A DNA stretch of 64,000 bases. Source: Piedraia hortae CBS 480.64 (lineage: Eukaryota). The notes beneath the pieces are model-generated. The model saw only the letters and a program-made list of their open reading frames with translations, was not told where the DNA came from and did no database searches. Each line of letters starts with the position of its first letter. Position 1 is the stretch's first letter. Positions 1 through 64,000 of the stretch are shown here, piece by piece. The translations under genes and the position numbers were made by a program. The stretch is from NCBI GenBank assembly GCA_010093745.1, contig MU005957.1, positions 620,001 through 684,000 of the forward strand. The letters run 5' to 3'.

Positions 1-847
1 GCACAACATTCACTGGATTGTAACGTCCGGTCGGTGAATGCGACGGAACTGCGATTGGAACAGCCGTGTTCGATCCAGCTGGCATCTGATATCCGGGATT
101 CATGCTCCATACGGCCTGAGGCGGAATATACTGCATACCTTGCGCACAACGAACACCATGTCCCGGCACATGCTGATGTTGGTGCCAAGAAGGCACCGAA
201 TACTCAACCACAGGCCCGCCTCGTTTCTGGGACTGGTTTTCACTTGACAAAGTACCAGATTCGCAGGCATCACCAGTTGATGTCAAAAGACCAGCCAGAG
301 GTTGCGGTTCAGACACACGCTTACGGTTATGACTACAAGACACTCCAGCTTCCGGGGCATGGTTCCTGTGATGCTCATATTGGATTTCCACATAACTTTG
401 CTCGAAACGGAGGCGAACATATCCTGGACAACTGCTGATTCTGTTTTCAATACAAGCAAAATTCATGCGCAGCATCGCTTCCTGCGTTGTCCATGCCTTG
501 AGGATCTTGTATTTAAACCCATCTGCTGCCTCTATGGTGCGGACGATGGTTCGGCTGGCGGCTCGTTGCAATGCTTGGCGGTAAGTGCTTGGAGCGTTGA
601 GAATATAACCTATTGAAGCAGTGGGTTTCTCGCCCATTAAGCGCAGGGCTAGTTCTTCTGCTTCTGTCAGTGTGCCCTTTTTTGCGCGCGGCAAGGACAC
701 GACGGCTTCTTCGCTGAGCCGCCACTCGTTCGAGGTGTTGTGGGGGTTCGTCTGGATACCAAATCGCAACGCGACTGCAACGGCATCCAACGAATGGAAG
801 GTGAGCACGTGGCTGTCTACGTTCATAATGGGAGCTGGGGCTGCCAT
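1..847 (-). CDS. Hypothetical protein, 3'-partial (runs off the window start)
   Basis: Manual translation gives a stop-free frame from ATG 847 to the edge (MAAPAPIMNVDSHV...FKYKILKAW...FACIEN...CPGYVRLRFEQSYVEIQYEHHRNH...). It is absent from the ORF track because no stop lies in the window. Confidence 0.7.
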   Translation of the reverse strand, partial: MAAPAPIMNVDSHVLTFHSLDAVAVALRFGIQTNPHNTSNEWRLSEEAVVSLPRAKKGTLTEAEELALRLMGEKPTASIGYILNAPSTYRQALQRAASRTIVRTIEAADGFKYKILKAWTTQEAMLRMNFACIENRISSCPGYVRLRFEQSYVEIQYEHHRNHAPEAGVSCSHNRKRVSEPQPLAGLLTSTGDACESGTLSSENQSQKRGGPVVEYSVPSWHQHQHVPGHGVRCAQGMQYIPPQAVWSMNPGYQMPAGSNTAVPIAVPSHSPTGRYNPVNVV

Positions 848-1026
848 TGCCGGACAATCGAGCTGTTCCTGCTGTGTATAATGCAGTGAGAAATAGCTCT
901 TTTAGACATAACAGCCCGGTGACGGCGCTAACAGCACAGATGAACCATCCGCGCAGAGCAAATGAAACGCACAAAATAAGAGTTACGTATATACAACGCG
1001 CAGATCTGTCCTAAATCAAGTGCATC

Positions 1027-1764
1027 TCACAGCTCCTTTTCTTTGATGCCAGATGCTGGCACAGCGTCATGGACGATTAGCCCACCCACAGCCTTTTCTC
1101 CGCCTACAGCTTTGAACGTGTTGTAAAACAGCCATTCGGTCGCCCGTTCCACGGGCTCATCAAAGAGCCTTGGCAGCATTGGGACGACGCTCAGGCCAAG
1201 GCCTATTGGCCCCCATGTCCGAAGTCTCTGGTTTTTGACGTTCTTCATAGCGCGCCCGCTATATTTGACTACGCTGTGGATGGTCATGGCAGGAAGGCCC
1301 ATGGAGGCTATGGACTGGAAGATACCTCGCTGAACCACTACCGTCTGCCAGCGATCGAGGGGCGGAGTATAGGACGCCTCCTGATTTCGCTTGTAGGCTT
1401 TGAATCCCTCGTATCCAACGTCTCCAGCGATATATGCCCAGCTGATGCCGTACGCGGATTTGACAAGGTAGGGATGTGCAACCGGACGGAAAGACTCGCC
1501 AATGTCCGACGTATACGCCACGTAACGGTGAGCGCTGCGAAGAATGGTGCGCAAGTTGCGCGCGTACCCGGCATAGCGCACGTTGGATGAGGTGCTGTCA
1601 TCGGGCCTGTCAGAGCGGCTGCCAAAGAGCTCCCACCATCGCTCCTCGCTGTCGAGGGTTTTTTGGATCTCAGAAGGAAGCGAGGTGCGCGGTAAAGGTT
1701 TGGAGAAGTCAGGCTTCTCGTCCTGCTGGATTGTGGCGGCCTTGGTCGTGGTTGAGTCCGGCAT
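1027..1764 (-). CDS. MTP18: Mitochondrial fission process protein 1 (MTP18/MTFP1 family)
   Basis: RYVAYTSDIGESFRPVAHP, FQSIASMGLPAMTIHSVV and GPIGLGL..VP.LP.LFDEPVE motifs. Confidence 0.92.
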   Translation of the reverse strand: MPDSTTTKAATIQQDEKPDFSKPLPRTSLPSEIQKTLDSEERWWELFGSRSDRPDDSTSSNVRYAGYARNLRTILRSAHRYVAYTSDIGESFRPVAHPYLVKSAYGISWAYIAGDVGYEGFKAYKRNQEASYTPPLDRWQTVVVQRGIFQSIASMGLPAMTIHSVVKYSGRAMKNVKNQRLRTWGPIGLGLSVVPMLPRLFDEPVERATEWLFYNTFKAVGGEKAVGGLIVHDAVPASGIKEKEL

Positions 1765-1842
1765 GGTGGAAGACGTGAGGTCGGTCCGCGGAAGTCACAA
1801 GTTTCACATCTTCCACTTCCTGCAAACCAGCCCATACCCATC

Positions 1843-2169
1843 ATGGTCGCCTACTACGAGATTTTCGGCCAAAAGGTCGGTTCGCATGTCGTATGTATCT
1901 CTAGACCATCAATTGCGCCCTTTCTAACCGCAGCTAAGCTCTCCATGGCGGTGCTAGGCCTGCTCGGCGGCGGCATAACAATGGTCACGGGCGGTTCCAA
2001 AGCAAAGTCGGTCGCGCAAGGACCCCCAATTAATGCGTCTTCCAAGGACGAAGAGAAGTTCATTCAGTGCGTACATCTCCGGCTACGACCCAGACCGATC
2101 GGCGAGACTAACAACAGCAGGGATTTCCTCAAAGAAGCCGAGGGCGAGAAGAAAGGGGAGAAGAAGTAG
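1843..2169 (+). CDS. ATP19: ATP synthase subunit k; introns 1891-1938 and 2067-2120
   Basis: Spliced product MVAYYEIFGQKVGSHV-LSMAVLG...GPPINASSKDEEKFIQ-DFLKE. GTATGT and GTGCGT donors, CTAAC branch sites. Confidence 0.9.
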   Translation: MVAYYEIFGQKVGSHVVCISRPSIAPFLTAAKLSMAVLGLLGGGITMVTGGSKAKSVAQGPPINASSKDEEKFIQCVHLRLRPRPIGETNNSRDFLKEAEGEKKGEKK

Positions 2170-2426
2170 ACTCGCTGTATGATAAAGGATTGCCGGTACA
2201 AACTTTGCCACTCCATACTCCAGCTGACTTCAGTCTGGCATCATGCTTCTTTTCGAAGCCTATACAAGTCGCCGTTTGACGCATGACTCTCACAAACGAC
2301 TATCATCTAAAGGGTTTGTACAGCTATGTACTAATCTCGCGAGCCACGACTTCATGGTTATTCAGATGACCAGCGAGCTGTTGTTAAGAAGCAAAACCAT
2401 CAAGACTTTGCAAAAGCTATCTACGT

Positions 2427-4178
<1,752 letters not shown>

Positions 4179-4326
4179 TTAGCAACTCACGTCATGGCCC
4201 CACGGCGGGGCATGGCAGCTGTCACGTGCATAGTGGGGGGAGCATCTGACATCTGTGCGATGAAAGGGAGCAGGAAGGCGATGGAAAACTTGCTCGGATG
4301 ACTCAGTTTACACTTGTTCTACCGCC

Positions 4327-5258
4327 TCAAGAAGATTTCTTGGCAAACTCCACGCGTAGGATGAGATGCATGAAGCCGTAGCCGTCGACCTTCTCGCACG
4401 CCTTGGTGGCAGCGGCACGATCAGCAAACGACACAAAGGCAAAGCCCTTGGCCCGCCCCGTTTCTCTGTCCTTGGCGAGGAAGACTCTGGTGACGCGTCC
4501 ATATTTCTCGAAGATGTACCGAATGTCGCCTTCCTCTGCAAATTCTGAGACCTGTAGCGTCAGTTAGCACGTAAGCCTGGAATCGTGTCCACGACACTTA
4601 CGTTGGTAACCCGTAACGTCGCGAGGTCATCGCGTTCAAACTTGCCGCCGCCCACCTTCTCGCCCGTAGTAACTGCCCCACTGCGCAAGTGAGGCGGGAC
4701 GTAGCTACCACCCTTTCCACCGCCAATGCGGCCCGCATCCGGATCCGGCTTCTCTGCTGTCTCGATCACGGCGCCACCAGGTTCGCCTTCGGGTGCCATG
4801 TTGCCTTTGAAGGGACATTTCGTGGTGAAATGGTCGCCCTTGCAAATACGACACTTGATTTGCATCTTCTTCAGTTGCTCCGCCTTCTTGTCTTCTTCTG
4901 GCTTCGCTTCTGGCTGCTGCCCACTCTTAAATCCCATGACGGGTTTGAAGACAATGTTCTCGCCCAGTGTGGTCGTATCGGGTCGAGGGCCAGCGACCTT
5001 GCCGGCTTCCAGACCGATCTTGGGCCATGCCCGTCGCTCGGCCACTCGCGGGTTTTCCTTTTTGGTTACTATTGTCCGGCGAATACGCTGGGTGCGCCTG
5101 GCGCGTTTCCCTTGCTCATTGATGAAGACAGTGATGATCGTCTCAGTTCCATCCTTGTTCTTGGTGATCTGGGGCGGCGGAATGGCCGTGGCAAGATCCG
5201 GCTCATCATCTTCGGCCCAGTCAGTTCGGGGAGGATTCTGCACCGCTGCTGCTGCCAT
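4327..5258 (-). CDS. TIF35: Translation initiation factor eIF3 subunit G; intron 4552-4601
   Basis: DWAEDD N-terminus, [14 protein letters not shown] zinc knuckle, YVPPHLR. After splicing the RRM reads [13 protein letters not shown]...[21 protein letters not shown]...[12 protein letters not shown]. Confidence 0.95.
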
Positions 5259-5569
5259 GCTTGCTATTCTGTGTTGCGAAATTTATTTCTAAAATGTCAT
5301 GTCGTGTGGGACATGGTCCGAGGATGAGTCAGCAGCCGCTTCAAGTGACGTCATCCTTCCCAAAGTGCAATCATCGAATCACCTTTACAAAACTTCCAAG
5401 TGGTTCGCCTAACAAGAGGGGAAAGTGTAGCACAGCGGGTGACATATGGGTCTAATGCTGGTTTCAATAGTTGCACGAGCTCTTTGATGCCGTCTTTAGC
5501 AAATGCTTCAAAAATCAATGTCATTTCCCACAACTCCAAACGCCAGATACGCAATGATAGGTAAACGCC

Positions 5570-6940
5570 TTAGGCTGCGCCAGCGGAGGTTGGTGGCTGA
5601 TACACCTTGGTCACCTGAGCCCCGGCGCGGATGATGCGGTTGCCATTTTCATCCTTGACAATCATCGTGTCCTTGTTCTCTTGGTGCGACCGCTTCCAGA
5701 TCTCCACCTCCATGCCGCCGCGGATAACGCCCACCCTCATCGTCGAGAGCAGGTTGTGAGCTGCATTGCTGTGGTTGTACACCCCTCCGTTGAACATAGC
5801 AGTGGCGTCTTTGCCAATTCCGCTCCTGATCAGAGCCTTGCCGCCCGGGTGGTCGTTGATGAAATCCGTTACATCATGCACGACACCGCAGATGGCTACC
5901 AAACCGCGGCCGTCCTTGCACTGACTAACGTAATCATCCCACTCAATGACCGGCAGCTGGTCAAGCGGCGTGCCCCAGTCGAGCTTGGCACGCTTCTGGT
6001 CAAGCTTCTTCTGCATCTGTTGCAGCCGGCCCTTTTCGATTTCGTTGGCACGGAACTGCTTCAGATCGTAGGCGAGGCCGATTTGCTTCCAGAACCAGAT
6101 GACCCACTTGGTGGGATCATACTGATGCCACTCAATGGCGTTGCGGTAATCCGACGGGAACTCATGGTGAAAGTTGTGATATCCTTCGCCAAGAGTGACG
6201 AGAGCAGTGATGACATGATCGCGGGGGCTGTTGCGGTCATCAAAAGGCTGGTCGCCAAGCCAGTGAGCAAGGGAGTTGACGCAGAACGTGGCCTGCTGAA
6301 CAAAACAAAGACGTAGGATACCAGCGTAGGCGAGGCCGCCATACCAGTCGCCCCATCCGAGGCCGGCAACAACACAGGGAACGCCCAGCCCCATGACAGC
6401 CATCACCAACTTGTAGTGCTTGTGCTGCCAAACGACAACAGGATCGTCGTTCAGGTCTGAGATGTCGGTGCGACCGATGCGCTTGGGGTTCTGCTTCATG
6501 ACCATCCAGCCAAGGTGGGAATACAGTAGACCTTTGCGGACGCTGTAGGGGTCCTTTTCCGTGTCAGTGTAGCGGTGATGAGCACGATGGTCGCGCGCCC
6601 ACCATCTGATAGAGCCTTCGACGGCACCGCCCCCAACTGCAGCCAGGAAAATCTGGAGAGGCAGCGTGGCCGAGTACGATGTGTGGGCCCAGAGACGATG
6701 GTATCCCGCTGTGATGCCCAGGCCAGTAGTAAAGTAGTAGGCCACTGCCCACAAAGCCGTGGCAGTGCGAAGCGGCACCCAAAAGGCAGAAATGAAGCCA
6801 ATAAGTGGAATGCCGATGATAAAGGTGACATTCAGCCAGTTAACATGCTTGTACCAGTTCTTCCTTGTCATAGGAGTCTCCGTGATATGAGGTTTCTGGA
6901 TATTGCTCCTGTTCACAGCGGCGGTTTGGTCTGATGCCAT
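5570..6940 (-). CDS. OLE1: Delta-9 acyl-CoA desaturase with C-terminal cytochrome b5 domain (start MASDQ)
   Basis: His boxes HRLWAH, HRAHH and HNFHH; cytochrome b5 HPGG motif. Confidence 0.97.
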
Positions 6941-7817
6941 GATGGAGGATATGTGGAAGGAGAGGAAGAGAGTTAGGTGAAGGGAAGGACAATAGCTAGG
7001 GAAAGCGTGAAGAAAAGGATGAGCAGGCACGATTTCAATGCCCGGTCTGGTCAACAAAAATTGCTGTCCTTACTATGCATTTACGCCCGAACGGAAGTGA
7101 GTTGATTGGCCAGCGATGACGTTTTGGTGGGGTTCCAACAGCTCGATGGGACAGGGACAGGCGGAAGGTCCGGGCCGTCTGTGCCAAGACTCATACGGCC
7201 GTAGGACTTGGGGAGACGGCGGATGAGTGCGAGTCAGCCAGCAGTAGACAGCTGAGCATCGCTTTCACATGTCATGGCCCCGCCGCTTATCGCCAGCAAA
7301 CTTAGCTAAACGACTTTGATTCCATCGCCGTTTGTTCTGATCCAGCTCTTTCCCATTGAAAGAATGATTCGAGTCGGAGTGCTTCAGCAACGTCACAGAG
7401 ACAAGACTTTCTCGTTTTGTTTCTACTGGTCGATAAGGTTGCCGCCACAGCTAAAGTTACTCAAGTTGTGTGACTACTGGTGAGCAGCAGCACAACAATC
7501 CTGTATGTCCAAAAGACATGGTGAATTCCTCGACGTCCGTAACTAGGCAACGTGTGGCTTGTTGAGCGTCTACCAAGCTGCTGCTTCGCTGACCGCAGAG
7601 ACCCACAAATGTTGTTAATGGGCAAATAAGAGCACGTGGACGGAGATTGCATGGATGCAGAGGCTCGATAGCCAGCCACCGCTTTCGTGATTGGACAAGA
7701 GGTGGCAAGAGCAGGAAAATGACGCAGAGATGACGCGACCGTGCATATGGGCGCCTGGACCTCCACCACCGCCCCGCGCTCGGTTTTTGACCGCGAGAAT
7801 TCCTGTCCACGTCTGTC

Positions 7818-9593
7818 ATGTCTCGTTACGGGCCTCCGTATGACATTCCGCAGCGATGGGACCGCGACCGCTTCGAGCGTTTCGCCCAACGCGAGCCTGC
7901 TCCCCCCCCACCCCCGCCCGGCGCCTATGACGCTGATTACTACCACCGCTACGAGGAGCGTGATAGGCCAGGCCGTCGCAGCATTGCTGTGCAGGACCGC
8001 ATAGATGAGAACTCTCCATATGGCCGTTACGAGGAAAGAGATCGGTTCTACGAGGATGACAGGATGGCTCCTCGCCCTCGTCGACGCACTGAGCGGGAGC
8101 TCATGGGCGACGTCGATCCCCGGGAAGCCGGCATGGCCATGGCACCCTACCGACAGAGCTTATCGCGCGAGGAGATGGACATCAACCGCCCCCGTCCCGC
8201 TCGCCCCGGTATGTTGAGGCGCCAGAGCAGCCTGGATACGTTTGACCGCAAGCCGGCTCGCTTCGACCCGTTCTATCCACCTGGCCGGCCACGCGCCTAT
8301 GAGCGTGACTACGAGGACATGCGCTACCGCGATTATGAGCCCGACCGCTATCGTGGCTACGAAATTGAGCGGGAGCGGTCAATGGTCCGGCGCAAGGAGT
8401 CGATTGCGGCGCCCGTCCGGCAGAGCAGAACCAAGAGCATCTCTACGCGCCATACATCGCCCAGCTCCGAAAGCAGCGAAGATGAAACTGTGATCGAGAG
8501 CGTGCATGAGGAGACAACCAAGAAGAAGAAGAAGAAGAAGAAGAAGAAGGGCAAGACGCGGATGCCTAAGCGACTGGTACGCAAAGAGGCGCTCAATGAT
8601 CTCGGCTACACCTATGAGGAGGAAGAGAATTTCTTCATTGTGCAGGTGCCCATGGAAAAGGAGCAAAGCGACGAGGTCATCGAGGTCTCACGCCTGTACA
8701 ATGAGGGCCTCAAGGGCACCTCCGCCGAAACCTCCAAGAAGAAGGTGTACCGCTATTCGGAGACGGTCGAGGAAGAAACTGGTGGGGGTGCCGAGACAGC
8801 TCTCGCCCCTAAACCTGCTCCTGCTCCTACTGCTCCGCCCTCGGTTGCTCCTGCTGCTCCTCCAACCGTCGTGCCTACTGCGCAACCTGAAGCACCCCCC
8901 GCCCCGCCACCTGTAGCTGAGCAGCGCGAAGAAGTGACCAAAACGGAGTGGGTAAACCCGCCAACTGTCGTTATGGCTGGCGCTGCCGGGCGTGAATCGC
9001 GTCCTATGCGGTCCTCTTCTCCATCTGCTATGAGCTCCATTAGTCAGGCTCGTCGCTCGAGTCCTACCACTGTGCATCGTAGCCGCTCGCGTCGTCGCCG
9101 CAGCGACTCACGCCATTACCGCAGTCATTCGCGCCATCACCGCCACAAGTCTCGCCATCGCCGTTCACGATCGAGGACGGCCACCTACGCTGAGGACAGG
9201 CGGACGGTATACGACGACATCCGCCCCCCGGCACCGCCGACGGCACCTGGCGAGATCATTGAAGATCATCGAACAATCATCGAGGATCGGCGGGGAGAAC
9301 CGTCTCACCACGGCGGTGCGCTGGTCGTGCAGGAACGAGAGTTCAACTCAGATCGCGAGTACCGGGATGAGATTGCGCGACTCGAGGCCGAAGCCCGAGC
9401 TCTGCAGCTTGAACGCAGAGCGGGAGAAGTGCGAGACCGCGCTGCTCGGAGACGCAGACAGTCGACTGTAGGGGATGACTACGAGGAGGTGGTGTACCGC
9501 GAAACGGTAAGGGATCGGAGCCCACCGAAAAACGTCCTCAAGGTGGAAAAGGATCGGAAAGGTAGGATGGCTTTAGTCCGGTCTGCTGAATGA
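7818..9593 (+). CDS. Conserved fungal R/E/S-rich protein (DUF8035-like)
   Basis: 591-aa ORF with RPGMLRRQSSLDTFDR, GKTRMPKRLV..EAL.DLGY.YEEE and a C-terminal VEKDRKGRMALV, typical of a Pezizomycotina family. Confidence 0.75.
   Translation: MSRYGPPYDIPQRWDRDRFERFAQREPAPPPPPPGAYDADYYHRYEERDRPGRRSIAVQDRIDENSPYGRYEERDRFYEDDRMAPRPRRRTERELMGDVDPREAGMAMAPYRQSLSREEMDINRPRPARPGMLRRQSSLDTFDRKPARFDPFYPPGRPRAYERDYEDMRYRDYEPDRYRGYEIERERSMVRRKESIAAPVRQSRTKSISTRHTSPSSESSEDETVIESVHEETTKKKKKKKKKKGKTRMPKRLVRKEALNDLGYTYEEEENFFIVQVPMEKEQSDEVIEVSRLYNEGLKGTSAETSKKKVYRYSETVEEETGGGAETALAPKPAPAPTAPPSVAPAAPPTVVPTAQPEAPPAPPPVAEQREEVTKTEWVNPPTVVMAGAAGRESRPMRSSSPSAMSSISQARRSSPTTVHRSRSRRRRSDSRHYRSHSRHHRHKSRHRRSRSRTATYAEDRRTVYDDIRPPAPPTAPGEIIEDHRTIIEDRRGEPSHHGGALVVQEREFNSDREYRDEIARLEAEARALQLERRAGEVRDRAARRRRQSTVGDDYEEVVYRETVRDRSPPKNVLKVEKDRKGRMALVRSAE
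8519..8549 (+). repeat. (AAG)n microsatellite encoding poly-Lys
   Basis: About 10 AAG units in frame inside the 7818-9593 ORF. Confidence 0.9.
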
Positions 9594-9977
9594 TCACTGG
9601 CGGCTGACCTGTTCAGCACGACACCGGTCCAAGAGTAGACGCCGCTCCAAGAGTAGGCGTCGCCAGCCCAACTCGGTCGCTGCTGCCATTGCCAGCTTGT
9701 CATAGGATGTTGTCTATCGTCTCGAAATGTGAACACGCCGGTCATGATGGGTATATAGTTTGCGTGGAATAAATGAAACGTGTACATGTGCCTGGTTTCT
9801 CGGTTGACATTATTGCCTCATTTTCACTTCATGCTAGGGATATATTACAGTAGACCCTCTCATTGGCATGGTCATGTTCAGAGTAGGCCTTTGGAGTCCA
9901 CTCAGCCGTACTCCATGGATGTGGCTCCTGTGCAGCAGTTTGAGGGTGAGTCTTCAGGGAGATATGTCGCGATTCGG

Positions 9978-10661
9978 TCACCTCCATTGAATGCCAAAGA
10001 CCTTTCCAACGCCCTGTTTCATCTGCTCGGCAGTGGAGCCCTCGAGGTAGTATGTAGCATGATTAGGCACATCCAGACTCATCAGGCGGTACTCCCAGTC
10101 TTTCCGGCCTGGCTGGCGGCTGACGTGCACATTGACTGTGCCCTGCGTATCACTCCCACTAGCACGAACGTAGAAATGCAAGTGCGTGTGCTCTACCCCA
10201 GCAGCGTCTTTCTCATGTCGGCTGGCGATTGTGCGGTTGCGAGCCCATCTGCTCCATGACGGCTCCCCATATGCCTCGATACCTACATTATGACCCCTGC
10301 CTCCCGACAGCATTTCGATGCAGCGTGGATCAGCACGCACGCGATCAGCGGCGCGGTTGAAGACGGCCGTCTTGGAGTCTGAGCTGAAGACTTCGAGATA
10401 GAGAACCGTCGCCACGCCAACCGTCATGGCAGCCCCGACAAGAATAAGAGTCAGGTTGAATGACTGCTGCGTAGTGCGAGCTGCCTTTTCCTTATATGTC
10501 AGGTCCTTCCATGGCACTTGGCCGGTATCAGTTACAACCGTGACTGATTTCCGCCGACTAGCAGGGCCAGAAGATGTGGAAGCAGCGCGGATGAAGGAAC
10601 GGTGGGGCAGAACGCGTGGATAGACACAAGGTAGAGCGCGTCCAACAACACGCGAGGCCAT
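9978..10661 (-). CDS. TIM21: Mitochondrial import inner membrane translocase subunit Tim21
   Basis: Presequence-like N-terminus, W..L...EKAARTTQQSFN, a TM segment, AYGEPSWSRWARNR and a C-terminal GKVFGIQWR. Confidence 0.92.
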   Translation of the reverse strand: MASRVVGRALPCVYPRVLPHRSFIRAASTSSGPASRRKSVTVVTDTGQVPWKDLTYKEKAARTTQQSFNLTLILVGAAMTVGVATVLYLEVFSSDSKTAVFNRAADRVRADPRCIEMLSGGRGHNVGIEAYGEPSWSRWARNRTIASRHEKDAAGVEHTHLHFYVRASGSDTQGTVNVHVSRQPGRKDWEYRLMSLDVPNHATYYLEGSTAEQMKQGVGKVFGIQWR

Positions 10662-10697
10662 TGTTGTGGTGGTTGATGCTCAACGCTCTCCACAGCA

Positions 10698-12172
10698 ATG
10701 ACTTCCGCCCTCCAACATCTAATCAACGTGCTCGAGGAGCGGAACATCAAGTTTGCTAAACAAGACATCACAGCCGCGTTTGGAAATGACCAAACAAGAG
10801 ACCAAATTGAGGCATGGGTGGGGGAGTATCTCACTCCAGTGTCCTTGCTGACGCCAGAAGAACTCGCATTGTGCGTCGGGCATAGTCCTTGTAGAATATC
10901 TACTAACCAAACTAGTGCGAAGCATACCACCCATCCATCAGGTATATACACCGCCGGTCGGCCTCTTCAGGACTCCGAGCTCGAAGCAGCCATCACTTCT
11001 ATCGAAGCCGGAACCGCAGCGCTGCAGGCACAATGCGAGCGAATGCGCGTCCAAAAGTCCGCACTGGCGCACTTCTCCCAGCCATCACCTAGCCAATCTC
11101 GCCCCCAAGGAACCCACGATTCAGAATGCGCCCAGCTAACCACCTCCCTCCAATCAACCCTCTCCTCCTCCCGCCAAGCCATCCAATCCCGTCTCCAGCC
11201 CATCCAAGGCATCGTAGCCCGCACCCTATCTGAAGACGACAGTATCCTCTCCGACCTCGAATCCCGCCTCACCAAACTAACCCCCAATCCCACCTCCAAG
11301 TCCCCCGACGAAACCGCCAAAGAAGTCGAAACTCTCTGCCAAATCCTATCCACCTACACCGCCCGCGAAATCCGCGCACGCATCTCCCTACCCACCAACC
11401 TCCCATCAGCAAACACCGACACTGCAACCCTCCGCACCGAACTCGAAGCCCTAACAACCGAAATCGACGACCTAGCCACCATGTCGACGGATACTCAGTT
11501 CCGCAAACCCATCCTCGCCGCCCTCGCGTCCGCACAAACTCGCTCCAATAACCTCCATGTGCAGGAGAGGGAATATGTAACCACCACACTCACCCATATA
11601 ATTTCTCGTCTAGAGGCGATGGAGGGGTATACCTCCCACGCGCAATCCTACTGCGCCGCGCTGGGTGAAGTCGCTGCCGCGCTAAGCAGCACCGCCGAGA
11701 TGGCTGCTCCGGGTAAAGGGCGGTTGAAACCGCTTAGGCTCGTGCAGGCGCATTCCGAAATTGATCCGGCAGTTGCGAGGCTATTGAGGCTTTTTGGTGT
11801 TAGGGGTGAAGGGGGTGGGTTGGGGAGGGTTGTGATCGAGATGGAGGAGGTTGTGGGGGGGTTCGAGAGGGAGGTTGAGAGGGAGATGAGGGGGGAGGTG
11901 GCGGGGGAGGTGGCGGGAGGGTATGCCACTGTGATGCCGTTGGTGGGGGTTGTGTATGAAAATTCGCCTTTTGCGGCGGTGGGGGTCGGTGGGAATTATG
12001 GATTGGAGGGGGGGGGGGGGGGGGGGGGTATGCCACTGTGATGCCGTTGGTGGGGGTTGTGTATGAAAATTCGCCTTTTGCGGCGGTGGGGGTCGGTGGG
12101 AATTATGGATTGGAGGGGCTGGAGGGGGAGACGGAGAGGGTGGGTGGGTTGTTGAGTGGGATGGGTAGGTGA
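10698..12172 (+). CDS. Hypothetical coiled-coil protein; intron 10871-10915; 3' end disrupted by a tandem duplication
   Basis: W..EYL....LLT.EEL N-terminus and a GTGCGT..CTAAC..TAG intron. Removing the duplicated copy gives ...YGLEGLEGETERVGGLLSGMGR* ending at 12172. Confidence 0.7.
11921..12118 (+). repeat. Perfect ~90 bp tandem duplication separated by a 21-nt poly-G run
   Basis: GTATGCCACTGTGATG...GGATTGGAGGGG occurs at 11921 and 12028; G run at 12008-12028. Confidence 0.92.
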
Positions 12173-12462
12173 TTCGTGTGTGTGTTTGAGGATGGTGGGT
12201 GGTTGGTATCAATGTTGCGAGGAGTGCAGGGGAGAGGTTGGTTGAGAGAGGGCATGAGTGGACCACAATGAGTCTGTTTCACTCAGAAGGATGTGTAGTG
12301 GGGGTCTCGGTGTTTCTCGTATCATAGATCTCCGGTCCGAACTTCTTCCAGCTGCATCATAACTATGGGAAGTTGGGGTTGACTTGACTTGAGTTGAGTT
12401 TGGTATATAACGCCATGGCAGGTCGCAACCTCACATATGGCATATGCGAAGTTATTCCGATC

Positions 12463-15400
12463 CATGGCCAGATCCGCGTCAATTGCTCTCAATATACTTC
12501 AATTCAGAGTATGTGAACCATGCAGTCAAGTGATCTAAGTAATTCTCGATCAATTGATTTCACCAACTGTTTGCTATCACGTGAGGTAGAAAAAGAGTTT
12601 TGATGTCAATCTATATATGTCGCAGAACTTGCCTTCAAAGAGTCAAGGTTTAAATGCGCAAGAAACTTGGCTTAGGGCGGTTATAGGCCTACATGATGGA
12701 CTCTGTGTGTCATGTCGGTTGAATCTGCCTAACATGCGCTCCCTATGTGTTGGTCGTAGACCTAAATTCCATTCGTGCTTGAGCATATGCACGTTCAGCA
12801 TCCAACGACTGGAAGGATCGTTTTCTGCATGTTCCCAAACGTAACCGGCGACGTCCTCGCGCTCAACTCGACTGGCAGAACCAACGTACGTCTTCTTGCA
12901 GGAGCAACTGCATAAATGCTGGACGTTCACGACAGTTGATATCTGTCGGACCTCAACGTGCCGATTCTGTTCCAGCGACGCTATCACAGCAATGCTCTCC
13001 ATTCTGCAGAAATCGTCGGTCTCGGTGCTGGATGGAACAGGATCGAATGTCCCAAGAAGGGCAAACTCGCGTCTTATAGCGAGTTCACGGAGCAGGAACA
13101 TGATCCGAAAGATTCTGTCGCTGGATGTGCATTTGACGAACGCCCCTGCCTGACAAGTTGCAACGCCCCGTAAACGCTCGTAGCCTTTGTACGATCCTGT
13201 GGCCCAGCGAAGCGCATATCACTACTCAAGTTCCTGGGCTCCAGGCACGCACTTTTTGGTAAGCTGCCAAATGCTTGCTGTGGGCGAAGTCGCATTAGGG
13301 GAATCAAGCATGTCTCGGACGTTCTGGCTGCTCATCAAGTCAACAAGTTGGCGTCCCGGCCCGACCATGTGCGTCCTCTCAACGCACCACCAGCCGCCAT
13401 AGCGGAGGAATAGCAGCCCCGTTCTTATAGCAGCTTTGGCTGCAATGTCTCGAGAAGTGGCTTGGCGATTGCTGAACGCCATTAACTGGCGCAGTTGTCT
13501 ATTTCCAGCCTCTTGAGTTTCTACGATAGCCCCAACGATGGAATCAAATCGTTTCACCCAATCTGGGATGTGGCAGAGCAAATGGACCTTGATTTTCCCC
13601 CAATTCTGCTGCAACCCCACAGGTTGCTCCATGATCTTAGCAAATCATCGCTCGTTTCCCGAAATTCGCTGCTCCAGGCAGGGAGGTCCTCGATCTGCGT
13701 CACCCTGAGGAGACAGGCCAGCTTGGCTGCAGCGCACCAAACGTGGAGCAGCAAATCTACTTCCGTCATGTTTTCCGAAGCATAATACGATATCAATATG
13801 CTAGGCTAAACTTGTAGAATGTTTTTGTAATCCCCTCCCGTTAGAGACATAACGTATTTAGTAATCTGTCGACGACTAACAAACTCGGTCAACCTGTCCT
13901 TATCGATTGCCATGGCACGGAGAGCAATGTCCTCGATATCACGCTTGATGGTTGGGTGGTCCATGGTGAGGTTGATCAAATGTCAAGTGATCCCCAGATG
14001 GATGCTACGGAGAAGTTCGTATGGGAAATCAACGTGAGGATTGAAACCCGGCAGGCTGTAGACGCCTGAAAGTGGTGGCTTGACCCCTTTCTTACGATTT
14101 TTCCCACAAGCTGTTGTATTTTCAACATTCCTGAGGTTGCCGGGGTATGCAAAATCCTCCCAGCTGCCAGCTTGCCTTGGGCAGTAAAAATCGCATACCC
14201 GACAAGGGTAAAGGCTGTTTAAAGAATGGGACATCATCTCTCCAACTTCGACATTGTATCCGAGGCCTTGACATACGCCGCCACGAACTAATTGTATGGT
14301 CTTCGTCTCAGGGTTGAAAGCCTTGGTGCCGCGTTCTAGCTCAGCCAAGTCTTACTTAAAAGACTCAAGCGTGGTTGAGCCTTTCATCTTCGGCCCGATG
14401 ATAGTGAATTTGTTGGCAGGTCGGTTGAAGTTGTCCTGTTTTATTTCATAGTTAAAGAGAGCCATATTGAAGAAGGGATTTTTACTTTACGTGCTTTCCC
14501 GGCGAAAGTGAAAGAGAATACCTTATGAGGGCTGGGCCTCGAGCTCCTGACCGAGCTTACCCCATCTGACCTGAAGTTGACATTGACCTGTTTCAAGTCA
14601 ATGCTCCTGCCTTCCATCTATTCCCTCAAGGCATGTGGTTTGGTCAGAAACTCCTTGAAAGTTGGATCAAGCTCTTCCCCTTTATCCGAAACAAACTTGA
14701 ATGAAGCGGAAAGGTAGACTTCAGAAATTTCAAGGCCCTAGAGGAAGATGACAGTGGTCGAATTGATAGTCGGAAACCCATCTTCCGTTGAAAGTGTAAC
14801 CGAGGTCCCACGGCCGATGGCTCCTGGAGATCGAAGCACTGTGTCGCGTACCGCCTCGCCCTTACCACTTAATCCTGACTGTATTTCGCAACCGTAGAAT
14901 AAGGCGGAGTCCGTGGAATGGGCGCGCTTCAGCTCCAAGTCATCCCCGAGCCAGACATCCGCGACTGCACTCCCAAGATCGAGGGTTTCTATTGGTAGCA
15001 AAAGCCAAAGACTCCACCTCCACTTCGTAACGTTCCAGATCTTGGAACATTTGCGGATATCCAACAATTGGTCAGTGCTGATCTCGTTCATAGGTTGTGA
15101 TAAGACCACTTGGGGATGCTGGATAAGCGGTGGACCGGGTTTGGCAAGTACCATGCAAATAGAGTCCAGCATGCTAACCACATAGAATGGCTTGCCCTCA
15201 GAATCTTGTCTACGAATAACTTCTGGGCTCGGAATGCGCTGGTCATAGGATGAAAGCTCGCTCATAGTTGGTAAATCCGACGATTTCACCTTGTCATCGA
15301 GAATATTACGAATAAGCCGAAGAATCCTACCCATGAGAGCCTAGCCTATCACATTCTTCTGGGCTCGGTAATAAAGTATGCACCTGCGCATGGGCATTAG

Positions 15401-18027
15401 ATGTATACGTGTAGTAGGCCGAGTTACGCTTAGATATGCGAACTGAAGAAGGGGGCACAAAGGAGATGGATCACGAGGCATTGGAATGCAATCACGTCGC
15501 ATCAGTCTTGTGGTCTTTCAATCACAGCCGTGAATGACCTGTCTCATCTTCAGATCCACTGCTCACGTCCTCATACTCGGAGTTGGAACTGATATCGTGT
15601 ACATCACTAAGTTCAGCTGGATCACCAGTTTCCTCAATGACATCCTCATCCACCCACTCCATCTCATCGGAGTAGTCGTCAAAGGTGCCCAATCTATAAT
15701 GTCAAATTTTGCAGAGATAGACTGTATTGCGTGTGTAGCTTCCACTCTGTGATTGGTTTCTGCGGGGTGCAAGCCTTTCCATGCTCGCCATTGGGAGATG
15801 GCGGCCCGCCCTTCATATGTGCGCATGAAGATTTTGTATTGGCGGTACTTCTCTGATTTATTGCGCTTTTCTTGTTCCTTGAAGCCTTGATGCACCTGAG
15901 ATGAAAGAGGTTTTCTGAGGTTAGTGTATTGCTTGAAAGCTTGCGCACCTTCCACCATTTACTGGGGGGGCAGACAGGGCAGTCCACTGGAAGATTCTTC
16001 GCGCTGATGTCTTGCACTTCTTGCGGAGTATACAAAATTGAGTGGTCACTGGCTAGATACACTCCAACTTTGTTTGGGGATTGAAACTCTGACAATTGAA
16101 GTGATGACGTCAGCATGCACATGGGGACGCCGGACCGGGCCGTCGAATCAATCCAGATCCCCGGATGCTTGCGACTTCACGTGATTGCGATATCTTGTTC
16201 ACACCTCTGCGAAGCCGTTACTTCCTTGGTTTTCAGGGACACGAAGCACAACATTCCACACTCCGACAACGATCCAAATAAGCCAATCTTCGAAGCTGCT
16301 TGTGATGGAACATAAGACTATGGGGGCCGCCGTTCAGGGATCGACCGCGACATCAATTCGTTTAGACCGCCTTGCTGGACGGTCTAGACTGTATTGATCA
16401 GCACTTCTGACCGGGATACGGAAGCAACCTCTCGCCTTTGGTTCTAGAAAGATTCTTGTACACTTTGCTACTCCCATCTGTTGAAAAACACTTTACACAC
16501 CTCTTTTGCAATCCCATGGAAGACCCAAGTTCCACCAATATGGCTGAAAAATCCACAAAAGCTCCGAAGCGCAAGGCAACTCCCAAGCGCAGACCCTGCT
16601 GAGTCCCCGGAGCCAGAAGAGTACAATCTCACTTCACTTCTGCATAATACATGTTGCATCGTTGTTAACATCATCGATTCGATCTTTTCACCAACGCGTT
16701 TGGCTGCATATAGAGTCCATTCTGAAACTGGACTTACTATAACATCTCAATCACCTAACGTCCCACCACCAAGCCCATAAGCCGTAGGTATAACAATCGC
16801 GCATGCACGCCAGATCATGGACACGTCACAGTCGCTGGGACAGAACCAGCAGAAACTAGAGCGAAAACAGAGACAAATAATGAGGGGCCAGGAGCGCCTT
16901 GGTGAACGGTTGGAGGCATTGGCAGGAAAAACTACACAGGTTGACACCGAGCTGGCCATCAGACGCGTAAGTTACAGTTTTGTGGGCATCGACTAGACGC
17001 ATGAAAGCAGCCTCTAATAAAATAACAGGCCGGCCGTCAGGCCACCAAACAGCACCTGATCTGGGATCACTATGATCCCAGGTTTTGGGAGGTCAGGAAG
17101 GTTGACAAGGTTGTCGTACGTGTTGCACCGTTTCAGTTATCCTGCAATGTCAACGACTGACGACTTCTACAGGATCGTCTTATCAAGAAGGGGCTATTGC
17201 AAAATACCCCTGGGTAAAAGATGCTGGCATTGATCAGCAGGGTGCGCTCAGAAGAACTTTGCCACTATATAGGACGTGCCTGTCCGCCGTGAGGGGCATA
17301 GACGACGCATTGTGGACAGTCGTCCACACCCTCGCCGGCAGTGGCACCGTGGCCGAAAGCACAGTCTCAGAAAAGCAAAGACAAACGGCCGCTGTCTGGA
17401 TATGTTAGCAAGATACACATTATATGTTCCAAACGGGTATCCTAACTTGTTCGCGCAGAGATGGAAGGCTGATAGAATGGATCCCACGATTCTACAATTC
17501 TATGTAGCCACCAACAAGGACTACACTGCTCTGAGCAAGAGCGAAAGGTACGAAAGCTCTGCCGCTCAATAACACCCACACTATTGCTAATCACTGACAG
17601 GACAGTAGGGTTGCCAAAGAACTTGCAGAAGAATGGGTGGAAAAGAACAAGCAAGGCAATGTTGTTGGATGTAAGACCCACGCTGTTGAGGAGGTAGTGT
17701 TCCCTGTGCTGAAGTCGGGGTCATAGTCGGCGGGGGACGAGGGAAGTTCACAGGCGGAATTCCAGACTGGGCAGATCTGGTTCAGCTAGTTAGATATCAT
17801 TTTAATTGTATTGGAATCGCGAATATGCGTGAGAACGACATAGAGCTTATATTCCTATCAACTGATGGCAATGATGACATCAACTGATTTAACACAATAT
17901 TTCAATTGAGACCAAGTTCTGAGCTCATTTGATCTAACCAGTAGTAGATCAATTGAAATATATGTTAATATCATTTGATGTTCAAAGACACTTTAAGTTG
18001 ATTTCACTTGACGCAGAATTGGTAGTG
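12463..18027 (-). mobile_element. Degenerate CMC/CACTA(EnSpm)-like DNA transposon
   Basis: Minus-strand fragments at ~12640-15340: SH..NSLYPCRVC, FNPHVDFPYELLRSIHLG, KVHLLCHIPDWVKRF...SNRQATSRDIA, NVQHLCSCSCK..VERE. The right end reads CACTACC on the minus strand, with an imperfect inverted match at 12463 and TCAA(T/G)TGA-like subterminal repeats. Confidence 0.6.
16817..17790 (+). pseudogene. Spliced accessory gene remnant inside the CMC-like element
   Basis: ATG 16817 starts a coiled-coil exon; GT-AG introns at 16967-17028 and 17116-17172 have branch sites; premature stops follow. Confidence 0.45.
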
Positions 18028-18055
18028 GAGAGTGCGCAACATATTGCGGGTACTC

Positions 18056-18151
18056 GGTTTGTCTGTTTGTCTTTTGTTTATTTTATTTACGCCAGGCATC
18101 TCGACCGCTAAAGGTCGGCTGTAGCCTCCCAAGGGGCATGTGGGCATGTGT
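18056..18151 (-). mobile_element. 5'-truncated Tad1-like LINE 3' end
   Basis: Conserved 3' hairpin module plus A-rich tail; TSD GGGTACTC at 18048-18055 and 18152-18159. Confidence 0.8.
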
Positions 18152-18299
18152 GGGTACTCAGTCTCTATCTAGAGGTAAAGAAGAATCGGGTGTATTAGAG
18201 TGTTGCGAATATGTTGGCACTACGATGTATGATAGATAGTCTGTAAGGATATTCGCTGCGAATCGCATTTGGCTTAGTTTTTGGGATACTACAGCGAAG

Positions 18300-19655
18300 A
18301 CAACCCTATCATATCTGATGTGGATTATCTTCGTGTGGGAGGCGGACCATCTCGTTCCAGGGCAACTTGCCAGAGACCAGGCTGAACCAGGCTTGTGTAT
18401 TCAAAGCCACCTTGACCATAATTGGCCGTTAACCACGACGCTACCTGCCTTGTTTCATGATTGGCTAGTTACATTCAAGGCGAACAGCCGCTGACAAAGA
18501 CCGTACAACCTCTTGTCGGTGGACTGCAGGTTTGAAGCACACTTGGCCTAAATTTATCCTCGTGAAGCCAAGTAGTGAAACCATACAGAGATACGGCGTC
18601 TCGAAGAGGCATTATCTTACGCCGGGCAGCCCGTCGAGCTGGGCAGTGGGAGCTACGACCGTGAAGAGGACCTCGAAATCCCTGAAAACTGGCTAAGGCT
18701 AGTAAGGTACCTAGAAAGAGAATGGCGGCCCCATAAAACGCTTTGCGCCAAGGCCTGGACAAACCAAGATCATCATTTTGGCCACACCGCCACTTCCCCA
18801 GTGGAAGGTGGCCACGCGGGCCTCAATTCATGGCTCCATAGCTCTGAAAGTGACTTGTTCACTTTTTACAATCAGCTCGGGCCACTCTGAGGCCCACGTT
18901 GAGAGAAATACTAGGTGCCTGAGAACGGCCAAGGATAAGCGGCACCCGCGGTTTCATGGTAAGAGATTTTTCAACACGCTTGTGGGAGTAGTATCTGTGA
19001 AGGCGTCGAGGGAGCTCGAGATTCAAATCAGGAAGAGTAAAATAGAGAAACACCGGCGCTGTACGGAGTCCGATTACGTCCGGCCAGATTGCACAGGTGT
19101 TTTCGAACCAATTACGGGCATTCTTTGTGCGCACCATCTGGAGAAGTTTCTAGTTGATCATGAGTGGCATCAAGACCCGTTGCGTTTATCGGGTCTGTTT
19201 GACAAATTTTATCAGGTCACACGGGCAGACACCACAGCGGTAGTCCGAAGACCCCTTCGGCAATTGGAGGTGAACCTCGTAGGATATTGGAGCCTCGTTC
19301 CCGGCATCAGTCAAGGTTGGCAGCACAGTTACGGCCTCATGAGCGCGGGGTCGGGCTGAACGGTACTACTCGAGGGCTATCGAATGCGGAGCGGTTGAAC
19401 GCAGCCAGTTGAATATAGGCCGTGCTAATTCCAAGGCGGAGCGCCCTGGCAGATGCTGTTCAAGAGCCAACACAGGTTGCAAGGAGGAATGGGGAGCCTG
19501 AGCGACCGATTCAAACGCAGATCGCTGATCCTGCCACCTTCTCGACGATCACATTCTGCCCATGCAAGTCTGAGTGCAGCCTTGGGCATTGCAGATGTGC
19601 CAAAGAGCAGTTACAGTGTGGCCCAATGTCTCTTGGAGGCACTCCTTGCGGGCAT
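18300..19655 (+). mobile_element. Degenerate Mutator-like (MULE) transposase remnant
   Basis: HFGHTATSPVEGGHA, CTGVFEPITGILCAHHL..W and a Cys-rich CPCKSEC...CRCAK...C tail; frameshifted. Boundaries are approximate. Confidence 0.65.
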
Positions 19656-19659
19656 CGAG

Positions 19660-21092
19660 GATTGGCGGAAGCCAGTCCGACAGCTACAGGCGTTAAAGGC
19701 CGAAGCTAAAAGAATCTTCGCCGACGTTGTGAGAGAGGACTGGAATAGGCTCAAAGCCAAGCTCTCAGCCAAGTACAAGCAATTGATTTGCCGTTCATCG
19801 TGCAAAAGTATAAATCGTTCTTTTTGCCAAGGCCGGATCTGCAACGCTTGTTGGCGCTACGGACCAGACACGGCGACTTTGCGAAGTACCGCCTCCGCTT
19901 TGGTCATTAAGACGCGACGACTATGGATTGTAGTTACGGAAGGCCAAAAGCCCCGGATTGATTGATTGATTTGATGTTTTACGCCGGGCGAAATGACCGC
20001 TAACGGCCATTCGCAGCCTCCCGAAGGGCATGGGGGCGTGCTAAACTAGGTCTACCTACATACGTTAGGTTCCTTAGCAAGCATCTCGAGCCTCAAAGGG
20101 CTGTTATCCAGCCGCGGTCCTCCTCCGCATTGCGGGATAGCCTGCGGCCTGTGTTTCCCATAGATGTTGCTCAGCCGCGCGGACAGATTTCTCGAAAGAA
20201 ACCTGTGTTGGCAACAAACGCGGCAAAGTCTGTGGGCCTTCTGACCAGGTCGGCAAGATACTTCTTCCGCCCTTCGAAATCCAGCATCCGCCTCGGTCCA
20301 TCCCAGAACCAAGGCCAGACTCGCCACTGGCGAACAACGCGCGGGCAATGCACCAAGTGCTCAGAGGCCTTTGGTCGGCCGCACCTGCAGTTGAGAACTG
20401 CGTTGTCGTGATGGAAGCGGCGATGGTATGCCGCAAAGTCTCCGTGTCCCGTTCTCAGCACCAGAAGGCGCTGAAGGATCGGGCGTCCCAGGTGGAGTTC
20501 GGCGTTCTCCCGCACCGCATACGGGAGTCGCCAGGACTTGTAAAGGTCAGAGAGGGTCGCTTCCAGCTCCCGCCAGTGCTGTCTCTCTATGTCGTCCAGA
20601 ATCTTCTTGGCCTCGGACTTGATGCCAGCGGCCGGTCCCCAAAAGCCCCGGACCATCCTGTCCACTGCTTACTCATCCAACGACGATGGAGGCTGTGGCC
20701 ATGGTTCTGAGTGAGCCCAAGACGCATCCTGGATTAAAACGCCAGGTGCAAGTACCTCGCTGAACTGGTACGGAAACCTCAGCACTTCGCCGCGTTCCTT
20801 GCCAACACTGGATTTTTTCGCGAGCTTTGCCCTCGTGGAGAGCTGGTGCGACAGAGGAGCAATGACAACACAACGTCGTAGACAGGTCCCGCTATGTGGA
20901 GAAGTGCCACAGCCCAAACTCCTCGGAAACCTCTCGGGAAAAGATTTGCTGGTTAGGTAGGTCACAAGGCCGTAAATAGTTTTCCTAGCTTATATAGTAC
21001 GCCCCCATGCCCCTCGGGAGGTCGCGGTTAGTCCTTCAGGACGACACCATCTTGGCATTAAGCAATACAACAACATCAATAACAACAACAAA
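19660..21092 (+). mobile_element. Older Tad1-like LINE 3' fragment interrupted by a younger LINE
   Basis: Joining across the insertion gives GHGDFAKYRLRFGH...C..GRPKAP/DHPVHC...WPWF...FAAFLANTGFFRELCPRG. The 3' hairpin module and (AAC)n tail lie at ~21000-21092. Confidence 0.8.
19958..20638 (-). mobile_element. 5'-truncated Tad1-like LINE (ORF2 C-terminal CCHC region, 3' UTR, (AATC)n tail)
   Basis: RTGHGDFAAYHRRFHH...CRCG...EHLVHC; 14-bp TSD CCAAAAGCCCCGGA at 19944-19957 and 20639-20652. Confidence 0.9.
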
Positions 21093-21458
21093 ATATGCGC
21101 AAGTGTATTATTAATGCAACACTGTGGAAGATTGTGCCATCAGACAGGGTTTCCGGTCTTATCTCACACAAGCTGAAATCCAATACAAGCGCACTGCGCA
21201 CGATTATCGAAGTGGTGCGCATCTTGCAGGACATCTGGCTGTCGTCGCATAACCGCAAACTTGGTGCGGGAGATGTCATTATTGATGAGGACGCGCACCA
21301 TACACGTGGCCCCCTAGGTATGGCCAGTACATTTCAGAGCTCGATCAATCATCTCGTCCAAGCCCTAATTGTGCCTCTATTTTATATCTCCATCTACCTT
21401 GGTTGACGTGGTTGACTGGGCTGCAAAGGGCGGACACCCTGGGCGGTCTCAAAGCAGC

Positions 21459-21535
21459 GTTTGTTTGTTTGCCATCTAACACCGAGCTGGTGTCGTTCCA
21501 AAGGACTGACCGCGGCCTCCCAAAGGGCATGGGGA
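21459..21535 (-). mobile_element. Short Tad1-like LINE 3' end
   Basis: Minus strand reads CCCCATGCCCTTTGGGAGGCCGCGG...GACACC with an (AAAC)n tail. Confidence 0.7.
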
Positions 21536-21970
21536 TACAACGCCAGTCACACGACAGTCGTCGCCATACGAGATAAAACTGCAATACCATAAATCGGCTG
21601 TTTTCGGTCACACCACTGGTGTGCCCTCATGGGCATGCTGTCATGCTCTGGAAAACAGATTCGTCCGAGATTCTTTCCATTGGGGTCAGATGCTCTCAAT
21701 AAACTCACACAACTCAGCAGGCGTCTAATAGACTGTTAGCACGATCGGTGGTTGAGAAGTGGCGTCGACTCCAAGCTAAAATGGATCATCCAAGCTCAAC
21801 CCATCCCAAGCTGGACAGCCTTCCGGAACGTTTAACAGCTGTCGTGGTAAACATGAAAAATGTATGAGCACACATGGCCAACGGCTGGATTGGGACTCAC
21901 CTCAGCGCCCTAGAGATCATGGACGATTCGCCGGATAGATTATGTTTAGACAGCCTCCGTGGAGGGGGCT

Positions 21971-22787
21971 TATTCATTTGTGCTATTTTACGTTGGGCAG
22001 CTCGACCGCTAGGGGTCGACTGCAGCCTTCCATGGGGCATGTGGGCATGCTAGACTAGGACAATTTGGAGTTGCTATCTACCCAGCCAGCATCTCCAGCC
22101 CCGCAGGGCACATCAGTCTCCTCTTGCTGTAGTCGCCCTTCGCTTGCAAGGGAAACGTACAGTTCATGACGTTTATTAGCGCTGCACTTACCGCGGGAGG
22201 AAACAGGGAGTGTTATGAGCTCTGCTAGAAGTGGAAGTTGGTTTTAGAGGTCTAGTCCAGCAACGTGATATCAAGCTGTAGATCAGCCTTTTGAGGGACT
22301 AGACATTGGTTTCATCCGCTCCATACTGCGGGGACTGTAATTATCACTTGCATCTTAAGTTGGTATCACGTTCACGTCAGCTCTTGGCATTCTCAATCGT
22401 GCTAGTACTAGCTTTCGGCGCTAGTGCTCGCATCTCACTTTACTGGAATCGCTGATGACGCCATCGCATCGATTATATGTTTTATCAAAGACTATGCATC
22501 CGTGAAAGTTGCGGTCATCACTGCCGGGAGGCCAGCAACTGGAACAACTGGTACAAAGCCGCCATTCCGCCTCCCGCTGCGCTAACAACTCTTGAATTTG
22601 TACTGTCGACATCGTCATAACAGGGAGAGTCGCTCCAGCTTCATTCAACGCAATTGGGAGTTGGGACTGGCCCTGGTCTAGTGACTGAGCAGGCGCCCTC
22701 GTCCAGCATGTCGGCCAGCTCCTTTCCTTGGATGCCCGTATTGCTACGTCCCGGCATTGACCGAATGACTTACGATGCGGTGGCTAA
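21971..22787 (-). mobile_element. Degenerate Tad1-like LINE (RNase H remnant to 3' end); may continue beyond the copia at ~28010-29100
   Basis: 3' hairpin module at 21971-22060 and RNase H-like TGIQGKELAD near 22720. A weak RT-like NGSPLLSML lies near 28830. Confidence 0.6.
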
Positions 22788-22944
22788 TGTCAATTCTTGC
22801 CGGTGCCTCGGCATGTCGACCGTATGATAGACATTGTTGTCGCTGACAGATTAGTTGTTTCTTGTACATAGCTCCGCCCGCCGGCTCGGGCGGGCAGTCT
22901 CGTTGTCTTTCTTTCATCGCTGTTTCTTTTCAACACCAGTAATA
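22788..22944 (+). repeat. 5' LTR of the copia element
   Basis: Direct repeat of 27852-28010, with about 14 substitutions counted by eye. Confidence 0.85.
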
Positions 22945-25900
22945 GTTATAAGCCCTAAATTTCGCATTCAAAGTTAAGCTTACATGCCATCGCAACGTTC
23001 GACGCTAGCACAACCTGCACGATCTAAAAAATACTCCTTTTCGCACACACACCCAGAACGGCGCCTCCCTTCCACGGCTACAGGATACCCATTGACTTCA
23101 TCACATGGATCGATGCTATCCAAGCCTACGCGTCTTACGAGGGCATATGGCGCTATGTTGACTTCACTAGTGACGAACCCGACCTCGTTGTTCTACCTGA
23201 GCGGCCAGTTCGTCCAATCGAGGCGAAGACATTAATGAGTTCCGATTGGCGCCTGGAGTTTGGAAATCCGAACTCGAGGAATACAAGCTCGTAATGCGCG
23301 CGACGTCGAACATGTCCAGCAACGGCTGTTCCACTTTGTTCAATATGGTCATGACAAGCTTGTCTCCAGACCTCCGTGCGCGCTATCATGAAAAATTTTG
23401 GGCGATTGATTCCTTGTACACCATTCTGCGTATGATATCTAATGATTTTGGCCCAGATATTCCACACCAGAGTCGAAACCTTGAGAATAAATGGGCGTCT
23501 GCGGTCACACCAGCGGCTTTACAGCAACAAGGATTAGAGGCTTCGGTCACTGAGATCAGAAAAATCCATTCGCACCTCGAGGCCATTGGAACAGCAGTGC
23601 TGAAAGTGCCAGAAGCCCCATATCAAGGTTTTCCAAGTCTTCGTCCATTTCCTTAGTCATTACCCCTCAAGGCGAACTCCTTATGGGTTGGCAGGTCAAC
23701 CCCCGAGGAAGCCCCGCCGTTTCATGAATGGTTGAACAAGCGTATACGTCTAATCACCACATTTCAGCCCAAGACGTCGACAGCACTACACCAAGTCACG
23801 TTTGCGGCGTTCCAAGGCCATACAGACCATGTGGTAGACGTAAATACAGCCAATAGGCCCAAAGCGACAAGTCCGCCACCCACTTGCGATGCGTGTGGTA
23901 CGGAAAACCATGTTGCAAAGGATTGTCGAAGCCTCAAAGCTAAATGCTTTAGTCAACGTAGCCGATTACTTTCACAAAAGCAGTGGCAAAGACTTCTTTA
24001 TTACATTGACCACAATGAAAAATTGACTCAGTCTTGGCACGGCCAAGGTATTCGGCGCGACATACCGGACAACACAACAAAGTCTGCAACACTGAAGACG
24101 TTCTCTGCGGTGTCGACTGAGCCATCTGAACTGGTAACCTCAAACACTACAAGTGCCCCAAGAAGCTAGACTGGGTGGTACTTTCTCTGCAGTCTCACAT
24201 TGCCCAATCTCAGCGTCAATCTCTTCCCAGGATGACGGTCAAGCCACTGACCTAACAAACTCGTGGATACTGGACACAGGATCCGACTCCAACATTTGTA
24301 ATGACATAAGCAAGTTCACCCTGATCCCGGCCTACAATACGCCCCATGAAACGCTAATGGGTGATGGCCGATCCTTGGCGCTAGGCGTCGGGAAAGCTCT
24401 TCTCACTGCAACCCTCAGCACAGGCGAGCGAGTTCTATATAAGATCTCGAATGTCGAACTGATTCCCAAGATGCATACCAACGTTGTATCACTTGCACAC
24501 TTGGAGGAAAAGGGGTTGTTTTCTAAAAAGGCACCATCTGCTCTATGAGCAGGGTGGGGAATGGTGCGCCCTAAAGAAGATACATCGTCTTTACTTCATT
24601 CAACATGTCAGCCACCCATCCCATGCAACGTTGAACGACGCCACAACTTTGCCTTCCAATCCCACAGTCTCCTTAACGCTAAGTAGTGGAATTTTTTCAG
24701 CACCAACCAAACACTGCAGGCGTTCTGTGTAGATGAAGGGATAGAAATCCTGCCAATGAGCCCGCATACACCACACGAAAACTTCGCAGAGCAGTTAGGC
24801 AGCACAATTGCAACCACGGCAAGAGCCTGGTTTGTAGAATCCGGCCTGCCAGACCGGTTTTGGCCACAATTGACGTTTACGGCGGTTTAAGTCCTTAATA
24901 GGCTTCCAACCAAAGTCCTTGGATGGCAAACGCCTAAGCAAGCGCTATTGCACTGGCTAAAAACGCACAAGGCATCCAAGTTTTCCCATGTGGAGGATAA
25001 CACAGCTACGAACCTGGCTCATCTACGCCGAATTGGGTGTCGTTGTTACACACTTCCTACCAAGGTCTTGCAGCATGTTCAGAAAGTACAACTACGTGTG
25101 CACGAAAGGGCTGATACCGGGTATCTATTGGGTTACAAATCCACAAGCCAATACTAGGTCTGGATCCCTACCCTAAATTGCGTCATAAATACGCCCCATG
25201 TTATGTTCAATGAGCGTTTTGTCTACGTGAATGACAAGCATGCATCCACGCTCAAACAGCACATCACTTCCCCAACGGATCGCCTGTTGTTGGACAAAGC
25301 CCTCAAGTTCTGCAAGGTGTTCAAGGATATGAATAAGATCTGTTGGAAGATTCCATTTCGTTCGACAGTTCACCGATCAATGGTCGCCAAACCCGTCCTA
25401 AGATGCCGCACAGCGACCACTTGCCAACACTCGTCTCTCTTTCTCCGACGTCGCCACGCATGTCGTTTGAACAGCTCGAGCATTTTTGGCTTCCCTCCCC
25501 AATCGGAGACTCCACGGATGATGCGATGTGAGGCCTGACATCTGCAAATATCCTCACTCACGACCACGCAAGCAATCCAGCAAAGCCTTACATTCCATAA
25601 TGGCTGTACTGTCCTCGTCAATGGCCAAAAGCGATGGCAATGACACAGACATCATCACACCAAAGCATAGAGGAGAGGCTCTCAACTGTCCTCAAAGGGA
25701 CAAATGGTTAGAAGCCGAGCGGCGAGAGCTGCAACGATCGAGGATAACGAAACATACGTTGTTGAGCATATTTCCAGCGCCGATGGGTATCAGACTCCAT
25801 GCTTGACGTGGGTATATAGGCTGAAGAGAGATCCGGAGACAATGCAGTTTCCCAATTTAAGGCGCGGCTTTGCATGCGAGGTGATGAGCAGAGTGATCAA

Positions 25901-26920
25901 TTACTTCCCACATACGCGGCAACAAATTGCCTCAACCATATACCGCACAATGCTAGCGGTTGCAAATAAATCTGGGCTAATTGTTACCTCGTTTGACGCG
26001 GTAAGTGCATTCACCGCGGCCCCGTTGGACGAACCTGTTTTTACCCGCCAGCTACCTGGCCACGACACGAAAGGCAACGTAGGGCACCTCAGAAAGGTGC
26101 TGTATGGCCTGCGTCGCAGCCCGGTGTTATAATACAAGTTGTCGAAAGAGACACTACAAGCCTGCGGCCTCACTGTACTGAAGGAAGACGCGTGTGGCCT
26201 CGTTACAGTATTTTTTTATGAGGATGATATTAACATCATGTTTCACCTCATGCATCGACTCCACTACGAAAACATTGTGGCCAAGCTCTTCTCATCGAGG
26301 ATTAAGCTCACCAGCGGAAATGAAGTCACCTCTTTTCTCAACATACAAGTACGACGCAACTCTGATCAGCGTCGCCTCTGGCTTTCGCAGGCGGCATACA
26401 TGGGGAAGAGTGTAGCACAGTTAAAGATCCCAACCTACCGCAAAGCACCCTCTACACCGCTCCTTCAGCTCTTACAGCCATGTTCGGAACAGGCCACAGA
26501 ACAATCGCGCAACACCTACCTTCAAATCATCGGACGTTTGATATACGTCTCGTCTTCAATTAGACCCGATATTTTATTCACGGTCTCCGAGCTAGCCCGC
26601 CACGCATCTAATCCGGGACCGGCTCATCATGAAGCGGCTTCTGTTGTTTCCAGTACCTACACGGTACTCGTCATCTCGCCAATACTTACGATGGTCGCCT
26701 GAATGAATTGAATGCATTCTCGGATGCTTCTTTCGTGTCCCACTGGGATGACAAGTGTAGTCAGTCCGGCTACGTAATCTCACTATTCGGAGGTCCTATC
26801 TGTTGGCGATCCCGCCGTCAAAGTACCGTTGCAACCTCGTCGTCTGAGGCTGAGCTCCTAAGCCTATCAGATGCCGCAAGAGAACAGATAGTCCTCAATC
26901 GTTTTTTCGACGAGCTTGAA

Positions 26921-27610
26921 CTCACTGTACGAATACAAGTCAGGGTGCAGAGAACACAAAGACTGCTACGGTCACCTGTGCAGCGTCAACGGGGCAACGC
27001 TGCCCCCGCACTCAATGTCGCTGCGGTCCGGTAGTAAAGCCACTGAATACAACAAGGCAGCGAGGTTGGTCTTCGACGTTGATACCAAGGGCTACGTTAG
27101 CGCCATCCAGCGAACTAACTTCACCAAGCACGGCACTATGCGACCGACCATGTCGACCCCTATTTCAGGCAGCGGGCGGCTCATAGCTACGCCTCAGTGG
27201 CAATTTGGTGTATCGTGTGTGGCAATCTCGAGAACCTAGCTTCGAAGATGAGAGTATGTCGTAAGGTCAATGACACGGGCGGATCACAATACTGCACGTA
27301 CGTGGAAAACTGCCTGAAGGAGGGCGATTGGGTGATCGTTGTCCGTCCGCCTTCATTTCATATCTCCAACACGCAGCCGATGAAGGTCCGGTACTGGGAG
27401 CAGGATTGTGCCGGCGTACATCCGGAATCATTTAGTATGTTCCACGGCGACTTCGACAGCGACGAGATACACTTTTACCCAGTGTACGACCGTGAATCTG
27501 TGGCTGAGTGCGAAACATGGGAACATCTGCCTCTCCCTGCGTTCGTGAAAGGCATAGAAGCGTATAACTCGTACGTGAGCGATACCGAGCGCGCTAAGAG
27601 TTCGCTCACT
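26921..27610 (+). pseudogene. Foreign insert: divergent multisubunit RNA polymerase largest-subunit (beta'/RPB1-like) fragment, one frameshift at ~27229
   Basis: Ordered motifs: C....DCYGH (cf. ECPGHFG), KHGTMR..M......SGRLIATP (cf. [22 protein letters not shown]), GDWVIVVRPPSFH (cf. D.VLFNRQPSLH), FHGDFDSDEIHFY (cf. YNADFDGDEMNLH). Confidence 0.85.
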
Positions 27611-27851
27611 CTGTTCTGTGATAATTTGCGAACGATCAGGCTGTTGATAGCGGAAACGGCAGTGCTCATTATCAAACTAAGACATGTTAATATTCAAAGG
27701 CACTGGTTGAGAGAGGTCGTCCAGAAGGGACGTATTGAGATTTTGTGGATTCCCGCGGCGGACCAAACGAGGGATGGCCTTACAAAACCTCTGCCCAAGA
27801 GATGTCATGACGTCTTCATACGCGAATTGAGCCCGCAAGATATCGCACACC

Positions 27852-28010
27852 TGTCTCGATCCTTGCCGGTGCCACGGCATGTCGATCGTATGATCGACAT
27901 TGTTGTCGCTGGTAGATTAGTTGTTTCTTGTACATAGTTCCGTCCGCCGGCTCGGCCGGGCAGTCGCGTTGTCTTCCTTTCATCGCTGTTTCCTGTCAAT
28001 ACCAGTGATA
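27852..28010 (+). repeat. 3' LTR of the copia element
   Basis: Direct repeat of 22788-22944. Confidence 0.85.
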
Positions 28011-30336
28011 TGACTCGATCAAGGTCTTTAAGAAAGTTCAGCAGAATTGCTTGCTGAAGCCTTGACAGAGTGTAGCAGAATTATCGCGACTTGAAGGCAT
28101 GAAACATGTATCTTTAACCGTCCCATACCGGCTAAAGGTGTGCGCGGTCTAAACCTATGGAGATGAGATGAGAAGCGCTCGTGACTGGCCGCTTGCGATG
28201 ATTCTAGATGATAAAGTGACGACGCCGATTATGTCGTCATTGTTGGTTGGTTACGTGATGCCGAGGAGAGCAGTGGTGTTTGAAAATGCCAACGAGCCTG
28301 AAACCAGTCAAATTCAAGGTGCACCCAGTACAGCGAGACCGAATAAGGGACGGCAACCTTCGATGTTGTCGCCAAAGCGGGATTTTGACATGAGGAATAG
28401 AATCTCAGTCGACTGGGGTTCGCGAAGGTTCACAACCTTGTTCGCTGATCAGTCTATCCGGTGACTAGACCTAAAGTCGGATCGCGCTCGCATCTCCATA
28501 GAGCTTACCTCCGAGATCTTGTTTGCTGTTCAGTATCAAGGTAGACTGCTCATTTACCCGAGCAGGTGATTTTTGTAGGCCTGAGCAGGTTGACGTTCAT
28601 GTATATGACCATCATTGGGCCAGGCGAAGAAAAAAGCGGTTGGAGGTCGCGGTCAATTGTTTTTGCTGTCTCGAACGCTGTGGTATGCCTGGTTATCGGA
28701 AGCGCGCTATCCAAAATAGAAGCTATGAAAGTACGGCCTTCCAGATCCTTGTGTAGTCGTTTTGCGCATTTATTGCCGTGGGAGCGTATTGGAGGGCTCA
28801 TATCCAGCACCGCAAGCATAGATAATAACGGCGAACCGTTCGTGCGCCAAGTTCGGGCAGGGAGACGTCCCTTTTTCATCGTGAACTATCCTGTACCGCC
28901 TTGGACTTTCACATCAGTGTGGCGGCGCGACGGAGCGGGATCCGATGACATCGCTGATGCCGGAGGGGTGAACCTCCGAGGACTAGAGTGACTCCGGACT
29001 GTTGCAATAACAGGTTTCATGTTGACGTTGCAGTAGCCACCGTCGTCAAATTGAGTGCTTTTGCATAGGCCAGAAGGTATCTGGCGGTTCTTGATTGATT
29101 CCAATGCTGCTCAAACCGGCGATCTCTTCTTAATCGCGACGACAGTAAAGCGCCGGACGGTGTATCGTGAGAACATGGCCGGCAAGCCGGACCCGGAAGA
29201 AGGATCTGGCCATCTAACTCATGTATGCTTATCCAGAGCAGTCGCCATGTTCATCGATTCAACGTCCTTTGAGTGCGTGTATCTTCTCTGTTGGCCTTGT
29301 AAGAGCAATGGGTTGTACCCGTACGCATGTATCGCTACACATCATCATAGCAGTTGTCGAACATGCCATGAACCTTTTGGGAGAACTTGGTACCTTTTAC
29401 TTTTTAACTCACGCTCGAAAGGCACGGAAGGCTCGGACGGCGGTTGGTGGCACGAAGAAAGCTAGCACGTAACTTCAGGCTGTAACTGTGGCAGTTGTTT
29501 CGAGGATGCGGTACGCCGTGTGGGGGTATGAGCACAGCGATAGAGAGGCCATTAGTCTTCCTGTCCCTCTCTGAGCCGCAACTGGGCGATCGTAGGTTCT
29601 TCTCTTTGTTGGTTTTGAATGATGAGAAGATTGTTCATCTGCGGGCTTGCAGAATGTGAAGAGAATGATTGCTGGGGATACGCGGGTTTAGATCCTCGTC
29701 CGGTGAAGAGCAAGGAGATTGGAGTAGTATGATGAGGTGTCATCTTCACGCGCTAGGCCTTCTCGAGATCTACACCCGCGCTTGTAATGATCTATGGTCT
29801 TTGAAAGCGGCGCAATGAGAGAATTGGCCCCTCTGTCCTCACATGATGAAACGCTGCCTAACATGCAGGCTGCTACGGAATCAGCGAACACAGGCGAACA
29901 TCAACGCAAAGGAATGCCAGTGAGTTATGGCAAAATATTGTTGTGTTGGTAGATGACCTTAAAGAATTGTAGGACGGAAAAAATTGTGGGGTCAAATTTG
30001 ATAGCGGTGGGAAGTAATGGCGGAATTTTCTGATGCGTCCTTTCGTCTGCAACGTCAGAACAGAATTGTGCCACCCATTTGAACACAAGTCGACCATATT
30101 GACGACCCCCTCAATCGATCTTCAGCGGCCTGTTCTACGCATTGAACTTGCTTCTCCGCGAACGCTTTTCATCGAATACTTAGCAGATCTCCTCCATCTT
30201 CGCTGTGGCTATTCTCGTGTACAGTCTTCTACAGCTCATGCAAGTAGCTTTGTAGTAGACGATAGAAGATCAAATCAAAATTGAACATGTACACTACTAT
30301 GTACATTCCAACGATCGTCCAGTAATGTCATCAAGT

Positions 30337-30828
30337 TTATTTCCCCGTAAAATGATTCTCGTAGTTTTTTCGTTCATTCTCCATGATGGCATCAACTTTC
30401 TTAGCGCTTGCACTATTGGTATCAAAGGTGTAACCGAGCCACTCTCGAGCAAGGCGCCGGGCAAGCTCAAGCCCGATGACACGCTCACCAAAACAGAGAA
30501 TTTGGGCATTGTTGCTGAGCACAGCACGCTCAACGCTAAAGCTATCGTGAGCAGTAACAGCTCGAACACCGGGCACTTTGTTTGCGGCGATAGCAACCCC
30601 CAGGCCAGTACCACAGATGAGCAATGCACGGTCTACTTCGCCCTTGCGAACCATTTGCGCCGCAGCATCCGCTGGATGTGCATAAGCAGTCTTGTCTTGG
30701 CTATCCTTTACACCAACGTCGACCACGCTTGCCACTCGCTCGTCAGCTTCAAAATCTGCCTTGATGGCCTTCTTATAGCCAACGCCGGCTTCGTCGCTCG
30801 CCATGGCAATGCGTAGTCTTTTGGACAT
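30337..30828 (-). CDS. rpiB: Ribose-5-phosphate isomerase B (RpiB/LacAB family)
   Basis: [29 protein letters not shown] and [15 protein letters not shown]; intact 163-aa ORF. Confidence 0.95.
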
Positions 30829-31899
30829 TGTGATGCTCTGCTCTCGACTCGTGGGTAAGATGATATTGTGATGTTGAAAATCTGAGGAAGTGATCAGAGG
30901 GAACTGGCTTCCACACTATGACCTCAATCCATGTTCTGGAAATATGCCTATTTTGATGTCATGGGCGGATTGCCACTTTGAGTAGACCGACCGACCCCTC
31001 CCTTCGTGGGGAGATGAGCATCACAGGATCACCCGCCCGGGAAATGTGGAAGCGTGAGATCGGAGAATGAGGAAACTGGTTCGGAATGCTAATGGGGGCG
31101 TGCTCCTAACAACTCTTCATCCCAACACACCTGAAAAATGTCGCTGATGTCGATGGAGGGCCGATGTTAGCCGCTCAGCCAAAAGAAACCTAGCGCCGCG
31201 CCTCTTAATACACACATCGCCCACAAAGAATTTCAGCACTAACACCACAACCACACTGCTTCTCCACCACTGGTTATGTGAAGCAGCATGGCTTGAGGAA
31301 GGCATGGGAGCGTGAGCCATGGAAGTGCCCAGCAAATGCGCCAGGCCAAGCCTTTCGACCCCCAAAACCGTACAGAAGATCCAAACGCAACAGATCTCGA
31401 GGGTGTGCAAGTTATCATCCTCGCAGTCCCTCCCATTTTCCATGCGAAGACTGTTAGATCGAAGAGACTGGAGTAAAGACGAGGCTGGAGACTGCACTCA
31501 TTCCATGGCCTCAAGATAGCATAAGGTATCCAAGAGACCTGTAACATGAGCTCGTGTCGTTCAGCCGATCAAACCCGCTCAGGACGTTGAACGGCCAACC
31601 CAAGAGCGATATAGAGCCATTTTGTAACACATCAGACTAATCTACCGCGCACCTTTCGCGGAGTATGTATCACGATCTTCTGGACATAAGAGTGGGTTCG
31701 CGCGCTCTTTGCAGGCCTAGACAAAAAGCTGGGTCCATGAAAGGAGTATCACAGCAGACAAACAAGGCACGCATTCGATAATTGGGTCGTTGCTTGATTA
31801 CAAGGAGTTTGAACTGAGCCTCGAAGAGATCTGTATCAAGGCGAGCGAGACATTGACCGCTGCCCGATTCGTCAGGATCATCGGGGACTATCTGAACAA

Positions 31900-33050
31900 A
31901 ACCCGTGCGAAGCTGTGTCTGCTCTGGAAAGTGGCGCGATTAGCCTCGTAACAGCAGATGCGACTGGACCCTAGAGCTTGGAAGGAGCGAAAACAAGAAC
32001 TAATCAGAGTATCAATCTCCTCGGCCAGCCAATTTTTATCATCTGATATTGTGTCCCCGCATCCGTGGACTCCATTCCAGTGTGTCACAACAGAGTCGAA
32101 GGGTGGGGCAAGTCGATGAAATACTTGAGGCGAAGGGAGCGACTCAATTTGCCTGCTACATCGAACAGAGCTGGTATCTCGATGAAATCACCGTCTGTGC
32201 CTTGGTGGCTACGCGTAGATAGCTCATCATTATGTCTTCAAGTGTGGATAAGAGTTGCGTTATTTGCTAATCACGCAACTGATTAAGGTCAAAAACAATG
32301 AAAATATAACTCAAAAAATCGTTTTCTGTGTAGCTAAGGAACGATGGCTGCATCGGTTGAGGTTCTGGCACGAGATACGGAAGGGGGTGTTTCTTGATGG
32401 GCACGAGCGTCCGGACGTGGTAAAGCGCCGTAAGAAGTACATGGAAGAGTGGGAACGCCTCAAGCCGCTTTTCGCCAAGTGGACTAAGACGGGAATTTGA
32501 CCGATGAAACGCCATTGCCTAACGGCCAGAATCGATATATCCCAATCGCCCATGATGAGTGCATCTTTCTCCAAAATTACAGGAGATGCTCTGTCTGGAC
32601 GCAAAAGGGACCACATGCCTCTGCGACCGAAGGGTGAAGGGCGAGGGTTGATGGTGTCGGGATTTGTCACACCCGGCGGCCCACTAGAAGTGCCGGCCAT
32701 TATCAGTGACGAGGCTCTGAGAGAGCTCGGCATACAACGGACATCCGACAAGTTTATCCCGGCTGCCAAGGGCAGTTACGGGGATGGCACCAGCATGGGC
32801 CAGCATGTTGCGAAAGTGAAGCAGATGTTCCCATTCGTCTTCGGACACAGGAAGTACGAGCTCCTGTGGATCTTCGACAACGCCACGAATCACATTGGCA
32901 TAGCTAAAGATGCACTGGCTGCGGACAAGATGAACCTGGGACCAGGGGGGAAGCAGCCAGTGATGAGAGACGACTGGAACCCGGTAACCAATGCACCACA
33001 GCCCATAAACTACCCTGACAAGTCCAATCCCCAAGAGATAGAGTCCTTCT
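31900..33050 (+). mobile_element. Degenerate IS630/Tc1-related fungal DDE transposase fragment
   Basis: KGVFLDGHERPDVV, PKGEGRGLMVSGF and WIFDNATNH...MNLGPGGKQPVMRD; contains stops and frameshifts. Confidence 0.7.
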
Positions 33051-34231
33051 TGACTCTTCTCGCAAATTCAGTGTCGGCAGGACGCTTGCCCAACATTGAG
33101 CGCGATCGCGCTCAAGGTTTCGAAAGATTCTATAGGGACTATCTCGCAGATAGTCCCTCTTTTAGCCGCTAAAAATTCAAACGCAGGTTCCGCATGTCTC
33201 GCCGCCTATTACTCCGGCTCGCCAATGTATTGGCGGGCCATGATCCGCACTTCCAACAATGTGAAGATGCTAAGGGCCTTCAGGGTATATATCCCTTCAT
33301 GAAGGTCACGGCGGCCATCCCCCAGTTAGGTATCAGCAGTATACGGTAAATTGACAGCTCACGTGATAAGACATGTGAATTACCCGTAAATTTACTGCTA
33401 ACCACCTGTAAATTTACTGTGGGTCTTGTCAGGCCCGAGAGACTGGAGGACACAAATGATGGAGCTAAGCGGTGTGCGCTACTCTATATTGCCTAAATGA
33501 CTAGAACAACGCGAAAAGGCCAAAAGGGCAACTGTCTCGGTGCTGTAGGATTTTACGGGCCGCGCCGAGCGAGCCGTGACGAGACCACGTGACTGAAAGT
33601 GGGACTGAGATTCCTGACAGGCCTCTCTCACTGATAAAGATCACGTGCTGGGTTGTCCCTCCCAACTCTCTGACGCACACACCTCACACCAAATTCTCCT
33701 TACTTTAACAATAATGCGAACAACTATTAGGATGTCCCAAACGTGCCACACCCCACGGCGACCTGCAAGTTTCGCCCGAAGTCAATGACAAACAACAATA
33801 GAAAGCAAATGATGGCCAATACCAAGGAATGCGAACACGTTGATTGAAGTGTGCGCCAAATTTTCCAACAGATGTACGTCAAGGAGTATGAATCGAAAAA
33901 AAGAACCGCCACGACGGTTTTTGGCGAAGCAGCCGACATTCCGTTGGAAGCAGATGCATTTACGGCCGTTGAGTCGCTCACTCATGAGCGCAAATTGATG
34001 GTAGACCTTAAGGGAGCGGTTATCATGTTCGAGCTGGGGCTCCCCTTTGTCTTGTCCGACAACCCAAAGTTCCGCGATTGAATCACTTCGCTTAATCCTA
34101 AACACTCTCTGCCAAATATTACGCAGGTTGCTGGCCCCATGCTTGTCGCATCGTACGAAAAGCTCAAATAACGGGTCAGCAACGTCCTGTTCGCAAGGGG
34201 ACGACAGAAAACGACTGACTCTTGTATCGGA

Positions 34232-34263
34232 TTTGATGATTTGATGTTTTACGCCGGGCAAAA
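34232..34263 (-). mobile_element. Ultra-short LINE 3' end inserted in the hAT transposase
   Basis: Nearly identical to the tail of the 19958 LINE; flanked by the 16-bp direct repeat TGACTCTTGTATCGGA (34216-34231, 34264-34279). Confidence 0.88.
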
Positions 34264-35600
34264 TGACTCTTGTATCGGACTCCTGGACAAACCAACGAAA
34301 CGAGCCCCTCGGCAACTATTTACTGGTCACCCCAGACGGACAATCGGTTTTTTTACAAGGCAGTGGCAACGGAGGCCAGCCCGCACACCGGTGCGTATCT
34401 GGCCACAGAGTTGATCCAGGCCATTGAAGAAATTGGGCCGGAGCGTATTAACGCTATCTGTACCGACTCCGCATCGATTATGAAGAGTGCAGTTGAGAAC
34501 GTCGTCAAGAAGTTTCCCGCAAAGTATCCCATTGGATACAACGCACATCAACTCGATCTGATGATAAAAGACTATTAAACTGGCGCCCTTCTCGATCGGT
34601 GAAGGAAGTAGTCGAGATTGTGAAGTTTTTCAAGCGGCACCACATTCCAGGAGAGAAGCTGCGCCAGAAGCAGGAGAAACTCTTTGACAAATCCATCGCG
34701 TTAGTCATGCCAGTGGCCACGTGCTGGCAATTAAACTACGATTGCCTCATTGCGTTGGAGAAGTCGATATCGGTTCTCAGACAGGTTGTGGTGAAGGACT
34801 ATGTGGACAGCTTGATGAGCAAGAAAGTTGTATACCGGAACGTCCGCCTCCATGTTTTGAGCAATGATTGGGTGGGCGTGGTTGGCGGGGCTCCTCAAGG
34901 TTGTTAAGCCATTCTGGATGGCGATTGCCAGAATGGGGGGCCAACGCGCCAAGGCTATACCATGTCTACAGCATTTTCATGTGGGTGCACGACGAAGTTA
35001 CAGCATCTTGTGCGGGCCGTGACGAGACCATGGAGGCGAGGGTACGAAATTTCATTGCTAGTCGCTGGAAGAATATAGGCACAATGGCGATGTACCTCGC
35101 GGCTATTCTGGATCCGTCCCTCCAGAAAGATTGGAGGCCCACATTGAACCCAGAGGGCCTGCGCGCCGTGATGGCCTGGCTGGATGTGCGGTACCTCACT
35201 GACAGACCGCAAATGTACGGCAAGTTGATGAGATTTGTTAACAACCAAATCCTGTACAATGACGAGTTCTTGCGGGCAGCTGCAGCTTGTATGAGCCCCT
35301 TATTTTGGTGGAAAATGCATTTTGCGAGCAAGATATCCGAGCTTGTTCAAGATATGCTATCTACAACATCAACCTCGACGTCATAGGAGCTGAACTGGAC
35401 GACATTTGGCAATGTTCATTCCAAACCCCGCACCCGGCTCAAAGAACCCCAAAGTCGAGAAGTTAGTCTATATCAATAGCAACCCTAGAACGATGGGTAA
35501 GACCAATACCGACAACGGACCAATGCTCTGGGGTGAAGAAGATGTTGAAGAGGATACTCTGTCTGGCGAATCGGTTGATTAGTTGGCACAGGATATGATA

Positions 35601-35662
35601 CCCCATGCCCTTCGGGAGGCTGCGAATGGCCGTTAGCGGTCATTTCGCCCGGCGTAAATAAT
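35601..35662 (+). mobile_element. 62-bp LINE 3' end inserted in the hAT element
   Basis: Matches the reverse complement of ~19978-20035; 12-bp TSD CAGGATATGATA (35589-35600, 35663-35674). Confidence 0.9.
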
Positions 35663-36369
35663 CAGGATATGATAAAACCTCCACCCAGCGATAAGGCCAT
35701 AGCAGAAGACGAGGCTATGGAAGGCAGCCAACCGGTTTGGTTGGATGAGGAGAAGGATGACGACGGCTGAACCTTGGAGAACGAGATGTTATCAGAGGCT
35801 CTTTTGTTGGAAGATAGCTGCGTGTAAGAGTTTATACCGGACTGTTAAATTTCGTTGTGTATGTCGTACATCAGCAAAAACTCGTTCCACTTGATGAACG
35901 AGACACCTATAATAGGGTAGAAGCGTCAGCAGCAGATTAGGGGATACATTGGGGTTGAAAAAAATGCTCCCAGCTACTTCTGTGGAGAGATGTTGGAGGT
36001 ACCGGTAAATTTACCCGTCATTGTAAGTCTTGGTAAATGTAAAGCGCTGATTCCTAATCATGCTACGAACCCCAGTTGCCTGGTTCGTGAATAAACTAGA
36101 CTTTGAACTCTGGCAGATCAACCCGTCTTCCGCCTCGCGCAAGGCAAATACTAGACATTGTAGTTGAAGAACATCTTAAATTCCAGTTTAGGCACATTAG
36201 TTGCGTTCATATTTTTGGTAACTGGTATGGTGACGCTCAAGAAGTATCTGTGCTCAGGCACTGAACCAATTCAGCACAGTGGCCTTGAATCGATCTGGCA
36301 TACGGCAGTCCAGCAAGAAGACCTATCCCAGTACACAGCCGCAGCAACGTGGAAGGCTATGGGTCATGG

Positions 36370-36530
36370 CCCAAGCCGTAATCTGGATTACCATGCTTTT
36401 GTGGGTGAGGTAGGTTGTAAACCTGTAGTGTTTATCTAGCCTATATAGCACGTTCTCATGCCCTTCGGGAGACTGCGGCTGATTCTTCGGGACCACATCG
36501 ACACGGTGTCAAATAGCACAAATAAATAAA
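36370..36530 (+). mobile_element. Degenerate Tad1-like LINE 3' end
   Basis: CATGCCCTTCGGGAG module followed by an (AAAT)n tail. Confidence 0.65.
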
Positions 36531-36684
36531 TGAAATTTGTCCCCTCGCGCGAAGCTCTTCCACTTGTTGACGGGATTGCTCCATCTGAATGTCGCCACAT
36601 TCACTTTGCATGAGCCAAGCCCTCTCGGCTGGAGAGGGGTTGACCGCGGACGTGCAGCTGGCTAAATTGCTTGCTGGATTTTTA

Positions 36685-38171
36685 CAGTACCCCGAGAAAT
36701 TGGTAACATTTTTAGGGTTTTTGGCACATCAAAATCATGACTTCCGTTACATTATACCGATATGTTCAAGAGTAGTATCTTTCGATAGGCCGTTCCATGG
36801 GCTATCCAACGCATGTTGTTTTGTGTTTTTATGTAGTACACTGATTGAGATAATCGATGTGAAAATTGAACGATTCGGGTGACCAATTTACCGGTGGGGC
36901 TGCTCTAATATTACTTAATCGGACCTCCCTTGACTTTGACAACAGCTGCACAACGCCTTGGCATACTCTCAACATGTGCATAACTTCTCGGGCATAATGG
37001 AGACCCATGCCTCCTCGATCCGCTCATTCAGCTCCTCCTGGCTCACGGCAACGTTCTCATATCCGTGCAGCCTCTTCTTGACAATATCCAACAGATGCTC
37101 GATGGGATGGAGGACCGGGGAGTAAGCAGGCCAGTCCAGAACAATGACCACGTTGTCCTCAAACCAGTCTCGGGCATGTTTTGAGGTATGCTTGCTATCT
37201 CCATTCTGCTGGAACTTGTCACAGCGGAGGGAGCGCATACTACCCTGAAGGTTAATACGCAGTATACCGACGTACTGCGACGCACCCATTCGCCCAACGA
37301 CAAAATCGAGCCTCCCCGCTCCTGCTCCGAACATGCATCCCCAAATCAAGACATTCCTGCCGCCGTGCTTGACTGCGCATCTCACGTTATGTCCCCGAAC
37401 CCAGTCAAGTGGGGGGAAATTCACGACCATTGCACCCCTGTCAGATCCAACACGTTTGATTATAGTTTCCTCGGAGAACAGGACCTTCAAGTCCTCAATT
37501 GCCCATTCTAACTGCTCAGTGGCCCACCGAAGTCGTTCAGCCTTTGCTTTCTTAGATAGTGCTGGGGCCTTCTTCTTGACATCCCCTAATCCTTGTTCTT
37601 TGAAAGCTTTGCGGTCAGTATCAGGACCGACGCTCATCCCTAGGCCACGCTTCAGCATACGGTCAACCTCTGGCGCCGATTTGCACTTGTTCGTGCACAT
37701 CATCCTGGCCGATTGCCTCTTCGTGACCTTACCCAGCTTCTCTGGACGCCCGGTCCTCGGCGTTTCGATCTTGCCTCCCTTTTCAACAAAGTCCTTGCGG
37801 AGTTTTTAAACGAACGTCTTACTACAACCCATGTCTTTGGCCACTGGTCGCTGAGACTTGCCCGCTTTGATGCCTGCAAGCACGTTGTCGCGTCTAGATT
37901 CTCTGAGAGTGCGCATGTTAAACGGGAAAGCGTAAATCGAATGTCAATGAAATTTACGATTCTACGGAACGTTGTGTAAGCGTTTCGCGTGTGTAGAGGT
38001 GCTGTGCATGGTTTGCGACGCGTTGTTTTGATCACAATAGGATTTGGAAGTGTCGCCGAAAAATTGGTCTACGGACTCGTCCAACTTGAACGCATTGGTG
38101 CATTTTAACGGAAGTCATGGTTTTGATGTGTCGAAAACCCTAAAACATGTTGCCAATTTCTCGGGGTACTG
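36685..38171 (-). mobile_element. Tc1/mariner transposon with TIRs and TA target duplication; decayed transposase
   Basis: TIRs of ~65 bp (CAGTACCCCGAGAAATTGG...GACTTCCGTTA) at both ends, flanked by TA. Transposase motifs SGRP, VKHGG..V.IWGC, FQQ....KH and DWPAYSP.L.PIEHL. Confidence 0.92.
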
Positions 38172-38399
38172 TAGATCTGGATTGACCTGCCTACAGTAAA
38201 CCCCCCTCCCCCATTGGCTTGAGATTGTGAAGGGCTGACCGAACAGCCGATCCTGCATTGTTTTCAACACCTTGGATATGAGAGCGCGTAGCGCGGATCG
38301 TTTGTTTTTCTTATAGTAGCCAGCTTCGAGAATTCTACGCAAAACTTCTTGAATTCGCGGTACTCTCCCGCATGGCGCGTCCGTTCCCCATTTGTCACT

Positions 38400-38960
38400 G
38401 AGACTGGGATCAGTTCTAATACGTGAACATGCAGGTTACATATCCCCTTTCAGTCCAGCCTTGTGTGCGAGCCCAGCGCAGCTTATGGGTCATTTTTCAA
38501 TGCCACTGCTCGAATGCAGTGCTTAGCCCGTCAAATCCAAAATAGTGTAGAGCCGGTGCCCGGCGACTCACTGTATTTCATCGAAGGTGTTAGGCAGCGG
38601 ATGCGCCGCACGCCTGGTAATGGCATTTAGACGACGAAAATCACAACAGACCCTCCAGACGGTGCGGTCGTCTGCCGTTTTAGCCTTCTTGTGGATCAAC
38701 AAGACAGGCAACGCTCTTGCTGGGTACGATCGCACGCCCACTATTCCTTGGCTCACTTTTGTTCCTTTGGCGAGACCGCTGGGGAATATCGTCAAGTATT
38801 TCACCAACTCGTAGATCAGAGCATTTTGCTCCTCGTTTTTGTCGAGCATCTTCTTCAAAAATTCAAATTCCGCTTGCCCAGTATCACCTCAGTTCAGCAG
38901 GCGATGCGCTGGCTCATCCCTTGAACCGTAGGACTATCCTTCTTTTCCCTGGTCGCTGTA
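38400..38960 (-). mobile_element. Ty3/gypsy reverse-transcriptase fragment
   Basis: PVLLIHKK...WRVCCDFRRLNAIT....HPLP. Confidence 0.75.
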
Positions 38961-38971
38961 TCCTTGGATGA

Positions 38972-39450
38972 CTAGGCGATATTTCTGCCCAGCCCCTTGA
39001 CCTCTCTGACCATTCTTGAGTTGAAGATCCTTTCTTTCCCGTGTTTCTTGAAATTGAGTTTCAAGAAGCGGAATATATCCTGTCCCACTAAGTCATTAAC
39101 TCCCTTCATATCTGCCTCTTTGAATTGGGCGCCTGCGGCCGTTATGGGCCTTCTCTGACGCAATGCGTTCTTCTCCTTTCTTGTGACAAAGGTTGTTACA
39201 GCTTTTCGCTCAGCCGTTACATGCATTGGATGATGTTGGGAAAAGCGACTGGGAAAGCGCCAATGTTGTTTGCCGAAAGGGTGCTGGTGTGTCTGGATAG
39301 GTTTTGGGCTGTTGTCATTCATTGCTGGCACTTTTCGATGCTTCGCCAAGCTGACTTCGGCATCTATTAAGTCCAAGACGAGCGGCCTCTGTGGGCCAGT
39401 TGGATCATGTCCGTGGTCGATTTCCAAAGCGTGCACACATCCCAGCGTAA
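38972..39450 (-). mobile_element. Copia-like RT N-terminal fragment
   Basis: F.EAD.K....L.....F....RIFNSRMVREVKG. Confidence 0.55.
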
Positions 39451-40634
39451 GCTAGGTGTAGGGGATCTCGCACGCCCCCTCGTAATTCTTCGGCGGCTCG
39501 CGCTCTTTCTCACTAGCTTGTATGAAGTGATACTATAGGCTGAACACGCTGGGAGTAGATGTAGCGGTTTTTGCTGCCTCCGGACGATCTGCCTGACATT
39601 AAATATGACCAGAAACTTGAGCCGTTGATATCGTGGCTTCAGAGGAGAGCCGAGTTGAAACGTTTGTCCATGGGGCGTGCGCCCCTATTGATCCACTGGA
39701 CGGAGAGCATGGATAAGTCCCTGGGGCCGATGGATGGAGAGCGACAGAGCCGAGGGAGAGTGGCCCGGTGTGACCTTCACTGGGCACGCGTTTGCAACTG
39801 TGCAGCAGACCAAAAGGAGGGAAGGTCGGTGTCCGACAGGGCTCAGAAGGCAACGATGAGACGGCTAGCTTTGAGTTGCTAGCCTTATCGGCTCTCCAGG
39901 GGATTAGAGGTCCTCATTGAACAAGACGTTCTTCAAGTAAGTAGCATTAGCGCCGAGCAAGGTTACAGGCAACGCAGCAGCTACTTAACCGGCCATCAAA
40001 TTCTGCAGTAAACGAGGTTAGCAAGGAAAACTGTGCGCGGCACGTAAATATATTAGCTTGAAAATCCCAGATGTGTACTGCTGCAAGAAGCAAGACAGAC
40101 TTCACAACAATACTATCTATCGGGAAAATTCGACAAGACACACTGTTCTCCTGATATGGGTACCGATCAAGGCTCCGATGGAGCCACGGAAAGAATATTA
40201 TATCTGAAGTACCCGTGGTTGCGGCTCCGGTGGAGAGGGGAAAGTGAGGTTGGTGTTGAGTTTTTTCGCCGCGAAATTTGAATTTCGCACAGTGGACTTT
40301 CGGTCCGTCCCGATGTTTCGATCTGTTCCGAGGGAGGGTATCCCCAACCCCAGCGGCACATGTGATATCATCTTGGTGGTTACTGTGAAAAGAATCAGCC
40401 AGAATAGCTTTGTACCTGTTGAAATACTTACCTGCTTCGGAGACCAAACACCTCGTCAATATCAACCTGCTGGTCAAACAACTACCACCTTTCTCCATCA
40501 TCGTGGCTCACATTCATTGTCTGTGGATCAACTACTTGGCTACTTAGCTAGCTAATATCGCTACTACTTCCTGCACAGACTGGAGAGTAAATATGGCAGC
40601 TATTGAACATGACTGTCAGCTACGTAGCAGGAAC

Positions 40635-42177
40635 CTAGGTACCGTGGCCGGGTTGACTTCGTATGTAGGCAACGCCGTTGGCCGCCAGAGAAGACAGCGG
40701 TCCACGTGGCATAGTCTTTCCATCGATATCGTTAATGTTCAGTTTGAACTCACGGCGTACACGCTTCCACTGTTGCAGGTCGAAAAAGATGAAGATCCCT
40801 TGCTCCGTGGTGTTGTCGATCGGGATGCGTGGTGCACCAGCCGGAATCGTCGGTGCCATATCCACCAAGGCCAGGTTCGGCCCAGTCGCTGTGGCGCTTT
40901 GGCCCGGTGGGGAGTCGCTACGCATCCATTGTCGGAGTACCGTGTGCCATCGCCATTCGCGCCTTTCAAGCTCGCCTGCCGCTCGCTGCTGGGCAACATC
41001 GCGAGGCTGGGAAAAAAAGATGAAGAATAAGGTCTCTTTTGCACGTAAGCAAATGAACACGAGGCCTCAGAGTGAACGTACCGTCGCTGAGTGCATCCAT
41101 CCTCGCCTCTATCGACGGAACATTACCCACACGATAAGCGTTGGGGAGAGTGTAATCCGGAATAGTGTTGCGGCTGGTGTAGTCGAAGGGGTTGGCGGCA
41201 GATTGCGGCGCACCGTAGATATGGAAGGTGGGGAGAATGGGATCGGAAGAAGCCAGATCCTCCATGTTAAGGCTCTCGAGAGATACGCCGGGAAACATGG
41301 CGGATCGGTAGAAGGCGGGGAGGGTTTGGTCGATGTCAGCAATGTTTCCAGCCTCTCGCTGTTCGCGCGCCGCAAAAGCCGCTGTCAGACCAGCCATTCC
41401 GTACTTTTCTCGGTCCGTCATGTCCGCGTAACGTTTAATTGGAGGATTGGGAGCAGTGCGATCGGCACCGTTGGCATTGGATATTGCGTCACGGATCGGG
41501 ATCGTCGTTTGGGGCGATGCGTGCGTGGGATGGCGACCAGCGGCAGTGGCATCGTCCGCATGGCCTTGGCGCGTTGAAGCCGACTTGGACGAGCTGTCAA
41601 CCTGGCCGTCCATGTTCGCGGCGCGTAGATGCCCGTGCTGTTGCGTTTGTTGCGTCTGCTGGCCTAGATTCTGCCTAACTGTGTTGTAGTTGACCTGAGT
41701 GGCCGGATGATTGGTGGGGGGACGAGTTGCACCGCCCAAAGAAGGGAAATCGCTATCACTGAGTAAGCTGAATCCCGGATTATTTGGACCGCGACTTCCA
41801 TGCCCACAATCTCGGGCATTCGCAACCGAATGGTTTGCATGGACATTACAGCCCGCAGCGAATTGTGGCATGTTTGCACAGAAAGTCGGTGGCGCACGAG
41901 TCCGTAGTAGGACAATGTGCGGGCACACGCGACACTGCATAGCAACAGATAGTGACACTTACCTCATGTCTATTTGCCCTTGTCCACCACCCATTATCTG
42001 CGCAAACCCGCTAAGTTGACTCGGCCGAGGAAGAGCACCTCCAAGACCGCCGCCTCCATATCCCAGAGTGCCCCCTGCATTACCTCCCCATCCTCCAGAT
42101 GCATTTGTCAAGCCATTGCTCATTCCCTTGGCATTGTTTTGCAACCGGGGGTGTCGCTGCGGGTATGCCGAGTTCAT
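40635..42177 (-). CDS. NOT2: CCR4-NOT subunit Not2; introns 41759-41962 and 41036-41081
   Basis: QLSGFAQIMGGGQGQIDM-SDSDFPSL, PDYTLPNAYRV.NVP and LSD-ETLFFIFFSQPRD..Q..AA.EL..REWRWH NOT-box. Confidence 0.92.
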
Positions 42178-42533
42178 GTCGTACGAGTTGAAGTCTGTTC
42201 CAGGGCCCACCCAATTACAGATTTATCGTTGAAGTTGACGCGCAAGCACAGAGTTTGAGTGCCTCAAAGTCTGGTAATATAGAGCGGGCCGTGTCTAAGT
42301 GACTTTTGGATCGATGAAGTGCTGACGTTATGCGCTAACGTCGACACTAGCGCGTTCTTGGCGTGACAAGCTGCACGTGACAGTGACAGAATGTATCGGT
42401 AGCTATCAAATAATGACAGTGACAACCGGGAGACTATAAACTGTTAGCTGAGGTATCAGCGTACAGAAAACCCTACTTAGCGACTTCGAGAATGCAGTGC
42501 CTTTATCATGAACAACAGGTGTACAGTATACTC

Positions 42534-42920
42534 TCAGCTAGGTCCACCCAGTCTGTTCTCCATATTTCGTCTGGCAGCCAGTATCATTTCCTCTCTTCGT
42601 TTCTTCAGTCCTTCAGCTCGAACGGCTTTGTCACTGCTCCATCGACTGCGTTGGCGCAGTTGCTCCTCACTCGGCAATGGATCCTTGCCCTTTCCCAACA
42701 CCTTGTCTTGTAGCCCATATCTGGAAATTAGATCTTGCCTTGTCTGATTGATTGTGGCACTAGGAGAGCTTGTTGCTGGAGCTTGTTGCGAAGGACCACC
42801 TTGAGCTCGAGTGTCATCAGCTGGGCCAGAAGGCTTTTGCAAGAACCATCGTATAGCAAAGTAGCTCACTAGAGCAACGGCGATAATTTGTGGGATGTTG
42901 AAACTCGATTGTGATGGCAT
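42534..42920 (-). CDS. Cue1/Cue4-like ER membrane protein, apparently lacking the CUE domain
   Basis: N-terminal TM (IIAVALVSYFAIRWF), DLISRYGL and WSSDK..R...L..RREEMILAARR (Ubc7-binding-region-like). Confidence 0.75.
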   Translation of the reverse strand: MPSQSSFNIPQIIAVALVSYFAIRWFLQKPSGPADDTRAQGGPSQQAPATSSPSATINQTRQDLISRYGLQDKVLGKGKDPLPSEEQLRQRSRWSSDKAVRAEGLKKRREEMILAARRNMENRLGGPS

Positions 42921-43620
42921 TGTGGTTAATCTGCTGAGGCTTGGGTGGCAGTCCGATAGCGATTGCTTGGAGCGCCTCTTGAAATCGCGGTGCAATTCCG
43001 CACTGACCAGCCAAGTCTGCCACTCCACTCCTACCTCAATGCACTCCACCCCACTTCAATCCACTTCGCTTTGTTCAACGCTTCATTGACATTGATCATG
43101 GCCGCTCATATCAGTAGGATACTGTCGGATCTGGACATGGCGCCCCAACCCGGCACGAGATCTGTTCGTTATATCTAGGACCCTCTAGGCCCAAGTGTAT
43201 ACAGGTGCGTGGAGACCAAATTGTGGTGCTGACAGTTCGCTATAAGGAGAGACGATCTGCCGTATCCATTGCCTGCTAGCTCCAAGTTGGACTATCGCTT
43301 TGTTGGTTCGATAAACTACAACGATGAGCAGTTGCAATGGGAACTCGCTTGGCCACAATACCTCTTGAGCTGCAGCGCAGACCTTCAACATGCTCTTCTC
43401 GCCATGCGGTCAATAGACAGACTAAGGCTTCCAGAATCCTCCAGTGCGTCCTTAGTGCGTTACTCCGCTATGTGACGCACTAAACGAACGTGACCTCATC
43501 TCTCTTGTTTTTTTTCTCTCAGCTCCACCGGAATCGCGTTCCATTTTCCACCCGACACTCATTTTCTCCTCCCACCCCTCCTCCTTTCTCCACCTACGAC
43601 AACCACCGGATTAATCAACG

Positions 43621-44326
43621 ATGCCTGACAACAAGCACTCCGTTGTGGCCACGACCGCTGTCAATAGCCAGTACGAACACTGGCGCGATGACGCCTCTCT
43701 GTTGAAGGCTGCCCCGGCTCCTGTCCCTGGCTGGGATACCCATAATGGACTGCGCGCATTCAAGTATTATCCCGCTAAGGCTAAAACGGATGACACGTCT
43801 ACAGTTGCGTCGGTTACTACCAAGGCCGCTACGGTCAAGGCTGACCCCCCAGCTGCTCCCATTAATCCGCAGGATATGGTGATGCCTTATGCTTGCAACC
43901 CCATGATGTCGATGAACTGCATGCCACCCATGTACTATCCTGCTTGCCCTATGCCGGTCGGGTTCTATCCCTACCCTCATGTCCAGGTCCCTGAGCCTGC
44001 TAAGCCGTTCGTGACCTACGTTCCGCCGAAGCCCAATAAATGGCAGGGCCGTACTAAGCGCCAAGTGGCTAAGGATAACATGGAAATCGCCACCCGCGAG
44101 GGCGCTTATGACAAGCGTAAGATTATCCCGGCCGGTGTACCTGATGATCAGATTATGTGGTGTGAGGAACTTGACGGATCCCATACCATTCGGTAAGTTT
44201 ATCAATCTTATCTGCTGTACAAAACTAATATACATGAACAGGACTTTCGGCGATCTGAAGGGAATGAAGGGAACGTGGATGAAAGACCCGCGCTTTAATG
44301 ACTGCTACTTCTTCGTGCGCGAGTAA
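43621..44326 (+). CDS. Conserved fungal hypothetical protein; intron 44193-44241
   Basis: Pro-rich middle region, NKWQGRTK.QV..DN, WCEELDGSHTIR-TF...GTW..DPR....YFFVRE*; canonical intron. Confidence 0.75.
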
Positions 44327-44443
44327 TCGTCATCGTCTTACTCATCATGTCTTCGGTAGAGTAGATTGGCCTCGTAGAGGACCGTCCCTTTTGCCACGAA
44401 AATATTCCCCACCTGCCAACTCCCCACTATCACTGACGTCACC

Positions 44444-45058
44444 ATGATCACTCTAAACACCGTAACCATCGCACTGATAATATTCCTCCTAGGCTTCTTC
44501 CCAACCATCTTCCACAGCCTAATCATAACCCCACTCCTCTCACCCCTCACCTTCCTAGACTGGGCCAACCCACAACCCCCCAAATCCATACCAACCTGTG
44601 CTTGTTGCCCCCCCTCAACCTGCCCCACCATGTCCTGGGTACAAAAGCACATTAACCTCCCCGCGCGAGGCCGAGGCACTTTCCTCATCACCTCCGACAT
44701 CGTCAAATCCATCCCCGAAGTCAAAAACTACGACGTAGGCCTCCTCAATCTCTTCATCCAACACACCTCATGCGCGCTCACCTTGAACGAAAACTGGGAC
44801 AGCGATGTGCGGGAGGACATGTCCGACGCACTTGACCGGCTCGCGCCTGAGGACGAGAGGCTTTACCGCCATAGTGCCGAAGGCAAAGACGATATGCCTG
44901 CGCATATCAAGGCTGCGTTGATTGGGGCGAGCGTTACAGTTCCGATTAGGGATGGGAAGTTGGATACGGGGACTTGGCAGGGGATTTGGTTTTTGGAGTT
45001 TAGAGATGCGAAGCAGGAGAGGAGGGTGGTTGCTACTTTGCAGGGGAAGGTACGTTGA
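44444..45058 (+). CDS. yjbQ: UPF0047/YjbQ family protein (alternative start at 44630)
   Basis: FIQHTSCALTLNENWDSDVR.D, H..EG.DDMPAHIK and GTWQGIWFLEFR. Confidence 0.92.
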   Translation: MITLNTVTIALIIFLLGFFPTIFHSLIITPLLSPLTFLDWANPQPPKSIPTCACCPPSTCPTMSWVQKHINLPARGRGTFLITSDIVKSIPEVKNYDVGLLNLFIQHTSCALTLNENWDSDVREDMSDALDRLAPEDERLYRHSAEGKDDMPAHIKAALIGASVTVPIRDGKLDTGTWQGIWFLEFRDAKQERRVVATLQGKVR

Positions 45059-45074
45059 CGGGTGCATGGGTTAT

Positions 45075-45825
45075 CTACCGCTGTTCGAGGGGTTTCTGGG
45101 TGGAGGATTGGAGGGGTTCAGTGCTGCCTGATGAGCGGATTGTGTGTGATTGGGGGAGGGTGCCCTCTTCGTTAGGATTCTCGAGTGGATAGGTTGTCGA
45201 CGGAAGGTTCTCCAAATGCTTCCTGTGGTGTTCATGTGCCTTTTTCTTTTTGTTAGTGTAGGCATGCTCGCGCAGAGAAAAATACTCACAAAAGGAACCC
45301 CGCAGTAGGTACAAAAGCAAATCTGGGGTTTATCGACATTGATAAAAATGCGAGGATGGCCTAGTGGTCCCCCGCCTCCGTCGCACGACACCACGCGCGA
45401 GTCTGTCCATCGGACGGGTTGTTGGTGGATGAGCTCCATTGCGGACCATGGCAATGGCTGTTTCATCGTCAGCTTCTCATCCTCCCCATAGTGATGTAAC
45501 AACGTACCTGATCAGCCATAATCATCTGCTCAAACCTCGGACCCGTCATGGCCTCATTCCGCGGCCTCTGGTTCGTGCTCCACACATCCTTTCTGTTCGG
45601 CGCCTGCCATGAACGGAGTTCCTCGGCCGTCGCAACGGATTCCTGCAATGGCTTGTCTTTTGCGCCCATGGGCGAGGTCGCCGTATCGTTCGTCGCGGAC
45701 ACGGGCGTCTGCGGAGTTACCGAGGGCGTGTTTGTGGGGACTGGATTGTCGGTCGTCGTACGCGATACGTAGGTGCGGCTGAGCCGTAGACCTGCAGGCC
45801 CGGAGAGGGCGATTCGGCGGAGCAT
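45075..45825 (-). CDS. NDUFS6: NADH:ubiquinone oxidoreductase zinc-finger subunit (NDUFS6/NUMM); introns 45458-45507 and 45240-45289
   Basis: QAPNR..VWS..QRPR..AMTGPRFEQ, VSCDGGGGPLGHPRIFIN and CTYCGVPF. Confidence 0.93.
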
Positions 45826-46004
45826 CGTTGCGATCTGCAATGGAGGGATGCTGCGCGTTGGAGTGAGGTTAATATGCCGAAGTTGGGCCGGATTTAGGAT
45901 TTGGGTTGATCCAACTCTCGAACACGTAATAGCGGGGGACTGGATTTCTTCCCCCGGATAGGGATGCCATGATGAAAAGAATCTATCATTTATACACTCG
46001 TAGT

Positions 46005-49000
46005 CTAACACTCCCACTCGGCAAAAACACACCAACGGGCACTTCTATCCGCCAAAACCAACCCTCGCCAGATTCCCCTCTCCCCAATTTTGATGACCGT
46101 CTCCCAACAACTGCCAAGCCCACCATCCATATCCCTCATTCCCCCGCCCCGGGAACTTAGCTCCTGCTTTCTCGTCAAACGGATAATCTTCTGACTAGGC
46201 GTTTGAATCGCCAGTTTGGCTGGTTTGAGCTGTGCTGCAGTCATTGACTGACCAGCCAAGGAAGGATCGGAATCTGCTAGCGATAGAGTTGCTGAGACCA
46301 TGCTCATAGCACTACCAGGGCGTGGTAAGCCTTCGTTGCTGTAGCTGCTTCCGGGCGCTCCCCATGTATCGGGCGTGAATCGAGATAGTGAAGAGGGGTG
46401 CTGCCGCACGCAAAAGACAAAGGTATTGTTCAGCGTTAGGCGTAGGCACTGAGGCTGTACGACATATAAATCATGGCGTTGTGCGTGCGGCGTTGGATGT
46501 CGGATGTGGAACTCGTAGGGCGGATTCTGGCCTCTGTGGTTGAGAGGCAGGGCCAATGCCAGCGCGTGGGGATTGTCTCTCACACTGTGCATCAATCCAC
46601 GCTTGCCGGCGTAGATCTTTAGCGTTGCTTGGCCTTCGTCGCCAGGGAGGAGAGCCTTGATGGTGAACCGCTTCCGCCCATTGATCCATTCGGGCTGGCA
46701 GAAAGCTCGCTTGTGGACAAGATCTCCGCTTTCAAAGTAATCACCGTCAGCATCTTGGGCAAAAGCGCGCGCCTCAGTCTCTGCAACGCACTCAACGTCT
46801 TCTGGTACGTGTACCTGTAGATGCGCCATCTCAAGGTTCTCCAGGTACAACGCACTGGTATCGAAATCAGCCAGCTCAACACCATGCCTAAAAGCTGCTG
46901 GACAGGCACACGGCAGCATGATCAGGACCTCGTGAGGTACTGGAGGGACCATATGCTGCTGCTCTGGAAGTAGAGGGATATGGGTATAGCAAATGTCTGT
47001 AGGGCGAGCAAGGAAATACCAGTCCTCAGCCACCTGGCTGCTTGCTGAGCTGTACCAGCTTCTCCGTGGGTTCGTAGGACTAGCCAGCGAACAGTCCATG
47101 ATTCTCCATTCGCCATCTACAATCACCGCATTCCACCAGTGATTGGGTCTTGCAACCGCATCCAGATCCAGCACCTCTCCTGGCGCCTTCAAATAACCAT
47201 GGACCTGCTCAGCGTACATGCCAACGGCTCCGCACAGCTCCTGAACGAGCAGTGTGATCTCTTGGCTGCACCCGCGACGGGTTGCAATGACCCTCCGTGT
47301 ATCAACCGGGCCTTCATAATCATCTTCCCAAGTTATCCTCTCTGCAACCCAAGCAAAAATAGCTCGAAGTCGCTGTACATCGCTGCGATGGGGTCGACAA
47401 ATGTAGTTTTGCGCAAGAGCAGGCGCAGAAACCACAGACGGGATACTCTGAATGAAACGCGTGCTCTTGTCGACCAGGGCAAGGCTGGGCGTGTTGAACT
47501 CGGTCGGTTCAGTAACAGCCAAACCATCCAAGCCTTCATCGCCTTCAACAATCTCATGCAGCTGATCTATAGGTCGCATAGTCGGGAGATCAAGCAGCTC
47601 GCATCTTTCGACTCTCTCTTCGCGTTCCCGTTGACTCAGAGAGTTAGACCGATTAATATCCCGACGCACTTGCATCCAGTCACCGCCTCCTCCGCTCACA
47701 GCCGATTCAGGTCGTGAGGCTAGGCCGCCAGCGAAGCCCGTCGGTTCGTTGTGCAGGCTCTTTGTGGGACTGGACGGGCGGCTCCCAATAGTCGATCGAG
47801 CTGTTGCGGCACCAGTCTTAGCTGATTCAATCATCTTTTTGAAAAACCCAGACCTCTTGGGTCGTGGGGAGCCAAATCCACCAGGAGATTGTGCGACTTC
47901 CATCTGGCCCTGCTGATTCCAAGAGTCTGATGCATGACTAGCATGGTAGCTTGGCCCAGAGCCGCCAGCTGTTTCACTGGCGATCACGCTGCGAGCACTT
48001 GAATTGACATCGCTCACCGATTTGGTCTCTGTCGTGCTTCGTGGACGACCTTTCTGACTTCCAAGTCCAAATTTCCGCCGTGCTAGGCTTCCTGCACTAG
48101 TTGCACTGAACCCGCCAGCAGAATGGCCAGACATGATGCTTCGGCTTGTGATTTGGGTGCTGGCGCTGCTTTGCGTAGCGGATGACGATTCGGTGGAGTT
48201 TGTCACATTCGTCTTGGTCGTGCAGGTCCGTCGAAGCTCTGAAATTGATTTGCGGGCCCTGAGCGAACGTTTTTTCTGCGGTATTTGGGGCAGAGGAGCG
48301 GCAGATTCGCTGCTAGAGTAGTTGTGGCTCATTGTATGTCTTCCGGCACCAAAGGCTGGAGTGAATCGGGTGCCTTTCAGTGGGGTGGGAGGTGGCATTT
48401 CTCCAGGTGATGAAGGAGGTCTGTGGAGGCTCTCCATTCGCTGAACGTAGTTGCTCACGGGAGCCATCCTCGGCTGCATCTCGCGAGGGTGCCATTCATT
48501 GACTGTTGGAGGCCTAGGCTGGTGGTAAGAAGGTGTGCGGTTCAAGTCCAGCCCTTCTGGTGACCATGGAGCACTTGTTGGCGACTGAGCTTCATTCGGG
48601 CACACAGTCATGTCTTGTAGAGAAGACATGACATCGTTCATTGCATCACGCAGCGGTGAGGGAGTCATGTGGCTGGCAGCTCCAGGCGACGGCGGCGTAG
48701 GCGTATGGGCACTAGGATTTGACCCTTGCCGAGCCATGGAGGTGGCTCTACTAGCCTGATAGGTGACTCTATGAGCCGGTGGGGGCGGTGGAGGAGGGGA
48801 ATCATCCTCAGCCACCTGGTAAGGCTTATAATCATCCGGATGCCCATAAGCGTTTGAAGGGGCGGGAGAAGGAACCCGCTGGGTGGCATAGGCCTGATAC
48901 TGGCTGGCATTGGCTGGTTGATAGGACGAAGGAGCCGGTGAGGGCGCCCTGGAAGGCGAATATGCCTGATATTGGGTGGTATTTGCTGGTTGGCGTGACG

Positions 49001-49781
49001 CTGGAAGAAGTTGGGGATATGCTGAACCATCATGATACGTGGCAGGAAGCGGTGAGCGCGGCCTGAAATGAGCTTGGGCTGGCGATGGGCCTGGAGACGG
49101 AGCATAGCTCGGCTGGGGTGAAGGCGTATGCAATGTCTGCTGTGGCCGATATTGGTGACCACTCGCTGTCGGCGTAGGTGATGCAGAGATACTGTTCCTC
49201 ATGGAATGATGGCTCGGGGCAATTGAAGGGGCCCTTGAATGCATTCTACGCGGCGGCGGCGCTGGGATACGTGGTTCTTCCGGCTCCTTATTGACAGCAC
49301 CTGGTCGCGCAGAGGCTTGCTTCTTGAGGGTACTCATAGGGGCCTGTGCGGTTTTCATACTGGAGTAAGGTCTGAACTTCGCTCTCTCCCTTCTCACGGC
49401 CTGCTGCCCACTGTCTGACGTTGAGGCTGGGCTTCCTTTGGCATCCAGGCCCTTTGGCCCCAGCTTCTCGTATGCATCGAATGGCTTCCGGAACATGCTC
49501 TTACTCTTCGGAGCGGTCTGTGTCTGAGGCGAGTTGTTGCGACTAATGGGAGCCGGCTGAAAGTTCTCGTCCAGAACCTGCACGAAGTTGGTTGGGAACA
49601 GTCCTATGGCGCGAGGATCCCGTCGCAATCTGCCCATCCACCACAGGCCATCGCCGGCATTCAACGCCTCTATCAGATCTCCCTCTATGAAGCCTAAATC
49701 CTTCTTCGTCTCTCCGCCCCAAGAGTAAGTGGCTCGACACCAACATGGGAAGCGCGTGGGCAACTGTGGAGCGCCCATCAT
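46005..49781 (-). CDS. CYK3: Cytokinesis protein Cyk3 (SH3 plus transglutaminase-like domain)
   Basis: N-terminal SH3 (YSWGGETKKDLGFIEGD..WW.G..GLFP.NFV), NHWWNAVIVDGEWRIMDC and a C-terminal WCVFAEW. Confidence 0.93.
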   Translation of the reverse strand: MMGAPQLPTRFPCWCRATYSWGGETKKDLGFIEGDLIEALNAGDGLWWMGRLRRDPRAIGLFPTNFVQVLDENFQPAPISRNNSPQTQTAPKSKSMFRKPFDAYEKLGPKGLDAKGSPASTSDSGQQAVRRERAKFRPYSSMKTAQAPMSTLKKQASARPGAVNKEPEEPRIPAPPPRRMHSRAPSIAPSHHSMRNSISASPTPTASGHQYRPQQTLHTPSPQPSYAPSPGPSPAQAHFRPRSPLPATYHDGSAYPQLLPASRQPANTTQYQAYSPSRAPSPAPSSYQPANASQYQAYATQRVPSPAPSNAYGHPDDYKPYQVAEDDSPPPPPPPAHRVTYQASRATSMARQGSNPSAHTPTPPSPGAASHMTPSPLRDAMNDVMSSLQDMTVCPNEAQSPTSAPWSPEGLDLNRTPSYHQPRPPTVNEWHPREMQPRMAPVSNYVQRMESLHRPPSSPGEMPPPTPLKGTRFTPAFGAGRHTMSHNYSSSESAAPLPQIPQKKRSLRARKSISELRRTCTTKTNVTNSTESSSATQSSASTQITSRSIMSGHSAGGFSATSAGSLARRKFGLGSQKGRPRSTTETKSVSDVNSSARSVIASETAGGSGPSYHASHASDSWNQQGQMEVAQSPGGFGSPRPKRSGFFKKMIESAKTGAATARSTIGSRPSSPTKSLHNEPTGFAGGLASRPESAVSGGGGDWMQVRRDINRSNSLSQREREERVERCELLDLPTMRPIDQLHEIVEGDEGLDGLAVTEPTEFNTPSLALVDKSTRFIQSIPSVVSAPALAQNYICRPHRSDVQRLRAIFAWVAERITWEDDYEGPVDTRRVIATRRGCSQEITLLVQELCGAVGMYAEQVHGYLKAPGEVLDLDAVARPNHWWNAVIVDGEWRIMDCSLASPTNPRRSWYSSASSQVAEDWYFLARPTDICYTHIPLLPEQQHMVPPVPHEVLIMLPCACPAAFRHGVELADFDTSALYLENLEMAHLQVHVPEDVECVAETEARAFAQDADGDYFESGDLVHKRAFCQPEWINGRKRFTIKALLPGDEGQATLKIYAGKRGLMHSVRDNPHALALALPLNHRGQNPPYEFHIRHPTPHAQRHDLYVVQPQCLRLTLNNTFVFCVRQHPSSLSRFTPDTWGAPGSSYSNEGLPRPGSAMSMVSATLSLADSDPSLAGQSMTAAQLKPAKLAIQTPSQKIIRLTRKQELSSRGGGMRDMDGGLGSCWETVIKIGERGIWRGLVLADRSARWCVFAEWEC

Positions 49782-50451
49782 GGGCAAACGACTGTATTGC
49801 TGTCTAGTCGAAATCAGTGTAGTCTCGAAAGAATCTTTGTGAAATAAACGAATGCGATAGGTTCAAGGGCGGTCTGTCCCGCAGTTGTAGTCTTTGACTA
49901 CACCAAATCGCAATGTTTGGACCAGCAAAACGGCCGTTGTCGGGGTGACGGGCCACGCTAATGCAGGCACTGCGGATCGTTCCGCGCCACTGCTCCACCT
50001 GTGATGTTGCACAGCCGCTCCATGGTCAGGTTAACCCGGCCGCTTTTGCGCTGATCTTCCAATCGCAGGCCGTTATTATTGCCGATTCTGGTGAGATGCG
50101 CACTTTGAAAATGCAAAGGCGAACAAAGCTTCCTTTTTGTTTGGGGCATGTTCCACCTTACCCACTGTAGATACCGCACGCTGCAACGGTGTTGTGGATG
50201 TTGTATCGTTGCTTTGACTAAAATATACCGTCGTATAAAGCTAGGATTTATCATATTAACTAGATTTTTGGAACAGCTGGGACTTGTAATTTGACATGAG
50301 GTTGGCACCAGCAAATGGGTAACTGGCCTTTTCGAATGCAGCTCGAACATACAGATAAACAACATATTTTAAGCCAGCAATCTTAAAGGGGATCAGCCTC
50401 GCTCTGCTCCCCTAGGTATGTTTGCTGGAGAGTCGTGATATAACGGTCAGA

Positions 50452-52635
50452 TCAGATTCCATTAGACTTGGGTGGCCTCAGTAACTCTGGTTCATCCATG
50501 GACATGTTATATGACCTTCGTGGCTTCAATGTTAGTGGGAAAAAATTATCATCGAGTTCCTGCTGTTTCATGTCGGTATGATGGGGGTATCAATGTCACG
50601 ATTAACCTACCTGTCTTGCCGAGTCCCATGCCACGTAGTCCTCTGTGCCTAATACCTCCTTGGTCTCCTGCAAGCTCGCAAAATCGCCAGGCGTTATCAT
50701 GCCGGAACGCTCGCGTGGGGAACCAGGAGCGGACAAGGGACGGCTGATTTTCCTATTTTCGGTTCCATCAAAGTAACCGACCTCTTCTTCGCCTCCGCCG
50801 TCCTCGAATGAATCGGGATAAGCTCTACGCAAGGCCAACTGTCGGGCCTTGACGTATTCCATACCCATTCGCTTCCAGTCCAACAAGTCACTCAAGCGCT
50901 CCGTACGGTTACGTTGATTGATCCTTTGCCGCTTGGATTTGGTTGTAAAACTGTACATAAAGTCTGTGAGCTGGTTGACCGATTCATCAACTCCCTTCAT
51001 TCGCCGATCTACAATGTAGATGCCGTAATCATTGGAATTTTCAATCAATTCGTCCATATAGCATCCGAACCCAGAAAGGTTGGTGGTGATGCTTGGCACG
51101 CCCATGACTGTGCATTCGGCCGGAGTATAACCCCAAGGCTCGTAGTACGAAGCAAAGATGCCCATGTGGGTGCCCCTGACAAAGTCATCGTAGTCCATGG
51201 GCAGAATAGGCGAGCCTGACGACAGAAACTCGGGATGGAAAACGATTTTCACGCGATCCGACGGATAGTTGAAAAGCTGGCAACGGCGGATCTGGGTTAG
51301 TACAGGGTCCTCGGCATCGTTTACCATGTTGTGTGTCACAATCGGGGGAAGAGTGTGACGCTTCATGGCAAAAAGTCGGCGGCGTAACATGACTTTGTCC
51401 TGCGCGGAGATGAGGTCTTTGTCGTCAGGAGAGTCCTTACCCTCATGCCACGAGAGAGAGCGCTCAAAAAGCTTCTTGCTGACGTTCTTTTCTATGTGGC
51501 CGATGGTGTCTCGCAGTGACTTGATTACGGCTTGTCCCTTGAGTGCCTCCACCGCCAACGATGTCGTTTGTGCCGGCATGATAATGAAGGCAACGACGGT
51601 CATGTCAGAACCTTCACTCTTCATACGGTGGTTCAGCCGGGCCAGAGATTCGATGAACATGTCGACACCCTTGTTGCGGTATTCGTAGCGGCCAGCTGTG
51701 AAGAAGTACAACGTCTTCTCGGGGTTGAAATCGTTGTGGCCGTAGAAATGGCCGCGCACAAAGTCGGTGATACGCTCCTTGTTCGTCTGATGCAGATTTT
51801 GAAATTCGTGTGTCGCAGAAAACTTTTTGACGTTCAGACCATTGGGGACGACTCCATCAGGCTTACGTTTGAGCAGATGCTCGCTCTCGTAGGCTGTTAT
51901 ATGGCTGACCGTGGTGAAAACATCGGCACTATGTGTAGCAGCACGCTCGATGCAGTAGCGGTGGTAGATGCCTCTCTTTCCAGCCTCAGCATCCACGTCG
52001 AAATACTGCAGGTTGTTGTAGAAATCAACAGAGCCCGCGCATAGATAGCGTCCCAGCAGAGTAGCATGCGTTGTGAAGATAGTGGTAACATCGATCTTGC
52101 GCTTGCGGCACAGCGGAAGGGCAACGCCAGCCAGCCACTCGTGGAACTGGACAACGACGGCGTGCTTACGATCATGGTATACATACTCGCCGAGAAACCA
52201 GGCAATGAGGTAGCCGAAGACGATAGCTTCGTTTGTCTCGTGGTCGTCGGCGGGACTCGGGATGCCGGCTGTGGACCAAAGGTCGCCTTTCCACTCGTCC
52301 AGCTTATTGTATCCGGTGCTTGTATCGAAGAGCAGCACACGCGGAGCACCATCAATCAGCCAGCGGCCATAGACGGTTTGAATACCTCGCTCATTCATGC
52401 TCTTGATCGTCTCGACCATGTTGGGATCCTCGGGCTCGAGAACCTCAACCTCTTGGTCGGCGGCACCGCGATTGAGCGGACCCAGTAGCGTGTATCGCAA
52501 GCCATACTCGGCTGTCGTCACCTGCGCCTTGGACTTGAGCACCGAGTAGATGCCGCCCACACGGTTGGCAACTTCGGTAGCTACCTCGAACAGTACATGG
52601 GTCTTGACGTCCCGCCGATGGACGTGGTCGGACAT
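50452..52635 (-). CDS. GSY1: Glycogen synthase; intron 50563-50610
   Basis: [40 protein letters not shown] and RPLSAPGSP; terminal exon [13 protein letters not shown]...NGI*. Confidence 0.97.
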
Positions 52636-53403
52636 GGCGAGAGGGAACTTGAAGGAGGAGCGTGACGTGGTGCGGAGTGGTAAGAGGAGAGCTTCGTTAG
52701 TAATCCGCTAGGCTACGCCCCTCCCGCCTCACGTGAGCTCTATTTGATTTCATGGGACATCAGAAGGGCACATTGCTATTCTATCCTATCGGAGAGCTCG
52801 CTAGGGCGGCTTTTTCCAACGTGGTTATCGGTCAACCGGCCGAATGTTGCCATATTATCTGTATCCATGAAAGTGTTATCCGTAATGCTCAAGTTGACAA
52901 TCGGACGTCTCAACAGAGGCTTATAACCAACAGTCAGCTCGTTGTTTGTGTCTGTCAAGCAGATGTGAGCCCCACCTTGACGGGCCGATTAGCTGCCACG
53001 TGACTCCAACTGCACCCCTCTTTGTTGCCCCGTCAAGAGACTTTAGCGCTCGGCAGGGAAACAACGTGCAGCTGTTGACTGCACCCTGTAAGAGAGTGCG
53101 TATTCCCATGGTCGTGCTAGCTATAGTTCCCAGTTTAAAAACCCCTGCTCCATCCTGATGCTACTTTTAATCAGGGTTAGATTGTTTGCTTGCAGCATTG
53201 CACCCGGTTGTCTCCTGCAGATGCATCCCACATGATTACTGTGGTTCGCTCGGAGCCTTGTCTTGCTGCTGTTGGTACTGCGCCAAGTTCCTTTGTGGCA
53301 CCAACTGTTGCCGTATAAGATGATCATCCCTCCAGTCGTTCTGGCACCTTTCCGAAGCTCTTGACATTCACTACCACTGTCGAATGTACGGGACGAAGTC
53401 ACC

Positions 53404-53772
53404 ATGATGTATCTTGGAATCGTCATTGCTGCATTTACAGCCTTGCCCGCCCTCGCTCTTCCGGCACAAGACAAGCTTACGTCTTCCATCACATACTTTC
53501 AAGGTGGCTCTCCCGAGAATGCCTGCAACATTGCTGTGGCATCCGGTACTATGGCAGCTGGCATTTGCAAACAGATTCATGTATACGGCATTGGTCTGTC
53601 CAATGCTCCTCGCCAAGGCTGCATCTACAAGTTATTCAAAGGAAGCGCCAACTGTAATGGTCATGCAACGGCAACGTACAAGATTCCCAAGGGCTCTCAG
53701 CCAATCTGTATCAATACTGGCGTACAGGACGGAGGGCAGTTTGAGAAGGCGAGTGGCCTGTGGAGTTGTTAA
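53404..53772 (+). CDS. Small secreted cysteine-rich protein
   Basis: 122 aa, signal-peptide-like N-terminus (MMYLGIVIAAFTALPALALP), 6 Cys, ends in C. Confidence 0.8.
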   Translation: MMYLGIVIAAFTALPALALPAQDKLTSSITYFQGGSPENACNIAVASGTMAAGICKQIHVYGIGLSNAPRQGCIYKLFKGSANCNGHATATYKIPKGSQPICINTGVQDGGQFEKASGLWSC

Positions 53773-54330
53773 TCTTGGATCTGGGCTATCAATGCTTTGA
53801 TGCAATTTAATGTGCTCAAGGACTCTGTATGTAATGAGGGTCAGTAGTGTTTGAAGTGGTAAACTAATGTTAAAGGCGTGTGGGATCGAATGTGCAGACT
53901 GGCAGCATTGACACGAATCGTGGATGCAGTAGTGGGTAATCTGGGCTTCGAACTATGATCTCCGTACTAGATAACGTTCAGACTACCTACCCGGAGGAGG
54001 TTGGTGACGTCGATGACACCTGGCAACTGACTGGTTCCTGGTGACATGAGAGGATCCACCTGTATATGACAAATGCTCAAGTTGACTGCACGTCACACCA
54101 CATCACTCGGACTTCCAGGGAAAATCAAAATCTAACAGCGGCACAGGGTCGAACACAGACCACTCGGATAAATTACCCCTCTTTGCGGGGGTGCAGGAGC
54201 TATTCTCCGAGCGCGCCAAGACGTTCGTCGCCACTGAGTGCGCGTACGGTAAGAGACAGCCGGTGACAGCCTGCACACCGCCCACCACCAGTCACACCGC
54301 TCCCCACCACTTTTCACTGCCCTCTCCATC

Positions 54331-56159
54331 ATGGGCACGTCTTACGCCGATAATGCAATGCAAGCCATCCACGGCAAGAGGCCTGCGCCCGAGATCGACT
54401 TCACGCTTCATAAGATGGAGGACGGAACGACGGTCAGCACGCAGGAGCGCGTTTGCAAAGGTGTGTGTGGTGCAAGGCGCCGCCGGCTGAGGCTGACATA
54501 GCAGATGTGCAAGCGCCGGCGTTTAACAAGCCGACTGACGAGCAGTTGTTCGTCAACGACCCCGCCACCTTCATCTACGACGATGAAGAGGGAGATGACA
54601 AGAAAAAGCCCCGGAGCCGATGGAGGAAGACTAACATCCAGTTCCTCAAACAGCACCTCTACCGCGAGGGCCGTTTGACTGAGGGACAGGCTATAGAGAT
54701 TCTCGAGGCCGGCACCTTAATGCTCAAGAGAGAGGACACTCTACTCGAAATGGATGCGCCCATCACAGTCTGTGGCGACATTCATGGCCAGTATTACGAT
54801 CTTATGAAGCTGTTTGAGGTTGGAGGCGACGCAGCCGACACCAGATATCTGTTCCTCGGCGATTATGTAGACCGCGGATACTTTAGCATCGAGTGCGTGC
54901 TGTATCTGTGGGCGCTGAAGGTGTGGTATCCCAACACGCTTTGGCTGCTGCGCGGAAACCACGAGTGTCGCCATCTTACAGAGTACTTTACCCTGAAGCT
55001 TGAATGCAAGCACAAGTACAGCGAGAAGGTATACGAGGCCTGTCTGAAATCTTTCAACGTGTTGCCATTGGCTGCTCTCATGAACAAGCAGTTTCTCTGC
55101 ATCCATGGTGGCCTCTCACCCGAGCTGCACACGATTGATGACTTGAAAAATCTTGACCGCAACCGCGAACCGCCAACGCACGGACTCATGTGCGACCTCC
55201 TCTGGGCTGATCCGCTGGAGGATTTTGGCCAGGAGAAGACGCAGGAGCACTTTACGCACAATCATGTGCGAGGTTGCAGCTACTTCTTCTCCTACCATGC
55301 CGCATGTACATTCCTGGAAAAGAATAACCTGCTATCCATCATTCGTGCCCACGAGGCACAGGATGCTGGCTATCGAATGTACCGCAAGACGCAGACGACA
55401 GGCTTTCCGTCCGTCATAACCATCTTTTCCGCCCCAAACTACCTGGATGTCTACAACAACAAGGCTGCTGTTTTGAAGTACGAGAACAACATAATGAACA
55501 TTCGTCAGTTTAACTGCACGCCCCATCCTTATTGGCTACCTAATTTCATGGACGTCTTCACCTGGTCCCTCCCCTTTGTCGGTGAGAAGATCACCGACAT
55601 GCTCATGGCCATTCTCAATACATGCAGCAAGGAGGAATTGGAGGATGAGACTCCTCTGTCCTCGGGTCCGGCCTCGCCGCCTTTGCTCACCCAGGGCTCA
55701 GGCGCAATCAACGATCCGGAGAGCGTAGAGTTCAAGCGTCGAGCCATGAAGAACAAAATTTTGGCCATTGGCCGCATGTCGCGTGTGTTCTCTCTGCTAC
55801 GTGAAGAGTCTGAGAGCGTTACCGAACTCAAGACCGCCAGTGGTGGCCGTCTACCTGCTGGTACCCTTATGCTGGGTGCGGAGGGCATCAAGCAGGCCAT
55901 AACAGGGTTTGAAGATGCGCGAAAGGTAGATCTCAAAAACGAGCATCTACCTCCTACCACTGAGGAAGCCAGGCGCTCATCCGAGGTTGCTCGCGAACAG
56001 GCTCTTCAGCGTGCTACGGAGGAGGTAGAGAATGACAAACAACTGCAAGGCGTTGCAAGGCGAATCTCCATGTGAGTCGTTTATTTGTAGTTGTTTTGGA
56101 AAAACACTGACTATCCCATTAGGTCGTCGGGCTCCGGACGTAGCCGGGGAAGCAGATAA
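54331..56159 (+). CDS. CNA1: Calcineurin catalytic subunit A; introns 54461-54504 and 56072-56122
   Basis: PEIDFT, GDIHGQ, GDYVDRG, RGNHE, SAPNYL, the CnB-binding [15 protein letters not shown], a calmodulin-binding segment and the autoinhibitory [12 protein letters not shown]. Confidence 0.97.
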
Positions 56160-57399
56160 GGTTAGCTTGTCGAATCTTTTGCTCTGCACGTATCTGTGTA
56201 TACCTCCAGAATACACTCTCTCAAAGCTTGCCGAGCAAGATGGATCTTCCAACATCTGACGGCATTACACGGTCAAAGGTTGTTTCATCTTGATAATAGG
56301 AATTGTAGAGCGATCGAGCACATGAACCTTACGTGCAATGGTGGGATCGTAGATGAGGTCGCCTGCATACCAGTGTCATCAGCACTGATAACTCTTGTAT
56401 GTACGTCATCGTGCGCTGATTGTTGCTTAGCTCGACCAACGACAAGACAATTTTCTTACATGATAAAGTGCTGCAAAACTGGACAATCACCAAGAGGCAG
56501 TTGGACTTTTACATCTGTCTTCGACTTGAACCAACCGCACGTATTGATCTCATGCAGAGGCACTTTGTCTCATGTGTCCATTATACCTTGGTATGCTGAT
56601 AAGTAGTGGGGATCTAATTGTTGACCTTGGCTGGAAGTATTCTACATTTAAAATCACTTGATGACTACGAAATATTGTTCTGCAACATTCTTCACATGCC
56701 ATGGACAGTCCAGGCTGTCAACCAACACATAAACACGGCTGGCCATGCAACGTGACTCCTGAAAGATGAACAGGTGGCTTCAGCCTTGCAGCAAGGTCCG
56801 CTTCCACAGGACCAATCTTCATCAGCATGCTGCAAGCCCGCGGTATGTATGAATGGTGGGCCGAGTTGCTACGCAGTCAGCCTTGCTGCGGTCCTTTTCG
56901 CCTCACATACGCACTGCACCATAACGTGCACCAACAATGGTGGCTCAACCGCACATGAAAGTCATGCAGAAGACTGATTTCTCTTCCCTGGTTTGAGCTT
57001 GTCTGCCAGCTAATGGTCTACATGTTAGCAGCTATGATCAGGATCGCTCCAATATTGGGGAGGATTCTACTGCACAGCAAATCCCTCCCGATGACTTCTC
57101 TGTTACAACAGACAAGTCTGAGCGGCTACTCCGCCTTAGTAAATGCCCACACAATTCGAGTCCAGAAGCTCCAAGTCTCCACATGCGCCACTTCTAGATT
57201 TTACAAAATCTCAAAAGCAGCGAGAATGAGAACGCCACTATCGTGGCTATGTACACACACCTGCTTTGCTTCCTCGCGGCCCACAAATTCTACCATTCCC
57301 AAATCATGAAACCCCTATTGCCCTAAATGCAGCGACCTCACTAGATTCACACTCTCCTCGTCACCATCCCAACACACAGGCTACGGCAGAGTAGATCGC

Positions 57400-58971
57400 A
57401 GACGTTGCTGAGCGCAAAATCCGCTCCAACAAAGGCACATGCGTGTCCCTACAACGCAGTCTTTATTCTCGACAAATCCAAATGATTGGCTTTGGGGGTG
57501 CAATGGGGATGGGATTCTTCATGTCTTCGAGCACAGTGCTACTTAACAGCGGCCCCGCCGGCACTCTGATCGCATACACTTTTATTGGGACGCTGGCCTA
57601 CAGCATGATCGTTGCTCTGGGCGAAATGGTAACTTATATATTCATGAACAATACGCCTACGGGTTATGTGTCGCACTTCTTAAACCCCTCGCTGGCCTTC
57701 GCTGTGGGCTGGACCTATCATTTATCATGGGCTGTCACTTTCGCCATTGAGCTAGCTGCATCGGGCTTGATCATAGGTTACTGCTACAAAAATGTCGAGA
57801 CGGGCTACTACTATAGATAATTTTCCTGGGCTTCCATCACCGTCGTCGGGCCAATCTGGATCCTCATTATTCTCTTCAGCCTCCTCCCTGTGTCTTATTA
57901 TGGCATGGCGGAGTTTTTGTCAGCAACGATTAAATGTGTGCTGATCATGTGCTTTATAGTATTTTCTATCTGCATCACTGCCGGCGTTGGTGCCGGCGTT
58001 GGTGCTAAAGGCCGAGTAGGGTTCCATTCGTGGAAGGATTCCGGTGCCTTTGGTTACCATTCCGGGAGGTATTTGAATAACCTCAATGCAGCAGATGGCA
58101 TCGTCTATGCTTGCGATGCTCTGGGCGTAGCTGCATTCTCCTATCAAGGTATTGAAATGGTTGCTATTGCTATTGGTGAAGCCCACGATTACCCTCGAAG
58201 AACAATACCTTGGGCAATCAACAAGATTTTCTACCGGACCTTGGTCATAGTCATCCTCAACATCTTCCTCTTGGGACTCGTTGTTCCTTACGATACACTC
58301 AGTCTTGGTAGAGACCCGCCCTATGTTGTTGCGGTCCAGCTCACAGGTGTCCCCGTTCTGCCCTCCATGGTGAACGCAGTTTTGCTCTGTGTCACACTCT
58401 GGGTTGCAAACTCAATCTTGTACAGCGGAAGTAGAGTACTTGTTGGTATTGCGAGCCGGAAAAATTCTCCAAAGTGACTCGCCAGAACATCCAAGACAGG
58501 GGTCCCATACACAAGTGTCATGTGCACGTCTGTAATTGGATTGCTGGGACTTCGTCGGGTAGAGATATACCAATGAAATTTTCTATCGCTTGCTCCAACT
58601 AACCAACGTGGCAACCCTCGTTTGCTGGTGCGCTGTAACTGAACTTATCTGTGAGCTTTCTTAACTGACGTCTAACGAGGACTTACACGAGTATCTCTTA
58701 TTTAGCTTTCCACCGCTCGCTCAAATATCGAAGCATTGGTCGGCGAAGTCTTCCATACACCGCCCCCGCTCCAGCCTTGGTTCACGTACTACGGCATATT
58801 TTCAGCATAATCGCTGTTCCACTCCCGGCAATGATTGACATCCAACCTAGATTTCGCGCTTTTTCTGGCCGCATTTCACATCTCGGCTTTGGCCTCTTTT
58901 TGATGTTTTTCGTTATACACATAACCATTGCCAAGCTGAAGCGCACTGAAAAACCAAAAAGTAGCCTTTGA
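57400..58971 (+). pseudogene. Amino-acid permease (YAT/APC family) pseudogene
   Basis: L.SRQIQMIGFGGA.G.G, ALGEM, AAFSYQGIE.VAIA.GE and YSGSR.L; in-frame stops at 57818 and 58475 (K-TGA-L, likely from TGG) plus frameshifts. Confidence 0.8.
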
Positions 58972-60027
58972 GCTGGGTCAGTTGAATCTGAATCATGGCG
59001 AGCATTCAAAAAAGGGGGACAAACCCCCCCAAGACGCGACAGTCTTGGGAAGCAAAGAGCTCTCACGAGGAAACAGCTGGATGTGATCGGCCTCATTTAA
59101 TGACATGCACTAGCCCACTGGTCTCATTGGAGCTGACAGAAACTCACCATCAGCGAACCCTCATGAGATACATCACCGACTCTGCATAATCATTCCACCA
59201 TCTCCCCTAATCCTAACAAATCTCGTGGCCAAAATGGGACGAGAGATGAACGGCACGGACGAGCAGGGAGCTACAGTGAAGCTGCACCATGGTTGATGAG
59301 ACAACACGCAGGGCTTCTGATTTGAGTGGCGCTCAACGCTCGTGTTCATTACTGGCGATTTGAGTCATGCAGATTGCATTTTCATCATATTGTCTGTTGA
59401 TCTAATGTCTTGCAAGTTTGCTATAAGTGAACACGGGTTGAATGCATCTGCTGTCAGGGATTAGAGACTGGTGATCCAATACTGGCACTCACTTGTTGTT
59501 GGTTCAGTAAAGTTTCTTGGCGAACTTTGCTGTGTGGCATAGCATTGACAGGAAGGGGGATTGGCCAGCCACCTGAACTGCTGTGGAATAAACATTTCCT
59601 GCACACTCAATTTTGGTATGATAACCTTGAGCCAAGGAAGAGAATTGAGTTTTGGGCGTATCCGGAAATGATGAGTATTCTCCCATCTTCCCATGCCACC
59701 ACTGAAAAGGAAAAAGTACAGCCATATCGACTGCACATGAGCTCTGGAATTTGCAGTATATTCTTGCCCAGAATCTTAGCGGTGAAAAGATATACAACCA
59801 CTGAGTTGCGCTTCTGGACTCAAATCCCATCCACAGCCTTTGAAATCCCTGTAAATGACATTTTCGTGAAAAAAATTGCTAGTATATGGCCTAGTCATCG
59901 GATGCATTGCTTGCTTCCCGAAAAGAACAATAAAATTGTCATATAAACCCGCCCAGTACGGGTCACACACACATGCCCAAACCACGACCTCACCCCCATA
60001 CACTCTGACAATACTACTAACCTACGA

Positions 60028-62852
60028 TTACACCCCCCCACCACTCCCCGACGAAAACCGCAAATTACTTATCCTCTCGGCAATAGAATCGCCAACATAA
60101 TCCACTGCCCCCTTGGGACTCTTAAGACTCACCGAGCCCTGCGAGGTGGAGGCGATGACACTAAAAAGTTTGACATTCGTCCCGCTCCAGATGCCGTTTA
60201 TGCCCTTGTTTGTTGCAATATCGCTCGCGTAGATTAATCCCCAGAGGAGACTAATGTACCAGCCTCGCGATGAGGGGGACCAGGTGAAGGCTTGGACTTT
60301 TAAATGGGTTAGGAGGGAGGGAGAAAGGGGGGTGGGCTTACCTCGTGGGGTTTCTGGGTCAGGGAGCGCGCACCCAGCGTCGTTGCGACTCTCGGTGGCG
60401 CGGTCGATGGATGCAAAGATTTGGCGGAGGGGGAGGAGGGGTAGCCATTCTTCGAGCTATGAGGCGGATTAATATGGGGTTTGAAAGGGAAAGGGAAGGC
60501 TTACCCATGCGGATGTCGGTCGAAATGGGACTTGGGGGCCGGTGGACGAGATTGACGCAGGGAGTGCAGTTCCTGTCATTGCGGAGGTCATGCTGGTTAT
60601 GGATGCGCTGCGAGAGGTAACCCGTGATAACTGGCCGCTACCCGCGGGAAGTTTACCGCGGGCTTTCTCGCTCATGCGGCGTAACGGCGTGGCTGTGGAT
60701 GACTCGCCAGGTGTATCGCTACCCTGTGATGTAGAAGCTGCCATATTACTATTGGTGTCTTCCTCGTCATCGTCGTCATCGTCGTCGCCAACGGCGAATG
60801 GCTCGTCCTGGCGCGGAGAATTTGGCGGATGATTCTCGCGTCTGTTCGAACCCTCCCCACTAACCAACGGAGACCCTGCAGCAGGACTCTTACCATGTCT
60901 AGTGCCATCCAGCTCTATAAAGTCGCCCTCTATGGTCAGGTTTTGCAGAGCTTTGAACCGCATGCGGTTGCGGGCAACTACATCGACCAAACGGCGGTTC
61001 GCTTACAAGTCAGTGTATATCATGGCAGAGTAGCAAGTGACCTACATTCAGATTGCCATGCCAAAGTGGTGGATATGGCCTGAAGTAGAGTCACGAGCAG
61101 GGTGTAGTTGGTCTCTTTCTCAAGCAAGAATTTTGGGTTAGACAGCTGGATGAAGAGATCAAGAATCTTGGAGCTGGTAGCCCGCTGGAGATCCTTAACA
61201 TAGGGCGATACGTTGTAGATGATGGCAAGGAAGGTCGGATAGATGGAGTCTAATCGGCCTTTGGTTGTTGTCATCAGGGTGTGGATTGTCTAAGATTGTC
61301 AGCAACCGGACACTGAAAGTTTGACAGCGCAACATACCGTGACTAGGAAGTCAGCATAGCTTCCATGAAAGTGATTAATCTTCACAGAGGCTGGCAGACT
61401 ATCCTGTCCAACAAATACTTTATTCAGTCTCTTCCCAAACGAAGAGTCCACGCTGAGCGTCTGTAGAATCAAGGCACACATGCGTATTAAGCCCTGCTTT
61501 GCCGGCTCGTCCTTGTAGGCCATGGCATAATACAACACCATGACAACAAAGTCATGCACGCGATCCGTTTCGATGATGAACAGCTGAAAACGCTTGTTTA
61601 CCTGTAGAAGCTCCCAGAAGAGACTCAATGCCTCACCGGCCCACGGACACTCGCGTTGCATTCCGGGGATATTAATACCTGATACTGGCTGAGTGAGCAC
61701 CATGGTGATGCCTTGCTGGATAAATTGGAAATCTTCAGCTCTATGAAGGCGACCCATGGCTTTACGAAATTGGTTCGTCTCGCCTGATGGCTCTGAATAT
61801 AAGAGCAGAACGAGCAAGAACTGCAGACTGGTATGCACCAGTCGAGTCCTTGGATCACCATCACTCGACCACTCGAGCGGTACGATCCAGCTTGCTGGGT
61901 TGTACTTAAGGATCGTATTGAGCAGAGAACAGATGAGGGTGAGCACAATCTGCCTGTCGGTCTTGGTTGTTATGTAAACCAAGGGCCGGACATCGGCAGC
62001 AGAAACAGCATCTGGCATGTCGGTTAAGTCCAACGTATGCACACAAAATAGGGTTAACTTACGAGGTGGAATGTACATCTGTCGGCTGCATAAACTGAGT
62101 AGCAGCCTCAAGACTTCCACGGCATTCTTTTCATTTTCTTTGGTCATTCCTGCACTATACCGACATCCAATGCCGCTGTTCCAAATGCGAAAATCGGCCC
62201 TCTGTTCCGACGAACCGTCTGTGGACTGTTTCTTGGGCAAGGTGAACCCCGGCCAGAACAAGTAGCGAACAAGAATATCAATCAGCTGCTCTCCAAGCGG
62301 TGGGTCCAGTACTTTCTCACTGGCGTGTTCTTCTGAAGGGCCATCTGATGTGAGGTCAAGATCTGCTTGAGGGTTCAAACCGTCAACCCATGATCCAGGA
62401 CGATTATTTCGCTTATCCCAAACCTGCTGAGGCGTCTGCGGCTTCCAAAAAAATCGATGCTCCCATTGCGAGATGTGTTCTGCTTCGTAAATGTAAGGAA
62501 AGGCTCGGGTGAGCATGCGAATGCAATTCAAAGCTTCGAGTGAGGATGATCGTTGCTGTTCAGCATTTGCGCTTAGAGCTTGGAGATGATGGAGGCGAGA
62601 AATGCAAGTGTATACCAACGTCTCTAGGTTCTTTCTGGGATGGACTTGGGTATTCGGGAGTGGACGATCATCGGGACGAGTAAGCGTAAGCGCATGGAGA
62701 TCGTTAGGTGACCAAAGGGCAAGGACGTCGTCCGCAGTTTCCGGGAGCTGGTAAAACTTGGCCCACAAAGGATCAGTGGGCGGAATGTTGTCCTCCTCGG
62801 CTAAGCGGAAGATGCCCTGTTTGAAGCCAAGTTTGCTTTCTGATGCGCCCAT
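60028..62852 (-). CDS. ECM30: HID1/Ecm30 family protein; introns 62012-62062, 61290-61337, 61002-61045, 60457-60504
   Basis: MGASESKL.FKQGIFRL, IWNSGIGC, FHGSYADFL, YNVSPY, SEKARGK and GIWSGTNVKLF; splice sites restore the frame. Confidence 0.9.
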
Positions 62853-63276
62853 GTCAGAATGTAGGACTTGGTCAAGTTGTGACGGCTACCGAGCAAGGTT
62901 ACGCATGTCGCACAAGGCACTTTGCGCGACAATCGGAACTATCAGAGCAGGCTCCATCACGTTCGTCAACTACACCTGTGCACGGACCGTCGATGACACA
63001 CTTGACGCAGCAGATGGATACCCTAACATGGGAGCGCCACCGCCGTTGCTAAAATCTGGGCTGTTTAGCCTTTACATAGCTATTGTGCTATCTAGAGACT
63101 ATGTAGTTCTTTAGATAGACCATGAAGCGCTGCCAATCGACCATCCGCGAGTGCAACATGTGGTGCCTGAGGCATGTTAGAGTGTCCCCACCAACCACAG
63201 TGCTGTCAGAACGGTTATCATACAAAGTGATCAATCGAACCAGACCCACTCCACTGGCATTGACTCTACACTATAA

Positions 63277-64000
63277 ATGGGCGTCGAAGAGGTATGCGAG
63301 GCATTCGCCACCAACGATGGCGCGGCCGCAGCAGTTGCATACAGTATAATGACCGTTGCAAACATCTGCACACACCAAACGATGAAAGCTTGTACCGAAA
63401 AAGTACTCAACTATACCACCACATTCGAACGCTCCCTCACACTTGGATTATTCCTCGTAAAACTCGCCACAGAGCTACTCGTAACCGAACCACCCACTTC
63501 ACCCAACCACTATACCCACGCAGGATTAATCACCGAGCAAGACAAACTCCCCTGCCCAGAATACAGACGACTCCACCTAGTCTACATCGTCAACGACACC
63601 TTCTGTGCTGTCGAAACCCACTTACGTGCCGCCCCAGACGCCCAAAAAACCGTTCAATACGACACAACAAGGACCCTTCTCAAGCAAATCGCACCATTAC
63701 TCATAAACGTTGCCGCCCTCCAAACCACCGACGATGTCGACACCACAGACTCCCTCCGAGCAATGCTACCAATATGGCAGTCCCTCGACCTCCTCACAGC
63801 AGAACAAACCGCAACCCAAACCACCACCCTCCAAACAACAAACACCAACCACCAAACCCCTCAAACGCTAACCAAAGCAACCCTCCAAAACCTCACAATC
63901 CTCGAATCAACCCTCAAAGTAATCCACAGTAAAGCAAGCCTCACCCTCCCCCTTCGCCACAGCAACCCGCACGACCCATCCGCGCCATGGCACGCCCTCC
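63277..64000 (+). CDS. CID/RPR (Pol II CTD-interacting)-like domain protein, 3'-partial
   Basis: Open frame from ATG 63277 (or 63349) to the edge, with RRLHLVYIVND and LP..H..P.DP.APWH.L motifs. Confidence 0.6.
   Translation, partial: MGVEEVCEAFATNDGAAAAVAYSIMTVANICTHQTMKACTEKVLNYTTTFERSLTLGLFLVKLATELLVTEPPTSPNHYTHAGLITEQDKLPCPEYRRLHLVYIVNDTFCAVETHLRAAPDAQKTVQYDTTRTLLKQIAPLLINVAALQTTDDVDTTDSLRAMLPIWQSLDLLTAEQTATQTTTLQTTNTNHQTPQTLTKATLQNLTILESTLKVIHSKASLTLPLRHSNPHDPSAPWHAL

Follow-up and report, generated by a model that had tools for sequence, protein, structure and literature searches.

A mid-gene fragment of a β′-like RNA polymerase subunit within a decayed copia element of Piedraia hortae, probably the fossil of a small dsDNA virus-like element

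Results and Discussion

The copia element and its insert

We analyzed a 64,000-nt stretch of the Piedraia hortae genome (the window), which carries a decayed copia retrotransposon on the forward strand. The RNase H region of this element is interrupted by a 666-nt insert (~26927–27592, forward strand) with borders that are uncertain by up to ~10 nt. The features of the locus are as follows; L081 denotes one of ten metagenome loci with a related gene that are described below.

22790..22944, + strand: copia 5′ LTR, a 155-nt direct repeat, 89.7% identical to 27856–28010
22945..26926, + strand: decayed copia interior in broken frames, with gag, protease, integrase, reverse transcriptase (RT) and the beginning of RNase H (as far as ...FFDELELT)
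26927..27592, + strand: captured fragment of a β′ (RNA polymerase (RNAP) largest subunit) gene, delimited by tblastn with family members and by an insert-free copia paralogue
26928..27230, + strand: first frame of the fragment, family residues ~47–146, with a Cys/His cluster and K-x-G-x-x-R...S-G-R; 76% identity to L081 β′ residues 61–166
26946..26981, + strand: CREHKDCYGHLC, Cys/His cluster, possible zinc site (family alignment)
27126..27179, + strand: KHGTMRPTMSTPISGSGR, counterpart of the β′/Rpb1 K-x-G-R-x-R...S-x-R segment (family profile alignment)
27229..27233, + strand: one-base frameshift, the sole one in the fragment (tblastn frame change with 9 of 9 family queries and with element proteins)
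27230..27592, + strand: second frame of the fragment, family residues ~147–265, catalytic double-psi β-barrel (PF00623; 68% identity to L081 β′ residues 166–285)
27344..27361, + strand: RPPSFH, counterpart of R-x-P-S-L-H, with a family-invariant Leu changed to Phe (motif and alignment)
27443..27466, + strand: HGDFDSDE, metal-binding aspartate motif, with a family-invariant Gly (29/29) changed to Ser (motif and alignment)
27593..27855, + strand: remaining copia RNase H (AKSSLTLFCDN...) to the 3′ LTR (translation; the paralogue resumes at 27593)
27856..28010, + strand: copia 3′ LTR, direct repeat

Read from the translations, the copia order LTR-gag-protease-integrase-RT-RNase H-LTR is preserved, with gag-pol split over roughly ten frames. 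A Pfam search with two RT/RNase H frames gave no match, so these two calls rest on multi-copy paralogues and on the reading of motifs: YEDDI, which we take to be the RT motif, and SEAEL...CDN...HW.RE, presumably that of RNase H. The two LTRs differ at 15 positions. Repeat-induced point mutation (RIP) was considered as the cause of the decay and rejected; there is no RIP signature, because the LTR differences comprise nine transitions and six transversions and the GC content is still ~0.5. Outside the element, the 64 kb have the content of a normal fungal chromosome, including genes for phosphoglucose isomerase, a cytochrome-b5 desaturase, CYK3, glycogen synthase and RpiB. The phosphoglucose isomerase is 87–88% identical to its homologues in Oleoguttula, Hortaea and Teratosphaeria, which marks the host as a dothideomycete.

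For an independent view of the junctions, contigs of two public sequencing runs of the organism (X1 and X2, from two studies) were compared with positions 21500–29500; X2 may be an RNA sample. A single contig in each run spans both junctions (26167–27907 in X1, 26167–27763 in X2), free of differences and gaps, and the junctions are therefore real. An assembly artefact or a contamination has a practically negligible probability in view of these contigs, of which those of X1 may come from the same data as the window itself. The depth in X1 is 11.7–15.4 over the insert, compared to 12.4 in the single-copy flank and 94–202 in the LTRs. The copia family is thus multi-copy and the insert single-copy.

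A further X1 contig (1642 nt, depth 13) contains a paralogous copia element, 12% diverged. The copia interior of the window is colinear with this ~88%-identical contig as far as 26916; the paralogue then continues with ten letters and resumes at 27593. Since it carries no insert, the insert in the window is a secondary capture. The ten letters, equal in number to the span 26917–26926, encode LDLS in place of LELT. They align poorly, and we read them as homologous to that span (ELELT versus ELDLS), which places the insert at 26927–27592. Judged by this comparison, the insertion is nearly clean: it left no duplicated target, and copia lost at most a few letters. Before the one-base frameshift the insert would have been about 667 nt long. 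A preliminary description of this DNA had located the insert within the copia RNase H at 26921–27610. The site was right, as the flanks ...FFDELELT and AKSSLTLFCDN... demonstrate; the borders had to be moved inwards. The hexamer CTCACT, present at both of the earlier borders, was considered as a target duplication and rejected, as both copies are native copia codons in the insert-free paralogue.

Identity of the fragment

The insert encodes residues ~47–265 of a ~600-residue β′/Rpb1-like protein and contains zero stop codons. With full-length family members as queries, the tblastn match spans 26916–27589, and its segments switch frame at ~27229–27233, in agreement with the single frameshift that had been placed at ~27229. 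The signature motifs of RNAP largest subunits listed in the preliminary description are all present and in the proper order, beginning with GCREHKDCYGHLC at 26943–26981. The gap from CYGH to KHGTMR (KHGTMR...SGSGR, 27126–27179), estimated before at ~50 residues, amounts to exactly 50, and the 35-residue spacing between the Arg of RPPSFH and the first Asp of DFDSD was reproduced. As the Ser codon is AGC, DFDSD is indeed a single G>A change away from DFDGD. The replacement of Asn and Ala of NADFDGD by His and Gly, which had been noted for the fragment, is a property of the entire family alignment. All three aspartates of the metal-binding motif are present in the window. This agreement in motifs is far beyond chance.

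The family alignment shows almost no variation at residues C51, H54, C57 and G59 of the Cys/His cluster, and the cluster could be a zinc site. The KHGTMRPTMSTPISGSGR segment aligns with archaeal Rpo1N and RPB1 in the family profile; the family-conserved residues K112, G114, R117, S127 and R129 are all retained by the window fragment. In an alignment of 29 family members, 32 columns within the range of the fragment are at least 90% conserved, and the fragment retains 30 of them. The two exceptions are L189F and G223S (the Gly of DFDGD), each invariant in 29/29 members.

The preliminary description called for a profile match to the double-psi barrel (RPB1) domain. The second frame matches the Pfam model RNA_pol_Rpb1_2 (PF00623) with E = 6.2e-6 and 27.0 bits, above the gathering cut-off of 25.3, and the profile of the family hits Rpo1N and RPB1 with E ~6e-16. 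A PDB search with a limit of E ≤ 10 gave 31 sequences, of which 29 belong to RNAP largest subunits; plant Pol V and Pol IV head the list.

Rpb1 domain-2 motifs would also be expected in a deleted pseudocopy of the host's own nuclear Pol I, II or III gene. Single-sequence matches of the fragment to Pol II, Pol I and archaeal subunits, however, have E-values of 0.001–1.6, compared to 65–76% identity with the element family. The closest full-length relative is the β′ protein of L081 (tblastn E = 1e-99; the halves are 76% and 68% identical); a second relative, P0122, shows 69% and 65%. The whole ~600-residue family, moreover, has this distance of 50 residues from the Cys/His cluster to K-x-G. In a tree of 96 rows the fragment lies deep within this family, as the sister of P0127+(P0126, L081) with an SH-aLRT value of 95. 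The tree was obtained by a quick search (LG+G4, X at the frameshift), the fragment occupies 36% of its columns, its long branches lie elsewhere, and it was built without named Pol I–III, pGKL2 or LEF-9 sequences. Because the fragment nests so deeply among the element proteins, it is no host pseudocopy, a reading to which we give hardly any credence, and the earlier statement that it does not belong to host Pol I, II or III holds. We regard the insert as very probably a molecular fossil, a mid-gene piece of the β′ gene of a small fungal dsDNA virus-like element. A tblastn search with element proteins found no other element genes within the window.

The window copy itself is dead. The first ~45 residues are absent, and so are the last ~340, which would include the bridge helix and the trigger loop. 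It cannot work, because both ends are missing, the frame is shifted, the Gly of DFDGD is lost and translation in the copia frame ends at a stop codon (27034). A 272-codon frame (27119–27937) is nevertheless open from the barrel half of β′ into the RNase H tail of copia, and the sequence is identical in the two samples of the organism, as might be the case for a domesticated, expressed chimeric gene. Such a gene would have neither the N-terminal half of β′, nor the part with the bridge helix and trigger loop, nor a partner β subunit. It would contain two changes in family-invariant columns and adjoin a copia element in roughly ten broken frames, and its in-frame junction is an arithmetic by-product of the one-base frameshift. 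We therefore consider domestication very improbable.

A family of β′ relatives

A search of 1.84 billion protein representatives yielded 117 representatives at E ≤ 1e-3, the best of which are ~600 residues long and were matched at residues ~147–265. A near-length search gave 85 relatives. Full-length relatives come from intron-less, densely coding contigs in fungal assemblies and metagenomes. Organism names are attached to nine of the 85 relatives and all are fungal: Ophidiomyces ophidiicola, Fusarium irregulare, Exophiala oligosperma, Acidomyces, Circinaria calcarea, Aspergillus alliaceus, A. hancockii, Puccinia sorghi and Linnemannia elongata. These nine records, together with the integration described here, are the basis for assigning the family to fungal hosts. 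The longest contigs of the relatives measure 18–42 kb in 49 cases and are shorter in 35, whereas the host gene for phosphoglucose isomerase is found on contigs up to the Mb scale. One relative is located on a longer contig (153.6 kb, Aspergillus), so some copies may be chromosomal.

All aligned family members (29/29) match PF00623. Among cellular subunits, those of archaea, Pol II, Pol I and Pol III score much alike with the family profile (E = 6e-16 to 1e-11), and these matches are confined to the region from K-x-G to DFDGD. An AF2 model of the full-length β′ protein has a pLDDT of 79.9. Its top Foldseek matches (Pol II RPB1, Pol V, vaccinia Rpo147 and RPB1 homologues of nucleocytoplasmic large DNA viruses, NCLDV) are all RNAP largest subunits with a probability of 1.0, yet the TM scores are low (0.17–0.29), as one would expect of a multi-domain protein of half the usual size. 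A 40-residue helix in the model (residues 324–363) bears the invariant residues Q344, Q348 and G352 and would correspond to the bridge helix. In IMG/VR, 161 stretches encode a relative; no close one was found among the 80 loci kept, in which only the barrel (~70–130 residues) was matched, with 23–38% identity, in giant viruses and phages.

Gene content of the donor elements

The context of the donor gene was derived from ten metagenome loci with a β′ gene (L081–L090), with parts of their contigs covered. Open reading frames of at least 100 codons on both strands (standard code) cover 77–99% of the locus length, with values of 92–93% for L083 and L086. The GC content of the ten loci varies from 31% to 60%. 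A gene for a β subunit (~800–840 residues, Rpb2_6/Rpb2_7) adjoins β′ in L083, L086 and L088; its profile has archaeal Rpo2, RPC2 and RPB2 as best matches, with E-values down to 1e-21. From this gene company, β′ and β would form a stripped-down, two-barrel RNAP in the donors. The loci also encode a family-B DNA polymerase of ~720 residues (PF00136, DNA_pol_B, E = 1e-27 to 1e-42, with 1e-34 to 1e-42 in L083 and L086), the profile of which best matches archaeal B-family enzymes, pol alpha and poxvirus polymerases. RNase H genes, often fused to NADAR, lie beside β′, and one donor locus has a PIF1-like helicase. The assignment of a D5-like NTPase is weak (P-loop; DUF5906 below the cut-off; PDB entry 7ola at E = 6e-4). 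Two more conserved families, A2 (~530 residues) and A4 (~330–450 residues), gave profiles without a meaningful match in the PDB.

A protein of ~710–750 residues, conserved in six loci, is a candidate capping enzyme. Among the 27 members of its family a TFIIS zinc ribbon was found in 25, methyltransferase motifs in 14 and LEF-4 similarity in nine; the LEF5_C Pfam model matches 17 of the 27 ribbons. The zinc ribbon is the only part for which the sequence profile found a match in the PDB, so the assignment required the fold. The AF2 model (pLDDT 82.9) has the whole of vaccinia D1 as its top Foldseek match (E = 2.6e-19, ~850 columns), followed by cellular guanylyltransferases and the cap methyltransferase domain of ASFV. 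On the strength of this model, the protein appears to be a D1-like triphosphatase-guanylyltransferase-methyltransferase fused to a TFIIS-type ribbon.

Taken together, this gene set would permit transcription and replication independent of the nucleus. Of the neighbours that the preliminary description had anticipated for β′, the β subunit, the DNA polymerase and the capping enzyme were thus recovered. For the capsid and the terminal repeats this was not the case: Pfam recognised no capsid family among 78 ORFs of the partial contigs, nor an A32 packaging ATPase or VLTF3, and many of these ORFs are matchless. In L088, one whole short contig, inverted repeats are limited to an internal 28-nt pair with 79% identity.

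The ten loci share a palindrome, GCAAC-N3-4-GTTGC, with 29 copies compared to ~0.17 summed over shuffles. Twenty-two of the 29 copies fall outside ORFs, i.e. in 8.7% of the sequence, and most of these are positioned 19–82 nt upstream of an ATG. The palindrome is common to elements as unlike in composition as 31% and 49% GC. We infer that it is a candidate promoter or operator of a transcription system of the elements' own. The 64-kb window contains zero copies.

Comparison with known systems

The donors resemble pGKL2, a cytoplasmic linear dsDNA plasmid of yeast, in their fungal hosts, their small dsDNA, their own reduced two-barrel RNAP and capping enzyme, and the possible occurrence of nuclear fragments. 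The capping enzyme of pGKL2 is K2ORF3p. The donors have separate genes for β (~800 residues) and β′ (~600 residues), whereas the pGKL RNAP, as described in PMC6211774, is a unique β-β′ fusion (K2ORF6p) with a small subunit (K2ORF7p); pGKL2 is compared here by its description. The donor polymerase is of the PF00136 type and differs from the protein-primed type-B polymerase (PF03175 kind) of pGKL2; PF03175 was matched once only, with E = 0.0012, below the cut-off. The polymerase of yeast virus-like elements (VLEs) is of the adenovirus/polinton-related kind, and Pezizomycotina are stated never to have yielded a free VLE (both from PMC13348850). The donor contigs, mostly 18–42 kb, also exceed the 9–13 kb of the K. 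lactis plasmids. With β and β′ unfused and a PF00136-type polymerase, the donors cannot be assigned to the pGKL2-type linear plasmids. In other respects the interpretation in the preliminary description, a reduced RNAP from a little-known virus-like element, is supported.

Nucleocytoviricota share with the donors β and β′ subunits of the archaeo-eukaryotic type, a D1-like capping enzyme with three domains, a TFIIS-type ribbon, a family-B polymerase (with poxvirus matches) and, by a weak assignment, a D5-like NTPase. The donor RNAP subunits, in contrast, have roughly half the usual length, and the parts of the donors that were covered gave no recognisable major capsid protein, A32 ATPase or VLTF3. 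The donor contigs are smaller than any NCLDV genome known to us. The named donor hosts also differ in that they include Dikarya. The NCLDV-like fossils of Gong et al. (fundsalpha/betavirus) have a full-size, split RPB1 with RPB2 and RPB5 according to PMC7017919; the term 'Ascomycota' is absent from that text. The Mycodnaviridae infect zoosporic fungi.

A miniaturised β′/β pair is also known from the RNAP of baculoviruses and nudiviruses (LEF-8, LEF-9, LEF-4 and p47), in which LEF-9 has ~500 residues. These viruses have arthropod hosts and much larger genomes. LEF-9 models are among the Foldseek matches of the β′ model, and the cluster with the most language-model features in common with P0003 is that of LEF-9 (179/256, score 0.84). 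Membership in LEF-9 was rejected, as none of the 29 β′ members matches the LEF-9 Pfam model at E ≤ 10. The catalytic motif of the donors is DFDGD as in cellular enzymes, which is another difference from the baculovirus RNAP.

As a short, promoterless and decaying piece of an extrachromosomal element in a chromosome, the insert resembles NUPAV-type sequences and other non-retroviral endogenous viral elements. It differs from NUPAV-type captures in its landing site in a copia RNase H, its near-clean insertion and its apparently undescribed donor family.

Full-text literature, which covered few subscription journals and no supplements, contained no account of the ~600-residue fungal β′ proteins or of their contigs. 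In Ruprich-Robert and Thuriaux 2010 (PMC2919709) the words 'fungal', 'Aspergillus' and 'ascomycet' are absent from the text. The donor family is probably undescribed, because comparison with the literature on killer plasmids, the fossils of Gong et al. and Mycodnaviridae revealed no equivalent. The feature in the window belongs to a general type that is known, but as a fossil it is of a new kind.

We know of essentially no dsDNA viruses of higher fungi. According to a 2023 abstract, fungi have no known dsDNA virus (PMC10640383). On balance we lean towards the view that the donors constitute a widespread, undescribed lineage of dsDNA viruses, or of plasmids without a capsid, about 24–42 kb in size, with Dikarya and other fungi as hosts. 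They would use a minimal two-subunit RNAP, a poxvirus-like capping enzyme with a TFIIS ribbon, a family-B polymerase of their own and a palindromic promoter common to the whole family. Such a lineage would stand next to the giant viruses, as the smallest of their known relatives, or else form an independent sister of the yeast killer plasmids. If this holds true, the window is physical proof that such an element was once inside a dothideomycete cell. The fossil provides a link between a fungal nucleus and a family of small dsDNA elements that transcribe their own genes. The practical consequence for the window itself is small, because its β′ piece is dead. The family offers a natural minimal multisubunit RNAP (~600 + ~800 residues) with a candidate promoter, of relevance to the minimal two-barrel enzyme and to the origins of the transcription machinery of giant viruses and killer plasmids.

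Capture of the fragment

Based on the junctions, the following course of events is conceivable. About 667 bp of element DNA or cDNA would have been end-joined at a chromosome break inside the RNase H gene of a resident copia element, and the captured fragment would then have decayed in the nuclear genome. This is the route we favor, with some reserve, because copia resumes at, or at most 10 nt from, its point of departure. Such a return is typical of end-joining at a break, as known for captured organelle or plasmid DNA. End-joining leaves the location in a retroelement and the shared sense orientation to coincidence. No such coincidence is needed if the copia RT left its copia template for an mRNA of the element and later returned, and the resulting cDNA was integrated.

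Template switching of this kind would produce the same fossil and would fit an insert that lies in the coding region of a retrotransposon, in the same sense, and is an internal piece of one gene without promoter palindrome or neighbouring element gene. Copia particles assemble in the cytoplasm, and the donor kit of RNAP and capping enzyme suggests that the mRNAs of the element were cytoplasmic as well. Retrotransposon sequences have, in addition, been described beside fossils of fungal dsDNA viruses (Gong et al., PMC7017919). On the other hand, a return to (nearly) the same copia nucleotide is rare for two independent jumps, long microhomology is not evident at the junctions, and the depth reveals one insert-bearing copy. 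We consider template switching somewhat unlikely and retain end-joining as the preferred route. For the contact between element and host, the 15 differences within the 155-nt LTR pair set an upper age bound.

Conserved features of the virus-like elements

The ten metagenome loci that carry relatives of the beta' gene contain 29 copies of the palindrome GCAAC-N3-4-GTTGC, against about 0.17 when the shuffled sequences are summed. It is carried by L081, L082, L083, L086, L087 and L088, and 22 of the 29 copies lie outside ORFs, the majority of these 22 being 19–82 nt upstream of a start codon. Examples are:

L086, 6131–6143: palindrome
L081, upstream of 1488: palindrome
L081, upstream of 2107: palindrome

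Other genes of these small dsDNA virus-like elements of fungi are preceded by the relaxed forms CGAC-N3-GTCG and CAAC-N3-GTTG. The palindrome is a candidate promoter or operator common to the whole element family.

The capping enzyme of the elements begins with an N-terminal zinc ribbon of the TFIIS/LEF-5 type. Both functions are thus combined in one fused protein, whereas poxviruses have Rpo30 and D1 as separate proteins. A further conserved protein of approximately 530 residues has an N-terminal GERPY...D stretch reminiscent of the motif of uracil-DNA glycosylases; after this comes a middle part rich in Ser, Thr and Pro. Sequence comparison of this protein with Pfam and the PDB yielded no matches. 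The RNase H of the elements is joined to a NADAR domain, with both domain orders occurring. In one relative, the 807-residue P0033, the beta' subunit itself is extended at its N-terminus by a fused NADAR domain. Since NADAR enzymes remove ADP-ribose from DNA, these domains hint at a role in counter-defence.

Locations of the three protein types

L081, 2909–5047: capping enzyme with zinc ribbon
L086, 3286–5526: capping enzyme with zinc ribbon
L088, 5256–7421: capping enzyme with zinc ribbon
L083, 7145–8785: ~530-residue protein
L082, 11729–13306: ~530-residue protein
L088, 48–1655: ~530-residue protein
L082, 5593–6612: RNase H-NADAR fusion
L087, 8488–9438: RNase H-NADAR fusion

Element contigs and lineages

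Two independent metagenome contigs break off within the DNA polymerase gene (L081, end at 13506; L087, 1–834). This could point to circular permutation, or the assembly may have broken at a variable site. A PIF1-like helicase (L087, 12999–13922; E = 2e-39) is confined to one element lineage. Among the members of the beta' family, P0182 from Aspergillus alliaceus is alone in lying on a long contig (153.6 kb), and may be a copy of a whole gene or element integrated in a chromosome.

The copia family and its flank

In X1, a public sequencing run of the organism that the window comes from, depth at the LTR regions (window 22568–23101 and 27641–28174) was 8–16 times single-copy, and one contig connects window position 22811 directly to 27879. 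At other sites, the genome therefore contains many more copies of this LTR family, or solo LTRs. Immediately upstream of the copia element, 519 nt (window 21531–22051) are absent from one X1 contig of single-copy depth, which could represent a paralogue or a structural variant.
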